Shown: piece after piece, positions 1 through 64,000 of the stretch
Numbering within the stretch: position 1 is the first letter of the stretch
Layout: each line of letters opens with the position of its first letter
NCBI GenBank assembly: GCA_017520545.1
Contig: JAFXFM010000003.1
Coordinates: 5,062-69,061, forward strand
Direction of reading: 5' to 3'
Source of the DNA: Alistipes sp.
Lineage (GTDB): Bacteria > Bacteroidota > Bacteroidia > Bacteroidales > Rikenellaceae
Length of the DNA: 64,000 bases
The notes under the pieces: model-generated
Database searches by the model: none
Told to the model about the DNA's origin: nothing
The model's input: only the letters and a program-made list of their open reading frames with translations
Program-made: the position numbers and the translations under genes

Positions 1-60
1 TTAGTTATGCAAATATAGACAATTTTTGTAACTTTGCGTATTGAATAAGAGATAAATAAT

Positions 61-1266
61 ATGTCGCATTCACAGATTTTACGTCGTCAGTTTCTTGCAA
101 ATGTTGGACAAACCTCGCCCTCGCCGATGTTGGTAGAGGTGGAGCGTGCCGAGGGAGTCTTCTTCTATACCCCCGAAGGAAAACGCTATTTCGACCTTGT
201 GTCGGGTGTGTCGGTGAGCAATGTCGGACACGCCAACCGAGATGTTGTAGAGGCGGTAAAACAGCAGGCAGAGCGATATATGCACATTATGGTCTATGGC
301 GAGATGGTCGAGCGACCACAAGTGGAGTATGCCGTAGAGATTGCCGAGGCGCTACCTGCACCGTTGGAGAGCGTCTATTTCCTCAATTCGGGCGCAGAGG
401 CGGTCGAAGGGGCGTTAAAGTTGGCGAAAAGATATACGCATCGCAGCGAAATGATCTCGATGCGCCGAGCATACCACGGCTCCACCCACGGAGCGATGAG
501 TATGATGGGCGAGCCCGAAGGCGAGGAGTGGAAAAATGCCTTCCGCCCACTATTGCCCGATTGCCGAGCGTTAGATTTCAATTCGATTGAAGATTTACAA
601 AAAATTACCGAAAAAACAGCTTGTGTTTTGTGCGAGCCGGTGCAGGGCGAGGCGGGAGTACGCCTACCCGATGAGGGTTACTTACAGGCACTGCGCAAGC
701 GTTGCAACGAGGTGGGAGCGTTGCTGATTTTTGATGAAATTCAAACCGGTTTGGGTAGAACCGGCGAGATGTTCGCCTGCTCAAAATATGGCGTAACACC
801 CGATATCATCTGCCTTGCCAAGGCTTTTGGCGGAGGTATGCCTCTCGGAGCATTCATCTCCTCGAAGGAGATTATGGACTCATTGCAAACCGACCCCGTA
901 CTTGGTCATATCACAACCTTTGGTGGACACCCTGTATGTTGTGCTGCGGGTTTAGCGGCATTCCGCTACCTCAAAAAACACAACGTTGTCGAGGAGGTCG
1001 AGCGCAAAGGTGCTTTATACGAAGAGTTACTGAAAAATCACCCTGCGGTGCTCGAAATTCGCCGCAGTGGATTGCTTATGGCGGTGGAACTTGGCTCGGA
1101 AGAGCGACTCTTCCGAGTGATGGAGATGTTCAAGGAGGAGGGCATTTTGAGCGATTGGTTCCTCTATTGCGCTACGGCATTCCGTATCTCGCCACCGCTT
1201 GTAATCTCGGACGAGGAGATACGCGAGAGTGTCGAGATTATACTCCGAGTACTTAATAAATTGTAA
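61..1266 (+). CDS. Class III PLP-dependent aminotransferase (acetylornithine/ornithine aminotransferase-like)
   Basis: Motifs NSGAEAVEGALKLA, YHGST, EPVQGEAG, LIFDEIQTGLGRTG and PLP lysine in LAKAFGGGMP. Substrate not determinable. Confidence 0.9.
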   Translation: MSHSQILRRQFLANVGQTSPSPMLVEVERAEGVFFYTPEGKRYFDLVSGVSVSNVGHANRDVVEAVKQQAERYMHIMVYGEMVERPQVEYAVEIAEALPAPLESVYFLNSGAEAVEGALKLAKRYTHRSEMISMRRAYHGSTHGAMSMMGEPEGEEWKNAFRPLLPDCRALDFNSIEDLQKITEKTACVLCEPVQGEAGVRLPDEGYLQALRKRCNEVGALLIFDEIQTGLGRTGEMFACSKYGVTPDIICLAKAFGGGMPLGAFISSKEIMDSLQTDPVLGHITTFGGHPVCCAAGLAAFRYLKKHNVVEEVERKGALYEELLKNHPAVLEIRRSGLLMAVELGSEERLFRVMEMFKEEGILSDWFLYCATAFRISPPLVISDEEIRESVEIILRVLNKL

Positions 1267-1278
1267 CCCCTTGCAGAG

Positions 1279-2724
1279 ATGACGGCTATACCAACACTTA
1301 TAACCCTTGCGCTCTATATCGCCCTGCTCTTTTTTGTGGCGCGACGTTCGGGCCGCAACAGCGACAATGCAAAGTTTTTCACGGGAGGTCGCAACCAATC
1401 GTGGTGGTTGGTGGCGTTGGCTATGGTGGGAGCCCCACTGTCGGGTATAACCTTTATCTCGGTGCCCGGCTCGGTTGCAGTGTCGGGCTTCTCATACCTG
1501 CAAATGGTGTTTGGCTTTATCGTGGGCAGCATCGTAATTGCTTATGTGCTGATACCCCTCTACTACAAGCACAACGTAACATCGCTTTACGAATATCTCG
1601 ATAACCGCTTCGGCGTGCGAAGCCACAAGTGCGGAGCGTGGTTATTTCTTGTATCGAAACTCCTCGGCTCGTCGCTTCGAACATTTGTTGTATGTTTGGT
1701 TGTTCAGCAGCTGCTATGTACGCCTCTCGGAGTGCCATTCTGGGTTACGGCATCGGTGTTTATGGCGTTTGTGTGGCTCTACACCTATCGTGGTGGCGTA
1801 GGCTCAGTGGTGTGGATAGATGCCGTGAAAACACTGTGTATGGTGTTATGTGCCGTTTTGTCGATTGTATATGTGCTGAACGAACTCGACATTCCACTCG
1901 GCGCAGCCATTGCACGCGCCTCGGACGAGGGTTTGACACAGTTGTTTTTTGTGGAGGACTGGAACGACAGCCGCCACTTCGTTAAGATGTTCTTTGCGGG
2001 GGTCTTTATGATTGTGGCGATGACGGGTCTCGACCAAGATATGATGCAACGCGCATTGAGTAGTCGCACGCAGCGCTCGGCGCAACGAAACGTCATCTTT
2101 TCGTCGGTCTTGCAGACGGTAATCATCACTCTTCTGCTCCTATTGGGCTCACTACTATACCTCTATATCGCCGATGCGGGTGTAGAGGGTGCAAATGGTG
2201 ATGAGGCTTTTGCGGCAGTTGCAATGCACGAAGGGGTGCCGATGATAATATCCATTTTGTTGGTGCTGGGAGTAACCTCCGCGACATTCTCCGCTACGGC
2301 AAGCGCACTAACAGCACTTACAACCTCCTTCTCGGTCGATATTTTGCGCAAGAAGGATATTGCCGAACAATCGCGTAAGTGGGTGCACGCAGCGATGGCG
2401 ATTATCTCCGCTCTGCTTGTCTTGGCGTTCGAGTATTGGCGCAACGACAGTGCAATAAACCTTGTGTATAGCCTTGCGAGTTACACCTATGGACCTCTGC
2501 TCGGAATGTTCGCCTTTGGCATCTTCTCGAGGCGCAAGGTGTGCGACCGACTTGTTCCGATAGTAGCAATCGTGGCGATGGCTATTTGCGTGGTGTTGGT
2601 GCGTTTTTCGGACGTTCTGTTCGGTGGTTACAAATTCGGCTCGGAGGTGCTATTGGTAAATGCCGCACTGACGATAGTAGGGCTATTCATTATAAGTCGC
2701 AAATCGGTAATGACAGAAGAATAA
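1279..2724 (+). CDS. Sodium:solute symporter (SSS) family transporter
   Basis: About 13 hydrophobic segments; FFTGGRNQSWW, SGITFISVPG, GLDQDMMQRALS are typical of Bacteroidetes SSS proteins. Confidence 0.9.
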   Translation: MTAIPTLITLALYIALLFFVARRSGRNSDNAKFFTGGRNQSWWLVALAMVGAPLSGITFISVPGSVAVSGFSYLQMVFGFIVGSIVIAYVLIPLYYKHNVTSLYEYLDNRFGVRSHKCGAWLFLVSKLLGSSLRTFVVCLVVQQLLCTPLGVPFWVTASVFMAFVWLYTYRGGVGSVVWIDAVKTLCMVLCAVLSIVYVLNELDIPLGAAIARASDEGLTQLFFVEDWNDSRHFVKMFFAGVFMIVAMTGLDQDMMQRALSSRTQRSAQRNVIFSSVLQTVIITLLLLLGSLLYLYIADAGVEGANGDEAFAAVAMHEGVPMIISILLVLGVTSATFSATASALTALTTSFSVDILRKKDIAEQSRKWVHAAMAIISALLVLAFEYWRNDSAINLVYSLASYTYGPLLGMFAFGIFSRRKVCDRLVPIVAIVAMAICVVLVRFSDVLFGGYKFGSEVLLVNAALTIVGLFIISRKSVMTEE

Positions 2725-2748
2725 AAGGTGGGGCGCACCCCACCTTTG
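2724..2748. terminator. Bidirectional intrinsic terminator between convergent genes
   Basis: AAAAGGTGGGG-CGCA-CCCCACCTTTG hairpin. Confidence 0.7.
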
Positions 2749-2769
2749 TAATGCTTGTGTGTTGGTTTG

Positions 2770-3312
2770 TTATTTAAATAGCGAGCCGAAAGCCTCGGCA
2801 GCCGATTGCATCTTCTCCTCCATCTTCTCGGCAGCAGCCTGCACCTTCTCTTCGGAGAGGTTTTCCCTCATTTTGCTCTCAATTTTTGCCGCAGCAGCCT
2901 GCACCTTCTCCTCGGTAATGTTCTGCTCGATAACCTTGGTTGCCTTCATAACCAGACTATCCACCTTCGCCTCCAGCTTTCCGTCGGCAGTGGCCGCCTC
3001 AATCTTTGCTTCGAGGTTCTCCAACGCAGCTTCAACCTTCACCTCCGAGTTCTCCAACGCCGCTTCCAGCCTCTCCTCGGCAACCTCCAAAGCAGCGACA
3101 ACCCTCGCGATAAATGCTACGCGCTCATCTTCCGGTAGCTCTTCGGCATATACGAGTACCTCGCACATTGTTGCCTCAACACCCGCCAAATCGCCACTCT
3201 CGCCGAGTTCTACAATCTGCTGGGCATACTCCTCCGCCTTGCTCTCGCTCGATGCGCACGCAACCATCAATGCTGCACACGTAACAATACCCAACATCAG
3301 CAACTTCTTCAT
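2770..3312 (-). CDS. Ala/Glu/Lys-rich helical lipoprotein, hypothetical
   Basis: Signal MKKLLMLGIVTCAALMVA-C; internal repeats EKVQAAA(A/E)K(I/M)E and AALEN. Confidence 0.8.
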   Translation of the reverse strand: MKKLLMLGIVTCAALMVACASSESKAEEYAQQIVELGESGDLAGVEATMCEVLVYAEELPEDERVAFIARVVAALEVAEERLEAALENSEVKVEAALENLEAKIEAATADGKLEAKVDSLVMKATKVIEQNITEEKVQAAAAKIESKMRENLSEEKVQAAAEKMEEKMQSAAEAFGSLFK

Positions 3313-3352
3313 AATAAATGTTTTAAGAGGTTATATATTATCGTTATATGTA

Positions 3353-3377
3353 AAAAAAAGTGGGGCAAAAGCCCCAC
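3353..3377 (-). terminator. Intrinsic terminator of the small lipoprotein gene
   Basis: Minus strand GTGGGGC-TTTT-GCCCCAC followed by a T7 run. Confidence 0.75.
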
Positions 3378-3407
3378 ATTCTGTCAAATAATCAACTAAG
3401 TGGTTAA

Positions 3408-3587
3408 TTATTTAGCTGGAGTCTCAGCAGGAGCCTCAACTGGTGCCTCAGCAGGAGCCTCAGCAGGAGCCTCAACAGCCTCAACTGCAGGAGCCTCAGC
3501 AGGAGCCTCAGCTGGCTTCTGAGCATTACCACAAGCAACCATCAAAGTAGCGCAAGCAATAGCTGCGATCATCCACATCTTCTTCAT
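3408..3587 (-). CDS. 59-aa Pro/Ala/Glu-repeat lipoprotein (absent from the ORF track)
   Basis: Translated by hand: MKKMWMIAAIACATLMVACGNAQKPAEAPAEAPAVEAVEAPAEAPAEAPVEAPAETPAK*. It has a lipobox, a -7 promoter (TATGTTTG, minus strand 3631-3638) and a terminator. Confidence 0.85.
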   Translation of the reverse strand: MKKMWMIAAIACATLMVACGNAQKPAEAPAEAPAVEAVEAPAEAPAEAPVEAPAETPAK

Positions 3588-3741
3588 AATTCTAAACGTT
3601 TAAATAGGGTTTAACTTAAACTTGTCAATGCAAACATAACATTTTAAATCGACATTTGCAAATTTTTTCTCAAAAAACCGACACACAAAGCCTATATAAA
3701 GCGATTATTTCCCAAATTTATGTTATTACGACCCCTCAATA

Positions 3742-5052
3742 CTACTCGTCCAAGCGAATAATGTTGGCTCCGATAGCATTCAATCGACCCTCGATATCGC
3801 GATATCCGCGATCTATCTGGTCGATATTCTGAATGGTGCTTACGCCATCGGCACTCATAGCCGCAATAAGCAGTGCTACGCCGGCACGAATATCGGGCGA
3901 CGACATCTTTGCCGCACGCAACTGATGCTCGTGATTTTGTCCGATAACAGCTGCACGGTGAGGATCACAGAGAATAATTTGCGCACCCATATCTATCAAC
4001 TTATCGACAAAGAACAGACGGCTCTCGAACATCTTCTGATGAATCAATACCGTACCCTTTGCCTGTGTTGCCACAACGAGAAGCACCGACAAGAGGTCTG
4101 GTGTAAGTCCCGGCCACGGCGCATCGGCAATAGTCATAATTGAGCCGTCGATAAAACTCTCTATGCGGTAGTGGTCCTGTTGTGGAATGTAGAGGTCGTC
4201 GCCTCGACGCTCCATAGCGATACCAAGACGTGCAAATTGCGCCGGAATAATTCCAAGATTCTCGAACGATACACCCTTAATGGTTAGCTCCGAGCGGTTC
4301 ATCGCCGCCATACCGATAAAGCTACCAACCTCAATCATATCGGGTAACATTTTGTGTGTTGTGCCTCCAAGAGACTTTACACCCTCAATTTCGAGGAGAT
4401 TCGAGCCTACGCCCGAAATTTTTGCGCCCATACGATTGAGCATCTTGCACAATTGCTGCAAATATGGCTCACAAGCAGCGTTGTAAATCGTTGTCTTGCC
4501 CTCTGCCAACACTGCTGCCATAACTATATTGGCGGTGCCCGTAACCGAAGCCTCGTCAAGCAACATATAGCAACCCTTCAACTTGTCGGCCTTAACCGAG
4601 AAGAATGCTTCGGCGGCATCGAAATCGAACTCGGCACCGAGCTTCTGGAAGCCGATAAAGTGGGTATCGAGGCGACGGCGTCCGATTTTATCTCCTCCCG
4701 GCTTCGGAATGTATCCCACACCAAAACGAGCCAGAAGCGGTCCTACAATCATCACCGAACCACGCAAACGTGAACAACGATTGCGATAGTCGTCGCTGGT
4801 GAGGTAGTCGAGGTTTATATCTTTCGCGCAGAACGAATAGCACTCCTCCGACAAACGCTCTACCTTAACACCCATAGCCTGCAATAACTCTATGAGGTGA
4901 ATGATGTCGAGAATCTGTGGAATGTTCTCCACGATAACCTTCTCCTCGGTTAAAAGAGTTGCGCAGATAATTTGCAACGCCTCGTTCTTTGCGCCTTGCG
5001 GCTTAATCTCACCCGAGAGGCGACGTCCGCCTTCAACCTTAAAAATTGCCAT
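3742..5052 (-). CDS. murA: UDP-N-acetylglucosamine 1-carboxyvinyltransferase
   Basis: GAKNEAL, RGSVMIVGPLLARFG, PGGDKIGRRRLDTH, SVTGTAN, PWPGLTPD, DIRAG, IDRGY. Confidence 0.97.
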   Translation of the reverse strand: MAIFKVEGGRRLSGEIKPQGAKNEALQIICATLLTEEKVIVENIPQILDIIHLIELLQAMGVKVERLSEECYSFCAKDINLDYLTSDDYRNRCSRLRGSVMIVGPLLARFGVGYIPKPGGDKIGRRRLDTHFIGFQKLGAEFDFDAAEAFFSVKADKLKGCYMLLDEASVTGTANIVMAAVLAEGKTTIYNAACEPYLQQLCKMLNRMGAKISGVGSNLLEIEGVKSLGGTTHKMLPDMIEVGSFIGMAAMNRSELTIKGVSFENLGIIPAQFARLGIAMERRGDDLYIPQQDHYRIESFIDGSIMTIADAPWPGLTPDLLSVLLVVATQAKGTVLIHQKMFESRLFFVDKLIDMGAQIILCDPHRAAVIGQNHEHQLRAAKMSSPDIRAGVALLIAAMSADGVSTIQNIDQIDRGYRDIEGRLNAIGANIIRLDE

Positions 5053-5070
5053 AACTATATTTTTATTTGA

Positions 5071-6375
5071 TTATTTTTTCAAAAATTTCTCACGGAACCA
5101 CACTCGTCGAGCCTCCTCCTGCTCTACATAGAGCCAGTGTCCTATCTCGTTGTAGAGGGCTAACTCCTTCGGTGCAGCAATAACATTGTAAACCGAAAAC
5201 ATAGAGGTCGGACAACAAGTTGTGTCGTTGTAACCGCAAGCCATAACACCCGGAACTTTCACACCACGTGCAAAATTCACAACATCGTAGTATGGTATGG
5301 TCTTCAACGCCTTCGCCTTATCCAAATTCTTATCCATATCGGTACGGAAAAGGTGCGGCCAACCACCACCGCGACCATTGAGATATCCCGTCATATCGGC
5401 AAGTGCAGGATAGTGTGCGTAGTAGTATTTCACTTTTGGATTGAGATAGGTGGTAACGAAAGACAAGGCTCCGCCCTGACTATGACCACATACGCCAATA
5501 CGCTCGCTATCTACGTAGTCGAGCTCCGACAAGAAGTCGATTGCTCGCGCACAGCCGATATAGACACGCTTGTAGTAGTATTGGTCGCGATCCTGAATGT
5601 TGAAGCGGTTATAGTTTGCCAACGCTCCACGCGAAAGGTTGCGGTAAGCCTCCTTCGGAAGATTTACGGGTATGCTGTGAATACCCACCTGCAACACTAC
5701 AAAGTCAGCCAAATCCAACTCCGTCATCGGGGTTAGCGAGCGCACACCCGCACCCGGAACACGCAAAATTGCAGGGTGCTTACCGGGCTTGGTCGGCACT
5801 GTCATCAAACCGTGGAAATAGACCTTCTTCTTGTAGGTCTGATACTGCACGTAGTATGCGGTATAGGTACCCGTACTCAACTCGGGAGCAGGCGTAATTT
5901 TAGGCTCCATCGGAATCTGAGCACTCTCCGCCAAAGCCTTCTGCCAGAAAGCATCAAAGTCGGCAGGATACTCCACCGTAGGCTTAATTTTTTCCACCTC
6001 GAAGCCCGCAGTAGCCAACCCCGTATAGGTAAAGCCGCCGTGCTTAACCGTTACCGCACAGCGCAAAAAGCCTGGGACCTTCATCGTGCCGAGCTTGATA
6101 ACGCCTTCACCCGCCTTCAAAACCATCTTTTCGCTCTTGTGTGCCGGCATATTATCCTCCGATAGCTCGTACTGTACCTCCACATTCTGCATTGGAGAGT
6201 GGTGCTTCAACACCAGCACCTTGAAAACGGGCTTCTCGCCACATTTGTAGTTCCAATCAAGATGGTCGGGCATAACGATAACCTTCACCGAGCGATCTGT
6301 CGGTGTTGCAGCCGAAACGGCAGAAGCGCCAAAGAGTGCAACAAGTGCAACAACAAGAGAGAGAAGTTTTTTCAT
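5071..6375 (-). CDS. Secreted acetylxylan esterase / cephalosporin-C deacetylase-like (CE7-type) alpha/beta hydrolase
   Basis: GHSQGG nucleophile, DTTC and IGHW acid/His candidates; signal peptide from MKKLLSLVV (track start 6399 is 8 codons upstream). Confidence 0.8.
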   Translation of the reverse strand: MKKLLSLVVALVALFGASAVSAATPTDRSVKVIVMPDHLDWNYKCGEKPVFKVLVLKHHSPMQNVEVQYELSEDNMPAHKSEKMVLKAGEGVIKLGTMKVPGFLRCAVTVKHGGFTYTGLATAGFEVEKIKPTVEYPADFDAFWQKALAESAQIPMEPKITPAPELSTGTYTAYYVQYQTYKKKVYFHGLMTVPTKPGKHPAILRVPGAGVRSLTPMTELDLADFVVLQVGIHSIPVNLPKEAYRNLSRGALANYNRFNIQDRDQYYYKRVYIGCARAIDFLSELDYVDSERIGVCGHSQGGALSFVTTYLNPKVKYYYAHYPALADMTGYLNGRGGGWPHLFRTDMDKNLDKAKALKTIPYYDVVNFARGVKVPGVMACGYNDTTCCPTSMFSVYNVIAAPKELALYNEIGHWLYVEQEEARRVWFREKFLKK

Positions 6376-6467
6376 TTTATCTATGGTTTTTGGTTTCATT
6401 TGGTACGAAGATAGTAAAAATTTTCGTAAAAAGCGATGTAGACAACATATAAATTTTCAAAATGTTG

Positions 6468-6475
6468 TATCTTTG
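6468..6475 (+). promoter_or_regulatory. Bacteroidetes sigma-A -7 element of rnpB
   Basis: TATCTTTG matches TAnnTTTG just upstream of the rnpB 5' end. Confidence 0.75.
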
Positions 6476-6479
6476 CAAC

Positions 6480-6834
6480 GCAGATTCGGTTCATCGCTGC
6501 CTCGACGAGAGGGGGAGGAAAGTCCGAGCAACACAGAGCACCGTGCAAGTTAACGGCTTGATATTCGAGAGGGTATAGTAGTGTAACAGAAAATAACCGC
6601 CCGGGCAGTAAGCGTCTTTCGGCGCGTCAGGGTAAGGGTGAAAAGGCGGGGTAAGAGCCCACCGCGAGGGCAGCAATGTCGCTCGGTCAGTACGCCTCAC
6701 GGGTTGCAAGGTTATGTATATCGGCAATTAAGGGTTGCTCGCCCGATGCCGAGGGGTAAACCGCTAGAGGTGGCAAGTGATTGTCATCGTAGATAAATGA
6801 TGAACTAAAACAGAACTCGGCTTACGGGGTCTGC
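6480..6834 (+). ncRNA. rnpB: RNase P RNA, bacterial type A
   Basis: GAGGAAAGTCC (6515-6525) and ACAGAACTCGGCTTA (6810-6824) are the universal P4 strands; P1 formed by GCAGATTC / GGGGTCTGC; GGGTAAGGGTGAAAAGGCGGGGTAAGAGCCCACC core. Confidence 0.97.
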
Positions 6835-7325
6835 AAATTTGTCCCTGCACCCTCTTGGTGTGGGGACTCTTTTTGGTTACCTTGAAAGAAATACCACCGT
6901 AAGCCGAATTGTGTGTTACCCACCCCCAAACCCCCTCCTGTGAGGGGGCTTATTACGGGGTCTGCGGTTTTGGGGAAGGCTTTGCGAAATGTGCAAGCCT
7001 TCTTCTTTTTGTAAGGCACTCCCGCCCATAAGCCGAGGAGTGTGTTACCCACTCCCAAACCCCCTCCTGTGAGGGGGCTTACGTTACGGGGTCTGCAAAT
7101 TTGTCCCTGCACCGTCTTGGTGTGGGGACTCTTTTTGGTTACCTTGAAAGAAATACCACCGTAAGCCGAGTTATGTGTTACCTATCCCCCAAACCACCTT
7201 TCTGTAAAGGGGGCTTATTGTTGGGATCTGCGGTTTTGGGGAAGGCTTTGCGAAATGTGCAAGCCTTCTTCTTTTTGTAAGGCACTCCCGCCCATAAGCC
7301 GAGCGTTGTGTTACCCAAACTCCCT
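6822..7325 (+). repeat. Tandem mosaic array of ~131-bp units (A-B-A-B) downstream of rnpB
   Basis: TTACGGGGTCTGC at 6822, 6953, 7084 and degenerate ending at 7231; linker TAAGCCGA..GTGTTACC..CCCAAACC four times; two alternating inner segments, each a hairpin plus T-run. Confidence 0.92.
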
Positions 7326-7418
7326 ATAACCCATAGCGTTCTCTATTGCGCCCGTCATTAAGCAGTCTGCAAGACTGTGCTGTCATTCAATGCCATTCAA
7401 TGCCATCAAATTTGGCGC

Positions 7419-7456
7419 AAAAAGAGCCCGCCTAACGCAATAGTTAGGCGGGCTCT
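7419..7456 (-). terminator. Intrinsic terminator of the 705-aa gene
   Basis: AGAGCCCGCCTAAC / GTTAGGCGGGCTCT 14-bp stem, T-run on the minus strand. Confidence 0.85.
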
Positions 7457-7475
7457 GTCTTCTATAAGAATCTGG

Positions 7476-9593
7476 CTATTTGCAAACTGAATCCAGAAGC
7501 ATAGTCATCTTAAAGCTGTCCAACCAACCGCCACTGTGAAGGTTGTACCAAGCGTAATAGGCTTGCCAGCCGTTGATCAATACTTCCCAACTTATAAGTT
7601 TGCCAGTACGCTCATCAACTTTGAGTTGAGCAAACTCTACACCATAGTAATAGAGAGATATAGTGCGCACATTGCCTTTTACCGTCTCCATTCTCTTTCC
7701 TTGTTTGCCAGAGAGATTATTGGTTACATCGCGAATAAATCCAATAGGCGTTCCCTTGGCAAAACCATCTTGGCTAACAAACGTATTTATCTCTTGTATG
7801 TAGTCTGGGTATTTTTTGATAAGGTATTCGCAGACAAAAATAGACAAGACTGAACGTACAACACTTTCCATTTGTGATGTTAGGCCCTTTGCATCCAGCA
7901 TCTCCTTTGTCCACTTTTCTCCCTCGCTACTCCACGCTGCAATTAATTCGTTAGAACTATTTAACATATAACCGCCCAAGAAAACCGGATTGGCAAGTTC
8001 CTTTATACCACAAGAAACATTAATGCCCAACGATTTAATGAATGGGTGAGCCTGAACATCGTTGTCTGGGTTCCTTGCATAGCCACGGTCGCCTCCTGCA
8101 CCCCACCATACATTACCATTGTCGTATTTAACGTAGGATATGTCATCGGTCTTCTTTGTTATGCTGATATACTCGTGTTTTCTAAGCGACACACCATCTT
8201 TCATTCGTACATACCATTCATAAGGCTTATACTCTCCATCGTAACGACGGTATTTAATATATTCGCCCTTCTTGTCCTTTGGTGTTGTGAGGTATTTATC
8301 GTACTCATCAAATTTGTAACCGTTAGCGAAGTGGCGGTATTTTGCATCGTGCTTCAAATCGGTGATTGCCGGTGCTGCAAGATCAGTAAGCAACTTCTCA
8401 TACTTCTCCTTTGTGAAGTTTTCGGCGGCACACAAACCCATTTTGTCGCCATTCTTATATACGTACTCGCATTGTTCATTAGCCGCAGAGTAGTGGAATA
8501 CAACGCCATCTCGATAAGTGATAGTACAACTTGTGATTTTACCATTTGCGTCAGCCACAAATGTATCGTTCTTACGCAATGCCTTTTTCTCTGCTTCGAG
8601 AGCCTTCATCTCGGCCTCCGTTATACCACCAATGATATTATCACTCTTGCCATCTGCATATATAAGTTTACCGTTGTCAGCATATTTTTTGAAGTCGGCC
8701 CAAGCCCACGTTAATCCTTTGAACGAATGCAGAGTATTGATATCTTTAACCTTGCAATAGTCGGCCAACTCGCCTTCTACGGCACCGATATACTTGTTGC
8801 CATTCTCGAAGGTGTGGGTAATCTTACCTGCTTCGATTACGCTATTTCCGCCTGTAATTTTGTAGCCCTTAATACCATCGCTCGCAACCGAGACAAAGTC
8901 GCCATTTGGTCGAGTTAGTGTGTAACTACTGTTTTGCAAGTTAATTTTTGCAACAGCACCATTCTTGAAGTTTAAGGTTACTGTTGTTGCATCTTGGAGG
9001 ATTTTGCGTTTTATATTTTTGTTGTCAATACGATATTGTGCCACACCATCAACGTCGGTAATTTTGTAAGACACCTTATCGCCAACAAATTGCTTGATGA
9101 TGCCCATAAACTCACTCGGCAGTTTTGGAGAATAAGCAGACTTGAGCACTATAACATAAGCACCATTTTCGTATTTCATCGTTGCTTCACCAACAATAGG
9201 TCTATTGTTGAATTTACCGTTCTTAATGGTAATTTCGAGGAACTTGTACTTCGAAGCGGCTTTAATCAGTTTTATCAAAGCCAAGTCAGATGATTGGGGC
9301 TGCTCTTTAACCTCTTTGTATATACTCATCGAAAAATCTCCGGTAATGACGCGCTTGTGCTCTTTGAGAATGAGTTTTCCATTGGAAACTTCTAAATTGT
9401 TGAATTCACCCGAGAGTGTTCCGCAAAAGCCCAATGTTAAAGTACCTTTGCCCAGAGGCTTGTTTTTCAGAGTTACACCCTCGAACACTGCATTATCTGC
9501 AATTTTAACGGTCTTTACTTTTGGCTGCGGTGCGGCGAAAGATGAGCCAACACAAACTGCCACCGCCAAAAGCGATAATAATAGTTTTTTCAT
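7476..9593 (-). CDS. Secreted hypothetical protein with degenerate MORN-like beta-hairpin motifs
   Basis: Signal MKKLLLSLLAVAVCVGSSFA; recurring G-x-(L/I)-x-Y-x-(N/D)-G motifs (EATMKYENG, KITHTFENGNKYIG, GKLIYADG, TITYRDG, YVYKNG, VKYDNG). Confidence 0.7.
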   Translation of the reverse strand: MKKLLLSLLAVAVCVGSSFAAPQPKVKTVKIADNAVFEGVTLKNKPLGKGTLTLGFCGTLSGEFNNLEVSNGKLILKEHKRVITGDFSMSIYKEVKEQPQSSDLALIKLIKAASKYKFLEITIKNGKFNNRPIVGEATMKYENGAYVIVLKSAYSPKLPSEFMGIIKQFVGDKVSYKITDVDGVAQYRIDNKNIKRKILQDATTVTLNFKNGAVAKINLQNSSYTLTRPNGDFVSVASDGIKGYKITGGNSVIEAGKITHTFENGNKYIGAVEGELADYCKVKDINTLHSFKGLTWAWADFKKYADNGKLIYADGKSDNIIGGITEAEMKALEAEKKALRKNDTFVADANGKITSCTITYRDGVVFHYSAANEQCEYVYKNGDKMGLCAAENFTKEKYEKLLTDLAAPAITDLKHDAKYRHFANGYKFDEYDKYLTTPKDKKGEYIKYRRYDGEYKPYEWYVRMKDGVSLRKHEYISITKKTDDISYVKYDNGNVWWGAGGDRGYARNPDNDVQAHPFIKSLGINVSCGIKELANPVFLGGYMLNSSNELIAAWSSEGEKWTKEMLDAKGLTSQMESVVRSVLSIFVCEYLIKKYPDYIQEINTFVSQDGFAKGTPIGFIRDVTNNLSGKQGKRMETVKGNVRTISLYYYGVEFAQLKVDERTGKLISWEVLINGWQAYYAWYNLHSGGWLDSFKMTMLLDSVCK

Positions 9594-9886
9594 TTGTGTA
9601 AGAATTTAAAAGTTAATAAAATGTTATGGTGTTGTTGTAGAATCCATTCAGAGCCTATTACATATCCCATAGCGCAAAGATATGGATAAAAAGCGTTGCT
9701 GCTATGGTCCTTTTTAGCCCTTTTTAATTGGACGACAAATTCGTGCAAAATTTACCAATCAGGGAAAGGCAAACAAAAAATAGGGCGAGAAACGTAGATT
9801 TTCTCGCCCATTATTTATTCTCTAAAAAGCGCCACTTTTGGCATCATTACCACAGAAAACGGAATACGGATTGTGCGACAACAACA

Positions 9887-9918
9887 AAATCGCCCCACGA
9901 AGGTAGGGCGATTTTGTT
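9887..9918 (-). terminator. Probable terminator of the minus-strand operon ending at 9936
   Basis: AAAATCGCCC-CACGAAGGTA-GGGCGATTTT hairpin. Confidence 0.65.
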
Positions 9919-9935
9919 TATCCGCTATATTGTGC

Positions 9936-11360
9936 CTATTTGACGGCTACGCGAAACGGTTTTGTTAGGCGCGATTGAGCCCCCTCAACTCTAAGTTTCA
10001 CAATCGCGTTTTGGCAGAGCGGTTGCGCCACCTTTATCTTCCTATCCTTCGGAATAAAGCGGAAGCGACGTGCCATACCCTTCTTAGTCGAGAGCGTAGA
10101 TGCGGAGCCATCAGTGTACTCCTCGATTGTACCGGTATAATTCGCCGTAATCTTATATCCATCAGGATCCACCGCATCAACGACGATAGTATAATCCTCG
10201 CCCGACTTGCTGATTGCAACGTTACCTGTGTTGCAGAATGCGTAATCAGCAATCTCGTAACTGCTATTGAGCGTGCACCAATACGAGCCACCGATATAGC
10301 TCTCACTATCGATAAAGCCCGCTACGGCTGTACCCGCATCGAAGGTCGAAGCCAATGGGTAGTTGCCCGTAAAGTCGGTTGCATCGAGCGGTGTCTGCAC
10401 TTCGAGGATAAGCATATCCATACCCTCCTCAGGATAGAGGTCGATATACCAATTTGCCGCATTAGACCCATAGTAATCGCCATAGTTGGTGTAGTAGCCG
10501 TACGACAAGTTGTTGAACGCCTTATCGCTCTTCACCATCTCCAAAGTCTTAAACGGAACGGTTACAACCGATGTGTTTATGCAGCAGTCGGCAGTAACAC
10601 CAAAAGCAATAGCGTAATATTCGCAATTTGGAGTGAGAATGCCGTCGTACAAGTAACTATCCGGTCCCGAGGAGAGTGCATCAGCCAGAGTGTAGCCATA
10701 CGCCTCGTAGGTGTTTTTAACGCGCACAATGTATTCGAGAGCAAAGTCCAGAGGTGAGCCATACTCATCAATAGCGCTCTTCTCGATAACATCGAAGTAG
10801 TAGGTGTCGTTGTTCGTAGTCTCGACACTAATAAGTGCGCCTGTGGCTGTAATTTGCGAAACATCGACAGTCAATACATTATCGCTCGGAGCGGCAGGAG
10901 TAGGAGCCAACGTCTTGAACGACTCCATTGTTACCTTAGTAGTAATCGTACCTTCGGGAGTTACGCCAAAGGCGATAGCGTAGTACTCGGTGTTAGGTTC
11001 GAGGTTGCCTTGCTCGTATTGCCAAGCATCCTCGCCTTGCGAGAGATCATCGGCAAAGACCAAATCATACTGCTCGTATATTGATATAAGTTGCGACACA
11101 TAGTCGGCAGCGAACACCTCCGGAGTATCGTAGTGAGCCATAACATACTGTGGAACAACATCGAAGAAGTAGGTGTCGGTGTTGTTGCTTGGCGTTACTG
11201 CCATATAAACACTCGAAGAGGTGATGTCCGAGAGTTGAATCGTAAAGGTGAGAGCTGGTTTTGGACCGTTGTTTTCGCCACCATTACCCTCGTTGTTCGG
11301 GGTACAAGCAATGCCGCATACCGCTAACACCACCAGCATAAGATTCAATAATTTTTTCAT
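9936..11360 (-). CDS. Surface lipoprotein: two Fn3-like repeats, an unnamed beta-domain and a basic tail
   Basis: Lipobox GIA-C; two ~105-aa repeats ending N(T/C)EYYAIAFGVT...FKTL; C-domain homologous to 41764 and 42991 proteins. Confidence 0.8.
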   Translation of the reverse strand: MKKLLNLMLVVLAVCGIACTPNNEGNGGENNGPKPALTFTIQLSDITSSSVYMAVTPSNNTDTYFFDVVPQYVMAHYDTPEVFAADYVSQLISIYEQYDLVFADDLSQGEDAWQYEQGNLEPNTEYYAIAFGVTPEGTITTKVTMESFKTLAPTPAAPSDNVLTVDVSQITATGALISVETTNNDTYYFDVIEKSAIDEYGSPLDFALEYIVRVKNTYEAYGYTLADALSSGPDSYLYDGILTPNCEYYAIAFGVTADCCINTSVVTVPFKTLEMVKSDKAFNNLSYGYYTNYGDYYGSNAANWYIDLYPEEGMDMLILEVQTPLDATDFTGNYPLASTFDAGTAVAGFIDSESYIGGSYWCTLNSSYEIADYAFCNTGNVAISKSGEDYTIVVDAVDPDGYKITANYTGTIEEYTDGSASTLSTKKGMARRFRFIPKDRKIKVAQPLCQNAIVKLRVEGAQSRLTKPFRVAVK

Positions 11361-11379
11361 AATCGTAAATTTAAGTTTT

Positions 11380-11982
11380 TTATTGTAGTTTTGCCGAAAT
11401 CAGCGACATAAACTCCTCACGAGTACGAGGATCCGAAAGGAATATGCCGGTAAATGCCGAAGTGGTAGTTTTCGAGCCCTGCTTCTCCACGCCACGCATC
11501 TGCATACACATATGCGACGCCTCAATAACCACAGCAACGCCAACAGGATTGAGGGCTTGCTGTATGCTATCACGAATCTGCACGGTAAGTCGCTCCTGCA
11601 CCTGCAAGCGGCGTGCAAAGCACTCCACCACGCGGGCAATCTTCGACAGACCCGTAATTGTGCCGTTAGGGATATAGGCGACGTGTGCCTTACCCACAAA
11701 TGGGAGCATATGGTGCTCGCACACCGAGAACAACTCGATATCCTTCACCACAACCATCTGCTTGTACTCCTCCTTAAACATCGCCGATTGGAGAATAGCT
11801 ATCGGGTCTTGCTCATATCCCTTTGTGAGGTACGACCACGCCTTCGCCACGCGCTCAGGGGTTTTAATTAGCCCCTCACGCTCGGGGTCTTCGCCAAGGA
11901 GTCGCAACACCTCGCGGTAGTGATATTTCAGTTGTTCAATCTTTTCGAGGTCATATTTGTCCTCGCGTTCGTAATTTGCCAT
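11380..11982 (-). CDS. folE: GTP cyclohydrolase I
   Basis: [49 protein letters not shown]. Confidence 0.97.
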
Positions 11983-12031
11983 ATTCTCTATTTGCTTTTA
12001 GCCTTTGGCCATTAGCCATTAGCTTTTTAGT

Positions 12032-12613
12032 TTATATTTCAGCTTGTAAAAATTCTACCAACTTTGCCACTGCTCGACCACGGTGCGAAATAGCATTTTT
12101 CTCCTCTGCCGACATCTCGGCGAAGGTGCGTGTATCGCCCTCGGGCACAAACATAGGGTCGTAGCCAAAACCCTCCGTACCCGACATATGGTCGATAATC
12201 GAGCCATCGACCTTGCCCTCGAAAAGGTACTCCTTACCGCCGAGAATCAATGCAATAACGGTGCGGAAACGAGCCGAGCGATTCGCCTCGCCTTCAAGGT
12301 TTTTCAGCAGCAGAGTGTTGTTAGCGGCGAAGTCGTGCCCTTCACCCGCATAGCGAGCCGAGCGAACTCCCGGGGCGCCACCCAAAGCATCGACCTCCAA
12401 ACCGGTATCGTCGGCAAAGCAGTCTGCACCTGTGCGCTCATAGACATAGCGAGCCTTCTGCAAGGCGTTGCCTTCGAGCGTCTCGGCAGTTTCGGGGATA
12501 TCCTCGGTGATGCCGCACTCACGCAGTGTTTTCAACGCGAAAACCCCTTCGAGCAGAGCCTGCACCTCGCCCAACTTGTGGGCATTATTGGTTGCAAAAA
12601 TCAATTCTTTCAT
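12032..12613 (-). CDS. rdgB: Non-canonical purine NTP pyrophosphatase (RdgB/HAM1)
   Basis: [40 protein letters not shown]. Confidence 0.96.
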
Positions 12614-12658
12614 AATTTCAAGGCTATTAGCATTTAGCCGTTAGCCATTGGCTTTTAA

Positions 12659-13396
12659 TTATATAAATGTTACAAATCTGCGCTCAATCTCGGCAGTTAC
12701 ATTGCGCTCGGTACCCGCTACATTATCCTTGTAGTGGATATCGACCTTGCCCGACCAGAGTGTTTTATCGGTGTAAACCAGCGGCTCGGTAGCCTCAAAT
12801 TCGATAACATACTCCATACTGCCCGATGCGTTGTTTGTGTCGGTCGAGAGGCCTTTGCACGTCGTGAAGGTAAATTCGTAGAGCTCCTCCACATCGTTGA
12901 ATAAGTACTCCACCTCCGATTGCAGCGCATTGTAGTGTGGTGTGTGAAGGCTGACCTCGCTCTCAATCGAGAACTTCGCATTCTCGCCAACCACACCCTT
13001 AACGATGCCCATCTTCGCAAACTCCATATATGAGTTGTACTTCACATAGACAACCCATTCGCCTCCCTCATTGAGTCGCTTGCCACCGGTGTTTATGCGG
13101 TAGGTTGTTGCGTAGTAGTCGCCAAGCAGAGTGTAACTCAAAGTATAGACACCCTCTTTCTCCGACACTTCTATCGGCTCGTAAGTTTCGCCCCAATCGA
13201 CTCCCAGCATATAGTCGTTCAGCCACGCCACCATTTGTGTGTGTTCGTACTGACCGTTCAATGCGGTTTCAACCCTGCTCCACAATTTCTGATTTGCCCT
13301 ATTAGGGTTTGGCTCGGTGCCCTCTTCGAGTTGGCACGATGTTGCTGTAAAGAGAGCCACAAGGGCAACAATCAAAATCGAAAAATATCTTCTCAT
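12659..13396 (-). CDS. Hypothetical lipoprotein
   Basis: Signal ending TATS-C; beta-rich mature part; no recognised family. Confidence 0.75.
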   Translation of the reverse strand: MRRYFSILIVALVALFTATSCQLEEGTEPNPNRANQKLWSRVETALNGQYEHTQMVAWLNDYMLGVDWGETYEPIEVSEKEGVYTLSYTLLGDYYATTYRINTGGKRLNEGGEWVVYVKYNSYMEFAKMGIVKGVVGENAKFSIESEVSLHTPHYNALQSEVEYLFNDVEELYEFTFTTCKGLSTDTNNASGSMEYVIEFEATEPLVYTDKTLWSGKVDIHYKDNVAGTERNVTAEIERRFVTFI

Positions 13397-13408
13397 AACT
13401 CTGCCCTC

Positions 13409-14080
13409 CTATTTTTTACTGTTTTTACCTGCATCGAAGCGATAGCCCAAGCCTATGCGTGCCGAGCCTGTCATACCGCCGCCCAATTCAACAAAGCCAA
13501 ACACCTTACGACCAAACGAGCAGCCCACAAGAGCCACATCGCCCCAAATGTAGGCATCGTCGAAGTCGGTTGCCACGCCAAGCGAAATCGATGAGTAGAG
13601 TTGTACCTTCTCGCGATAGAACCACACAAAGCGCACCGACGGCATCACTGCCAATGCGTAGCGCGAGAGATTTTCGACCTTCTCGCCCGTAGCAGCATCT
13701 TTACGCCAGCGAGTCGATGCACCAAACGATACCGTACCGCCATATTGCAACCAACGACGGTCGTGATAGGTGTAACTCAACGAGTAGTTACCCACAAAGG
13801 TACGAGGCGTGAGGTAGGTATCCGCACGCTCCATCTCCTGTCGGAAGTCGTAGTAATAATCATCAACACCCACATCGAAGGCAAAAATCGAGGTTACACT
13901 CGCCGCCCCGATGCCTATGCGTAGGTCGTGCTTCGGTGTAAAGTTCGGAATCACCCGCACGGTAGTAACCACCGTTGTCGAGTCGGTCTTCACCACTGTC
14001 TTTGTTCTCTTTTGCGCCAACGTCCCCTGCGCCACAAAGAGCACAGCAAGCAATGCAACAATATATCGGTAAGGTTTCAT
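13409..14080 (-). CDS. Probable small outer-membrane beta-barrel protein
   Basis: Signal peptide, alternating hydrophobic strands, terminal strand IGLGYRF. Confidence 0.7.
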   Translation of the reverse strand: MKPYRYIVALLAVLFVAQGTLAQKRTKTVVKTDSTTVVTTVRVIPNFTPKHDLRIGIGAASVTSIFAFDVGVDDYYYDFRQEMERADTYLTPRTFVGNYSLSYTYHDRRWLQYGGTVSFGASTRWRKDAATGEKVENLSRYALAVMPSVRFVWFYREKVQLYSSISLGVATDFDDAYIWGDVALVGCSFGRKVFGFVELGGGMTGSARIGLGYRFDAGKNSKK

Positions 14081-14154
14081 AATCTTGGTGGCGTATTTTA
14101 ATTGAGAATTTGTAATTAGTTCTCCGTTTTCCGCTTTTTTAGTTTTCCGCTTTT

Positions 14155-14991
14155 TTAGTTTTCCGCTTCAAGTAATGCCAACTTATGGTCGGCAACACAC
14201 TTGTCGATAATCGCCTTAACTACCATATCAATCTCTGTTCCCTCGCTGTAATCGGCCGGGCAGACGTGATTTACTCGATTGTCGCGGATAAGGGTGTGCA
14301 TATCGCTACGCTTCGCCTCGTCCTTCGGGTTGTAGACCGCAATGGAGTGTCCACCAAAGTTCTTCACAAGGCGCATACACGGAATATCGGTCGTTCCATC
14401 GCCCACATATATCATTCGCGAAAATGGCACTGGACGTTGCTTCTCCTCCATAAACCTGTTTACCTGCTTGGTGTCGTAAACCGACTCCACACCCTTGTTG
14501 ATTTTGAAGATAAACTGCGTCTTGTTGGTGTAGTTCACCGCCACACCCGGCCAATAGGCTATGCCATCGACATTGTAGAGGAACGAGCAGGCGTATATCT
14601 TGCGGAACTTATCGGCGATAGGCGTTCCCTCGATAATCTCCTTCAAGCCCGACGAGTTGATATAGTGTAGCACTCGCACTCCGCGCTCTGCACCGTAGGC
14701 GTTGATGCGGTCGAACCACTCCATAACACCCGGATAAAGCTCTACCCTCTTACCCGACTCCTGAAACGCCTCGCGACGCAACGACAACCCCTTGGCGTGT
14801 GCCTCGTGAATCATCAGAGCCATATAGGTCAAAATCTGATCGGCATCCTGCTCCTCGGCAAGACGATTCGACTCGTCCCAAAACTCCATATTGCTCTTGC
14901 CCACAGCGGGTATAAAGTCGTACTCCTGCATATTTCCGGCAGCGAGTGTTCCATCAAAATCGTAGATAAGCGCGATAGTAAACTTCTCCAT
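14155..14991 (-). CDS. HAD-superfamily hydrolase
   Basis: DFDGTL motif I, INSSG motif II, YVGDGTTD motif IV; start taken at MEKFTIAL. Confidence 0.88.
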   Translation of the reverse strand: MEKFTIALIYDFDGTLAAGNMQEYDFIPAVGKSNMEFWDESNRLAEEQDADQILTYMALMIHEAHAKGLSLRREAFQESGKRVELYPGVMEWFDRINAYGAERGVRVLHYINSSGLKEIIEGTPIADKFRKIYACSFLYNVDGIAYWPGVAVNYTNKTQFIFKINKGVESVYDTKQVNRFMEEKQRPVPFSRMIYVGDGTTDIPCMRLVKNFGGHSIAVYNPKDEAKRSDMHTLIRDNRVNHVCPADYSEGTEIDMVVKAIIDKCVADHKLALLEAEN

Positions 14992-15089
14992 CTTGCAACT
15001 GTTTTTATATATATGTGCTACAAATGTAGTAAAATTTTCACTATTTTTGCATTGCAAACTACGGATAACATAAAAATTGGTATAAAATT

Positions 15090-15626
15090 ATGGATTTTAA
15101 GAAGATTTTGGCAAAGCGTCGCAGCGTACGTAAGTTCTCGCCAACTACGCCTTCGCGTGAAGTGCTGCTCGATATTGTACGTGATGCACTCACCGCACCT
15201 TCGTCGCGCAATATGCACACCACCCGCTTTATGATTGTCGATGACCGCAAAACAATCGACAAAATTGCCGAGATGCGCGACTACGGCTCGGGCTTTATGA
15301 CCGAAGCTCCTGCGGCGATTGTCGTTATGGGCGACACTACCAAAACCGACCTCTGGCGTGAGAACTGCGCCATTTCGGCTACGATGTTGCAACTCTCTAT
15401 CGTTGAGCACGGTTTGGCTTCGTGCTGGGTGCACGTAGGCGGTCGTCCGCGCCTCCAAAAAGAGCCCGAAGGAGCTATGGCGGAGGAGTATCTGCGTTCG
15501 TTCCTCGACATACCTGCCGAGTGGAGCGTAGAGTGTGTTATCGCGCTCGGCTACTCCGACTTCGAGCCAAAACCACTCCCGGAGTGGGACGCGGAGGGCT
15601 CAATCATTTGGCACACAAAAGAGTAG
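15090..15626 (+). CDS. Nitroreductase family protein
   Basis: RRSVRKF, APSSRN, A-T-M-L-Q-L ... GLASCW, IALGY. Confidence 0.92.
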   Translation: MDFKKILAKRRSVRKFSPTTPSREVLLDIVRDALTAPSSRNMHTTRFMIVDDRKTIDKIAEMRDYGSGFMTEAPAAIVVMGDTTKTDLWRENCAISATMLQLSIVEHGLASCWVHVGGRPRLQKEPEGAMAEEYLRSFLDIPAEWSVECVIALGYSDFEPKPLPEWDAEGSIIWHTKE

Positions 15627-15910
15627 TTCGCAAAAATGGCGAGGGTCGTTTGAGGCGTTAGGGGTGCGATGGGAAGGTCTAACTCCTGCCCTTATCACGG
15701 CACAACATTTCTGGGGACGCAGTCTATGGCTGCTTTATGGGGGCGGGCGTTCCGCCCTTTATGTGTGCGCTCCCGCTTGTCGCTTTATGGGGTGCGCGGT
15801 ATCTCTTTAACACCCCACTACAATCTGCCCTATAAATTGTATTTATAGCCGCATAGAAATTTTTTTGAAAATTTTAGTGTTAATTTTTTCACAATTCAAA
15901 ATAAAAGATA

Positions 15911-15918
15911 TATCTTTG
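15911..15918 (+). promoter_or_regulatory. -7 promoter element of pckA
   Basis: TATCTTTG about 110 nt upstream of the ATG. Confidence 0.65.
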
Positions 15919-16027
15919 CAGCGGTGAAAAAGGGGCTTTTGCGAAAGCCTCATTCGCCAAACTGAAGAAATTCGGTATTAAGCGACAGAAATACAAGAAG
16001 TTAAACAATTCATAATTCGAAAAAACT

Positions 16028-17635
16028 ATGGCTTTCAAGAAAGAAGATTTATTGAAGTATGGCATTACCGACACTACCGAGGTAATCTACAACCCATCGT
16101 ATGAGCTCCTTTTTGAGGAGGAGACTAAGGAGAACCTTACAGGTTTCGACAAAGGTCAGGAGACTGAGCTCGGTGCTGTTAATGTGATGACCGGTGTCTA
16201 CACAGGCCGTTCGCCTAAGGACAAGTTTATCGTAATGGACGAGAACTCGAAGGATACTATCTGGTGGACTTCGGAGGAGTACAAGAACGACAACAAGCCT
16301 TGCTCGGAGGAGTCGTGGGCAGTGTTGAAGGGTATCGCTCAGAAGGAGCTTTCGGGCAAGAAACTCTACGTAGTAGATGGTTTCTGCGGCGCAAACAAGG
16401 ATACCCGTATGTCGGTACGTTTTATTATGGAGGTTGCTTGGCAGGCTCACTTCGTAAAGAATATGTTTATCCGCCCAACCGAGGAGGAGTTGGTAGATTT
16501 CGAGCCTAACTTCGTTGTTTACAACGCTTCGAAGGCTAAGGTTGAAAACTACAAGGAGCTCGGCCTAAACTCGGAGACTGCTGTTGTGTTCAACATCTCG
16601 TCGCGTGAGCAGGTTATCCTCAACACTTGGTATGGTGGTGAGATGAAGAAGGGTATGTTCTCGATGATGAACTACTATCTCCCATTGCAGGGTATCGCTT
16701 CGATGCACTGCTCGGCTAACACCAACGAGAAGGGTGAGACCGCTATCTTCTTCGGTCTTTCGGGTACAGGTAAGACTACCCTTTCGACCGATCCAAAGCG
16801 TCAGCTTATCGGCGACGATGAGCACGGTTGGGACGACAACGGTATCTTCAACTTCGAGGGTGGTTGCTATGCAAAGGTTATCAAGTTGGACAAGGAGTCG
16901 GAGCCAGATATCTACAACGCTATCAAGCGCGATGCTCTCTTGGAGAACGTAACCGTAGACGAGAATGGCAAGATCGACTTCAACGATAAGAGCGTAACCG
17001 AGAACACTCGTGTTTCGTACCCTATCTACCACATCGACAACATCGTATCGCCTATCTCGGCTGCTCCGGCTGCGAAGAACGTTATCTTCCTCTCGGCGGA
17101 TGCATTCGGCGTATTGCCTCCTGTATCGATTTTGACCCCAGAGCAGTGTAAGTACTACTTCCTCTCGGGCTTCACCGCAAAGTTGGCAGGTACCGAGCGC
17201 GGTATCACCGAGCCTACTCCAACATTCTCGGCTTGCTTCGGTCAGGCATTCTTGGAGTTGCACCCAACAAAGTATGCTGAGGAGTTGGTTAAGCGTATGG
17301 AGAAGAGCGGTGCGAAGGCATACCTCGTAAATACAGGTTGGAATGGTACCGGCAAGCGTATCTCGATTAAGGATACACGTGGTATCATCGACGCTATCCT
17401 CGATGGTGCAATTTTGGAGGCTCCAACCAAGAAGATTCCTATCTTCGACTTCGAGGTTCCAACTGCACTTCCGGGAGTGGATCCTGCAATCCTCGACCCA
17501 CGCGACACTTATGCTGATGCAGCAGAGTGGGAGAAGAAGGCAGAGGACTTGGCAAGCCGTTTCATCAAGAACTTCGGCAAGTACACTACAAACGAGGCCG
17601 GCAAGGCTTTGGTTGCAGCTGGTCCAAAGTTGTAA
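16028..17635 (+). CDS. pckA: Phosphoenolpyruvate carboxykinase (ATP)
   Basis: [54 protein letters not shown]. Confidence 0.98.
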
Positions 17636-17677
17636 TTTCGCGATAAGCCGCAAACCTGCGGTATATCCCAAATAGTA

Positions 17678-17723
17678 GAACCCCGAGCGGTACAATTAAG
17701 TGCCTCTCGGGGCTCTTTTTTTA
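17678..17723 (+). terminator. pckA terminator
   Basis: CCCCGAG...CTCGGGG stem followed by CTCTTTTTTT. Confidence 0.75.
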
Positions 17724-17823
17724 CCATTTTGCAATCAATTTTATACAAACAATTCGTTTGATATTTAACTTTTTGTGATTAACTTTGTCTTATAAGATAC
17801 AATTAACCTTCACAAATTAACCT

Positions 17824-18936
17824 ATGGGATTAAAGATTTACTCTTCGCATCTCAACTTGTGCGACACCCCTTCCCTCTCCATTAAAGTGGCAGTGGAGGG
17901 TGTTCCGACAGAGGACATCTGCGGTATGGTATTTTGTGGCACAAGCAACACCCTCGAATATCATCAACTGCTCGACAACATCAAGTCGGCTACCGTTGAG
18001 GTGTTGGGGCGGAGAGTCCCTGTTACGCTTATTCCGCAGTATCTGCTACCAAATGGGGGTTTCTCTCTCCACATCTATACGCTCGACTCGCCCGCTACAA
18101 TCCGCTTCGAGGAGCAAGAAGGTGTTTGCTGTGGCGTCATCAATAGTGATGCCGACGAGATGCTCTTTGTGGAGGGTATCCCATCTTCCAACTTCGCAGC
18201 AAGCGTTAAGGTGCAGGGCGAGGAGGTGTTTGCGAAGTTGGCAAATCTGCTCTCGACATACGGTTTTGAGGTTGATGATATTGTTCGTCAATGGAACTAC
18301 ATCGGTAATATCGTGGCGTGCCGAGAGGGTAAACAGAACTATCAGGAGTTCAATGATGCCCGCTCACACTACTACGCAAAGGGCTCGTGGAAGAACGGCT
18401 ACCCCGCAGCCACAGGCATCGGCTCGAACGACGGCATCGTGGTTGGCGGTATCGCTTTTAAGGCGAAAGGGGCGACTAAGGGTATTTTCCCTATCGACAA
18501 CCCGTTGCAGGTAGCGGCTCACGTCTACTCGAAACAGGTACTTATCGATGATGGCGAGAATGCGGTAAAAAGCACACCTAAATTCGAGCGTGCGAAGTTG
18601 ATTGAGACCAAAGATGGTCCATACTGCTTCGTTTCGGGCACGGCGGCTATTCGAGGTGAAGCGAGCGTAGATGCAAATTCGGCAAAGATGCAGACCATTC
18701 GCACAATCGAAAATATCGAACACCTCGTATCGAAGGAGAATTTGGTGCGTTTCGGCTGCAACCCATACGATTTGCAGTACACCTTTCTGCACGTCTTTGT
18801 GAAGAATGCAGGGGATTACGACGAGGTTCGAGCCGTAGTTGAGGAGCGATGCCCGAATGTAAAGGCGCTCTACTCTGTTGCCGATGTGTGCCGAAGCGAA
18901 TTACTTGTTGAAATAGAGGGAATACTAACATTGTGA
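17824..18936 (+). CDS. Chorismatase FkbO/Hyg5-like (Rid/YjgF-fold) protein
   Basis: IVRQWNYIGNI, YQEFNDAR, YPAATGIG, NPLQVAAHVY, PKFERA, FVSGTAAIRGE, ADVCRSELLVEIEG. No signal peptide. Confidence 0.8.
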   Translation: MGLKIYSSHLNLCDTPSLSIKVAVEGVPTEDICGMVFCGTSNTLEYHQLLDNIKSATVEVLGRRVPVTLIPQYLLPNGGFSLHIYTLDSPATIRFEEQEGVCCGVINSDADEMLFVEGIPSSNFAASVKVQGEEVFAKLANLLSTYGFEVDDIVRQWNYIGNIVACREGKQNYQEFNDARSHYYAKGSWKNGYPAATGIGSNDGIVVGGIAFKAKGATKGIFPIDNPLQVAAHVYSKQVLIDDGENAVKSTPKFERAKLIETKDGPYCFVSGTAAIRGEASVDANSAKMQTIRTIENIEHLVSKENLVRFGCNPYDLQYTFLHVFVKNAGDYDEVRAVVEERCPNVKALYSVADVCRSELLVEIEGILTL

Positions 18937-18940
18937 TACT

Positions 18941-20353
18941 ATGAAAAAAGTTCTGATTTTCACTCTTTGTCTGCTCTTTACGACACTGCAAGTCGTTGCT
19001 AAGGAGCGGTGTTCGGACGAGGTATTTTTGAGGAGAACATATCTCACGGTTACGGGCGCACTGCCAACACCGCAGGAGTGTGTGAAGTTTCTCGACAGCA
19101 CAAGTCCGAACAAACGCGAGGTGCTGGTAAACAGACTCCTCAACAGTGAACTCGGACTTAAATATATGCAGATGCGCTGGGGCGACATCCTGCGTATAAA
19201 GTCGGAGTTCCCGAGCAACCTTTGGCCAAATGGCGTTCAGGCGTACAACCGCTGGGTCTATGAGCAGTTGCTTAACAATGTTCCATACGACCAGATGGTG
19301 CGCAAACTGCTCCTCTCCGAGGGCAGCAACTTCCGCGCACCGGCAGTAAACTTCTATCGCGGTTTTCAGAAGCGCTCGCCCGAGAACGTCTATGCCAACA
19401 TTAACCTACTCTTCTTGGGCGATAGAAATTGCACCGACAACGGACACCTCTGCTTCTCGCAGGTGAAGTTCAAATCGACAAAGGAGTGGAAGGAGGAGAT
19501 TATCTATCTCGATATTCACCAGAAACTCCCGACGCAAAAAATTGTGTTGAAGGACGGCACCGTTCTCACCCCAAAACTTGACAATGATTGGCGCGAGGAG
19601 TATGTTTCGTGGCTTACTTCGCCATCAAACCGCCGTTTTGCCGAGGTTATGGTGAACCGATTGTGGTTTTGGGTCTTCGGCAAGGGCATCGTACACGAGC
19701 CGGACGATTGGAACGAAAACAACAAACCTTCGGACCCCGCTCTATTGAAGGAGCTTACCGACTACTTCATAAAAAACAAGTTCGATATCCGAAAGATGAT
19801 GAAGAGGATTCTCCTATCGGACGAGTTCAACTCGAAGGCTGCTCCCGAAGGGTTCTATGTGCCTCAACGACTGCCTGCGGAGGTTATCGTCGATGCACTC
19901 GCCTCAACAACGGGCAAATGGAGCACTTACAGCAGCCGTGTGCCAGAGCCATTCACCTTCTATCCGCCACGCACCCGCTCGACCCATTTGGGCGATGCCA
20001 CAGTGTCGTCGTCAGAGTTGGAACTCTTTGGTAAGGTGTCGCGAGATGTCTCGTTGGAGAGTCAGCGCAACAACGCCATAACTTCGCGTCAGTTGCTCTA
20101 TTTGATGAACTCGTCGGCACTCGAACGACGTATCCGCAAGAGCGACACTTTGAAGCAGATTTACTTGGATAATGGCGACCTGCCTTCGGTTGCCAATGCA
20201 ATAACCCTCTTGGTGCTTTCGAGAAGAGCTACGCCGGAGGAGATTTCACTATATGAGGAGTATCAGAAGCAGGATAACCTTCCGTTGATGGAGTTGGCAT
20301 TCGACATTATGTGGATGCAGTTAAATAGCAACGAATTCCTATATAACCACTAA
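18941..20353 (+). CDS. DUF1549 + DUF1553 domain protein (PVC-type), secreted
   Basis: SDEVFLRRTYLTVTGALPT, NVPYDQMVRKLL, FAEVMVNRLWFWVFGKGIVHEPDD, QRLPAEVIVDAL, terminal NSNEFLYNH. Confidence 0.9.
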   Translation: MKKVLIFTLCLLFTTLQVVAKERCSDEVFLRRTYLTVTGALPTPQECVKFLDSTSPNKREVLVNRLLNSELGLKYMQMRWGDILRIKSEFPSNLWPNGVQAYNRWVYEQLLNNVPYDQMVRKLLLSEGSNFRAPAVNFYRGFQKRSPENVYANINLLFLGDRNCTDNGHLCFSQVKFKSTKEWKEEIIYLDIHQKLPTQKIVLKDGTVLTPKLDNDWREEYVSWLTSPSNRRFAEVMVNRLWFWVFGKGIVHEPDDWNENNKPSDPALLKELTDYFIKNKFDIRKMMKRILLSDEFNSKAAPEGFYVPQRLPAEVIVDALASTTGKWSTYSSRVPEPFTFYPPRTRSTHLGDATVSSSELELFGKVSRDVSLESQRNNAITSRQLLYLMNSSALERRIRKSDTLKQIYLDNGDLPSVANAITLLVLSRRATPEEISLYEEYQKQDNLPLMELAFDIMWMQLNSNEFLYNH

Positions 20354-20363
20354 ACACAACGCT

Positions 20364-21638
20364 ATGAAAACAAGATATTTTTCACTACTAATTTTGCTGT
20401 TTGCCATCTGCTTTGGGGCGAATGCTCAACGAGCAAAATCGGTTATTTTGGTCTATTTGGACGGTGGTCCGGCACAAACCGACACCTTCGACCCTAAACC
20501 AAATGCGGGTAGAAACTACTACGGTAACCTCAAAGATGTTTGCAAGACAAATGTCGAGGGCATCGAGATTGGTCAGAAGTTGCCTCTGCTCGCCACTATG
20601 GCGGATAAATACTCGTTGATACGAAGTATGACTCACGGCTCGAACGCCCACGAAACGGGACACTACGCGATGATTACGGGCGACACCTCGCGCGGAGCGG
20701 TTGTATATCCTTCGTTTGGTGCGGTTATCTCCTATATGTTACGTGATACCTACAAGGGGGTCTTGCCTTGCTACATCTCACTGACAAGCGCCAACAGCCG
20801 CTTTAACGAGGGTGGTTTCCTCGGCAACACATACAAATCATTCGACACGGGTGGAAGACCCGAGTGGGCAGAGTTCGAAGTTGAGGGCGTGGTGAATAAG
20901 TTTGTCGATAAGGAGCGAATGAATAAACGAATGGCCCTGCTCAACAAGTTCGAGGGAGAGAACTCGATGGATAAGAAGCTTATTGACTCGTTGAGGGCCT
21001 CCAATATGGAGTTTATATGGGGTGAGAGCCGCGAGGCGTTCAACCTTAAAGATGAGCCCGACTCGGTGAAGCAGCGATATGGCAAAAACCGTCTTGGGCA
21101 GTCGTGCCTTGTGGCGCGAAAACTTGTTGAGGCGGGCGTTCCATTCGTAAATGTCCGTACAACAGGCTGGGATACCCACAAGAAGCACTTCCAACGAATG
21201 AACACGATGTTGCCACAGTTGGATAAGGCGTTGTCGGCACTGATTGCCGACTTGGACGCACGAGGTCTGCTCGAAAACACCATCGTTGTTTGTGGTGGTG
21301 AGTTCGGACGTACGCCGAAGGTGTTGTGGGAGGCGCCTTGGAATGGTGGTCGTGCCCACTACGGCAAAACCTTCAGCTATCTCGTTGCAGGTGGCGGATT
21401 CTTAGGCGGCAGAGTTGTGGGAAAGACCGACAAGACGGGCGAAAATGTTGTCGAAAGAGCCGTTTGCCCTTGCGATTTGATCGGCACAATATACCTACTT
21501 ATGGGCATCGACCCGTACGGCACACTGCCACACGTGTCGGAGGGCGATTTGCCAATTCTTCCTTCGTTGCTGGAGAAGAAGAGCGACGGATTACTCTATG
21601 AAATCATCGACATTAAAAAGCCAGACTATGAGAAATAG
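20364..21638 (+). CDS. DUF1501 domain protein, secreted
   Basis: AKSVILVYLDGGPAQTDTFDPKP, SLIRSMTH, GQSCLVARKLVEAGVPFV, GWDTH, LIADLDARGLLENT, GEFGRTP. Confidence 0.92.
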   Translation: MKTRYFSLLILLFAICFGANAQRAKSVILVYLDGGPAQTDTFDPKPNAGRNYYGNLKDVCKTNVEGIEIGQKLPLLATMADKYSLIRSMTHGSNAHETGHYAMITGDTSRGAVVYPSFGAVISYMLRDTYKGVLPCYISLTSANSRFNEGGFLGNTYKSFDTGGRPEWAEFEVEGVVNKFVDKERMNKRMALLNKFEGENSMDKKLIDSLRASNMEFIWGESREAFNLKDEPDSVKQRYGKNRLGQSCLVARKLVEAGVPFVNVRTTGWDTHKKHFQRMNTMLPQLDKALSALIADLDARGLLENTIVVCGGEFGRTPKVLWEAPWNGGRAHYGKTFSYLVAGGGFLGGRVVGKTDKTGENVVERAVCPCDLIGTIYLLMGIDPYGTLPHVSEGDLPILPSLLEKKSDGLLYEIIDIKKPDYEK

Positions 21639-23718
21639 AAGATTTGCACTCGCCATTTTGTGCGCATTCTTTGCCATTTCGGCCTATGCGCAGCGACTAA
21701 CTTCAGGTTATCTCTTCCCGGCAGGCGGACAAGTAGGCACCACTGTCGAGATTGAGGCGGGCGGACTCAATATAAATAAAGCGACTAAGGTCCTGTTTAA
21801 CCACCCCGGTATTCAGGGAAAAGTTATACCTGTTAAAGAGTCGGCAACAAATAGAAGAAAACGCAGAAGATTGAACGACCAGAGTAGTCCGCAACTTGCC
21901 GATAAGGTTAAGATACAAATTAGCATCGATAAGGATGTACCTTGCGGTTTGTACGACCTGCGCCTGCAAAGCCCAAAGGGACTATCCAACAAACTTCCTT
22001 TCGAGGTTTCGTCCTATCCGAACTTTGTCGAAAAGAGGGAAAAGTCGCAGATTTGGAGCCCTAACGAGGTAACATCGTTGCCTGCCGTTTTGTGTGGATA
22101 CGTTACCCCTGGCGGTATCGACTACTTCCGCTTCTCAGGCCGTAAGGGCGAAACCATCGTCGCTTCGGTTAAGGGACGACAGCTCGTGCCATATATCGCA
22201 GATGCGGTGCCGGGTTGGTTCCAGCCCGTTATCAAAATTGTCGATTCGAAGGGGCGCGAGATCGCCTATTCGGACGACTACTACCACAATGTCGATCCCG
22301 TGATTATCACCACCCTGCCGAGAAATGATCGATATACCATTATGATTCACGACGCCATCTACCGTGGCCGTCAGGATTTTAATTATCGTATTCAACTCGG
22401 CGTCATTCCGTTCGTAACGGGTCGCTATCCCGCTTATGGCGTAGCAGGCAAGAGGGTGAAGCAGCAGCTTGAAGGTGTTAATCTCAACGAAACAAAAGCT
22501 GTGGCAAGGGTTAAGCAGGAGGGTTATAACCAACTCTCCTTCACCAACGAAATTGGCACCTCAAACGCCTTTCCGTTCTACACCTTGCCAAAGGGCACAA
22601 GGCTCATTCACGCGCCAAAAGATGGAGCCGAACTCTCGCTGACAACGGCAATATCCGACTCGCTAACCTCGGAGTCGAGGGTGAAAAAGTATAAAATCTA
22701 CGCCGAGAAGCGTGTGCCTATTATTGTGGAGTTGATAGGTCGCAGAAACGGTTCTCGAATTGACGCAGTTTTGCGATTGAAGGATAGGTTTGGCAATGTT
22801 CTTGCCCAGGCGGACGATACAGAGGATCCGACACAGGGCCTCATAACATTCCACGCCGACCCAACGCTCAAATACTTCCCGAAAATCAATGGCGAACTGA
22901 CACTCGAAGTCGAAGACCTTCACCGAGGATATGGCAAGGACTATCACTATCTGCTGAGAATGCACAACCAACTGCCATCGTTCAACGCCTTTGTTTCACC
23001 GGCGTATATCACCACTCCGTCGGGCGGCACTTCGCAGTTCCGCGTAAATGTAACCGGAAAGTTGAGAAAACCTGCAAACCTCGTGGTTAAGGGGTTACCT
23101 AAGGGCTTCACAACAAGCTGCCTGAAATTCCACGGAGGTCGCAGCTGGGACGTATCCATCACCTCACCAAAGGGAACACCCGTAAAGCGCCACCCAATAG
23201 AGTTGAAATTGGAGTATCCGGCAGGTAAGGGCGAGCGCGAACAGGCAAAAGTTCTGCCTGTGGATAATATGACTCAGGCGTTCTACTACACACACCACAT
23301 TCCTGCTGCCGAGTTGGCTGTCGATGTGGTTGAACCGTCGCCTTATCGTATGTCGCTGACCTTCGATATCAACGAGGCGGTGATGTTCTCGCTAAATGAC
23401 GAGTCGATACCTGTGAAAATTGTGGTTGATAAAGACCCTAACTTCAACGAGCCAATAGAGCTGTCGTTGGGCAAGAAGAATAGAATCTTCTCGCTCGAAC
23501 CGGTTTCGATAATGCCGGAGGAGAGCGAAAAGACCATCTACATAAAGTTGAACCCTGTCGCTTTGGAGCGTTTCAAGACCAGAAAGAACCGCCCTATTTG
23601 GCAGATGTATATTGTTGGTATGGTCAAGGGCGAGATTGTTCAGCGTGGTCGCCGCCGATTCCAAAACGCAAAGTATAGCGAGATGACGCCTATATTTATG
23701 ATAAAGGCGGAGAAGTAA
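21628..23718 (+). CDS. PVC-type PPC (pre-peptidase C-terminal) / Ig-like domain protein, secreted
   Basis: YLFPAGGQVGTTVEI, DYFRFSGRKGE, IDAVLRLKD..GNVLAQADD, YHYLLR. Start MRNRRF overlaps the DUF1501 stop by 11 nt. Confidence 0.8.
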   Translation: MRNRRFALAILCAFFAISAYAQRLTSGYLFPAGGQVGTTVEIEAGGLNINKATKVLFNHPGIQGKVIPVKESATNRRKRRRLNDQSSPQLADKVKIQISIDKDVPCGLYDLRLQSPKGLSNKLPFEVSSYPNFVEKREKSQIWSPNEVTSLPAVLCGYVTPGGIDYFRFSGRKGETIVASVKGRQLVPYIADAVPGWFQPVIKIVDSKGREIAYSDDYYHNVDPVIITTLPRNDRYTIMIHDAIYRGRQDFNYRIQLGVIPFVTGRYPAYGVAGKRVKQQLEGVNLNETKAVARVKQEGYNQLSFTNEIGTSNAFPFYTLPKGTRLIHAPKDGAELSLTTAISDSLTSESRVKKYKIYAEKRVPIIVELIGRRNGSRIDAVLRLKDRFGNVLAQADDTEDPTQGLITFHADPTLKYFPKINGELTLEVEDLHRGYGKDYHYLLRMHNQLPSFNAFVSPAYITTPSGGTSQFRVNVTGKLRKPANLVVKGLPKGFTTSCLKFHGGRSWDVSITSPKGTPVKRHPIELKLEYPAGKGEREQAKVLPVDNMTQAFYYTHHIPAAELAVDVVEPSPYRMSLTFDINEAVMFSLNDESIPVKIVVDKDPNFNEPIELSLGKKNRIFSLEPVSIMPEESEKTIYIKLNPVALERFKTRKNRPIWQMYIVGMVKGEIVQRGRRRFQNAKYSEMTPIFMIKAEK

Positions 23719-23748
23719 CCAATCGCAACAATCATTTCGAACACAACG

Positions 23749-23783
23749 AGCAGAGGGGCGCATTTGCACCCCTCTGCTTTTTT
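23749..23783. terminator. Terminator between the DUF operon and the convergent MBOAT operon
   Basis: GCAGAGGGG-CGCATTTGCA-CCCCTCTGC then TTTTTT. Confidence 0.8.
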
Positions 23784-23802
23784 CAACACCTATCCACCCA
23801 TA

Positions 23803-25125
23803 TTACTGCGTCAGGAAGCGCGAATAGGCCGACATTGTAGTTCCTGTGGCGGCGAACACTGCGTTGTGCGCCATTACTACATCGGTTATTTTATTCTGTG
23901 CGATATATCTCTTGATGTTGTGGGTGAAGTAGCGCAAGTCGATAACGTGAATCTCCTCGAACGAGTAGAAGAGGTAACCCGGAATGGCATTGCCGAAACT
24001 GTCCTTAACGATAATCACGCGACGTCCATTCTTTGTCGAGGTACGCACCTGCGTAATTTTGCTGTCGCCACCCATAAATGTACAGTAAGCATTTCCCGAG
24101 CCATTCTTGAAGGTGTAGAAGTAGTTGCCCGCAACCGGAGCAAGTTCCGACGTAATGTTGAACGACTCGTCGAGAGCGTAGTTGATATATGTGGTCTTAT
24201 ACTCCACCTCACGCGGCTTATGATAGACAAAATCCTCGGGAGAACGCTTCACCGTGATATCACGCGAATAGCGGTACATCGAGCCCACATATCCTGTTAT
24301 CGTATGCTCGTCGTAGTGCGATAGGTCGTTGAATGGCACACCCGCAGCCGCAGCCAAAGCCTTCGCCGCATAGTATCCGCCTCGCGGCGACCAATGGTGG
24401 TCGGTGCGGAGATATATATCCTCGTTACGATGTTTGCGGAGTGGCGTATAGACATCGACGGCTACTACCGCAGAGTCCAGCTGCGAATACGCCTCGGTGA
24501 TGGTTTCGAACTGCGACTTCATACGCGCCTTCGCCCTCTCGGGGCAATAAAATTCGACTGCCGTAGGTATAATCATACAATAGACATTCACCTCCTCGCC
24601 AAGTGTTTTCTTGTAGAGATTTGCCATTTCAGCAAACCTGTTGCACGATTTCACACCACCCCTATACGCCATCAGCGCACGGGCGGTTGGTTGCGAGCCA
24701 ACGATAACAATTCCGTGATTTGCAATTTTGGACTTCGCCTCGACATTTATCTGCACACTATCCGCCGGCACCTCCTCTTCGGCGGCCTGCTCCTCGGTTG
24801 GTTGCTCGGTTGGCTCATCGCCCGCAATAAAGGTTACCTCGTCCTCATCTTTGCCGATTACGGGCATCTTCTTCGCCTTATCGACCTCCATACTCAGCAT
24901 CATAAAGAGGTCGCGATATGGCTCGCTGTCGCTGTACCAGCTCGACAACTCCGACATATACTCACCCGACCAAAACTTCTCCCACGTGAAGGCGGGCATC
25001 TTCGCAAGTTCTCGATTCTCCAACTCCGACACCGTACTACGCGGAAAGAGGTTGAACACCACGAAAAAGGCGGCAACCAAAACGGTTACAATAGTGATAT
25101 ATAGATATGTGCCTGTGCGTTTCAT
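23803..25125 (-). CDS. DHHW-family (AlgJ/AlgX/PatB-like SGNH) O-acetyltransferase, membrane-anchored
   Basis: N-terminal TM, SELENRELAKMP, YLRTDHHWSPRG, KDSFGN. Confidence 0.85.
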   Translation of the reverse strand: MKRTGTYLYITIVTVLVAAFFVVFNLFPRSTVSELENRELAKMPAFTWEKFWSGEYMSELSSWYSDSEPYRDLFMMLSMEVDKAKKMPVIGKDEDEVTFIAGDEPTEQPTEEQAAEEEVPADSVQINVEAKSKIANHGIVIVGSQPTARALMAYRGGVKSCNRFAEMANLYKKTLGEEVNVYCMIIPTAVEFYCPERAKARMKSQFETITEAYSQLDSAVVAVDVYTPLRKHRNEDIYLRTDHHWSPRGGYYAAKALAAAAGVPFNDLSHYDEHTITGYVGSMYRYSRDITVKRSPEDFVYHKPREVEYKTTYINYALDESFNITSELAPVAGNYFYTFKNGSGNAYCTFMGGDSKITQVRTSTKNGRRVIIVKDSFGNAIPGYLFYSFEEIHVIDLRYFTHNIKRYIAQNKITDVVMAHNAVFAATGTTMSAYSRFLTQ

Positions 25126-25143
25126 TCTGTATGGACGATTTCG

Positions 25144-26208
25144 TTATTGCACTATAAATCGCTTATATTTGTTCATCGTACTCTGTGTGCAAGCAAATGA
25201 GATGTTGCTCGCCAAAAGAACATCGGTTATGCCGTTATCCTTGATATATCGCTTCATATTCTTGTTAAAGTAGCGGAAGTCGATAACGTGAATCTCCTCA
25301 AACGAGTAGAAGAGGTAACCCGGAAGCACGTTGCCGAAGCTATCCTTCACAATCACCAAGCGACGACCATTCTTTGTCGAGGTGCACACCTGCGTAATTT
25401 TGCTGTCGCCACCCATAAAGATACAGTATGCCGAAGAGCCCGACAAGTTGTAGAAGTACTTGCCAACAAAGGGCTTGCTCTCGCTCACTATTCTCTTGTT
25501 CGAGTCGATATTGTACTGAATATATGTTGTTGTATACTCCACTCCTTTGGGCTTGTGATAAACAAATCTGTCGGGCGACGAAAGAACGGCTTTGTCGTTG
25601 CCCGAAAATTGGTACATCGAGCCAATGTATCGCTCCTGAACAACCTCTTCGTAGTGCGATAAATCACGGAATGGCACACCAGCAACCCTTGCAAACTCCT
25701 TCGCTGCATAGTATCCGGCGAGAGGGGCCCAATGGTGATCGGTACGGAAGTAAATGGGCTCTTTTACGTGTTGCGCCAAGGCACTATAAACATCGACACC
25801 CTTCACATTGTCGTTCAATGCCGCAAACATTGCATTTACAGCCGCCCCCTGATTCTTTGTCATACTCTTTGCTGCTGTTGGAGCGTAGTAAGCCACAGCC
25901 AAAGGTATAGCGGCAACATATACATTCACCGCGTTGCCCAACACACTCTTGTAGTAGTTGCCGCAATCGGCAAGCGGTTGCGCACCCGCTGCCGGACCTG
26001 CAAATCGGGACATAGCACGCACCGCACCCGTGCGACCGGCGATAATAATTCCGGAGCCCGTCATACGAACAGGGTCGGCAGGATTTACCGTATTGACATA
26101 CTCCACAACGCGATGTGGTGTCTTCGGCGAGCTCTGTGCTTGGGCGCAAATAGTTGTTGCAACAAGCATACAAGCCAAAGCGACTACTATTGATGTTGCT
26201 CTTCTCAT
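25144..26208 (-). CDS. DHHW-family (AlgJ/AlgX/PatB-like SGNH) protein, cleavable signal peptide
   Basis: YFRTDHHWAPLAGY, KDSFGN; paralogue of 23803-25125; start at MRRATSIVV. Confidence 0.85.
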   Translation of the reverse strand: MRRATSIVVALACMLVATTICAQAQSSPKTPHRVVEYVNTVNPADPVRMTGSGIIIAGRTGAVRAMSRFAGPAAGAQPLADCGNYYKSVLGNAVNVYVAAIPLAVAYYAPTAAKSMTKNQGAAVNAMFAALNDNVKGVDVYSALAQHVKEPIYFRTDHHWAPLAGYYAAKEFARVAGVPFRDLSHYEEVVQERYIGSMYQFSGNDKAVLSSPDRFVYHKPKGVEYTTTYIQYNIDSNKRIVSESKPFVGKYFYNLSGSSAYCIFMGGDSKITQVCTSTKNGRRLVIVKDSFGNVLPGYLFYSFEEIHVIDFRYFNKNMKRYIKDNGITDVLLASNISFACTQSTMNKYKRFIVQ

Positions 26209-26212
26209 TGTT

Positions 26213-27661
26213 CTAAAATCTGGTGTAAATAAAGGCGTTGTTGGTTGCCCCCACAAGGAGCGCAACACTCAAAATAAGTATTATAAGCGACGCTATCGTA
26301 CGCGCCGAAACATTCACAAAGGTCAATGTTTTGTCGTGCTTGGCGAGGAGTCGTTCTGTAAGGTTGGCGACATATTTACGTGTCGGCAAGCAGAAAACGA
26401 CAGCAGCCACCCACAACCAGAAGTTGTTCGTAAGCGCACTCTCCTCGGCAATATCGGCAACCACCGCACTCTGTCCGAACAGCGAGGCGTAGAATTTGCC
26501 CAGCAACTCGAAGTTGTCGAAGTAGAACAAGCCCCACGATATCAGTACTATGGCGCAGGTGTAGAGGTGCATAAACAGTCGCGGAATCTTCTCGACAAAA
26601 CGGAATATAAGATACTTTTCGACGAGCAAAATTGCACCGAAGTAGAGTCCCCAAAGCATAAAATTCCAACTTGCTCCGTGCCACAAACCCGTAAGCGTCC
26701 AGACAATAAGGATATTCACCATCTGGTGGCGACGGTTACCGCCCAGCGGAATATAGAGGTAGTCGCGGAAGAAACTTCCGAGCGAGATGTGCCAGCGACG
26801 CCAGAACTCGGTAATGGAGCGGCTTGCGTATGGGTGGTCGAAGTTCTCGTTGAAATGGAAACCCATACAGCGTCCCATACCGATAGCCATATCGGAGTAG
26901 CCCGAGAAGTCAAAGTATATCTGGAAAGCATAGGCGAATATGCCTATCCAAGCTCCTACGGTCGAGAGGTTGTTGATGCCATCGGTTAGGAATTGGTCGG
27001 CAATCTCGGAGAATTGGTTGGCAATGATAACCTTCTTGCCCAAACCTATGAGAAAGCGGAAAATGCCCTCGGCGACATCACTTGCCGAAACCGTGCGGCT
27101 GTTTATCTCGTGAGCAATGGTGTCGTAACGCACAATAGGTCCTGCCACCAACTGCGGAAACATCGAGATATAGAGCAACAAGTTACCGAAGTGGCGCTGT
27201 GCCGGCGACTGCTTACGATAGACGTCCACCAAGTAGGAGATTGATTGGAAGGTGTAGAAGCTGATACCTATTGGCAGGGCAATGTTCGGCAATGGAACAT
27301 CTATGCCTATATCGCAAAGTGTCTGCGCAAAGAGGTTGGCATATTTGAATGTGCCCAATATCGCAAGATTGGCAACGAGTCCGAGCGCAAGGGCAACCTT
27401 GCGACGCCTACCTTCGAAGTGGTCGATGCCGAGCCCGCTCAAATAGTTCAGAAAAACACAGAAGAGCATTAGAAAGACGTACACAGGCTCGCCCCAGCCG
27501 TAGAATATGAGCGAGAAGAGGACCGTTACTATATTTTTCAGCAACACACGCTTCTCGATTGCGCCCTTCGACATCGCCTTATCTCCCAACGCCGCCAACA
27601 TATAACAGATGGCGAACGACGGAATGAAGACAAACAAAAACAGTAGGTCCGAAAAAACCAT
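26213..27661 (-). CDS. MBOAT O-acyltransferase (AlgI/PatA/DltB-like)
   Basis: MVFSDLLFLF, LPIGISFYTFQ, FPQLVAGPIVRY, QIYFDFSGYSDMAIG, FWRRWHISLG, LWHGASWNF. Confidence 0.95.
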   Translation of the reverse strand: MVFSDLLFLFVFIPSFAICYMLAALGDKAMSKGAIEKRVLLKNIVTVLFSLIFYGWGEPVYVFLMLFCVFLNYLSGLGIDHFEGRRRKVALALGLVANLAILGTFKYANLFAQTLCDIGIDVPLPNIALPIGISFYTFQSISYLVDVYRKQSPAQRHFGNLLLYISMFPQLVAGPIVRYDTIAHEINSRTVSASDVAEGIFRFLIGLGKKVIIANQFSEIADQFLTDGINNLSTVGAWIGIFAYAFQIYFDFSGYSDMAIGMGRCMGFHFNENFDHPYASRSITEFWRRWHISLGSFFRDYLYIPLGGNRRHQMVNILIVWTLTGLWHGASWNFMLWGLYFGAILLVEKYLIFRFVEKIPRLFMHLYTCAIVLISWGLFYFDNFELLGKFYASLFGQSAVVADIAEESALTNNFWLWVAAVVFCLPTRKYVANLTERLLAKHDKTLTFVNVSARTIASLIILILSVALLVGATNNAFIYTRF

Positions 27662-27732
27662 TTATACGCTCTTTTTGTAATTTGAAATTCCGAAATTCAT
27701 TGACGACACTCTATGGGAGTATAAATCAAGGC

Positions 27733-27850
27733 GCAAAGGTAATAAATTTGCCCAAATAAAACACTTTGCGAACCATTTTTACCGCTCATCTTTTTCGGGG
27801 GCACTCTTGTTTCTTCTATTTTGTTGATTAAAATTTTATTACTATCTTTG
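27733..27850. promoter_or_regulatory. Divergent promoter pair (MBOAT operon / SH3 lipoprotein)
   Basis: TACCTTTG on minus strand near 27735 and TATCTTTG on plus strand at 27843-27850. Confidence 0.55.
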
Positions 27851-27947
27851 CGTGAGGTTTTGTTCGCCCAAAAAACAGAAACAACGGAGGGGCTAACAAA
27901 ATATGAGCATTAAATTTATCAAAAAACAATAAAATTTATTAAAAATT

Positions 27948-28649
27948 ATGAAGCGATTATTTACAAATTTGTTGGCTGTTTTGGCCTGCGTGAGCATTGC
28001 TTTTTCGCTCACAAGTTGTGGTGGTTCCGATTTGGTGTACGCCAATAGCCACGATGGATACCTCAATATCCGTGAGGAGCCAACTGCAAAGTCGAGCATT
28101 GTTGGTCGAATGTACAACGGCGACGAGGGTGCAACAGACCTCGGTATTGTTGCCGGCGACTGGATGCAGGTGGAGCAGCGCGGAGTTGTTGGTTGGGTTC
28201 ACAGAAACTATGTCCAGAGCGTACCATCTTCGCCTGTGCTGATGACGAATGAGGCTTTGAGCGGTGTATGGGTTCTCAGCAATTGGTGGAACGCAGACGG
28301 CGACCTCAACTCGCACAACCCATACCTCTTCTTCGAAGATGGCACATACGCACAAGCAGATTGGTCGGGATGTTTGAGATATGCCGGCAAATGGAGTATG
28401 CTCGAAGGTCGTATCGAGTTGGAGCAACTCTACAATATGGCCACAAGAGAGAAAGAACGTGAGGGCAAGACAATCATCGTTGTTCGCGAGAACTCTACTA
28501 AAAAACTTCTCGACTCGGATAGCGGCGATGTTTTCTACAAAAGCAAGTTTATCTCTGATGCGGCTACCCGTTGGGATTCCAATATCGGCAAATGGTCGAA
28601 GACTCTCTTCGACAGAGCCCACGGCGAGGTTTCTGCAATACTTAATTAA
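27948..28649 (+). CDS. SH3b-domain lipoprotein
   Basis: Lipobox LTS-C; YLNIREEPTAKSSIVG...DWMQVE..GVVGWVHRNYV. Confidence 0.85.
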   Translation: MKRLFTNLLAVLACVSIAFSLTSCGGSDLVYANSHDGYLNIREEPTAKSSIVGRMYNGDEGATDLGIVAGDWMQVEQRGVVGWVHRNYVQSVPSSPVLMTNEALSGVWVLSNWWNADGDLNSHNPYLFFEDGTYAQADWSGCLRYAGKWSMLEGRIELEQLYNMATREKEREGKTIIVVRENSTKKLLDSDSGDVFYKSKFISDAATRWDSNIGKWSKTLFDRAHGEVSAILN

Positions 28650-28705
28650 TTGACTCAGTACTAATTTCGCCCCGCCCAAATCGGCGGGGCAAATAGTCGG
28701 ATATT

Positions 28706-29707
28706 ATGAAGAGATTTGTAAGTTTTTTGGCACTCTTTGCCGTTGCTGCAACAACCTTTACGGGCTGTGATGATTGCAATGCAAGGTCGCAAAAACGTTC
28801 GCGATTTTCAATTTTAGATGGGGCTCGAAGGGCTCTCGACAACTCCTCGGCACAAGCAAACGAGGAGGAGCAACCCTTTGTGGAGCACAGAATTGACGAA
28901 CCCGAGCAACCCGTTCTTTTGGCAAAGAATACCGAGGCGGAGCCTCAGGTTGCGCCCGTCGTAGAGAAGAAAGAGGCTCCGAAGCCAAAACAGGCGCCGG
29001 TCGCAGAGCAGAAGGCTGAGCCGAAGCCAAAAGCCTCTTCGGGCGTCGATTTTGACAAGATGATGCAGAAGTATGGTTTGGTCGATATCCGCACCCTCGA
29101 CAAGAACATTCTTGTTGAGTTGAAGTACTCGACGACGGACAACTTCGTGGGCAAGGATATGTATGGCTCGCTCGAACGCGCCTACCTCGAACCAAACTTC
29201 GCAAAGAGGGTTTTGCGTGCGCAGAAGATTCTTCGTAAAAGGTATCCTAACTACACCCTTCTAATCTACGATGCTGCCCGCCCAATCAGCGTTCAGCGCA
29301 CTATGAGAAAGATGGTTGAGGGTACCGAATTTCAGAGTTTTGTTGCCGACGGCACAAAGGGCGGTCGCCACAACTACGGCGTAGCGGTCGATGTTACAAT
29401 CGCCGACAGCAAGGGCAAGGCGTTGGATATGGGTACGGGATTCGATTCGTTCGACAAGGCCTCAGCGGTTAAGGGAACATCGGACAACAGCGACCCAACA
29501 ACCCGCACCATCGAGATTTATCGCGCCTTTGTTCGCAATTTGCAGGCGAAAAAGCTTATCTCGAAGGAGGCTGCCGACAATCGTATTCTTCTGTTGGAGG
29601 TTATGTACGAAGCGGGGCTCTATCCTTATCGTAACGAGTGGTGGCACTTCGAGTTGATCGACTCGATGGCGAAGGTCCGCAACACCTATCGCCTTCTGGA
29701 TTTCTAA
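28706..29707 (+). CDS. D-alanyl-D-alanine dipeptidase (VanX/DdpX, M15D) with lipoprotein-like N-terminus
   Basis: VELKYSTTDNFVG, IYDAARP, HNYGVAVDVT, EWWHFE. Confidence 0.88.
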   Translation: MKRFVSFLALFAVAATTFTGCDDCNARSQKRSRFSILDGARRALDNSSAQANEEEQPFVEHRIDEPEQPVLLAKNTEAEPQVAPVVEKKEAPKPKQAPVAEQKAEPKPKASSGVDFDKMMQKYGLVDIRTLDKNILVELKYSTTDNFVGKDMYGSLERAYLEPNFAKRVLRAQKILRKRYPNYTLLIYDAARPISVQRTMRKMVEGTEFQSFVADGTKGGRHNYGVAVDVTIADSKGKALDMGTGFDSFDKASAVKGTSDNSDPTTRTIEIYRAFVRNLQAKKLISKEAADNRILLLEVMYEAGLYPYRNEWWHFELIDSMAKVRNTYRLLDF

Positions 29708-29724
29708 CTGCGATACACCTCACA

Positions 29725-29766
29725 AAAATAGACGAGGGCGTCCTTTTAGGACCCCCTCGTTTTTGT
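29725..29766. terminator. Bidirectional terminator
   Basis: ACGAGGG-GTCC/GGAC-CCCTCGT hairpin flanked by A- and T-runs between convergent genes. Confidence 0.65.
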
Positions 29767-29795
29767 TTGACACAGGTCGCACCGATACCCTACAA

Positions 29796-30098
29796 CTACG
29801 CCTCTCCGTGATTCTTGAAACCGATAGGAGCCTGTGGTTGTATCAACTCGATACGAGCAACGTTCGACTCGTAGCGGGCGATATTCTCCTGCAACGACAT
29901 CAGAAGTCGCTTGGCGTGCTCGGGAGTTAGAATTATGCGACTCTTAACCTTTGCCTTTGGCAAACCCGGCAGCAATGCCGCAAAATCGAGTATAAATTCC
30001 GACGTGGAGTGCGAGATAATTGCCAAATTCGAGTAGTGTCCCTGCGCCACTTCAGCATCGAGTTCCACATCTATTCCGTGTTGTTTTACTTCGTTCAT
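29796..30098 (-). CDS. DUF3467 domain protein
   Basis: IDVELDAEVAQGHYSNLAIISHSTSEFILDF, VKSRIILTPEHAKRLL. Confidence 0.9.
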   Translation of the reverse strand: MNEVKQHGIDVELDAEVAQGHYSNLAIISHSTSEFILDFAALLPGLPKAKVKSRIILTPEHAKRLLMSLQENIARYESNVARIELIQPQAPIGFKNHGEA

Positions 30099-30295
30099 TG
30101 GTTCTGTTTTTGTTTTCTCTTACGACAAAGATATACAATTTAAAGAAACTGCTTCGAACTTTGTAAAATAAGTTATCAACAATAAAATCACATAAGGCAT
30201 ACAAAATGCAGGGCAAAAAGGATAAAATATAACATATTTTTAATACCTTTGTAGGGTAATTTGCATTAGTGTGTCCAAAGATAAAGCAAAGAGTT

Positions 30296-30973
30296 ATGTG
30301 GAGTTCGATTATTGATTTTGTACTACGAGGTGTTATTGTGGGTCTGGCGTCGTCGGTTACGGTGGGTCCCGTAGCGGTGCTCTGCATACAACGAACACTG
30401 AATAAGGGTCGCCGCGCAGGATTTATCTCCGGTCTCGGCGTGGCTTGCGCCGATACGTTGATGGCGATTATAGCCTTCTTCTTCTATTCGCTCCTGGAGT
30501 CGCAAATCAAGGAGTACGAAGATATAATAACCGTTGTCGGAGGTATGTTTGTGCTGGTTGTGGGTGTGGCAATTTTCCTGAAAAAGGCGTCGCCTCAGAT
30601 TCACAAGAAGCAAAAGAGCAACTCGACGTCGTGGCGCGACTTCGCCTCGATGTTTGGCTTTACGTTGGCAAACTTCGTATCGGTAATACCTTACATTCTC
30701 GCCTTCTTCGCAATGTTGGGCGTATCGTCGCACGACGGCTCGAAGGATGTCGCCTCGCTACTGAGCAGCGCACTGATTCTTGGTGGTTTCTTCGCAGGAG
30801 CAGCAATGTGGTGGTTCATCATATCGTTGATTATAAGCCTCTTCAAGCGAGGCTTCCGCCCTCACCATATGCAGACAATAAACCGCGTGGCGGGCGTAAT
30901 AATCAGTCTTTTAGGAATAATAACAATACTTTCGACATTTATCTCAAACACCCCAAATGGAGCAGTTAAATAA
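30296..30973 (+). CDS. LysE/RhtB family translocator
   Basis: GPVAVLCIQRTL..GRRAGFISGLGVACAD; hydrophobic; start at MWSSII. Confidence 0.88.
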   Translation: MWSSIIDFVLRGVIVGLASSVTVGPVAVLCIQRTLNKGRRAGFISGLGVACADTLMAIIAFFFYSLLESQIKEYEDIITVVGGMFVLVVGVAIFLKKASPQIHKKQKSNSTSWRDFASMFGFTLANFVSVIPYILAFFAMLGVSSHDGSKDVASLLSSALILGGFFAGAAMWWFIISLIISLFKRGFRPHHMQTINRVAGVIISLLGIITILSTFISNTPNGAVK

Positions 30974-31661
30974 AAAAATCATCATCGCCCTCGATGGATT
31001 TTCATCGTGTGGCAAGAGCACTTTTGCAAAGAGTATCGCTCAGCGTCTCGGATATATCTTTATCGACACCGGAGCGATGTATCGCGCCGTAACCCTCTAC
31101 GCACTCGAACACGGAGCCATTCGTTCGGGCATCGTAGACGAGGACGAGGTGGTACGCCTCCTCTCCGAAATCTCGATAACTTTCCGTTTCAACCCACAAC
31201 GAGGAGCAAGCGATATCTACGTAAATGGCGACTTGGTGGAGGGTAAAATCCGCACTATTGAGGTGTCGAATTGCGTAAGTCCTGTAAGTGCTATCGCCGA
31301 GGTGCGAGAGAAGCTCGTGGCGATGCAGCAGGAGATGGGCCGCAAAAGGGGTGTTGTGATGGACGGTCGCGATATCGGAACAGTGGTTTTCCCAAATGCC
31401 GAGTTGAAGATTTTTATGACTGCCGACCCGAAGGTGCGTGCCGAGCGTCGCTATGCCGAGTTACAGGCAAAGGGCGACAATGTATCGTTCGAGGAGGTTT
31501 TGGAGAATGTCGTATCGCGCGATAAGGCGGATATGTCGCGTGCGATATCGCCATTGCAACAGGCTACAGATGCCATTGTTCTCGACAATAGCTATATGAC
31601 CGTCGAGGAGCAGATGGAGTGGTTCGATAAGGAGTTTGCACGAGTGCAAAGCACCCTTTAA
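30957..31661 (+). CDS. cmk: Cytidylate kinase
   Basis: IALDGFSSCGKST, IDTGAMYRAVT, VMDGRDIGTVVFP, RDKAD. Confidence 0.97.
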   Translation: MEQLNKKIIIALDGFSSCGKSTFAKSIAQRLGYIFIDTGAMYRAVTLYALEHGAIRSGIVDEDEVVRLLSEISITFRFNPQRGASDIYVNGDLVEGKIRTIEVSNCVSPVSAIAEVREKLVAMQQEMGRKRGVVMDGRDIGTVVFPNAELKIFMTADPKVRAERRYAELQAKGDNVSFEEVLENVVSRDKADMSRAISPLQQATDAIVLDNSYMTVEEQMEWFDKEFARVQSTL

Positions 31662-31696
31662 TTGAGAATTAAAGATATTTTTGGTTTTCCGTTTGT

Positions 31697-32557
31697 ATGC
31701 GCGTAGAGATTGATGAACATTCGGGTTTTTGCTTTGGCGTTGTAAGGGCGATATCCGAGGCGGAGAGGGCACTCGCCGACGGGGAGGTTGCCTCGCTTGG
31801 CGATATTGTTCACAATCGCGTCGAGGTGCAACGACTCGAATCCATCGGTCTAAAAACAATTTCCCATCAGGATATTGCGGCAATTGCGGGTAAGAGAGTG
31901 CTTATTCGTGCCCACGGCGAACCTCCCAAAACCTACGCCTTGGCAAAGGAGGCGGGGGTTGAGATTATCGACGCCACCTGCCCTGTGGTTGCGGCTCTGC
32001 AACGCAAAGTAAAGGAGGCGCACAAGAAGATGAGCGAAGTGGGTGGCACGGTAGTTATCTTGGGTAAGCGCGGACACGCCGAAGTGGTGGGATTGACCGG
32101 GCAGGTCGATGGGGACGCCATAGTGGTGGAGAATGAGGAGGATCTGCAAACGATTGACTTCTCGCATCCCATATACTTCCTCTCGCAAACCACACAGAGC
32201 GTAGAAAAGTTCCGTCGCCTTACCGAAATTATGCTCGAACGTCTACCCGACAAGACTATGCTTACGGCGGATGATACGATTTGTCGCCGAGTATCCTCGC
32301 GTGAGGAGCATCTTCGAGAGTTTGCTGCCAAGCACGACATTATAATTTTTGTCTGCGGTCGTAAGTCGAGCAATGGCAAAGTATTATACGACATCTGCCG
32401 CCAAGAAAATGAGCGATCGTACAACATTGAGGAGGCAGGCGAGCTACGTAAGGAGTGGTTCGAGGGTGTGGAGAGCGTAGGAATTTGCGGGGCAACCTCA
32501 ACACCAAAGTGGCTGATGGAAACGATTGCAAATGCAATTGTTTCGATTGAGAATTGA
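31697..32557 (+). CDS. ispH: 4-hydroxy-3-methylbut-2-enyl diphosphate reductase
   Basis: SGFCFGV, IRAHG, DATCPVV, SQTT, DTICRRV, KSSN, GATSTP. Confidence 0.97.
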   Translation: MRVEIDEHSGFCFGVVRAISEAERALADGEVASLGDIVHNRVEVQRLESIGLKTISHQDIAAIAGKRVLIRAHGEPPKTYALAKEAGVEIIDATCPVVAALQRKVKEAHKKMSEVGGTVVILGKRGHAEVVGLTGQVDGDAIVVENEEDLQTIDFSHPIYFLSQTTQSVEKFRRLTEIMLERLPDKTMLTADDTICRRVSSREEHLREFAAKHDIIIFVCGRKSSNGKVLYDICRQENERSYNIEEAGELRKEWFEGVESVGICGATSTPKWLMETIANAIVSIEN

Positions 32558-32621
32558 GAATAGACTTTTAACAGAATAAAGCCAATGGCTAAATGCTAAT
32601 GGCTAAAAGCAAAAAATAACG

Positions 32622-33101
32622 ATGAAGAAGTATTTAATTCGCAGTGTAAAATATCTTGTCGCAATTAGCGTTTTATATGTGGCGTTATCGTGGGTTATGC
32701 ACTACGCAAACAATGTGCAAGGCATCACCTTTGGTGAGCGAATGTTGGCAATGTTGAACAACGGTTGGCAAGGCTGGTCGGCGATTGTGGGAATTATCCT
32801 GCTGGCGGTAACGTATCCATATTTCGGCTATGTTAAGCGCCATATCTCGGGAAATATCGTAACCGACCGCGCACAGTTGAACCAAGCCGCCGAGTTTACC
32901 GGTTTGGAGCTCGTTGCCGAGAGTGGTGGCGAATTGGTCTATCGCGCCAAGGGGTTGCGTCGATTTGTAATGCTCTTTGAGGATGAGGTGCGAGTAAGAC
33001 AGCGTGGCGAAGAGGTTGAGATTGAGGGTTTGCGTCGTATTGCCGTTCGTATGGCGTTCGATGCAGAGCGATATATTACAAATAAGAGAAGAGTCGAGTA
33101 G
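32622..33101 (+). CDS. Hypothetical membrane protein (2 TM)
   Basis: Two hydrophobic segments, operon position between ispH and the S41 peptidase. Confidence 0.75.
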   Translation: MKKYLIRSVKYLVAISVLYVALSWVMHYANNVQGITFGERMLAMLNNGWQGWSAIVGIILLAVTYPYFGYVKRHISGNIVTDRAQLNQAAEFTGLELVAESGGELVYRAKGLRRFVMLFEDEVRVRQRGEEVEIEGLRRIAVRMAFDAERYITNKRRVE

Positions 33102-33104
33102 AAG

Positions 33105-34766
33105 ATGAAGAGAACTTTTTTTAAATATCTGTTGGTGGCTACTGCCATCGTAACAGTTGTGATAGGTGGTACCGCCAAAGATAAGAGAACCTTTGATCTG
33201 GGGCGGAATATGGAGATTATGGTCAATATGATGCACGTCCTATCGAACGAATATGTAGATAAGGTCGATGCCGACGAGATAATGAAGAATGGAGCCAACG
33301 GCATTACTTCGATGTTGGACCCATACACAACGTTTATCTCCGAGAAGGAGCGCCCAAGTTTCGAAACAATGATATCGGGACGCTATGGCGGTATCGGCTC
33401 ACTTATTCGCAAGAAGGACGAATATGTTATCATTGCCGAGCCCTACAAAGGCTCTCCGGCGGATAAGGCAGGGCTGAAAATCGGCGATAAAATTGTGGCT
33501 ATCGACGATAAAGATATTCGCGGAATGGAGATTGGCGACGTTAGTGCTATGTTGCGTGGCGAACCAAACACTACAGTTAAAGTTACCGTCGAACGACTGA
33601 TTTCGGGCGAGCGCGAGGTGGTTAAAATTCGCCGTCAGCGTATTGCTCTACCAAGCATCACCTACTTCGGCTATGTCGCCGATGGTGTGGGATACATTCG
33701 CCACGCCGACTTCACCGAAAAGTGCTACGACGATATGCGTACCGCGATTTTGGAGTTGCAGAAGGAGGGCGAGTTGAAGTCGCTTATTCTCGACTACCGC
33801 AACAATGGTGGAGGGTTGTTACACACCGCAATTGATGTATTGTCGTTGTTTGTGCCGAAGGGGACAATGGTTGTCGAGACACGTGGTCGCGACAAACAGT
33901 CTCACAAGCTCTACACACAGCACGAGCCTCTACTACCAAACACTCCGCTTGCAGTGCTGATAAATGGCAATAGCGCCTCGGCCGCCGAGATTGTTGCCGG
34001 TGCAATTCAGGACCTCGATAGAGGCGTTTTGATTGGTCGTCGCAGCTTCGGCAAGGGTTTGGTACAGACCACCTACCCTCTCGGATACAACGCACAGCTC
34101 AAATTTACGGTTGCCAAGTATTATATCCCTTCGGGGCGCTGTATTCAGGCGGTAAACTACTCGCACGATGGTCAAAGAGAGGAGATTCCAGACTCGCTTA
34201 TCAAGGAGTTCAAAACGGCGCGTGGTCGCAAGGTCTACGATGGAGGAGGCATTATGCCCGACAAGAAGATGGCTCCGGAGTATATCAGCTCGTTTGCCTT
34301 AACGCTTGTATATATGGGCTTAATAGATGACTTTGGCGATGAATATATGAAGCGAAACCACGCAAAACCTATCGAGAATATCAAAACTTTCTCCATATCG
34401 GACGAGGATTATGCCGAATTTTCGAAGATGGTTATGGCACGCGATATTCCTTACAAGTCGGAGTCGCGTACGGCTCTCGAAAAGTTGCGTAAATCGCTTG
34501 CCAATGAACGTAACACCTCGCTCAATGAGGCGCTCGACGCAATTGATAAGGGGCTGAAAGATGACAAGGAGAGTAACCTCAAAACCTTCCGCAAGGAGAT
34601 TGTTGAGCAGATAAATCGGAACATTGTTCTGCGCTACGCCTACGCCGAAGGTGTTATTGTTAATTCGTTGGGCGGTGATAGCGACATTAACGAGGCAATA
34701 AAGTTGCTCTCGAATAAGGAGGAGTACGACAGAATTACAACCAAGCAGGATACCGAGCGAAAGTAG
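33105..34766 (+). CDS. S41 carboxy-terminal processing protease (PDZ)
   Basis: LDPYT, GIG, GSPADKAGL, LILDYRNNGGGLL, SASAAEIVAGAIQD, SFGKGLVQ. Confidence 0.95.
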   Translation: MKRTFFKYLLVATAIVTVVIGGTAKDKRTFDLGRNMEIMVNMMHVLSNEYVDKVDADEIMKNGANGITSMLDPYTTFISEKERPSFETMISGRYGGIGSLIRKKDEYVIIAEPYKGSPADKAGLKIGDKIVAIDDKDIRGMEIGDVSAMLRGEPNTTVKVTVERLISGEREVVKIRRQRIALPSITYFGYVADGVGYIRHADFTEKCYDDMRTAILELQKEGELKSLILDYRNNGGGLLHTAIDVLSLFVPKGTMVVETRGRDKQSHKLYTQHEPLLPNTPLAVLINGNSASAAEIVAGAIQDLDRGVLIGRRSFGKGLVQTTYPLGYNAQLKFTVAKYYIPSGRCIQAVNYSHDGQREEIPDSLIKEFKTARGRKVYDGGGIMPDKKMAPEYISSFALTLVYMGLIDDFGDEYMKRNHAKPIENIKTFSISDEDYAEFSKMVMARDIPYKSESRTALEKLRKSLANERNTSLNEALDAIDKGLKDDKESNLKTFRKEIVEQINRNIVLRYAYAEGVIVNSLGGDSDINEAIKLLSNKEEYDRITTKQDTERK

Positions 34767-34777
34767 CGCAATAGAAG

Positions 34778-35950
34778 ATGTTTCGGCGGATAAAAAATAC
34801 GGTTCTCGAAAATGGTCGAGTGGTGGTTTTGCTACTCGCCACCATCTTCATTGCCGCATCCCTACTGCTGACATACAATATGGCGCGTTCACTCCACCAC
34901 AAAGAGGAGCACGATGTGGGCCTATGGGCTGCCGCTATGGAGCGTGTAAATCGCGATGCAATGGGCAACTATACCAAAGATCCGCTCGTTGCCCGCATCA
35001 TCAATAACCGAAACAACATTCCGTTTATCATCACCGACGAGAATCTGCACGTTATATCATACCACTTGGTGCCGTCCGATATTATAAACTCGCCGATGCT
35101 GCTGCACGAAGTGCTCAACAGAATGGTTGATGAGAACACCCCTATCATTGTCCATTTCGGCAAGAACAAGGAGCACAATCACATCATCTTCTACGGCTAT
35201 TCGCAGACGCTACGTACCCTCTACATCTTCCCGATAATTCAGATTTTGATTATCGTGGTCTTTGTGTTGGTGGTCTTTGTCGCCTTCCGCTCGATGAAGC
35301 AGAACGAACAGAGCCGCGTGTGGGTTGGTCTCGCCAAGGAGACGGCTCACCAACTCGGCACGCCCACCTCATCACTGCTCGGTTGGGTGGAGTATCTGCG
35401 TGAGCAGCCCGTGGATCAGAGTGCTGTAGATGAGATACAGAAGGACCTCTCGCACCTGATGAAGATCGTGGACCGCTTCTCGAAAATCGGCTCGGAAACG
35501 CAACTCAAAGAGGAGTCGCTAAACGAGGTGGTAGGAGATGCCGTAACCTACTTCCGCAAGCGTATTCCACGCAATGTAACGCTCGAATACAATGGACTCA
35601 ACACCGAAACTATAATGGTGAAGATGAGTGCAACTCTCTTCGAGTGGGTGGTGGAAAACCTAATGAAAAATGCTCTCGACGCCCTGCAAGGACACGGCAC
35701 AATAAGGGTTACTATTGGTCAGGACAACAAAAATGCGTGGGTTGATGTTGCCGACACAGGTAAGGGTATTCCGAAGTCGAAGTGGAAGCGCATTTTCGAG
35801 CCCGGATACACCACAAAAACTCGCGGTTGGGGCTTGGGACTATCACTCTCACACCGCGTGATTAAGGAGTATCACAAGGGCAAAATCGCAGTCGTCGATT
35901 CGGCTATCGACGTGGGAACAACTATCCGTATAACCATTAAAAAGGCATAA
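34778..35950 (+). CDS. Sensor histidine kinase (orphan)
   Basis: H-box KETAHQLGTP, N-box ENLMKNALDA, DTGKG, GWGLGL; two TMs; no adjacent regulator. Confidence 0.93.
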   Translation: MFRRIKNTVLENGRVVVLLLATIFIAASLLLTYNMARSLHHKEEHDVGLWAAAMERVNRDAMGNYTKDPLVARIINNRNNIPFIITDENLHVISYHLVPSDIINSPMLLHEVLNRMVDENTPIIVHFGKNKEHNHIIFYGYSQTLRTLYIFPIIQILIIVVFVLVVFVAFRSMKQNEQSRVWVGLAKETAHQLGTPTSSLLGWVEYLREQPVDQSAVDEIQKDLSHLMKIVDRFSKIGSETQLKEESLNEVVGDAVTYFRKRIPRNVTLEYNGLNTETIMVKMSATLFEWVVENLMKNALDALQGHGTIRVTIGQDNKNAWVDVADTGKGIPKSKWKRIFEPGYTTKTRGWGLGLSLSHRVIKEYHKGKIAVVDSAIDVGTTIRITIKKA

Positions 35951-35953
35951 AAG

Positions 35954-36709
35954 GTGGCGCAGAATTTAGATTTCATATCGGCAAAAGAGCTGTTTGGGGC
36001 AAAGAGCAAACTCGCAGAGCAGATAGTCGATGACACCATTTCGGGCATCGCGGCTCTGGGGGGTACCTACCAGATAGTAACCGCTCTTGCTGCTCTTGTC
36101 TTTATATTTATATTGGTGCGATATTTCGACCTCTTTATGCAATTGCTCGTATCGTCGTTCAGTAGTCAGAGTAGTAATTCGGATTTTCAACTCTACTCGC
36201 GCGAGGCGAAAAATATAGAACTCATCGTGAGTCTGGCGGGTACACTTCTGCTCGCACTGCTCATAATGCGATTGTCGGTGATGGATTGGGTTGCTCCGTA
36301 TTTGGAGATTGGTCCCGAGACATCATCTTGGGCAATCGGAGGCTTGACCTTTGCCGGCATTCTTGCCACAATGTTGGGAGAACGAATACTGCTCTATATT
36401 GCCGGTGTTTTGAGCAATCGTGCCGATGCGTGTACCACAATTTGGCACACAAAACTCCTCTATTTTAGTTTGGTTCTGGTGTTGATCGCACCAATGCTTG
36501 TTCTTGCCCTTTTGACCGAGGGCTTAGTGGCTAAAATAGCCCTTTGTATCTCTGTTGCAATATGTTCGCTATCGCTCATTTTGTTCTTAAAAGCGACTTT
36601 TTTGCTCTTTCGAACTCAAAGATTTTCAATTTTCCATTGGATTTTGTATCTTTGCGCCCTGGAAATCTTCCCTCTGTCGTTGCTACTTGCTCCGATAGCT
36701 CGTGGATAG
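35954..36709 (+). CDS. DUF4271-like membrane protein
   Basis: Multi-TM protein ending ILYLCALEIFP, located before hemD as in other Bacteroidetes. Confidence 0.75.
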   Translation: MAQNLDFISAKELFGAKSKLAEQIVDDTISGIAALGGTYQIVTALAALVFIFILVRYFDLFMQLLVSSFSSQSSNSDFQLYSREAKNIELIVSLAGTLLLALLIMRLSVMDWVAPYLEIGPETSSWAIGGLTFAGILATMLGERILLYIAGVLSNRADACTTIWHTKLLYFSLVLVLIAPMLVLALLTEGLVAKIALCISVAICSLSLILFLKATFLLFRTQRFSIFHWILYLCALEIFPLSLLLAPIARG

Positions 36710-36730
36710 AGTCCGAATAAGCGTGAAGAT

Positions 36731-37579
36731 ATGAGTAATAGCATAAATAAAATTCTTGTTGCACAACCGGCTCCTCCCATTGTAGAGAAGTCGCCTTTTT
36801 TTGAAGTATCGAAACGTCTTGGTGTCGAAATAGACTACAATCCGTTGATTAAAGTCATCGGTGTAACACCAAAGGAGTTTCGTAGTCAGCGCATCACCAT
36901 TCTCGACCATACGGCAGTTATTTTTACCTCGCGTACCACAATCGACAGCTTCTTCCATATCTGCGAAGATGCCCGCATCACCGTACCCGAAACGATGAAG
37001 TATATCTGCTCAACCGAGAGTATCGCACTCTACCTTCAAAAATATATCGTCTATCGCAAGCGAAAAATCTCGTTTGCCGATGGATCTTTTCAGGGGCTGA
37101 TTGAGCTCATTGTGAAGAACAAGACCGAGAAGTTCCTGCTCTCGCTCTCCGAGCCTCACAAACCCGAAATTCCGGAGGCTCTCGCACGCCTCAACATCAA
37201 CCATACGCCAATTATCTTGGCGCGTACGGTTGCTACCGACATCTCGGCAGAGAAGTTGAAGGAGTACGATATGGTGTTGCTCTATTCGCCGTGGGACGTG
37301 AAGAGTATCTGCGAGAAGTTGCCTGTTGAGGAGATGCCGACTATCGCAACATTTGGCGAGGGAACATTAAAACTCGCCGTTGAAAACGGCATACACGTCA
37401 AGGCAAATGCTCCGACCCCCATAGCACCATCTCTTGCCAAGGCCGTAGATCTCTATATCCAGAATGTTCGCAAGGGCAAGGAGGTTGAGGATGTTGCATT
37501 CGTTAATGACGAACGCAAAGAGGAGTTCCTACGCACACAGCAGAGTCGCCTCGCAAAGAAGAGTCGCGCAAAAAAATAG
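36731..37579 (+). CDS. hemD: Uroporphyrinogen-III synthase-like protein
   Basis: ILVAQPAP, DHTAVIFTSRTTID, ALYLQKYIVYRKRKI, APTPIAPS (Bacteroidetes HemD-like). Confidence 0.85.
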   Translation: MSNSINKILVAQPAPPIVEKSPFFEVSKRLGVEIDYNPLIKVIGVTPKEFRSQRITILDHTAVIFTSRTTIDSFFHICEDARITVPETMKYICSTESIALYLQKYIVYRKRKISFADGSFQGLIELIVKNKTEKFLLSLSEPHKPEIPEALARLNINHTPIILARTVATDISAEKLKEYDMVLLYSPWDVKSICEKLPVEEMPTIATFGEGTLKLAVENGIHVKANAPTPIAPSLAKAVDLYIQNVRKGKEVEDVAFVNDERKEEFLRTQQSRLAKKSRAKK

Positions 37580-37602
37580 TCGCGATAAATAAATACGCGG
37601 AG

Positions 37603-37971
37603 ATGGATAAAAGACTCCCAAAGTTGGAAAAGTTACGCTCCTTTGGAGCTATTCGTCGCCTCTTCACCGAGGGGCGGGGAGGATTTGTCTATCCGCTGCG
37701 ATATGTGGTCTATGCCGAGCACTCGGACAATGACGAGATGAGCGTCGAGGTGCTCTTCTCAACCCCCAAGAAATTTCTGAAACGCGCCAATAAACGCAAC
37801 AAGGTGCGCCGCCGTATGCGCGAGGCATATCGCCTGAACAAACACCTTCTTTACACGAGCGAAGACCCACGAATGTTGCACGTGGCGTTGATCTACTCCT
37901 CGAAGGAGGTTATAGACTTTAACACTATCGAAAATGCCACAAAGCGAATTTTGGAAAACCTTGCGAAATAG
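37603..37971 (+). CDS. rnpA: Ribonuclease P protein component
   Basis: [32 protein letters not shown] (RNR motif). Confidence 0.93.
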
Positions 37972-38194
37972 CTGTCGTCGCATTGTGGCACTTCCATTTG
38001 TCGGGCTTATCCGCTTCTACCAGAAGTGTATCTCGCCCCTCACTCCACCATCGTGCCGCTACACTCCCACCTGTTCTCAATACACCCTCGAGGCGATACG
38101 CAAATATGGCGTCATCAAGGGTTGTTGGCTTGGCGTAAAGCGCATCTCCCGCTGCCACCCGTGGGGAGGCTCTGGCTACGACCCGGTACCGTGA
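37934..38194 (+). CDS. yidD: Membrane protein insertion efficiency factor
   Basis: [32 protein letters not shown]. Confidence 0.96.
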
Positions 38195-38356
38195 TAAACG
38201 GAAAACTTTTTCATTTAGTGAGTAGTGAGTAGAGAGTAGTGAGTAGTTGTTAAACCCTAACGACTCTAATACTCCTAACGACTCTTAAAAAACTGCGCCG
38301 AAACAAGGTCCCACTAAAAAATCGGAATTTAAGCAGATGAGTGCAAGGCTCGTGAA

Positions 38357-38405
38357 AATCCCCGAGGCTGGGGAATACTTGGCGTATTTCCCTGTCTCGG
38401 GGATT
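38357..38405 (-). terminator. ppdK / yidD terminator hairpin
   Basis: ATCCCCGAG..GGGAATAC-TTGGC-GTATTTCCC..CTCGGGGAT. Confidence 0.7.
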
Positions 38406-38453
38406 GAGTATAACGCAGCAATCGCTGCTTAAAAACGATTTTTCAAGAAATTA

Positions 38454-41183
38454 CTATTTCTCTTTGAGCGCAGCGTGAGCAGCAGCCAAACGTGCGATAG
38501 GCACACGGAATGGCGAGCAGCTTACGTAGTTCAAACCTGCGTAGTGGCAGAACTCTACCGACGATGGCTCTCCTCCGTGCTCACCGCAGATACCACACTT
38601 CAAATCGAGACGAGTCGAACGTCCCTTCATAACTGCCTCACGTACCAACTGACCTACACCATTGCGGTCGAGAACCTTGAATGGATCCGCCTTGATGATG
38701 TTCTTGTCGAGGTATACAGGGAGGAACTTCGCGATATCATCACGCGAGAAGCCGAGAGTCATCTGTGTAAGGTCGTTTGTACCGAACGAGAAGAACTCTG
38801 CAACCTCTGCAATCTGGTTAGCGGTAACTGCCGCACGTGGAACCTCGATCATTGTACCTACGAGGTAGTCGATGCGATCGTTACGCTCTGTGAACACCTC
38901 GTTAGCAACGCGGTCGATAACGGCCTTCTGGTAGCGCAACTCCTTGTGGTTACCTACGAGTGGAACCATAATCTCAACCTTTACAGGTGTGCCCGCAGCC
39001 TTAACATTCATTGCAGCCTCGATAATTGCGCGTGCCTGCATCTCGGTAATCTCCGGATAGGTGTTACCAAGACGGCAACCACGATGACCGAGCATAGGAT
39101 TAACCTCGTGCAACGACTCTACCTTGGCTACTACCTTCTCGTATGGAATACCCATCTCTGCTGCCAACTCCTTCTGCTCCTTCTCTGTGTGAGGAACAAA
39201 CTCGTGCAATGGTGGGTCGAGCAAACGAACAATTACAGGATAGCCCTTCATAACCTTGAACAAGCCCTCGAAATCGCCACGCTGCATTGGAAGCAACTTA
39301 GCCAACGCAACACGACGACCATCCTCGTCGTCTGCCAAAATCATCTCGCGGATAGCCTTGATACGATCACCCTCGAAGAACATATGCTCTGTACGGCAAA
39401 GACCGATACCCTCTGCACCGAAACGGAATGCCTGCTCTGCATCACGTGGAGTATCAGCATTAGCGCGAACCTTCAACTTCGCATACTTGCCGGCCAACTC
39501 CATCAACTTACCGAAGTCGCCATCGAGAGCAGCCTCCTTAGTAGCAACCTGACCGAGGTAAACCTCTCCGGTAGAACCATTCAACGAAATCCAATCGCCC
39601 TCGTTGATAGTCAAGCCGTTGATCTTGATTGTACGAGCCTTGTAGTCGATATCCAACTCACCGGCACCCGATACGCAGCACTTACCCATACCACGAGCCA
39701 CAACGGCAGCGTGCGAGGTCATACCACCACGTGCGGTGAGGATACCTGCTGCATCGAGCATACCCTTCAAGTCCTCTGGCGAAGTCTCGATACGAACGAG
39801 AATTGCCTTCTGGCCGGTTGCTGCAAGAACCTTCTCGGCATCGTCAGCGAAGAACACTACCGGACCTGTTGCAGCACCCGGAGATGCAGGCAAGCCCTTA
39901 ACGATAACCTTTGCGTTCTTGATAGCAGCCTTGTCGAATACAGGGTGGAGCAACTCGTCGAGCTTCTCCGGCTCGCAGCGCAAAACTGCGGTCTGCTCGT
40001 CGATCAAGCCCTCTGCCAACATATCCATTGCAATCTTCACCATTGCGGCACCGGTACGCTTACCGTTACGGCACTGCAACATCCACAACTTACCGTCCTG
40101 AATGGTGAACTCGATATCCTGCATATCGGTGAAGTACTCCTCCAAGTGGTGCTGAATATCGTTCAACTCCTTGTAAACCTCAGGCATAACCTCCTCGAGC
40201 GAAGGATACTTCGATACACGATCCTCCTCCGAGATGTTCTGAGCCTTTGCCCAACGACGCGAGCCCTCAATGGTGATCTGCTGTGGTGTGCGGATACCAG
40301 CAACCACGTCCTCACCCTGAGCGTTAATCAAGTACTCACCGTTGAAGATGTTCTCACCGGTAGCAGCATCACGCGAGAAGGCAACACCGGTAGCCGAACT
40401 GTCGCCCATATTACCGAATACCATCGCCTGAACGTTTACGGCAGTACCCCACTCTGCTGGGATATTGTTCAACTTACGATAGAGGATAGCACGCTCGTTC
40501 ATCCACGATCCGAACACTGCGCAGATAGCACCCCAAAGCTGATCCCAAGGGTTTACTGGGAAGTCCGAACCGGTCTGCTCCTTAACGGCAGCCTTGAACT
40601 TGGTAACCAAAACCTTCAAATCGTCGGTTGTGAGGTCGGTGTCCATCTTAACACCACGCTCCTCCTTCAACTCCTCGATGATAACCTCGAATGGATCCTG
40701 ATCCTCCTTCGATACCGGCTTCATACCGAGAACAACATCACCGTACATCTGTACGAAACGACGGTACGAGTCCCAAGCGAAACGTGGGTTGCCCGAGAGC
40801 TGTGCAACAGCCTCAACAGCCTCGTCGTTCATACCGAGGTTGAGGATTGTATCCATCATACCCGGCATCGAAGCACGAGCACCCGAACGAACCGATACGA
40901 GGAGTGGCAACTCCTTGTCGCCGAACTTACGACCTGTAAGAGCCTCAACGCGCTTGATAGCCGCCTCAACATCCGGACGGAGCAACTCGATAACGGCTGC
41001 CTGACCGTGCTGATAGTACTCTGTACAAACATCGGTAGTGATGGTAAATCCCGGAGGAACCGGAATACCGATAAGGTTCATCTCGGCGAGGTTTGCACCC
41101 TTACCACCGAGCAACTCTCTCATCTTGCCATTTCCCTCGGCCTCTTTGTTACCGAAGAAATAGACGCGCTTTACATTTGTCAT
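38454..41183 (-). CDS. ppdK: Pyruvate, phosphate dikinase
   Basis: [70 protein letters not shown]. Confidence 0.98.
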
Positions 41184-41763
41184 AGCAAAATTTTTTTAGT
41201 GATTATTATTTGAAAATAGAAATTATGTTCTCCCTTTCTTCCTACTTTTTCTTACCATTCTTTTCTTTCCAACTAACAAATTTAGTGTTTTTTTCTGCAA
41301 ATTCAAACAAATAAGGCATTTTTTGCAAAAAACACACCGTATTAGAGCGCAAAGATAGTAATTTTTTGCAAAAAAAGAGAGAATAAAAAGGGGGCAAAAT
41401 GGCAGACAGAGAATTTAGGGGGAGTCCAACCGTAGTCGGGTAATTTCTCAAATTTAAATTTTGGTTACACATTTTAACAACTATCGGGGTGATAACTTAC
41501 AATCTGTAAGGATATTTATGCAATTGACTACAAATGGGCTAAAAATCACCTCTAAAACCTATTTAAACACACAATTTACCGATTATAATTTATTTGAAAA
41601 AGTTTGTCGTTTCAAAAAAACTTTCATAAATTTGCATTCGGCAAACGGAAAACACAACCATTTTTTGCTTGATTAGTTCGAGCAAAACACCAAAAAGCAC
41701 CAAATAGAATGTATATTTTTTAGATAATAGTTTTTTATGTTAAATTTTTAAATTTTTACTACA

Positions 41764-42906
41764 ATGAAAAAGTTTTTCACATTAGCACTTTTGGCAGCCG
41801 TTGCATTTGTTGGCTGTAATCCGGACACCCCTAATGAGGGCGCAAAACCTATTGAGCCTTGTGCCGAGCACGATGTAGATTACGTTCTCAACGAGGTTTC
41901 GGGCCTCTATTACGGTAACCAATTTAGTGCATCTGAAGATGTTTTCGACTACGGTCTTGTTTTGTCGAATCAGCCGGATGTTTACGACCTTATGTCGGGA
42001 TCCGTTACTATTCTTCCAAACTCACAGTACCTCTTCCTCGACCTCTATTCGACTGTTGCATCACCTAATTTCAGCGCCACTTTCAAGGTGCCTAATGGCG
42101 TGTACAACCTGGATGTAGAGTGTAGTACTGCTGCAAACACGGCAAACTACGAATACACCAACTTATATGTTACAAACGAAACAGAGGGTGTTGAGACATT
42201 CTTCAAGAGTGGTACTGTAACCGTAACAGATGACCTTATCGAGGTTCTCCTCGTGGGCGAGGACGACAAGACCTACCACATTAAGGCTCCTAACAAACTC
42301 GTTGACAACACCAAAACTTGGGGCAACGGTCAGATGACCGGCGAGTTCTCTACATTGACCGCGGACTTGCAGGTTCCATTCGCAGATGCAGAGGCAAACG
42401 AGTTTTATGCTGAGTATTGGAGCGACTATCTCTGCGTAGGCAAGAATTTGTGGCTCGTATATGTTGACGATTACGCTACAGGCGATGAGTTTTTGTTTAT
42501 GTTGCTTGCCGACGCATCGAAACCTGCACCTGTTGGAACATTCCCTATATCGGGAGATGTTAGCAAGGAGATTGCTTTGACCGGCTATGTCGATAGCGAG
42601 GGAAACTCCCAGGGCAGTTGGTGGTTTAAGTTAGATGAGAATTATGAGGTTATCGGTTTGGCGCCATTGAAGTCGGGTTCAATCTCTATCTCTGCTGACG
42701 AAGAGGGTGTTCTTACTGCTCAAATCGACACCAAGGACGATAAGGGTAACTCTCTCTCGGGAACTTGTGTAACAGCAAATGTTTATGTTGATGACCCATA
42801 CGCATTATCGACATTCTCGGCAGTTCCGAAGATGGTAAAGCGCGGCCACAAAGTTTCGTTGGCTCCACGCGCAAAGGTTAAGCCTACAATGGTTTTGAAG
42901 AAGTAA
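41764..42906 (+). CDS. Acidic surface lipoprotein with two copies of an unnamed beta-domain and a basic tail
   Basis: Lipobox FVG-C; second domain aligns with the 42991 and 9936 proteins. Confidence 0.8.
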   Translation: MKKFFTLALLAAVAFVGCNPDTPNEGAKPIEPCAEHDVDYVLNEVSGLYYGNQFSASEDVFDYGLVLSNQPDVYDLMSGSVTILPNSQYLFLDLYSTVASPNFSATFKVPNGVYNLDVECSTAANTANYEYTNLYVTNETEGVETFFKSGTVTVTDDLIEVLLVGEDDKTYHIKAPNKLVDNTKTWGNGQMTGEFSTLTADLQVPFADAEANEFYAEYWSDYLCVGKNLWLVYVDDYATGDEFLFMLLADASKPAPVGTFPISGDVSKEIALTGYVDSEGNSQGSWWFKLDENYEVIGLAPLKSGSISISADEEGVLTAQIDTKDDKGNSLSGTCVTANVYVDDPYALSTFSAVPKMVKRGHKVSLAPRAKVKPTMVLKK

Positions 42907-42938
42907 AATACGGTTTTTGATTTTACAATAATTTATGC

Positions 42939-42970
42939 GAAGGCAGGTAGCGAGAGTTGCCTGCCTTTTT
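42939..42970 (+). terminator. Terminator between the two lipoprotein genes
   Basis: AAGGCAGGTAGC-GAGA-GTTGCCTGCCTT then TTT. Confidence 0.7.
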
Positions 42971-42990
42971 CAGCGGAGAACAAACGATTT

Positions 42991-43554
42991 ATGAAGCGAT
43001 TACTACTTGTACTTTGTACTGTGGTTGCGATGTGTTCGTGCGAATCACACAACACCAATGGAGAGGGAAATGAGCCACAACGCCCCGAAAACGCACTCTC
43101 AACCCTTACCGAGGATTTGACATTGGGTTTTGGAGATGATACATCGCTCGTATATGCCGACTGCTTTGGCGACTACTACGACACAGGGCTGTATATGTGG
43201 CAATTCTACTTTATGGAGTTCGAAAAGAAAGAGCAACTCTGTATTGAGGTTATGGTGTCGTCTTCCGAATGTGTAGTGCCAACCGGAACATTTACCGCTA
43301 CGAGCAACATATTTCAGGCAGGCGGAATGTTGCGAGGTATAGTTGATGAAGATAACTACGATGCCTATTCGTGGTACACTCGCTTTGCCACACCAAACAT
43401 AGCGGCTGCAAAGGCCCCGATAGTGGAGGGCTCGATGACAATAACCGCCAACAACGATGGCACACACACCGCAACATTCAATCTGTTTGACGATGCCCAC
43501 AACAAGATAACGGGGCGGTGTACGAATATGATGATTGTCGAAGATTTCAGATGA
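42991..43554 (+). CDS. Single-domain lipoprotein paralogous to 41764-42906
   Basis: Lipobox MCS-C; STLTEDL, FGDYY, PTGTF, YSWY, GSMTI..NDG, DDAHNKITG. Confidence 0.8.
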   Translation: MKRLLLVLCTVVAMCSCESHNTNGEGNEPQRPENALSTLTEDLTLGFGDDTSLVYADCFGDYYDTGLYMWQFYFMEFEKKEQLCIEVMVSSSECVVPTGTFTATSNIFQAGGMLRGIVDEDNYDAYSWYTRFATPNIAAAKAPIVEGSMTITANNDGTHTATFNLFDDAHNKITGRCTNMMIVEDFR

Positions 43555-43703
43555 TGTCGCAAAAAATAAAAAAACAGAGCGTTACTCGCAGTGGTGATTC
43601 TCTGTTTTTTCTCTGTTATTGGCTACAATTATCGAAACATTTTACTATCTTTGCATAGAAAAACAGTTGAAACCAACATTTTTTATTAAAAAACTAAACA
43701 TTT

Positions 43704-45605
43704 ATGAAAAACTTCAAATTTATTTTGGTTGCCGTTGTTGCAATGCTCTTTTCGGTAGCAACAACCGAGGCAAAGGAGAAGCAGCCGATGTTGGTGTTAC
43801 CATCGGTTGTGGGTAGCAATATGGTGCTTCAGCACTCGACTACCGTAAACATTTGGGGTTGGGCAAAGCCAAAGGGTACCGTAAAGATCAAACCAAGCTG
43901 GCTCAACTCGAAGAAGCCTATAAAGGTTAAGGCTAATGAAGAGGGTTTCTGGATTTTGCCTATTGAAACCCCGGCTGCGGGCTACGATGCTCACACAATC
44001 ACCATCTCACACAAGAAAGAGGTTAAGGTTTTGGAGAACGTCGTATTCGGCGAGGTTTGGCTCTGCTCGGGTCAGTCGAATATGGAGTGGCCTGTTCGCA
44101 AAACCCCTGATATGAGGGGTGAGTTGAAGGGTGAATTGAACAAGAACATTCGCCTCTATTGCACAGGTCGTACCTTCACTGCGGAGCCACAGAAAGATGT
44201 TCCAACTCAGAAGAAGTTTACTCCAAAATGGTCGGTTTGCAACGCCCGCGATTTGAAGGGATTCTCGGCTGTTGGTTATGGCTTCGGTAAGGAGTTGCAG
44301 GAGGCGCTGAATGTGCCTATCGGCCTTATCGACGCATCGTATGGTGGCACCCCTATCGAGGGTTGGTTGAGCGCAGAGTACCTCACAAACAATCCAAAGG
44401 TTGCTGCACAGGCGAAGAAGTTGCGCCACAAAAACTGGAAGAAACGTATTTCGTACCTCCACAACGCAAACATCTATCCTATTCGCCACACCACCATCGC
44501 AGGTGTTATCTGGTATCAGGGTTGCTCGAATGTTTCGAGTTGCGGTACTTACCAGAACCTCTTGACCCACCTCGTAAAGTCGTGGCGTGAGGAGTTCCGC
44601 TCACCGGAGATGCCATTCTATATCGTTGAGATTGCTCCGCACACCTACGGAGGTATCAATGGTGCTCGTATTCGTGAGGCACAGGCTCGCGTAGCAGCTC
44701 GAACAAAGAACTGCGAAATTGTTATCACCAACGACCAGAATCAGATTCCTGGCGACATTCACCCTCCAAAGAAGGTTGATGTTGCTCACCGTTTGGCACA
44801 GTGCGCACTTGGTGGCTACTACAAGGTATCGAAGGCTCCATTCCGTTCGCCGGCATACCGTTCAATTGCTATCGAGGGACACTCTATCCGCGTACACTTC
44901 AAGAACGTTCCTACAACTCTCGTACAAAAGGGCGAGGGCCGTATCAACGGCTTCCAGCTCGGCGTTAAAGACCCTGATAATGAGAAGAAGTTGATTTTCC
45001 ACTTGGCAGAGGCTCAGATCGATGGCAAAACCATCGTGGTTTCGGCTGAGGGCGTTGAGAATCCGGTTGCAGTTCGCTACTGCTTCAACGAGGATATGGG
45101 TAACGTTGCTTCGGCAGAGGGTCTTCCACTCGGAGCATTCCGTAGCGACAAGAACAACCGTTCGTTGAGCGCACGTCCATACGTAGAGAAGCCATCGGAG
45201 ATTGCTATTCAGTTCGAGGGCGAGGGCTATGAGAGAAGCACCTTCACAGAGGGCGCACAACTTTGGCCTAACCACACTTACGTTATGAGTGCCGAGTATC
45301 CAAAGGAGTTCGAGGGCTTCCAGATGATGGTTCCAACCCCTGTTGGCAAGGGTGAGATGAGTGCAGGTGGTCGCATTACCGCTTTGGCTGATGGTAAAAT
45401 TTACCTTCTCACTTCGAACAATGGCGCTACTCGCAAGGCACCTTGGAAGTTGCTCACTTCGTGCTACACCCGTTGCGCACAGAACGGCAAGTTGAAGGGA
45501 ACGTTCTACATCGTAGAGCGTAAGGTTGAGGCTGGCGAGACAATCGAGTTGCCTAAGTTCAAGAACGCTTGGGGAACAATCGTTCTCGCAAAGAGCATCG
45601 AGTAA
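43704..45605 (+). CDS. Sialate O-acetylesterase (SASA/SGNH) with C-terminal extension
   Basis: GEVWLCSGQSNMEW, GGTPIEGW, GVIWYQG, DIHP, VAVRY. Confidence 0.9.
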   Translation: MKNFKFILVAVVAMLFSVATTEAKEKQPMLVLPSVVGSNMVLQHSTTVNIWGWAKPKGTVKIKPSWLNSKKPIKVKANEEGFWILPIETPAAGYDAHTITISHKKEVKVLENVVFGEVWLCSGQSNMEWPVRKTPDMRGELKGELNKNIRLYCTGRTFTAEPQKDVPTQKKFTPKWSVCNARDLKGFSAVGYGFGKELQEALNVPIGLIDASYGGTPIEGWLSAEYLTNNPKVAAQAKKLRHKNWKKRISYLHNANIYPIRHTTIAGVIWYQGCSNVSSCGTYQNLLTHLVKSWREEFRSPEMPFYIVEIAPHTYGGINGARIREAQARVAARTKNCEIVITNDQNQIPGDIHPPKKVDVAHRLAQCALGGYYKVSKAPFRSPAYRSIAIEGHSIRVHFKNVPTTLVQKGEGRINGFQLGVKDPDNEKKLIFHLAEAQIDGKTIVVSAEGVENPVAVRYCFNEDMGNVASAEGLPLGAFRSDKNNRSLSARPYVEKPSEIAIQFEGEGYERSTFTEGAQLWPNHTYVMSAEYPKEFEGFQMMVPTPVGKGEMSAGGRITALADGKIYLLTSNNGATRKAPWKLLTSCYTRCAQNGKLKGTFYIVERKVEAGETIELPKFKNAWGTIVLAKSIE

Positions 45606-45624
45606 TCTGCTCGACAATCATTTT

Positions 45625-45664
45625 GAGTGGTGCTGCCCCTTTTGGGACAGTACCCTCTTTTTTT
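45625..45664 (+). terminator. Terminator of the esterase gene
   Basis: GAGTGGTGCTGCCCC-TTTT-GGGACAGTACCCTC then T-run. Confidence 0.65.
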
Positions 45665-45715
45665 GTGGGGGGGGGCTACCAACTGCGAACTCCGACGCTT
45701 TTCACGGCGCAACGG

Positions 45716-45799
45716 TTACTGGGGGTTCTGGGGGCGCACCTTCGGTGCTTACTAGGGGTTCTGGGGGCGCACCTTCGGTGCTTACTAGGGGTTCTGGGG
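45716..45799. repeat. 33-bp G-rich tandem repeat, 2.5 copies
   Basis: TTACT(A/G)GGGGTTCTGGGGGCGCACCTTCGGTGC starting at 45716, 45749, 45782. Confidence 0.9.
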
Positions 45800-45869
45800 T
45801 GCGCCGGGGTAATTTTCCATTTTGCATTCTGCATTTTGCATTTCTCTCGTCGCTCGGCTAAATTCAAAA

Positions 45870-46020
45870 GTTTTCCGCTTTAATCCTGCTCCGCAGGCTT
45901 TTCCTCCTTCGCACCTCGGCAAAGTGTGCAAGCACACTCTGCTCTCGGTTTGTCGTCGGGTCCGCTTTCCGCTCCAACCGAAAAACAAAAGTTTTCCGCT
46001 TTCCGCTTTCCGTTTTCCGT
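45870..46020 (+). repeat. ~145-bp dispersed palindromic (REP/MITE-like) element, copy 1
   Basis: Near-identical reverse complement at 58481-58628; internal hairpins CCTGC/GCAGG and GCAAAGTGTGC-AA-GCACACTCTGC; bounded by TTTTCCG repeats. Confidence 0.9.
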
Positions 46021-46101
46021 TTCTTTTTGTAACTTTGTGGCGTATTGTATCCCTAATGGGATAACTTGGCTGAAAATTAGAAATAAAAAGATAAAAACTC
46101 T

Positions 46102-47142
46102 ATGAACGAAAAAATTATTGCTCTTGCACAGGCGGTCGAGGCGTTTGCCCCAACATCGTTGGCGGAGATTGAGGAGTTCCGAATCAGAATGGTCGGAAAA
46201 AAGGGCGAAATGACCGCCCTTATGGAGGAGTTTAAGAGCGTTGCTCCAGAGCAGAAACGCGAGTTTGGACAGAAGCTTAATGCCCTTAAAAACTCTATTC
46301 TTGCGAAAATCAACGAGCAAAAGGAACTTCTCGAAAATCAGGTTGCCGCCGCTCCGCAGATTGATGATATGTCGCGTCCGGGTTCGGCAGAGCAACTCGG
46401 CTCTCGCCACCCTATTTCGCTGGTTAAGCAGGAGATTATCGATATCTTCTCGCGCCTTGGCTACACCGTGGCTGACGGACCCGAAATCGAGGACGACAAC
46501 CACGTATTCTCGCGCTTGAACTTCCCAATGGAGCACCCTGCTCGCGATATGCAGGACACATTCTTCGTTGAGAAGGCGGGCTCGGAGCCTTCGGCAGATG
46601 ATGTATTGTTGCGCACCCACACCTCGTCAATTCAGGTGCGTACGATGCAGCAGCAACAGCCCCCTATTCGCGTAATCTGCCCGGGTAGAGTGTTCCGCAA
46701 CGAGGCTATTTCGTACCGCGCACACTGCATCTTCCACCAAGTGGAGGGACTCTATATCGACAAGAATGTTTCGTTTGCCGATATGAAGCAGTCTTTACTC
46801 TACTTCTCGAAGGAACTCTTTGGCGAAAAGACGCAAATTCGTATGCGCCCATCATACTTCCCATTCACCGAGCCTTCGGCCGAGTTGGACGTATCGTGCA
46901 ACCTCTGCGGTGGCAAGGGTTGTCCTGTATGCAAGGGCACCGGTTGGTTGGAGATTATGGGTTGCGGAATGGTAGATCCAAATGTATTGGAGGCCAACGG
47001 CATCGACTCAAAGGAGTATTCGGGTTTCGCCTTTGGTATGGGAGTTGAGCGTATTGCTATGTTGAAGTTTGGCGTGAAGGACTTGCGCCTCTACTTCGAA
47101 AACGACGTTCGTTTCCTCCACCAGTTTGACTCGGTTTTGTAA
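46102..47142 (+). CDS. pheS: Phenylalanine--tRNA ligase alpha subunit
   Basis: HPARDMQDTF, LLRTHTS, FHQVEG, RPSYFPFTEPS, GFAFGMGVERIAML; -7 element TAACTTTG at 46030. Confidence 0.98.
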   Translation: MNEKIIALAQAVEAFAPTSLAEIEEFRIRMVGKKGEMTALMEEFKSVAPEQKREFGQKLNALKNSILAKINEQKELLENQVAAAPQIDDMSRPGSAEQLGSRHPISLVKQEIIDIFSRLGYTVADGPEIEDDNHVFSRLNFPMEHPARDMQDTFFVEKAGSEPSADDVLLRTHTSSIQVRTMQQQQPPIRVICPGRVFRNEAISYRAHCIFHQVEGLYIDKNVSFADMKQSLLYFSKELFGEKTQIRMRPSYFPFTEPSAELDVSCNLCGGKGCPVCKGTGWLEIMGCGMVDPNVLEANGIDSKEYSGFAFGMGVERIAMLKFGVKDLRLYFENDVRFLHQFDSVL

Positions 47143-47143
47143 G

Positions 47144-48952
47144 ATGAAGAGGGTTTTTGCCATATTGCTCATTGCGCTGCTATGTTGTGGATTTATTCCA
47201 CAGCACAAAGCGATGCGCCAATTGACCAACAAGGAGATTTCCGAGTTGTATGTCGATGCAATAAAGGCATTAACCATCAAAGGGGATACGACAAGTGCTA
47301 CCAAGGCATTGGAGGCGATTATTCGGCAAGATCCCAATCACGCACCGGCGTTGCACCGACTTGCGCACATCACAAAGAACGACACGCTCGCTGCGCACTA
47401 TGCAAGAAAGGCGTATCTTTCCGATACCACAAACTTCTACTATTTGGAGACATATTGTGGTTCGTTGTTGCGAACAGATGGGTATTTGGAGGCTATTCCC
47501 GCCTTCAAAAAGTTGGTTAAGAAGAGTACCGAGCCGAAAGATTTCCACGTATTCGCCATTCTGCTCAACGTCACCAAGCAGACCAATGAGGCGATAGCGG
47601 TGCTGGATAGCGCAGAGGTACGTTTTGGCCGTATTCCCGAATTGGGAAGATTGCGCCAAAACTACCTGATAAATTTGGGTCGCATCTTGGAGGCTGAGGC
47701 TGATGCCAAAAAATCGGTCGAAGAGGCTCCATACCTTGTTGATAACCACATCTCGCTCGCCAGAATATACGCTGCGACTCGTCGCGACTCGTTGGCGGTG
47801 GTGTCGTATCAAAACGCCATTGCGATCGATACGTTGGATTATCGCCCTTGGACACTCTTGGCAGAGCACTACAATATGCGCGGAGATAGAGCGTCGTATC
47901 TCTCGCTTCTGCCGCGTATCTTCGCAATCGAGAGCCTGCCGTTGAAGTACAAAATTGAGGAGTGGGAACAACTCATAACGGACAGGAATAGTTATCACAA
48001 GTTCTACTACATTTACGACACAATTATCAAGCAGCTCTACATCCTCCACCCCGGCAACAGAGATGTCTTTGTGGCTTACACCAACCACCTGATAATTTCG
48101 AGCCAGAAGGAGGAGGCTTTGCAATTGTACAAACAATTTATAAAAGGGTCTTCGGCAACAGAGGTAGACTTCGAGAGTCTTTGTTGGCTCGAAAATTCGC
48201 TCAACCGCCCCGACTCTGTCGAGCACTACCTGAACATTGCGGCGAAGCGTTTCCCCAAGAACAACTCTTTTGGTGTGTCGGCGGGACTCTTTGCCGAGAA
48301 TCGCAAGGAGTACGACAAAGCTCTCCAACTCTTCGGAGAGGCACTCGCAAACACCACCGACAAAGAGAAACGCAGCCACTTATACGTACATATAGGCAGA
48401 GTTGAGTCCAAGCGCGACAATATGAAGGCGTGCTACAAGGCATTCGACAACGCCCTGAAATGCAGCAAGGGCAACGACACTCTGCGTAGCAACGTCTACG
48501 CCACAATTGGCGACATAGAGCACCAGCGCAACAATATGAAGGCGTGTTACAAGGCTTACGACAAGTCGCTGAAATGTTTCGCCGACAACGCCACAGTGCT
48601 GAACAACTACGCCTACTTTCTCTCGCTCGACAACAGCGACTTGGAGCGTGCTTTGAAGATGATAGACCGCGCGTTGGAGCTCTCCGAAAATAGTTCGACC
48701 TTACTCGACACAAAGGCGTGGGTGCTCTATTCGCTTGGCCGCTATGCCGAGGCGAAGAAGGTTATGCAGCAGGCGCTTTCGCTCAATCGCGGCAGCGACC
48801 CATTATATGCGCTCCACTATGGCGATATCCTTCACGCTCTTGGCGAGGAGTTTATGGCAAAAACCTATTGGCGCAAAGCGCTGGAACAAGGCGCCGACAA
48901 GGAGGAGATTGAGAAGCGTTTTTTACAAAAGAAGGATAATTCCGAAAAGTAG
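47144..48952 (+). CDS. Tetratricopeptide-repeat protein, exported
   Basis: Signal-like N-terminus; TPRs including NATVLNNYAYFLS, LDTKAWVLY..G.Y.EA, HYGDIL. Confidence 0.9.
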   Translation: MKRVFAILLIALLCCGFIPQHKAMRQLTNKEISELYVDAIKALTIKGDTTSATKALEAIIRQDPNHAPALHRLAHITKNDTLAAHYARKAYLSDTTNFYYLETYCGSLLRTDGYLEAIPAFKKLVKKSTEPKDFHVFAILLNVTKQTNEAIAVLDSAEVRFGRIPELGRLRQNYLINLGRILEAEADAKKSVEEAPYLVDNHISLARIYAATRRDSLAVVSYQNAIAIDTLDYRPWTLLAEHYNMRGDRASYLSLLPRIFAIESLPLKYKIEEWEQLITDRNSYHKFYYIYDTIIKQLYILHPGNRDVFVAYTNHLIISSQKEEALQLYKQFIKGSSATEVDFESLCWLENSLNRPDSVEHYLNIAAKRFPKNNSFGVSAGLFAENRKEYDKALQLFGEALANTTDKEKRSHLYVHIGRVESKRDNMKACYKAFDNALKCSKGNDTLRSNVYATIGDIEHQRNNMKACYKAYDKSLKCFADNATVLNNYAYFLSLDNSDLERALKMIDRALELSENSSTLLDTKAWVLYSLGRYAEAKKVMQQALSLNRGSDPLYALHYGDILHALGEEFMAKTYWRKALEQGADKEEIEKRFLQKKDNSEK

Positions 48953-48958
48953 TATTCG

Positions 48959-50080
48959 ATGTTAAGAAAGCTCTACATATTGGTACTTGCTGCTCTTTTG
49001 GCAGCGGCACTTCCTGCCATTGCACAGAGTAACAAGGTGAAGAGGCAGGAGGCTGTAATTGCTGAACTTCGACGCAACATAAAAGAGGAGGAGAAGACCC
49101 TCCGTGAACTCAAAAAGAATAAGGCTTCGGCGCAGGAGTTGGTAATATCACTTACCAAGCAAATTGAGAGCCGAACCGCCCTTATCGAGGAGACGTCGCG
49201 CCAGATTAAGAAGCTCACGGCAGAGGTCGTCGCCACCGAGAAGCGAATAAACTCGCTCAGCACACAACTCGCGCAACTCGAAAAAAATGTTACCGAGATT
49301 ATTCGTGAAGCTTATCGCAACTATCGCTATCAGAGCCACTTAACCTATATATTCTCGGCAGATTCGTTTGCCGACATTGCGCGACGTATTGCTATGTTGA
49401 GAGTAGCCACCGACTTCCGTCACGAACAGATAAAGGAGGTTACAAAAATCCGTGCCAACGTTCAGAAGGAACGCGATAAACTCGCCAAGCAGCGCGAGGT
49501 GCTGAACGAGACCAAGAGGCAACTCAACATCGAGCGCAAGAAGCTGAAAGCTGACGTTGCCTCGGCAAAGAAGTCCATCGAGCAGATGACAAGTAAAGAG
49601 AAGAGTGTTTTGCGCTCGAAGACGGAGCACCAGAAGAGGTTGAACGACGCCATCAAGGAGTTGCGCAAACTTGTCAAGGGCAACAAGAAAGGCTCGTCGT
49701 TTGTGGCGGGAAGAAAATTGCAGTTGCCTGTCGAAAATGGCAAAGTTGTCCGATATAAGGAGAATATCGCCGAGATTTCGGGCGCAGAGGGCGCCGCAGT
49801 AACCTCGGTGTATGAGGGAAGGGTGTTCAAGGTTGCTCGAAACAAGGTAAACAATAAGTACGACGTCTTTATTGCTCACGGCGAGTACATCACCTCTTAC
49901 GCAAATCTCTCGGAGGTTATGGTCGAGAATGGCGACGACGTGAAGAAAGATCAGCGCATCGGCACCATAGGCAGTATGTTCGACCTTCGCTCGGAGGAGA
50001 TTGTGTATAAGATAATTTTCGGCATATACTCTCCTAATCCAAGGGAGAAGATATATGCGGAAGTTCATTTCAGAAAGTAG
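48959..50080 (+). CDS. EnvC-like murein hydrolase activator (coiled coil + degenerate M23)
   Basis: Long coiled coil; C-terminal LPVENG, HGEYITSYANL, V..GD.VKKDQRIG. Confidence 0.85.
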   Translation: MLRKLYILVLAALLAAALPAIAQSNKVKRQEAVIAELRRNIKEEEKTLRELKKNKASAQELVISLTKQIESRTALIEETSRQIKKLTAEVVATEKRINSLSTQLAQLEKNVTEIIREAYRNYRYQSHLTYIFSADSFADIARRIAMLRVATDFRHEQIKEVTKIRANVQKERDKLAKQREVLNETKRQLNIERKKLKADVASAKKSIEQMTSKEKSVLRSKTEHQKRLNDAIKELRKLVKGNKKGSSFVAGRKLQLPVENGKVVRYKENIAEISGAEGAAVTSVYEGRVFKVARNKVNNKYDVFIAHGEYITSYANLSEVMVENGDDVKKDQRIGTIGSMFDLRSEEIVYKIIFGIYSPNPREKIYAEVHFRK

Positions 50081-50081
50081 T

Positions 50082-50519
50082 ATGGATATCTCATTTTATA
50101 CCGATAGCTGCAACTACCGCCTACCACAAAAGCGACTTATACGTCGTTGGCTGCGCGAGGTGGCACAGCAGGAGGGCGGCTACACGATAGGCGAAATTTC
50201 GTATATTTTCTGCTCGGCAGAGCGTCATCGTGCGATGAACATCGAGTTTCTTGGCCACGACTACTTCACCGATATTATCACTTTTGACGATAGCGACCTC
50301 GAAGAGGGCTATATCGCCGGCGATATATTTATCGATATCGAAACGGTAAGGGATAATGCCCGATTGTATGGCGCAACGGCACACCAGGAGATGTTGCGTG
50401 TAATCGTTCACGGCGTTCTGCACCTCTGCGGTCAGAAAGATAAAACCCCTCGTGCGGAGAAGCAGATGCACAAGAAGGAGGATAAATATCTCGCGTTGCT
50501 CGGGCAAATTAAGTGTTAA
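50082..50519 (+). CDS. ybeY: rRNA maturation endoribonuclease YbeY
   Basis: HDYFTDIITF, GDIFI, RVIVHGVLHLCG; start at MDISFY. Confidence 0.96.
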   Translation: MDISFYTDSCNYRLPQKRLIRRWLREVAQQEGGYTIGEISYIFCSAERHRAMNIEFLGHDYFTDIITFDDSDLEEGYIAGDIFIDIETVRDNARLYGATAHQEMLRVIVHGVLHLCGQKDKTPRAEKQMHKKEDKYLALLGQIKC

Positions 50520-50568
50520 GTATTGCAAGCTAATGGCTAACAGCTAACAGCTAATAGCCCTCAGAATT

Positions 50569-52452
50569 ATGGTACAGAATTTTGATGTTATCGTTATCGG
50601 TGCTGGACACGCAGGTTGTGAGGCGGCTTCGGCGGCGGCTCGCAGGGGGTGTCGTACGCTGCTCATAACAATGGATATGACCAAGTTCGCCTCGATGTCG
50701 TGCAACCCTGCAATAGGTGGCGTGGCAAAGGGACAAATTGTCCGCGAAATAGATGCCCTCGGAGGCGAAACGGGCATCGTTACCGATTTGACCACCATAC
50801 AGTTTCGTATGCTCAACCGCTCGAAGGGTGCCGCTATGTGGAGCCCACGAGCGCAGTGCGACAAAGCCGCCTTCTCGGCAGAGTGGCGACACCGCCTTGA
50901 AAATCGCGAAAACCTCTTTATTTGGCAAGATTCTGTTACGGAGATACTCTTTGACACCGAGGGCGAGAAACCGCGCGCAAAGGGCGTTAAAACGCAAATG
51001 GGCGTGGAGTTCGAGGCGAAGACCATAGTGCTCACCGCAGGAACATTCCTATCGGGATTGATGCACTGCGGTCGCAACAATGCACAAGGTGGTCGTGCAG
51101 GTGATGCTGCAGCGTATGGCGTAACCGAAAGCCTTGTAAATCAGGGGGTTGAGGTTGGAAGAATGAAAACAGGAACTCCTGCACGTCTTGATGCGCGCAC
51201 AATAGACTTCTCGATTTTGGAGATGCAACCCGGGGACGAGAACCCATCGAAGTTCTCCTTCTCGGACGAAACTGAGCCGGTGCGCGAGCAGATGCCGTGC
51301 TACCTCGTTTATACCTCGCAGGAGGTGCACGATACACTGCGCACGGGTTTTGAGGATTCGCCTCTTTTCAACGGCACAATCAAGGGTATCGGACCGCGCT
51401 ACTGCCCAAGCATAGAGGATAAGTTGCGTACCTTCGCCGATAAGGAGCAGCACCAACTATTCCTCGAACCCGAGGGTCGCAACACCAACGAATACTACCT
51501 TAACGGTTTCTCGTCGTCGCTACCATACGAGGTGCAACTCTCTGCCCTTCACCAGATTAGGGGCTTAGAGAAGGTCCACGCCTACCGCACAGGCTACGCT
51601 ATTGAGTACGACTACTTCCCACCGACGCAGCTGAAACACTCGTTGGAGAGCAAACTCATTGACAATCTGTACTTTGCAGGGCAAGTTAATGGCACGACGG
51701 GTTACGAAGAGGCGGCAGCACAGGGACTTCTTGCCGGTATAAACGCATCGCTACGCGTCGAGGGCTCCGAGCCGATAGTATTACAACGCGACGAGGCGTA
51801 TATCGGAGTGTTGATTGATGATCTTGTGGTGAAGGGCGTCGATGAGCCATACCGAATGTTTACCTCACGCGCCGAGTACAGAATTTTGCTTAGACAAGAT
51901 AATGCCGATCGGCGACTCACCCCACTTGGTCATAAATTGGGGTTGATTTCCGATTCGCGCTACAAAAAATTCAACGAAAAAATTTCGCGCGTAGATTCGC
52001 TTATTTCGTACACTCGTCAGCAAGGTGCGAAAATATGCGAAATTCAAAACTACTTAATTTCGCTTGGTTTACCCGAAATTTCGCAGGGCAAAAAAATTTT
52101 TGACCTCGCCTTGCGTAACGACTTAACTCTTGCCGGACTCGTTGGCGCACTGCCAAAACTCCAAAAATTTGTCAGCGAAAACGGAATTACCGAGAGCGAC
52201 ATCGAGGAGGCAGAGATTGAAATTAAGTATAGCGGATATATCGAACGCGAGCGCCAAGTGGCAGAAAAACTCCACCGATTGGAAAACATCTCTATTCCTG
52301 AGGGGTTCGATTACTCCTCGATGCAGTCGCTCACTATCGAGGCGCGACAAAAGCTCAACCGCATACGTCCCGCCACAATCGGACAAGCATCGCGCATTCC
52401 GGGCGTTTCACCGGCAGATGTAAATGTTCTTTTGGTTAAGTTTGGAAGATAG
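50569..52452 (+). CDS. mnmG: tRNA uridine-5-carboxymethylaminomethyl modification enzyme
   Basis: VIGAGHAGCEAA, MSCNPAIGG, GPRYCPSIEDK, GQVNGTTGYEEAAAQG, YRMFTSRAEYR. Confidence 0.98.
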   Translation: MVQNFDVIVIGAGHAGCEAASAAARRGCRTLLITMDMTKFASMSCNPAIGGVAKGQIVREIDALGGETGIVTDLTTIQFRMLNRSKGAAMWSPRAQCDKAAFSAEWRHRLENRENLFIWQDSVTEILFDTEGEKPRAKGVKTQMGVEFEAKTIVLTAGTFLSGLMHCGRNNAQGGRAGDAAAYGVTESLVNQGVEVGRMKTGTPARLDARTIDFSILEMQPGDENPSKFSFSDETEPVREQMPCYLVYTSQEVHDTLRTGFEDSPLFNGTIKGIGPRYCPSIEDKLRTFADKEQHQLFLEPEGRNTNEYYLNGFSSSLPYEVQLSALHQIRGLEKVHAYRTGYAIEYDYFPPTQLKHSLESKLIDNLYFAGQVNGTTGYEEAAAQGLLAGINASLRVEGSEPIVLQRDEAYIGVLIDDLVVKGVDEPYRMFTSRAEYRILLRQDNADRRLTPLGHKLGLISDSRYKKFNEKISRVDSLISYTRQQGAKICEIQNYLISLGLPEISQGKKIFDLALRNDLTLAGLVGALPKLQKFVSENGITESDIEEAEIEIKYSGYIERERQVAEKLHRLENISIPEGFDYSSMQSLTIEARQKLNRIRPATIGQASRIPGVSPADVNVLLVKFGR

Positions 52453-52466
52453 TTCCACGTGGAACA
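52451..52466. promoter_or_regulatory. parS-like site 1
   Basis: AGTTCCACGTGGAACA versus consensus TGTTNCACGTGNAACA. Confidence 0.85.
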
Positions 52467-52494
52467 AAGAGCAACAAACAGAAACAAATAGGAT

Positions 52495-52510
52495 TGTTCC
52501 ACGAGGAACA
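52495..52510. promoter_or_regulatory. parS-like site 2, embedded in a terminator hairpin
   Basis: TGTTCCACGAGGAACA inside ATAGGATTGTTCC-ACGA-GGAACAATCCTAT then TTTATTT. Confidence 0.8.
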
Positions 52511-52541
52511 ATCCTATTTTATTTGGCTGATAACCAAGCGT

Positions 52542-53555
52542 TTATTCAACCTCAACGTTCCAATTGTGAACATCCGGAACCCTACCATATTGAACATCCT
52601 GCAACGACTTGTAGAGGTCCAACAACACTGGCCCAACCTCGTCGCCATAGTGAATTTTTTCGCCCGTTTCCGGATCGAAAACATTGCCAAGCGGCGTAAT
52701 AATTGCGCCCGTACCGCAAGCACCACACTCGTCAAAAGTTGGCAGTTCGGCAACATCAATGGGTCGCTGCTCCACCTCAAAACCCCTATCTTTTGCGAGC
52801 TGCATCAACGAATCGTTGGTAATAGAGGGTAAAATAGACGGAGATTTCGGTGTTATATAGCTATTTCCTTTGATTGCAATGAAGTTTGCCGCACCACACT
52901 CCTCGATATAGCGATGCTCGACAGACTCGGTATAAAGCACTGCACTATACCCCATTTCGTGTGCTTCCTCGTATGAAAGCATACTCGAAGCGTAGTTGCC
53001 TCCCACCTTCACATCGCCCGTACCGAGTGGGGCTGAACGGTCCTGATTGCGGTTTACAATCGCATCTATCGGCTGAATACCATCTTTAAAATATGGTCCT
53101 ACGGGAGTTGCAAAGACGCAGAAACCCGCCTCACCCGATGGTCGCACGGTCAAACGAGGGCGCGTTCCATACAACACCGGACGTATATATAACGCCGCAC
53201 GCGACTCGTAAGGTGGTAAAAACTCGATATTTCGGCGCACAATATCCACACACGCCTCGACAAACTCGTCTGCCGAAACCATTGGCAAACACAATTTTCG
53301 CGCACCCGAAGCCATACGAACTGCGTGGGCATAAGGGCGAAAAATGCGCACTTTTCCATCAACGCCTCGAAAAGCCTTGATGCCCTCAAAGGCCTGCAAA
53401 CCATAATTTAGGCACGCCGAACACATATGTACGGGGATATACTCGCTTGTAGTATATTCAGGCTCAGACCACTTGCCGTCCTTATAGTATCGACGAAGAT
53501 TCTCGCCCCCCGTCGAGTTGAAATCGAAACTCAATTCGTCCCAATTTAATTTCAT
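52542..53555 (-). CDS. ilvE: Branched-chain amino acid aminotransferase
   Basis: LNYGLQAFEGIKA, LYIRP, GDVKVGGNYA, IEECGAAN, ILPSIT, CGTGAIITP. Confidence 0.95.
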   Translation of the reverse strand: MKLNWDELSFDFNSTGGENLRRYYKDGKWSEPEYTTSEYIPVHMCSACLNYGLQAFEGIKAFRGVDGKVRIFRPYAHAVRMASGARKLCLPMVSADEFVEACVDIVRRNIEFLPPYESRAALYIRPVLYGTRPRLTVRPSGEAGFCVFATPVGPYFKDGIQPIDAIVNRNQDRSAPLGTGDVKVGGNYASSMLSYEEAHEMGYSAVLYTESVEHRYIEECGAANFIAIKGNSYITPKSPSILPSITNDSLMQLAKDRGFEVEQRPIDVAELPTFDECGACGTGAIITPLGNVFDPETGEKIHYGDEVGPVLLDLYKSLQDVQYGRVPDVHNWNVEVE

Positions 53556-53622
53556 TTCTCTATACTTTTATGTGGGGTAACGTCCTCATTATGATTTCGT
53601 TACGCCCACATTTAAGGTTTAT

Positions 53623-53638
53623 TGTTCTTCGTGGAACA
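53623..53638. promoter_or_regulatory. parS-like site 3 (degenerate)
   Basis: TGTTCTTCGTGGAACA, 2 mismatches to TGTTCCACGTGGAACA, intergenic. Confidence 0.6.
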
Positions 53639-53643
53639 TCTGT

Positions 53644-55680
53644 TTATCCAACCATTGCTCCGTTGTTGGTCTTCTCGTTTGGTTGGAGCAATCGCAACGC
53701 TCCGGTCGCATCCTCCGCCATAAGAATCATACCCTGCGAGGTAATACCCTTAAAATCGCGCGGTGCGAGGTTTACAAGCACCAAAACCTGCTTACCCACC
53801 AACTCCTCGGGCGAGAAGTGTTCAGCAATACCCGACACAATTGTTCGCTTGTCGATACCGGTGTCGATAGTCAGTTTGAGCAACTTCTTGGTCTTTGGCA
53901 ACTTCTCCGCCTCCAAGATGGTCGAAACACGGATATCCATCTTCTGAAACTCGTCAAAGGTGCACTCTGCCTTCTGTGGCTCCGCCTTAACCTCGGCCGC
54001 AGCATTCTGCTTTGCAATCTCCGTGAGGCGATCGAGCTGCTTCTGTATTACGTCGTCCTCTATCTTCTCGAAGAGCAACGAAGGCTCGCCGATACGGTGT
54101 CCCGCAGCGAGCAAATCCATCGCTCCAAGGCGCTCCCAACCAAACTTCTCGCACTCCAACATCGCAAGGATTTTGGCTGCCGAGAATGGCATAAACGGCT
54201 CTATTGCAATGGCGATATTCGCAGTAATCTGCAAGGCTATATTGAGTATAGTCTTAACGCGCTCGGCGTCGGTCTTTATCAACTTCCACGGCTCCGAGTC
54301 AGCAAGATATTTGTTGCCGATGCGAGCGAAATTCATCGCATCCTTCAACGCCTCGCGGAAGCGATAGTTCTCGATATTCGACTCCAACGAAGCCTTAATA
54401 GACGACAACTCGGCAATTGTATCTCGGTCATAATCAGTGAGTTCGCCACACGTAGGCACCACACCGTCGTAGTACTTTTGGGTAAGTACCAACGCACGAT
54501 TTACGAAGTTTCCGAGAACGGCAACTAACTCGTTGTTGTTGCGTGCCTGATAATCCTTCCACGTAAAGTCGTTATCCTTGGTTTCGGGCGCAGTGGCGCA
54601 GAGCGCATAACGCAAAACATCCTCCTTGCCCGGGAAGTCTACAAGATACTCGTGCAACCAAACCGCCCAATTCTTCGAGGTCGAAATTTTATTGCCCTCC
54701 AAGTTCAGGAACTCGTTGCTTGGCACATTCTCCGGCAAAATATAGCCTCCGTGCGCCTTCAACATCGAAGGGAAGACAATGCAGTGGAACACGATATTGT
54801 CCTTGCCGATGAAGTGTACGAGCTTGGTATCCTCACTCTTCCAATACTTCTCCCAATCAGGTGTAAGTTCCTTTGTAGCAGATATATAGCCAATTGGCGC
54901 ATCGAACCAAACGTACAAAACCTTGCCCTCGGCACCCTCTACCGGAACGGGAATACCCCACTCCAAGTCGCGGCTTACGGCACGAGGCAACAAACCTCCG
55001 TCGAGCCAGCTCTTGCACTGGCCATAGACGTTCGATTTCCACTCTTTGTGGCCCTCTAAAATCCACTCGCGGAGCATCTGCTCGTATTGGTCGAGTGGCA
55101 AGTACCAATGCTTTGTTTCGCGCTTTACGGGGGTTGCACCCGAGAGTGTCGAGCGTGGATTTACCAACTCGTCAGGCGAGAGTGTTGAGCCGCACACCTC
55201 GCACTGGTCGCCGTATGCACCATCTGCACCACATTTAGGGCAAGTGCCTGTGATATAGCGGTCTGCGAGGAACGATTTAGCCTCCTCGTCGTAGAACTGC
55301 TCGGTGGTCTGCTCAACGAATTTACCCTCGTCGTACAACTTGCGGAAGAAAGCCGAGGCGGTCTCTGCGTGTACGGGCGATGAGGTACGCGAGTAGATGT
55401 CGAACGAAATGCCGAGTTTCTCGAACGAATCCTTTATTATTGCGTGGTAGCGATCCACTACCTGCTGTGGGGTTATACCCTCCTTTTTTGCCTTGATTGT
55501 GATAGGCACTCCGTGCTCGTCGCTTCCGCAGACCGAAATCACATCGCGACCTCGCAAGCGGAGGTAGCGAGTGTAGATGTCCGACGGAATATATACGCCA
55601 GCGAGATGTCCGATATGCACCGGACCATTCGCATAGGGCAGAGCCGAAGTGATAAGATATCTCTTAAATTCCTTTGACAT
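53644..55680 (-). CDS. metG: Methionine--tRNA ligase with C-terminal tRNA-binding domain
   Basis: [27 protein letters not shown] knuckle, [21 protein letters not shown]. Confidence 0.98.
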
Positions 55681-55895
55681 AGAACTATGTTTTAATTGTT
55701 TCTTCTCCTACTAAACGGCAAAGATAGCAATCAAATTGAAAATTGACAATTGATAATTGATAATTTTTGTTTTTGCGAGGATAAAAGGGGGTAGCGATTA
55801 TATCTATTCTCCTTTTTGGAAAAGAAAAACCCGATATAGAACTTTTGGGGTTGTGTTCTGTTTTTGTACTTTTGCTGCGACAAAAAACCGGAAAA

Positions 55896-56561
55896 ATGAA
55901 AACAGCAATTAAAAAAATGATATATGTTCCAACCCTTGGCGAGGAGGTGGCAAACTCGATATCGCACGGCGTAATGGCAATTTTAGTGCTTTTAGCACTA
56001 CCCTTCTCTGCCGTTTGGGCGTATATCCACGAGCCGCTCCACCCCATTCTCGCATCAGTGGGTGTATCGGTATTTGTGCTCAGCATCTTTTTGATGTTGC
56101 TCTGCTCGACTCTCTACCACACTATGCAGCCCGAGTCGAAGCACAAGGCGGTGTTCCATATCCTCGACCACATAATGATCTACTTCGCCATAGCAGGCTC
56201 GTACACTCCCGTAGCACTCTGCGTTATCGGCGGCTGGCAAGGCGCGTTAATTGTTGTGGTTCAATGGCTTATGGTGTTGTTCGGCATTTTCTACAAGTCG
56301 TTGGCAAAGCGTTCTATTCCCTCTATAAGCCTGACGATTTATCTTATTATGGGCTGGATGATTATCATCTTCTTCCCTCTCTTCTGGAAGAGCGCCTCTA
56401 CCCCACTCCTCGCGCTGATTGCCGCAGGCGGCATCTTCTACACCATCGGTGCGTGGTTCTATGCCAAAAAGGGGTTCAAATATCACCACCTTGTGTGGCA
56501 CCTGCTAATAAACTTGGCGCTTATTTGCCACTTCATCGGAATAGTATTTTTCCTCTATTAG
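55896..56561 (+). CDS. Hemolysin III / PAQR family membrane protein
   Basis: EEVANSISHG, STLYH, DHIMIYFAIAGSYTP, YLIMGW, HHLVWHL. Confidence 0.93.
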   Translation: MKTAIKKMIYVPTLGEEVANSISHGVMAILVLLALPFSAVWAYIHEPLHPILASVGVSVFVLSIFLMLLCSTLYHTMQPESKHKAVFHILDHIMIYFAIAGSYTPVALCVIGGWQGALIVVVQWLMVLFGIFYKSLAKRSIPSISLTIYLIMGWMIIIFFPLFWKSASTPLLALIAAGGIFYTIGAWFYAKKGFKYHHLVWHLLINLALICHFIGIVFFLY

Positions 56562-56684
56562 ACTACCCCACTGCCAACTTTATGAGGCGAAAAACTGCAA
56601 ATTTTTGTAGTTTTCGTGAATACTTGTACGTCTTTTTTATATCTTTGTAATTGGAAAAATGTTCAACTTAAAAATTAAGGTACT

Positions 56685-58481
56685 ATGAAATTTTTTAAGG
56701 TATTTCTGGCTACCCTGCTCGCTATCGTTGTGAGCTCGGTACTTTCGTGGTTTTTGTGGCTTGTTATCTTCGTTGGTATGGCAGGCTCGATGGGACAAAC
56801 CACAGAGGCTGTTATTACGCCGCAAACAATCGTGAAGATAGATTTGGCAGAGAATATCTCGGATGCACCGTCGAAAAATCCGCTCGCAGGATTTGACTAC
56901 ACTACAATGACAATGGCGGAGAGCACCCACCTGTTGAAGGTGTTGCAGAGTATAGAGGCTGCAAAAAGCGACCTCCGCGTAAAGGGCATCTACCTCAACT
57001 TCACCGGCTTAGGAAGCGTAACAACCGGTGCTATTGAGGAGATACGCGCAGCGCTTGTCGATTTCAAGAAGAGTGGCAAGTTTGTGGTGGCATACAACGA
57101 AACCTATTCGCAAGGAGGCTACTACCTCGCCTCGGTTGCGGATAAGATATATCTCCACCCCGAAGGAGGATTCTCGTGGGTTGGTTTGGCGCAAAGTTCG
57201 CTCTTTATGAAGGGGGCGCTGGATAAACTCGGCTTGAAAGCGGAGGCGTTCCGCCCTACGACTTGCAAATATAAGAGCGCTGTTGAGCCATATATCCGCA
57301 AGGACTTCTCACCTGAAAATCGCGAGCAGTCGCAGATGATGATCGACGATATGTGGAGTGTGTTGGTCGGCACAATTGCCGAGAGCCGTAACCTCGATGC
57401 TAAAAAGCAGATGCATCTTGCCGACAAGTTGGAGGTTTCGCAACCCGAAGACGCCTTGAAGCACGGTTTGGTCGATGCACTTATCTATGAAGACGAGATG
57501 GAGGCAAAATTTGCCGAATATGGCGTTGAGAAGGGTACAGATGGCAAATTTAACATCATCTCGCTCGGTGAGTATATGACTCTTGCCCCTGTGATGCCGA
57601 AGTTTGGCGCTCCGGCAATCGGTATCGTATATGCCGAAGGTCAGGTATTCGATGGCGAGGGCGAAGATGATAATGTTTACAGTGTGAATGTTTCGCGTAC
57701 CCTCCGCAAGGCGCGTGAGGACAAGGATATCAAGGCGGTTGTATTTCGTGTAAATTCGCCGGGCGGAAGCGCCTTGGCAAGCGATGTTATCTGGCGCGAG
57801 GTGGAGCTGCTCCGCAAGGAGAAACCCGTAATTGTTTCGATGGGCTCGTATGCAGCAAGTGGAGGTTATTACATCTCGGCAGGAGCTGACGCTATCGTTG
57901 CCGACCGCCTCACTTTAACAGGCTCTATCGGCGTATTCGGAATGTTGCTCGAAGGCGAGGATATGCTCAACAAGAAGCTCGGCTTGACCACCGATGTTGT
58001 GAAGACCGGCTCGGCAGCGGATTTTGGCGCAAATGTTATGGGCGTGGGCGTTCGCAAAATTACCGACTTGGAGCGCAAGACCTTGCTTCGCTCGGTGGAT
58101 AAGGTTTACAACACCTTCACCACAAAGGTTGCCAATGGTCGTAACCTGCCTATTGAGAAGGTTTTGGAGTTGGCGCAGGGTAGAGTATGGTCGGGCACTC
58201 GTGCTGTGGAGTTGGGCTTGGCAGATATTAATGGAGGCTTGCGCGAGGCTATTGCCATTGCAGCAGATAAGGCGGGCATTGTAGAGAACTTCCGCATTAC
58301 GGAGGTGCTGGAGGAGTTATCACCTATTGCGCAGATGATGCAGCAGTTGAATATGCAGGCAAAGGCGTACTTGTTCGATGCCGAGACCTTGGAGGTTGCC
58401 GAGTACTACAACTCGTTGAAGCGTGAGTTGGCGCGCGAGGGCGTGCAGGCTTATTGCCCGTATGCTTTCAGCATAAACTAA
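56685..58481 (+). CDS. sppA: Signal peptide peptidase SppA (67K type)
   Basis: YKSAVEPY, FRVNSPGGSALAS, SMGSYAASGGYYIS, TLTGSIGVFG, QGRVWSG. Confidence 0.96.
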   Translation: MKFFKVFLATLLAIVVSSVLSWFLWLVIFVGMAGSMGQTTEAVITPQTIVKIDLAENISDAPSKNPLAGFDYTTMTMAESTHLLKVLQSIEAAKSDLRVKGIYLNFTGLGSVTTGAIEEIRAALVDFKKSGKFVVAYNETYSQGGYYLASVADKIYLHPEGGFSWVGLAQSSLFMKGALDKLGLKAEAFRPTTCKYKSAVEPYIRKDFSPENREQSQMMIDDMWSVLVGTIAESRNLDAKKQMHLADKLEVSQPEDALKHGLVDALIYEDEMEAKFAEYGVEKGTDGKFNIISLGEYMTLAPVMPKFGAPAIGIVYAEGQVFDGEGEDDNVYSVNVSRTLRKAREDKDIKAVVFRVNSPGGSALASDVIWREVELLRKEKPVIVSMGSYAASGGYYISAGADAIVADRLTLTGSIGVFGMLLEGEDMLNKKLGLTTDVVKTGSAADFGANVMGVGVRKITDLERKTLLRSVDKVYNTFTTKVANGRNLPIEKVLELAQGRVWSGTRAVELGLADINGGLREAIAIAADKAGIVENFRITEVLEELSPIAQMMQQLNMQAKAYLFDAETLEVAEYYNSLKRELAREGVQAYCPYAFSIN

Positions 58482-58628
58482 AAACGGAAAGCGGAAAACG
58501 GAAAACTTTTAGTTTTTCGGTTGGAGCGGAAAGCGGACCCGACGACAAACCGAGAGCAGAGTGTGCTTGCACACTTTGCCGAGGTGCGAAGGAGGAAAAG
58601 CCTGCGGAGCAGGATTAAAACGGAAAAC
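58481..58628 (-). repeat. ~145-bp dispersed palindromic (REP/MITE-like) element, copy 2
   Basis: Reverse complement of 45870-46015 with only a few differences. Confidence 0.9.
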
Positions 58629-58672
58629 TAATAGGCTATTAACCATTAGCCATTGGCCATTAGCTTTTAATA

Positions 58673-58706
58673 AAATCCCCGAGCAAATCTCTCTGCTCGG
58701 GGAAAT
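58673..58706. terminator. Hairpin/terminator between sppA and the AT-rich cassette
   Basis: CCCCGAGCA-AATCTCTC-TGCTCGGGG. Confidence 0.7.
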
Positions 58707-58739
58707 TATTGATACTTTGTAAGTGTTGTTTCTTCTTTA

Positions 58740-59696
58740 TTAAAATTTATGGACCGCTCTCACATGATTTGGCTGCAAACCAAAGTATTTGTTTGATCCC
58801 AAACCACTCTGATTCGGTTTTGTTTTTGCTGTTCCTTCATACAATGCTCGACTTTGTTTATAATCGTAGCTATTTGTACTACCTAGCATCCATATAGTAT
58901 AATAATCACATTCTGTAGAAGATAGATATCCATAGACTCTAAACGGAGCATAATCAAACATCGGATATTGACCTAGGCTCTCAAAATATTGTTTTATTTG
59001 TTTCTGGGATTTCCACCCATCGGCCTCTTTTATTGGCTTACCATTGGCTAGGTTCCACACCTTCTCCAACTCTTCGATTGCCGGTAAATACCAACCTGCG
59101 CCCAATTCGCGACACCACTGAAATGCGGGAAAATTACTCCATGTCAGTGGGGTATTTTTAACAATCTCCTCTATTATTTTCATATTTTGCCAACCATCTA
59201 TTAAACTTCTCGCTTTTGTTTCGAAAACCTCCACTCTTTCTCCGTGCTTTACATATCCCCACGCAGTGTCGTCGCTCTCAACAAGCGAGATAATAAGCCC
59301 ATGACGACCATCATCTGTTGTGTGAATAACAACACCTTTTACACCTCCTTCGTCGAAAATTTCTCCAATGCGATATGCCCTACTAACTGGAGGATATGGA
59401 TATTCCCCTTTAGTAGAGGCATTAGCGAATTTTGGTTGTTGTATATTACTTGTTTGAGAGAAATTTTTGAAGGTTTCTCGATGCCCGTTAGCATAAGTTA
59501 CCGAAAAAATCTCTCCAAGGGGTAGAGAATACAATGGACCATCAGGCATTTCAGACTTACGGTATTTTAACTCTCCACCTCCTATTTCAACTACTTTACA
59601 TTTTATCTCTTCTGCCGACTTGAGCAAAATAACATCCTGTGCCGATACGCTAAATCCAAATGTAATTGCGGCTATTAAAAATATAACTCGTTTCAT
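58740..59696 (-). CDS. Secreted protein with small N-terminal beta module and DUF1566/CLec-like C-terminal domain
   Basis: Signal ..VSA-QDVILLK; KGVVIHTTDDGRHGLIIS, FPAFQWC..LGAGWYLPAIEEL, YLSSTE, terminal HVRAVHKF. Confidence 0.7.
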   Translation of the reverse strand: MKRVIFLIAAITFGFSVSAQDVILLKSAEEIKCKVVEIGGGELKYRKSEMPDGPLYSLPLGEIFSVTYANGHRETFKNFSQTSNIQQPKFANASTKGEYPYPPVSRAYRIGEIFDEGGVKGVVIHTTDDGRHGLIISLVESDDTAWGYVKHGERVEVFETKARSLIDGWQNMKIIEEIVKNTPLTWSNFPAFQWCRELGAGWYLPAIEELEKVWNLANGKPIKEADGWKSQKQIKQYFESLGQYPMFDYAPFRVYGYLSSTECDYYTIWMLGSTNSYDYKQSRALYEGTAKTKPNQSGLGSNKYFGLQPNHVRAVHKF

Positions 59697-59699
59697 ACT

Positions 59700-60614
59700 C
59701 TAAAAACTTCCTCCAAGAAATAAACCTACAATCATCGGGGCTCCCCCTTTATTATCAAAATCAAATTGTTGCAAGAAACTCAAAGAATATCTAATGCCAA
59801 TATTAAATTGTTTGAAGTGGAATCCTGCATCCATCGCGACACCAAACATTGTTTTAGTGCCCTCTCGTGCATCTTCCTTTACCTTTATTGCCCCCTCTCC
59901 TGTTTCTACTTTAGCAACCATCTTTGATGATACGGGCACACTCAAATAAAGCATACCCCTACAAAAAAACTTCATATCATTTGTTCGGAAAGAGTATCCC
60001 AGAAGAAAGTCTAAGCTACTAACATTAATAGGATGGTCCAAAATGGTTACTTCATATTGTTTGAAATTATATCCCAATCCTGCACACAATCCGCTACCAC
60101 TTTTTTTATTAGGAAAATATTCTGCTAATACATCTGCTCCCACGCTTAGGCCAGAATATCCCACATCATCTCCTCCGATTGCCATTCCAATAAACGGCTG
60201 TGGTGAGATATAGAATTTCTTTTTGTGCACATCTTGTTTAGTGCGTTGTTGCGCCTCTGTAATATGAGCATATTTTGAAGCCACAGTTGTCTCGTTTGCA
60301 TTTATAGAGGAAGCTGTGTCGCTCTCGGCAATACTCTGTGATGCAGATGTAGTAGATGATGTGGTAGTAGCTGTTTCAACCTTTGTAATAACCTCTTTTC
60401 TACCATTTTCGTAACGAATAATAAAAACTTCAGAACGAGGAACAGAATAGATTGGACCTTCCAAATTCTCGAATTTGTGATATTTAATCTCAGATGTTCC
60501 AATTTGCACAACTTTACTCTTTACTTCCGAGCCGTTGTGCATAATAATAATGTCCTGCGCAGAGAGTGTAAAGCAGGAAAACAGTGCTCCAAGAATAGTT
60601 AAAATTTTCTTCGT
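59700..60614 (-). CDS. Protein with the same N-terminal module, Thr/Ser linker and OMP beta-barrel; signal peptide begins at ACG instead of ATG
   Basis: The frame extends 24 codons upstream of the track start (60542): ACG-KKILTILGALFSCFTLSA-QDIIIMHNG..., preceded by an in-frame TAA; terminal strand VGLFLGGSF. Confidence 0.7.
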   Translation of the reverse strand, partial: TKKILTILGALFSCFTLSAQDIIIMHNGSEVKSKVVQIGTSEIKYHKFENLEGPIYSVPRSEVFIIRYENGRKEVITKVETATTTSSTTSASQSIAESDTASSINANETTVASKYAHITEAQQRTKQDVHKKKFYISPQPFIGMAIGGDDVGYSGLSVGADVLAEYFPNKKSGSGLCAGLGYNFKQYEVTILDHPINVSSLDFLLGYSFRTNDMKFFCRGMLYLSVPVSSKMVAKVETGEGAIKVKEDAREGTKTMFGVAMDAGFHFKQFNIGIRYSLSFLQQFDFDNKGGAPMIVGLFLGGSF

Positions 60615-60663
60615 CGTTTAAACTGTTTTTGCTTGCCCACCAACCCCGAATGAGGCATTAATA

Positions 60664-60882
60664 TAAAAAAGAAAGTGTGAGGTTGATTTTCGAATGTCTG
60701 ATTGAAGGTTGTGGAATACCCGAACTAAAACAAACGACTAATAATGCCCCACACCTGTATAGTATAGGGCTACGGCACAGAATATGCCATACCTACGTAT
60801 ACAAGAAATGAGCGCTGTTCGTTCTACCCTTAGTTCAGAAAACTTCCACATTTTCAATCAAGGAGTGCGAAAAACACTTTCT
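60664..60882 (-). promoter_or_regulatory. Long structured 5' leader (nested imperfect inverted repeat ending in a U-run)
   Basis: Arms 60670-60678/60874-60882, 60687-60692/60868-60873, 60699-60716/60844-60860, 60722-60728/60830-60836; promoter TATATTTG on minus strand at 60912-60919. Confidence 0.6.
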
Positions 60883-60988
60883 ATATGTCTGCAAATCTTC
60901 CGATTGCATTGCAAATATATAAATTATTTTCCATAGTTGCGTTATCGTGGGGGAATTTTTGCTAAATTTGCAGTAGGAAAAACTCTCC

Positions 60989-61085
60989 GTCATTGCGAGA
61001 GCCTTTTGGCTCGTGGCAATCTCTCGCTTTTTCCTTAATAACAATAAGGGAGATTCCCACAGTCGCTTTGCTCCTTCGGAATGAC
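60989..61085. repeat. Nested palindromic element of the GTCATTGCGAG...GTGGCAATCTC / GAGATT...CGGAATGAC type
   Basis: Terminal arms GTCATTGCGA/TCGGAATGAC (9/10) and inner arms GTGGCAATCTC/GAGATTCCCAC (10/11). Confidence 0.75.
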
Positions 61086-61125
61086 GATTATTTAAGAAAA
61101 AGACAATGGCTAATAGCCAAAAATT

Positions 61126-62202
61126 ATGAGAAATAGAATAAAAGAGTTGCTCAAAGGTGTTTTTCACCCCGAATTGGAGCAGGATATTGTAACGGCAGGA
61201 ATTTTTGAGGGTGCCGAGATTGAGGGGGAGAAGGTCGTTGTATCGCTTATCTTCCGCAAGGCTCGCGACCCCTTTGCCACAAAGATAAAGAGTAGGGTAG
61301 AGGAGACTATCTCCTCTGCCTTTCCTTCGTATAAGGTTACCGTAATTATAAAGGAGGGCGAGAAGAGTGTCGAGCGAGCCGCTAAAAATGCCGCTATCGA
61401 GGAGATGCACCAGTTCTCCACCACCGCAAATATCAAACACATTGTAGCCGTTGCTTCGGGCAAGGGTGGAGTGGGCAAATCGACCGTTACCGCCAACCTC
61501 GCCGTAGCGCTGGCAAAGGAGGGTTATAAAGTCGGAGTTCTCGATGCCGATATATATGGCCCTTCGCAGTCGAAGATGTTCGGTGTGGAGGATTATCTGC
61601 CCGATGCAAAGCAGGTTGATGGTCGCGACTATATCGTGCCTGCCGAGGTGGGTGGAATAAAGCTTATTTCGATAGCGATGTTTATCCGCAAGACCGATGC
61701 TTTGTTGTGGCGTGGCACGATGGCAAACAGCGCTTTGCGCCAACTTATCCACCAAACCGAGTGGGGAAATTTAGATTTTTTACTAATTGACCTTCCTCCG
61801 GGTACAGGCGACATACATTTGTCAATAATTAACGAATTACGTATTGGCGGAGCTATTATAGTTTCGACTCCTCAACAAGTGGCTGTGGCAGACGTAGTTC
61901 GAGGTGTTGAGATGTTCCGCAATCCGAATGTAAACATTCCGGTTTTGGGCGTTGTGGAGAATCTGTCGTGGTTTACGCCGGCGGAATTGCCAAACAACCG
62001 CTACTATATTTTCGGCAAGGGCGGAGCAGCACGATACGCCGAGGAAGTTGGAGTTGATTTATTAGGCGAAGTACCTATAATTCAAGACATTATGCAAGGC
62101 TCTGACGATGGAGAGCCGGCTGTAAACACCCACCCGCAAGTAGCCTCCATATATCAACAAATCGCAAAAAAGGTTGTTGATAAGATGGAGAAAATGTGTT
62201 GA
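61126..62202 (+). CDS. mrp: Mrp/NBP35 (ApbC) ATP-binding Fe-S cluster carrier
   Basis: VASGKGGVGKST, LDADIYGPS, WRG.MAN.AL.Q, DLPPGTGD, STPQQVA, VVENLS. Confidence 0.93.
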   Translation: MRNRIKELLKGVFHPELEQDIVTAGIFEGAEIEGEKVVVSLIFRKARDPFATKIKSRVEETISSAFPSYKVTVIIKEGEKSVERAAKNAAIEEMHQFSTTANIKHIVAVASGKGGVGKSTVTANLAVALAKEGYKVGVLDADIYGPSQSKMFGVEDYLPDAKQVDGRDYIVPAEVGGIKLISIAMFIRKTDALLWRGTMANSALRQLIHQTEWGNLDFLLIDLPPGTGDIHLSIINELRIGGAIIVSTPQQVAVADVVRGVEMFRNPNVNIPVLGVVENLSWFTPAELPNNRYYIFGKGGAARYAEEVGVDLLGEVPIIQDIMQGSDDGEPAVNTHPQVASIYQQIAKKVVDKMEKMC

Positions 62203-62600
62203 TAAGCGGTCGAAAACTTTTAATAAGTTGTAACAACTTTCAGGGTTTCGACAAAAGCTCCGATTTATTAAAATTTGTTGTTGTTTTTATTGGCAAAATA
62301 ATAATTACAATTGTTAAAAATAATCGGTGTTTATTTGTTAAAAGTAGTTATAAACATTTGTGGAAAAGTAGGGTAGATAGAGGCTCTATCAGCGACTTAG
62401 GAGAGAAATTTATAAATTTTTTCAAAAACTTAGGTTAGCAACTTTTTTCGGAAAAAAGATATCAACACTTTCAACAGCTATTATTGTTGTTATTTACTAT
62501 TTATATTTATTTATTATTTAATTTTAATTAAAAAGAAAATAACAATTAACGGGGTGTGAAAAATAAAATTTTTCGAGCCCAACGATACAACTTCCGACTT
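62175..62600. other. Probable chromosomal replication origin (oriC)
   Basis: DnaA-box-like TGTTGATAA (62175, 62197), TGTGGAAAA (62359), TGTGAAAAA (62555), ATATCAACA (62459); trinucleotide run and AT-rich tract 62478-62550; parS cluster and mnmG 10 kb away. Confidence 0.72.
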
Positions 62601-62641
62601 TTTACTATCTTTACATTTGTAAATAAAAAATATCACGCAAA

Positions 62642-64000
62642 ATGAGAAGTGATTTTTTGGTTATAGGTTCCGGCTCGGCAGGATTGAGCTTTGCTCTAAA
62701 AGTAGCCGACACAGCAACGGTTACAATCGTTACCAAAGGTAAACTCGATGAGTGTAATACCAACTATGCGCAGGGTGGAATATGCTCTGTAACCTACGCG
62801 CCCGATACATTCGAGAAACATATTGAAGATACGCTGGTTTGTGGCGCAGGAAAGTGCGATCGGAAGGCTGTCGAACTCGTTGTTCGCAACGCTCCGCAGT
62901 CGGCGGAGGATTTGATTCGCTGGGGTACACGTTTTGATCGCCGCGAAGATGGAAGTTTTGATCTTCATCGCGAGGGTGGACACTCCGAGCATCGTATTCT
63001 TCACTATCAGGACCTCACGGGTGCCGAGATTGAAAGAGCTCTTATTGAGCAGGTGCGCAATCACCCTAATATAACCATTTTGGAGGATCATTTTGCTGTC
63101 GATTTGCTTACACAACACCACCTCGGCGAGATTGTTACTCGCCACACACGAGGCTTGGCTTGCTTTGGAGCCTATGTTCTCAACACGCAGACAAATGAGA
63201 TTTTCACAGCTCTCGCCAAGTTTACGGTCGTAGCGGCAGGAGGTTGCGGAAATATCTATAATACCACTACAAATCCGGGCGTTGCTACGGGCGACGGTAT
63301 CGCTATGTGCCACCGAGCTAAGGCGAAGACCGAGAATATGCAGTTTATACAGTTCCACCCAACGGCACTTTATCACCTGGGTGAGCGTCCTTCGTTCCTT
63401 ATAACCGAGGCGATGCGTGGATATGGTGCAGTGCTTCGATTGCAAAACGGCAAGGAGTTTATGCACAAGTATCACCCGATGCGTTCATTGGCTCCGCGCG
63501 ATGTTGTAGCTCGCTCTATTGACCACGAATTAAAGATACGTGGTGAGGAGTTTGTCTATCTCGACGTAACGCATATGCCTGCCGAAGAGACAAAACACCA
63601 CTTCCCTAACATATATGAGAAGTGTCTGTCTATAGGAATTGATATAACGAAGGATATGATACCTGTATGCCCTGCGGCGCACTACTGTTGCGGAGGAGTG
63701 AAGGTTGATTATAATGGAGAGAGCTCTATTCGTCGCCTCTATGTCTTGGGAGAGAGTAGTTGTACAGGGCTGCACGGAGCAAACCGTTTGGCATCGAACT
63801 CTCTTACTGAGGCTTTTGTATATTCGGATATCGCTGCACGCCACGCACTCGAAAAGTTGGATAAGGTGGATTTTCAGGAGGGTATTCCCGATTGGGACTT
63901 CGAGGGTACGGCCGAAGCAGAGGAGATGGTCTTGGTTATGCAGGATAGAAAGGAGTTGCGTTCGATAATGTCTAACTACGTGGGCATTGTGCGCTCAAAC
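62642..64000 (+). CDS. nadB: L-aspartate oxidase (partial, runs off the window; absent from the ORF track)
   Basis: Hand translation: MRSDFLVIGSGSAGLSFAL, NTNYAQGGI, REGGHSEHRILH, TGDGIAM, FIQFHPT, LITEAMRG, LAPRDVVAR, GLHGANRLASNSL. Confidence 0.96.
   Translation, partial: MRSDFLVIGSGSAGLSFALKVADTATVTIVTKGKLDECNTNYAQGGICSVTYAPDTFEKHIEDTLVCGAGKCDRKAVELVVRNAPQSAEDLIRWGTRFDRREDGSFDLHREGGHSEHRILHYQDLTGAEIERALIEQVRNHPNITILEDHFAVDLLTQHHLGEIVTRHTRGLACFGAYVLNTQTNEIFTALAKFTVVAAGGCGNIYNTTTNPGVATGDGIAMCHRAKAKTENMQFIQFHPTALYHLGERPSFLITEAMRGYGAVLRLQNGKEFMHKYHPMRSLAPRDVVARSIDHELKIRGEEFVYLDVTHMPAEETKHHFPNIYEKCLSIGIDITKDMIPVCPAAHYCCGGVKVDYNGESSIRRLYVLGESSCTGLHGANRLASNSLTEAFVYSDIAARHALEKLDKVDFQEGIPDWDFEGTAEAEEMVLVMQDRKELRSIMSNYVGIVRSN

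Follow-up and report, generated by a model that had tools for sequence, protein, structure and literature searches.

A terminator array behind an Alistipes rnpB gene

The window analyzed in this study is a 64,000-nucleotide stretch of an Alistipes MAG (hereafter G000) comprising 1.93 Mb in 24 contigs and estimated to be 92% complete; all the data used here are MAG assemblies. An rnpB gene located in this window is preceded by a divergent acetyl xylan esterase-like gene (5071-6399, minus strand) and by a murA-type EPSP-synthase-fold gene (3742-5052, minus strand). Downstream resides a convergent 705-aa ORF (7476-9593, minus strand) that yields no Pfam match at E <= 1e-5.

Following rnpB are four units of 131-134 nt, arranged in the order A-B-A-B. 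Every unit is composed of the 3'-terminal 13 nt of rnpB, a terminator hairpin particular to its type together with a T-run, an inverted copy of 13-15 nt of the rnpB 3' end (labeled X'), and a linker of ~41 nt that we have named R41. In the gene itself, these final 13 nt (6822-6834) form the 3' strands of P2 and P1. The features of the locus are as follows.

6478-6840, plus strand: rnpB, bacterial class A RNase P RNA (Rfam RF00010, 225.4 bits, full model 1-367)
6822-6952, plus strand: unit 1 (type A), with the 13-mer at 6822-6834, terminator A at 6841-6867, its T-run extending to 6874, and X' at 6894-6908
6911-6952, plus strand: R41 copy a, in unit 1, CCCAC subfamily
6953-7083, plus strand: unit 2 (type B), with the 13-mer at 6953-6965, terminator B at 6975-7002 and its T-run extending to 7010
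7025-7037, plus strand: X' of unit 2, CCCATAAGCCGAG, a copy of T-allele rnpB
7040-7081, plus strand: R41 copy b, in unit 2
7084-7216, plus strand: unit 3 (type A), with the 13-mer at 7084-7096, terminator A at 7103-7129 and X' at 7156-7170
7175-7216, plus strand: R41 copy c, in unit 3, CCTAT subfamily, the most frequent type genome-wide
7217-7324, plus strand: unit 4 (type B), with a degenerate 13-mer at 7218-7231, terminator B at 7241-7268 and X' at 7291-7303; 96% identical to unit 2
7308-7324, plus strand: R41 copy d, in unit 4, degenerate and 3'-truncated
7423-7456, no strand assigned: perfect 14-bp hairpin between the array and the convergent 705-aa ORF

A sequence-only reading of this region had described a tandem recurrence of the rnpB 3' end, with two alternating terminator-like cassettes bracketed by inverted arms, and each of these observations is borne out. 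The 13-mer TTACGGGGTCTGC is found at 6822, 6953 and 7084, and a degenerate fourth copy, TTGTTGGGATCTGC, begins at 7218, giving periods of 131, 131 and 134 nt. The two A units, 1 and 3, are 94% identical (6822-6933 compared to 7084-7195, and as far as the start of R41) and carry R41 copies of different subfamilies; the two B units are 96% identical (6957-7051 compared to 7223-7317). Hairpin A (11-12 pairs followed by TCTTTTT) has a predicted stability of -19.4 kcal/mol (z -6.5), and hairpin B of -18.1 kcal/mol (z -4.1). The inverted arms are longer than originally claimed. In unit 1, CUCGGCUUACGGGG (6817-6830) pairs with X' in the trailer to form an outer stem of 14 bp, and the entire unit folds at -45.7 kcal/mol (z -6.1), a value matched by none of 200 shuffled sequences. 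Only short frames without gene-like support run across the array units. We conclude that the array is real and far beyond chance, and, as described below, that it is not specific to RNase P RNA.

Outside the array, a perfect small tandem repeat (CATTCAATGC, 2.3 copies at 7384-7406) precedes the 14-bp hairpin, which is probably the terminator of the 705-aa ORF and lies outside the repeat.

Could the A-B-A-B duplication be a product of MAG assembly? The source is an assembly of 24 contigs, and several copies of R41 are located at contig ends, indicating that this repeat does disturb assembly. However, the duplicated halves differ at 4-6% of their positions and carry different R41 subfamilies. 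Furthermore, two-unit rnpB arrays are present in independent assemblies from other studies (G001, L094, L140 and L235). We therefore regard a misassembly as very improbable.

The linker is a dispersed, lineage-specific repeat

A search of G000 with the array recovered other copies for the three linker segments only. The linker is therefore repeated elsewhere in this genome, but cassettes A and B have no other copy. With a short-word BLAST search, about 34 copies of R41 are evident in G000, occupying 19 places once arrays are collapsed. Each consists of approximately GTGTGTTACC, a C-rich stretch, a hairpin of 7-8 bp and CTT, for a total of roughly 41-45 nt. The 5' end is fixed, with T at position -1 in 82% of copies and G at -2 in 60%. 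The 3' boundary, by contrast, is ragged, and one third of the copies carry an extension of the form TCGC..GCTC. The hairpin is the only one in the element, 19 nt are unpaired, and the fold is no better than those of shuffled sequences. Two subfamilies exist, and the differences between their hairpins are compensatory.

The distribution of R41 is narrow. An exact pattern matched at least 117 stretches in a collection of 185,579 species genomes, and the matches listed came from Alistipes, Tidjanibacter and unnamed Rikenellaceae MAGs, with one exception from a record labeled only as bacterium. Most R41-bearing MAGs among these listed matches are from ruminant hindgut. (The pattern TAAGCCGA..GTGTTACC was discarded for this purpose because it is too loose and its matches are mostly due to chance.) Within the genus, 18 of the 81 genomes sampled carry R41, and G000 has the highest copy number. 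No copy was found in the viral contigs of the collection. When seven loci bearing R41, including two with a 111-nt long form discussed below, were scanned against Rfam at E-values up to 1, only tRNA, 5S rRNA and chance matches resulted, and literature searches yielded no relevant account of such a repeat in Alistipes or Bacteroidetes, nor of elements that duplicate terminators. The sequence of R41 is nearly invariant across species, which could reflect selection for a function instead of selfish spread.

A common footprint surrounds R41

R41 resides 2-4 nt past a hairpin that follows the end of a gene, be it a gene for a tRNA, 5S rRNA, RNase P RNA or a protein. Stable RNA genes are over-represented upstream: 27 of 151 copies lie behind tRNA genes, and R41 is on the same strand as the tRNA in 26 cases and on the opposite strand in one. 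There is no corresponding bias relative to the replication strand (6 versus 10, judged from local GC skew).

The general layout of these loci is gene end, D, X', R41, D' and flank, where D' is a second, direct copy of the gene end plus terminator located 3' of R41. Two features of this layout were compared with controls. First, the 10-22 nt immediately 5' of R41 are complementary, in reverse orientation, to a segment located across the hairpin and adjoining its left edge, such that X' continues the terminator stem without offset. An inverted arm of this kind ending no more than 10 nt from R41 was found for 80 of 117 copies (68%), compared to 15 of 351 random sites (4%). The source of X' is often the 3' end of a tRNA, 5S rRNA or RNase P RNA. 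Second, direct repeats flank R41 in 51 of 131 copies (39%) but in only three of 131 mismatched-pair controls (2%). These flanking duplicates are about 17-115 nt in length and differ by locus.

Of the 36 tRNA genes in G000, only five are followed by a perfect complement (10 nt or longer) of the gene's own 3' end, and in each of these five cases the complement adjoins R41 or a second repeat, R2 (see below). A clean and particularly clear single event is seen at a tRNA-Ser gene of G000, where the tRNA end is followed by its terminator, an inverted copy of 9-11 nt, R41, and a second copy of the terminator that lacks X'. A similar tRNA-Ser terminator in another genome (G089) is accompanied by neither X' nor R41.

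The rnpB locus of L197 is also among the clearest single events, as are L071 and L103, where a non-hairpin segment has been duplicated and X' extends across the left boundary of the duplicate. Elsewhere, X' is followed at one orthologous gene end by another miniature fold-back, with species-specific loops, that precedes R41. The X' motif before R41 at one gene end is TTAATATAG. In L104 and G060 the distal duplicate already includes part or all of X', indicating that the formation of X' and the insertion of R41 do not always coincide in a single event.

These footprints raise the question of whether R41 moves at all. An alternative is that R41 is a fixed functional site, such as a protein-binding or structure-forming signal behind terminators, and that the inverted copies and duplications are collateral template switches caused by polymerase stalling at this site. 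Its near-invariance across species, the compensatory hairpin changes between its two subfamilies, the constant position of X' against its 5' edge, and the second-order miniature fold-backs are all consistent with such a site, and perfect hairpin arms are known to arise by template switching (PMC8794818). However, the presence or absence of R41 varies at orthologous sites (tRNA-Ser and rnpB), its occurrence in the genus is patchy, and 3'-truncated copies exist. Moreover, stalling explains neither how R41 spread to ~20 unrelated places in G000 and many more in relatives, nor why the distal duplicate is located beyond R41. A fixed site therefore seems to us a rather doubtful explanation.

rnpB loci in relatives and the history of the array

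Arrays or modules follow rnpB in some relatives, but about 19 of the 22 same-genus rnpB loci examined carry a single terminator, no inverted copy and no 3'-end repeats. R41 is found at three of the 22 loci (G000, G001 and G020), and pattern scans added further examples (L044, L062, L090, L094, L140, L197, L235 and L241). In all, arrays or single modules follow rnpB in at least 10 species, and several of these loci, including the independent assemblies cited above, have two units. As with unit 4 of G000, the last R41 is truncated at the array end in G001, G020, L140, L241 and L074.

At every R41-bearing rnpB locus, X' complements the variable 3' end of that genome's own gene (TTATGGAATC, TTACGGGG or TTATAGAATCTGCA), as seen for example in G001, G020, L062, L090, L094, L140, L197 and L235. 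X' ends in GCCGAG except in two copies, which end in GCCGAA (unit 1 of G000) and GCCAAG (the distal unit of L235).

The units of G000 have recognizable relatives. Its A unit is ~95% identical to the lone unit of L197, in which the duplicated A hairpin exhibits one compensatory pair change, and its B unit has a homologue in the distal unit of L235. (A shared CTCTATTGCG flank had seemed to link the last unit of G000 to L235, but in the alignment homology is confined to the B unit and does not extend to the flank.) In its inverted form, the B-unit arm CCCATAAGCCGAG exactly reproduces an rnpB allele with T at the variable position, and this allele is present in the relatives G020 (identical to L032), L235 and L140. 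Because the X' of the B unit copies the T-allele gene and not the sequence that now precedes it, the B unit was presumably made beside such a gene, and the A unit was added later on the gene side. This also accounts for the arms GGCTTAC/GTAAGCC around A and GGCTTAT/ATAAGCC around B, which the sequence-only reading took to covary: the difference is genuine, but it is explained by the origin of the B unit next to a T-allele rnpB and not by compensatory evolution.

The final doubling is more difficult to reconstruct. The two A units and the two B units are 94-96% alike, yet carry different R41 subfamilies, indicating that it was not one clean tandem duplication. No simple sequence of events explains this combination.

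These data bear directly on the hypothesis that the array is a selected, rnpB-specific 3' platform of terminators or processing stems, which would control the 3' end of RNase P RNA or insulate the downstream gene and would have converged with the arrangement in E. coli. Several observations are in its favor. Such units recur behind rnpB in at least 10 species, hairpins A and B are both strong predicted terminators, the pair change in L197 is compensatory, and the E. coli repeats likewise begin in rnpB. On the other hand, the same module follows tRNA, 5S rRNA and protein genes, most rnpB loci of the genus make do with one terminator, and the E. coli units have no inverted copy. Furthermore, the inner X' copies mismatch what now lies upstream of them, as expected for fossils and not for maintained stems. 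An rnpB-specific selected architecture, one of two possibilities offered when the array was first noticed, is thus unlikely.

Companion repeats R70 and R2

Two other small repeats were encountered at these loci. R70 is a module of ~72 nt whose core, CTTCGCACCTCGGCA..TGCAAGCA, follows a variable hairpin that often has TTCG, TACG or TCCG as its cap. Examples are found at L157:300-420 (G000 C9:145.2 kb), at L158:338-450 and at many loci within L312-L421. At least 117 stretches matching R70 are present in Alistipes and Rikenellaceae MAGs, with one in Hoylesella loescheii, and none were found in the viral contigs of the collection. In 20 of 109 copies R70 lies inside the hairpin loop of R41, which creates the 111-nt long form of the latter; the remaining copies reside within short tandem repeats such as GTTTTCC or CTCAATT. 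Variants of R70 are compensatory (GTGC/GCAC versus CTGC/GCAG), a pattern of sequence change that suggests a structured RNA or single-stranded DNA. Copies of R41 and R70 are often within a few hundred bases of contig ends (G000 C3:1618, C8:3975, C24:213 and many other loci), and both repeats probably break short-read MAG assemblies.

The third repeat, R2, consists of TCGGTCAGTnGGTGGCGGTGTGGCA plus about 200 nt and has 11 copies in G000, at places that include C15:158852, C18:3439, C17:130333, C19:34472, C22:47196 and C24:21986. Nearly all of these copies directly follow a tRNA gene, its terminator and a stretch in which the tRNA 3' end is copied in inverted form as far as the T loop; in several, part of the tRNA T arm is repeated in direct orientation at the end. 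At one tRNA-Ser locus (L173, G020 C84:19623-22786) three layers are stacked. Moving outward, the tRNA and its new terminator come first, followed after ~200 nt by a partial tRNA 3' end, a terminator, X' and R41, and then by another terminator, an X' of 19 nt, and R2. This order indicates that successive events push older units away from the gene.

Search for an enzyme and the possible involvement of RNA

None of the enzymes considered, whether transposase, reverse transcriptase or other, could be linked to R41. Neither a Y1 transposase (PF01797) nor an IS110 transposase was found in G000, which, as noted above, is 92% complete. Likewise, no intact reverse transcriptase is encoded in G000, where only a fragment scoring 24-30 bits was seen, and none was detected in the R41 carriers G001 and G020. 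Reverse transcriptase genes are sporadic across the genus and do not follow R41. Six such loci examined in relatives contain neither R41 nor R70, and no Rfam intron model matched R41 or the reverse transcriptase loci examined.

Two loci came to light during these searches. At L428:1106-1207 (G060 C31), an RT-5 RNA motif (84.5 bits) is positioned just upstream of a gene for a 429-aa reverse transcriptase, and the pair, which is not linked to R41, is probably a retron-like defense unit. L434 (G000 C19:56140-59367) is a normal type II CRISPR locus at a contig end, with a Cas9 fragment, Cas1, Cas2, and a 36-nt repeat of 66-nt period. R41 arrays were also considered as CRISPR arrays themselves, but this assignment was rejected because the CRISPR of G000 is on another contig and has an unrelated repeat, and because the would-be spacers of the array are the recurring A and B cassettes.

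The orientation of R41 follows transcription and not the replication strand, and for this reason we have kept an RNA-linked route under consideration. In this scheme, a terminated transcript or an R-loop at the terminator would prime DNA synthesis via the 3' end of the hairpin. Reverse transcriptase or Pol I would then copy the upstream RNA to yield X' before switching to an antisense R41 RNA at its 3' end; fixation of the product in the chromosome would follow. Besides the 26:1 orientation relative to upstream tRNA genes, the over-representation of the most highly transcribed genes (tRNA, 5S rRNA and rnpB) is compatible with this route. The fixed 5' and ragged 3' ends of R41 fit a jump onto a defined template end, and the nested R70, with its UNCG-type loops and compensatory stem changes, resembles a structured RNA. 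However, an intact reverse transcriptase is lacking from G000 and was not detected in G001 or G020. Those checked in relatives are not beside R41, with one of them being the retron-like gene that accompanies the RT-5 RNA. Furthermore, we know of no bacterial route by which an RNA-DNA chimera enters the chromosome. On balance, we give the involvement of RNA only a small chance.

A fold-back model for the array

Taken together, these observations are most consistent with the hypothesis that R41, a small non-coding repeat dispersed in and specific to this lineage, accumulated locally to form the array, being inserted repeatedly by fold-back and template switching before the block was duplicated in place. 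We assign this reading a probability of roughly 0.55. It comes close to the other possibility offered by the sequence-only reading, namely repeated insertion of a mini-element, except that rnpB is not the target. Rather, the element adjoins hairpins behind gene ends in general.

Short-range template switching is known to create perfect stems and hairpin arms (PMC8794818, PMC5453318), and snap-back templated insertions have been documented at repaired breaks (PMC5068794). By a comparable process, a free DNA 3' end at the base of a terminator hairpin would fold back on the hairpin and be extended along its own upstream sequence to generate X', sometimes with a second small fold-back. Synthesis would then carry on along a discrete R41 template from its fixed 5' end. 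The fixed 5' end of R41 behind an ever-different X' suggests that a discrete R41 molecule either serves as the template or is itself joined, and speaks against homology copying of another chromosomal copy. Finally, synthesis would rejoin the chromosome upstream of its point of departure, thereby duplicating the gene end and terminator. Such resumed synthesis or joining upstream, which would yield the distal duplicate, amounts to a pair of staggered breaks, one at each base of the hairpin.

For rnpB, more than one event may have occurred, with the B unit formed beside a T-allele gene and the A unit beside the present C-allele, after which unequal recombination or further insertion might have enlarged the block. 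The gene would stay intact because each event regenerates its 3' end, and the outcome for the cell would be a string of backup terminators.

This model replaces the notion of a conserved RNase P 3' device with the testable idea that stable-RNA terminators are hot spots, at which a small repeat can be added repeatedly to highly expressed stable RNA genes without breaking the gene. The footprints of R41 would constitute a natural record of bacterial fold-back and template-switch DNA synthesis, and may point to a new mobilization mechanism. Annotation and the reading of Term-seq data in gut Bacteroidales are also affected, given that strings of terminators and long stems that include tRNA or RNase P RNA 3' ends are to be expected there.

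Comparison with known systems

Template-switch hairpin arms (PMC8794818, PMC5453318) and snap-back insertions (PMC5068794) share with X' the one-step formation of a perfect inverted copy that extends a stem. Junctions with stutter and filler are also common to these events and to R41 loci. In contrast to the situation with R41, the documented events involve neither a particular dispersed element nor direct duplication of the target.

Among mobile elements, several candidates were rejected. An integrase-borne island at a stable RNA gene is inconsistent with units of 131-134 nt that hold only short frames without gene-like support. A MITE is inconsistent with ends that are not inverted repeats and with flanking duplicates of ~17-115 nt, which are not of fixed length. 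Derivatives of IS200/IS605 elements (PATE) were dismissed given the single hairpin of R41, the long duplications, and the failure to find a Y1_Tnp gene in G000.

Integrases are known to duplicate att sites at the 3' ends of tRNA and tmRNA genes. As with R41, the stable RNA 3' end is regenerated, a partial copy is displaced downstream, and events can stack. R41 differs in that the insert is ~45-110 nt and has no integrase, the duplicate includes the terminator and varies by locus, and an inverted copy is present. R41 resembles class C group II introns only in its terminator-proximal sense site, as these introns also integrate in sense orientation immediately past intrinsic terminator hairpins; at 41-45 nt, R41 has no ribozyme domains and is too short to carry a reverse transcriptase ORF.

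The REP and BIME sequences of enterobacteria and pseudomonads are mobilized by RAYT and are characterized by a GTAG or CGTC head and by inverted pairs. Like R41, they are short extragenic repeats behind genes that form mosaic tandem clusters with alternating linker motifs, in tens to hundreds of copies compared to ~34 for R41 in G000. REPs are structured, imperfect palindromes; as a palindrome R41 is a doubtful match, having a hairpin of 7-8 bp but 19 unpaired nt and a fold no better than those of shuffled sequences. However, R41 has the head GTGTGTTACC in place of GTAG or CGTC, its copies are arranged directly, and a search of G000 for a Y1 transposase gene was negative. Neither target-derived inverted copies nor long target duplications are reported for REPs.

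Tentatively, and with less conviction than for the fold-back origin of the array itself, we propose that R41, R2 and R70 may belong to a hitherto undescribed type of mini-element in bacteria. The 3' hairpins of transcription units would direct the spread of such an element, which would proceed by fold-back priming and template jumping, leaving an inverted copy of the upstream flank and a target duplication of hairpin length. Such a pathway, which is possibly RNA-templated, would be distinct from those of DDE, HUH and serine/tyrosine recombinase enzymes and of group II introns.

The closest parallel at the same gene is in E. coli, as the sequence-only reading had correctly stated. Tandem repeats of 113-nt units at the 3' end of rnpB in this organism were reportedly described by Reed and Altman in 1983, and analogous repeats of 178 nt are associated with tyrT. 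The K-12 genome has ~3.5 direct copies at 113-nt spacing that start inside rnpB. Both systems are built from direct tandem units that begin within the RNA 3' end, each with a terminator hairpin. The E. coli units are near-identical copies of one unit, with no inverted copy and no alternating cassettes, whereas in the Alistipes array two unrelated hairpins alternate and every unit carries an inverted copy and a genome-wide repeat. Even so, the footprints of R41 suggest how the long-known rnpB and tyrT repeats of E. coli could have arisen.

Follow-up and report, generated by a model that had tools for sequence, protein, structure and literature searches.

The 64-kb window, meaning the whole stretch of 64,000 nucleotides of Alistipes sp. 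DNA analysed here, carries a single full-length bacterial type A RNase P RNA gene, as determined by an Rfam search. The gene is followed by a trailer (6822–7325) that consists of four units arrayed in tandem as A, B, A' and B' (Table 1). Each unit is composed of a copy of the rnpB 3' end (its last 13–19 nt), an intrinsic terminator, an arm antisense to rnpB and a 42-nt element, hereafter called E. Units A and A' are 94% alike and units B and B' 96% alike, and the A-type and B-type terminators show no sequence relation to each other. A terminator scan placed every arm 3' of a good intrinsic terminator, and a non-palindromic spacer of 20–35 nt separates terminator and arm in the rnpB cassettes. 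The rnpB 3' end is duplicated as direct repeats of 13–15 nt at 6822, 6953 and 7084. The array is about 500 nt long, contains only short (40–96 aa), overlapping ORFs on both strands, and abuts the terminator of the convergent gene on its far side. Inspection by eye revealed no Bacteroidetes-type TAnnTTTG promoter in the array, and a sigma-70 scan gave background values there. In the interval that separates the array from the convergent terminator, there is a perfect 10-nt tandem repeat of 2.3 copies (7384–7406).

Table 1. Features of the rnpB locus and its trailer, with positions counted from the first letter of the window.
Feature	Position	Strand	Details
rnpB, bacterial type A RNase P RNA	6478..6840	+	Rfam RF00010 (RNaseP_bact_a), 225.4 bits, E 7e-72, model positions 1-367
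X, rnpB segment copied as mirror image	6814..6827	+	P4 3' strand 6816-6823 and start of the closing-helix 3' strand
Cassette A	6822..6952	+	rnpB 3' end 6822-6840, terminator 6841-6876, spacer, arm 6897-6910, E 6911-6952
Cassette B	6953..7083	+	rnpB 3'-end copy 6953-6965, different terminator 6972-7012, arm 7025-7039, E 7040-7081
Cassette A'	7084..7216	+	rnpB 3'-end copy 7084-7098, terminator 7103-7138, arm 7159-7172, second variant of E 7173-7216
Cassette B'	7217..7325	+	decayed rnpB 3'-end copy 7217-7231, terminator 7238-7278, arm 7291-7305, truncated E 7306-7325
Terminator hairpin of convergent gene 7476-9593 (-)	7423..7456	-	bounds the far side of the array

A first-pass annotation of this DNA had pointed out two 22-nt segments of the trailer, 7159–7180 and 6897–6918, as reverse complements of rnpB 6806–6827. 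Both were recovered by a repeat search, with 91% (20/22) and 86% (19/22) complementarity respectively, and the same search returned two further copies, 7025–7047 and 7291–7313, that are 78% complementary over 23 nt. The target does include the 3' strand of P4, as had been claimed: rnpB 6816–6823 is complementary to 6520–6528 with one bulged base, two strands that we take to be P4 on the strength of established knowledge of E. coli M1 RNA. The arms of the distal units are decayed but still present. In both of the 22-nt segments, the distal 8–10 nt correspond to the conserved 5' end, or head, of the dispersed repeat E, so that the match to rnpB is incidental in that part and the locus-specific complement amounts to only 12–14 nt, or 17 nt with one bulge. 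This incidental part is all that speaks for a chance complementarity within a repetitive, low-complexity trailer. The 12-mer core CCRTAAGCCGAG, with up to one mismatch, has four matches on the plus strand within about 400 nt (6897–7303), against an expectation of 0.46 per 64-kb window, and the total of six matches in the window, counting both strands, was reached by none of 100 shuffles. These four copies, along with an arm that covaries with rnpB in 18 species (see below), refute chance as the explanation and leave it practically no credibility.

E itself is dispersed over the genome. BLAST and regex scans found 28–34 copies in 1.9 Mb, all of them intergenic. Its head, GTGTTACC, is followed by a C-rich tract, and the element occurs in two variants, between which a small hairpin of 7–8 bp covaries. 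Without exception, E is downstream of a gene and on its sense strand, both in this genome and at the sites found in other genomes. Of 40 sites taken from 20 genomes, 25 have exactly the same 42-mer, which suggests constraint or function of E. When 121 sampled genomes of the genus were scanned with a strict 19-nt pattern, 24 of them were matched and none of the large complete ones. The records that match the arm plus the E head are titled Alistipes sp. or Rikenellaceae metagenome-assembled genomes at NCBI, and many come from the ruminant gut. A search of the literature found no described Alistipes repeat.

The combination of arm and E head was searched for in the genomes of 185,579 species, and further cases were taken from additional genome searches. 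The scan returned 84 stretches, 16 of which lie shortly downstream of an rnpB 3' motif, at a distance of 82–99 nt in 15 cases and of 232 nt in the remaining one (L112). All of these 16 rnpB-linked matches belong to Alistipes or Rikenellaceae. In an alignment of 18 species of this group, the rnpB 3' end and the arm form an outer helix of 14 bp in which 97.6% of the cells are paired, with compensatory changes at four of the pairs and 12 doubly changed cells. None of 500 shuffles matched this helix, in a test that is inflated by the relatedness of the sequences, and slid controls were 31–45% paired. For instance, rnpB genes with TTACGG are accompanied by arms with CCGTAA and those with TTATGG by arms with CCATAA, and the one species with TTATAG has a matching arm across 18 bp. 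Covariation was also detected within a single cassette type, both between L111 and its relatives and between L053 and L120. The arm thus covaries with rnpB, which is the check that the first-pass annotation had proposed for its own reading.

The arm goes with E and not with the ribozyme gene. The last 34 nt of rnpB were compared with the 300 nt downstream in relatives that lack E behind rnpB; an arm was absent from all 21 of them, the longest downstream complement being 5–9 nt, as against 11–19 nt in two genomes with E that were included in the comparison. As the arm is missing from all of these relatives, it is linked to E rather than to rnpB. Among the species that do have them, the cassette types are stacked and reshuffled. 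At two loci (L053 and L120) the insert is flanked by 15–20-nt direct repeats of the rnpB end, the second of which is followed by a terminator resembling that of a relative without E (L026). The arm extends across the left end of the segment that is duplicated.

The same layout was found far from rnpB. We asked at each E site whether a stretch of at least 10 nt within the 24 nt before E recurs as an exact reverse complement in the preceding 140 nt. This held for 17 of the 28 sites of this genome, against only 0.7% of 5000 random positions, and for 21 of 40 sites from 20 other genomes. Four of the 37 tRNA and tmRNA genes found (tRNA-Met twice, tRNA-Lys and tRNA-Ser) have E 43–58 nt downstream, with arms of 5–16 nt complementary to the 3' strand of the tRNA. 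In other species, arm and E follow tRNA-Ser, -Met, -Gln and -Leu genes, and also a 43-aa ORF and another protein gene, while three genomes without the arm-and-E cassette behind tRNA-Ser have the terminator only and no arm. The flank that precedes E recurs as a direct repeat behind E at 13 of 39 sites, where mismatched controls gave 2.75. Such sites read, in order, gene end, terminator, inverted gene end and E, then gene end and terminator again. In comparable pairs of terminators, the first copy is a more perfect or an extended palindrome relative to the second (C8:3977, C22:83483 and C23:7200). Often, a cassette has a terminator that bears no relation to the presumed native one, and the types of terminator are confined to their own sites and are not carried from target to target.

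Some of these sites show features of their own. Two paralogous short ORFs of this genome (C8:3779–3928 and C9:145418–145573), with frames of 49 and 51 codons (about 43 aa from a likely MKK start), end in EEDDLIY and are followed by arm-plus-E cassettes. The end of this gene is a recurrent site of E in at least seven other loci (L153, L156, L166, L173, L175, L178 and L179), which come from several species and have a different terminator hairpin each. Two further loci (L147 in genome G099 and L148 in G014) consist of the last 17–21 nt of tRNA-Met with a terminator, a mirror arm and E, and ARAGORN detected no tRNA gene within 350 nt upstream of either; both appear to be orphan cassettes or rearranged sites. 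Behind a tRNA-Ser gene (L182, G001 C99), an arm that is the reverse complement of the tRNA 3' end over 19 nt lacks an adjoining 5' part of E, and only the 3' part of E is found, about 280 nt further on.

According to the first-pass annotation, a read-through transcript could sequester P4 and keep the ribozyme inactive until 3' processing, the arms acting as a cis-antisense maturation switch. Pairing of this sort is indeed predicted. In read-through RNA, the rnpB 3' end would pair with the arm at -49.8 kcal/mol (z -6.2), and this pairing persists in the minimum free energy structure of the whole rnpB plus trailer. The part of the proposal that stands is therefore a predicted, covarying pairing that may sequester P4 in read-through RNA; a dedicated P4-sequestering maturation switch for RNase P is not supported. 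With a GC-rich 11-bp hairpin and a T tract in the terminator ahead of it, the arm should be missing from most transcripts; in addition, the layout is a general one and the arm is tied to E. Moreover, the mismatches in 40 extended stems comprise 9 G.T and 10 A.C, and this lack of G.U bias gives no sign of selection on the plus-strand RNA: such counts are expected for a decaying DNA palindrome and not for an RNA helix. The fallback offered by the same annotation, with the arms as possible ends of elements or of recombination events, comes closer to the data than the switch.

A broader role in RNA seems to us rather unlikely. The arm might be a selected RNA element that pairs with the 3' end of its gene in read-through transcripts, as a general fail-safe whose targets would be P4 and P1 in RNase P RNA or, in tRNAs, the 3' strand of the acceptor. 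Such pairing might keep the extended RNA inactive, or might mark it for cleavage or for Rho-dependent termination on the C-rich E. The predicted stability of the clamp in read-through RNA would agree with this, and so would the 14-bp helix, with its 12 double changes in 18 species and its score unequalled in 500 shuffles, and E, always on the sense strand downstream of a gene, very conserved and with a hairpin that covaries between variants. However, the terminator precedes the arm, the stems lack G.U bias, the shuffle test is inflated as noted above, and the arms of the distal units decay and yet persist. Nor is there an obvious benefit in sequestering the acceptor strand of a tRNA or the catalytic core of RNase P RNA.

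Since the same layout stands behind tRNA genes and other terminators, the arm-plus-E arrangement is most likely a DNA-copying by-product of E and not a switch that controls the ribozyme. For the rnpB trailer, we consider the chances about even that the arms originated as mirror copies of the rnpB 3' end at the level of DNA, contained in a composite cassette that was added in tandem. Such a cassette would comprise the last 13–20 nt of the gene, a terminator hairpin, the inverted 3' end of the gene and E. During replication or repair beside E, the growing strand would switch template at or near the terminator hairpin and copy the sequence upstream of the hairpin backwards, thereby generating the arm; synthesis would then resume, sometimes duplicating the gene end and the terminator. 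E would promote template switching at the adjoining hairpin, and repeated re-copying or cassette turnover would keep the arm matched to the resident rnpB, so that covariation could arise without selection on RNA. Lying beyond the terminator, the arms would normally be outside RNase P RNA, and P4 pairing in rare read-through RNA would be a side effect. Anatomy, generality, link to E and covariation are observed, whereas we infer both the template-switch origin and the role assigned to E itself.

One detail of the terminators may be a trace of such copying. As the first terminator copy is the more perfect or longer palindrome, its 3' half looks re-synthesised from its 5' half, a pattern that by analogy would point to template switching within the molecule and to small inverted triplications (PMC5941160, PMC7202029, PMC13334657). 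Other observations count against the mirror copy. Given the non-palindromic spacer of 20–35 nt, a simple snap-back would not suffice, and a distant switch or later remodelling would be needed. The terminators of the cassettes are often foreign to the site, no enzyme that could spread E was found, and the identity of the 42-mer at 25 of 40 sites hints at a function. Besides, the covariation seen within a single cassette type (L111; L053 versus L120) is also what selection for pairing would produce. These weak points keep both a mobile cassette and the read-through clamp alive as rivals of the mirror copy.

As a mobile cassette, the unit would be a very small element, mobile or integrative, with the 3' ends of stable-RNA genes as its homing sites, a reading that we hold to be possible but improbable. 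The direct copies of the gene end would be att-like or target duplications, the hairpin formed by the arm and the gene end would be what a trans-supplied enzyme recognises or is guided by, and the tandem arrays would grow by accretion, in the manner of cis-mobilizable elements at tRNA genes. Such an element would fit the rnpB 3'-end copy that opens every unit of the array, the stacking and shuffling of cassette types among species, and the inserts of L053 and L120, which lie between direct repeats of 15–20 nt, with the L026-like terminator after the second. Also in keeping with it are the tRNA-Met ends carried with a cassette by L147 and L148 without a nearby tRNA gene, the striking conservation of E, and the position of the arm across the left end of the duplication, where a guide would lie. 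On the other hand, a single E is shared by many targets of unrelated sequence, beyond what a sequence-specific integrase could handle, the terminator types stay at their sites instead of travelling between targets, and a flanking direct repeat is found at only a third of the sites. There is no integrase gene within or beside the array or the cassettes. A Y1 (IS200-like) or RAYT transposase was likewise not detected, as PF01797 remained unmatched in the 92%-complete genome while the controls were matched, and a search for reverse transcriptases yielded only one marginal, broken fragment of 30 bits (C20:11475–11729, L134), away from any E. This RT-like stretch lies in a 755-codon frame broken by one in-frame TGA, beside a gene of the ThiF family. 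No ORF-bearing longer version of E was seen among the E sites of this and the other genomes, and long E had no match in plasmid or phage collections. It is doubtful that the arm-plus-E cassettes form a new class of tiny gene-less elements homing to the 3' ends of stable-RNA genes and to other strong terminators, with the hairpin between gene end and arm as their guide or recognition structure.

We compared the cassettes with known systems. Integrative elements and their cis-mobilizable remnants occupy the 3' ends of tRNA and tmRNA genes. Like them, the E cassettes leave the gene 3' end on both sides of the insert, supply a replacement 3' end and accrete in tandem; unlike them, they have units of about 130 nt with no integrase, many targets for one repeat and an inverted copy of the target. 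MITEs combine terminal inverted repeats and a variable interior with a target duplication of fixed length and a related autonomous IS. In E, the arms of the hairpin flank either 4 nt or an insert of 72 nt, and the direct repeats, present at the 13 of 39 sites mentioned above, measure 10–51 nt with no fixed length. Short dispersed extragenic repeats that bear hairpins are known as REP/BIME in enterobacteria and as SPRITE in Streptococcus pneumoniae (PMC3184786, PMC3049150). These resemble E in lying at gene 3' ends, co-oriented with the gene, often in tandem and in mosaics with small modules, but neither has been described with arms complementary to the end of the neighbouring gene. With REP/REPIN, E shares the form of a short imperfect palindrome in many extragenic copies (28–34, with the hairpin of 7–8 bp) and differs in the lack of a GTAG head and of a RAYT gene.

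Parallels also exist at the level of DNA copying. Template switching is known to correct imperfect inverted repeats to perfect ones (PMC5941160, PMC7202029), and replication errors yield small inverted triplications with a DUP/INV/DUP structure (PMC13334657). Common to these events and, on the mirror-copy reading, to the E cassettes are an inverted copy templated nearby and the order direct-inverted-direct, as well as hairpins that are perfected or extended and arms that stay matched without selection on RNA. Quasi-palindrome mutations, however, are sporadic and affect any quasi-palindrome, whereas the E cassettes recur at defined gene ends in many species and always beside one conserved 42-nt repeat.

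Several other candidates were rejected. A remnant of a group IIC intron would fit the insertion site, but ribozyme domains are absent, the head is not GUGYG and E is only 42–117 nt long; an Rfam search, which would recognise such domains and domain V in particular, matched no intron family in six E loci at E values up to 1, nor any in the window. An integron attC site was discarded because the head departs from the GTTRRRY core and the arms vary from site to site, and footprints of hairpin-end opening (P nucleotides) because these would give palindromes without a spacer. A derivation of E from antisense rnpB was also rejected, as E has no similarity to it beyond the arm.

Reed and Altman reportedly described, in 1983 (PNAS), repeats of 113 bp arranged in tandem 3' of E. 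coli rnpB. In the K-12 sequence (NC_000913, 3269600–3270215; L133) we found at least three direct repeats with a spacing of 113 nt that are 89–92% alike; they repeat the rnpB 3' end and the terminator, are followed by REP elements and are unannotated in the RefSeq table shown. As in the Alistipes array, head-to-tail copies of the rnpB 3' end and terminator stand directly behind the gene, a likeness of layout only, with no sequence homology. The E. coli units lack the antisense copy of the P4 3' strand that every Alistipes unit has, and they also lack the dispersed repeat E and the alternation of two unrelated terminator types. The array described here is a second independent case of tandem repeats of the rnpB 3' end.

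Covariation of a conserved ribozyme strand with a downstream antisense segment can thus arise from a genome-wide DNA architecture, and need not signal RNA regulation, which calls for caution in motif hunting. The mirror-copy architecture, so far undescribed, covers rnpB besides tRNA genes and is tied to one very conserved 42-nt repeat in a clade of ruminant and gut Alistipes/Rikenellaceae. If E provokes template switching or is mobile, it would offer a natural system for the making and turnover of hairpins, inverted triplications and terminator cassettes.

E also occurs in longer and in repeated forms. In long E (112–123 nt), the hairpin loop holds a conserved insert of about 72 nt. This form was found in this genome at C9:145253–145365 and C24:340–452 and elsewhere at L049, L064, L083, L146, L164, L170–L172 and L179. 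At L153 and L156, the insert of about 72 nt directly follows E instead of lying in the hairpin loop, so that it looks like a separate module. Neither E nor long E matched any Rfam family. Tandem arrays of 4–5 copies of E were found at C22:19984–20226 and C3:1617–1918, with periods of 67–68 nt and 89 nt, and the short spacers of these arrays are hairpins themselves, pairing with the end of the preceding E. Arrays of a repeat of about 7 nt, of the TTAGGGA type, are often located downstream of E and followed by their reverse complement, giving long simple-sequence hairpins; they were observed at L145, L146, L154, L171, L172, L174, L175, L177 and L178, and also in the rnpB trailers L069, L071, L096 and L121.
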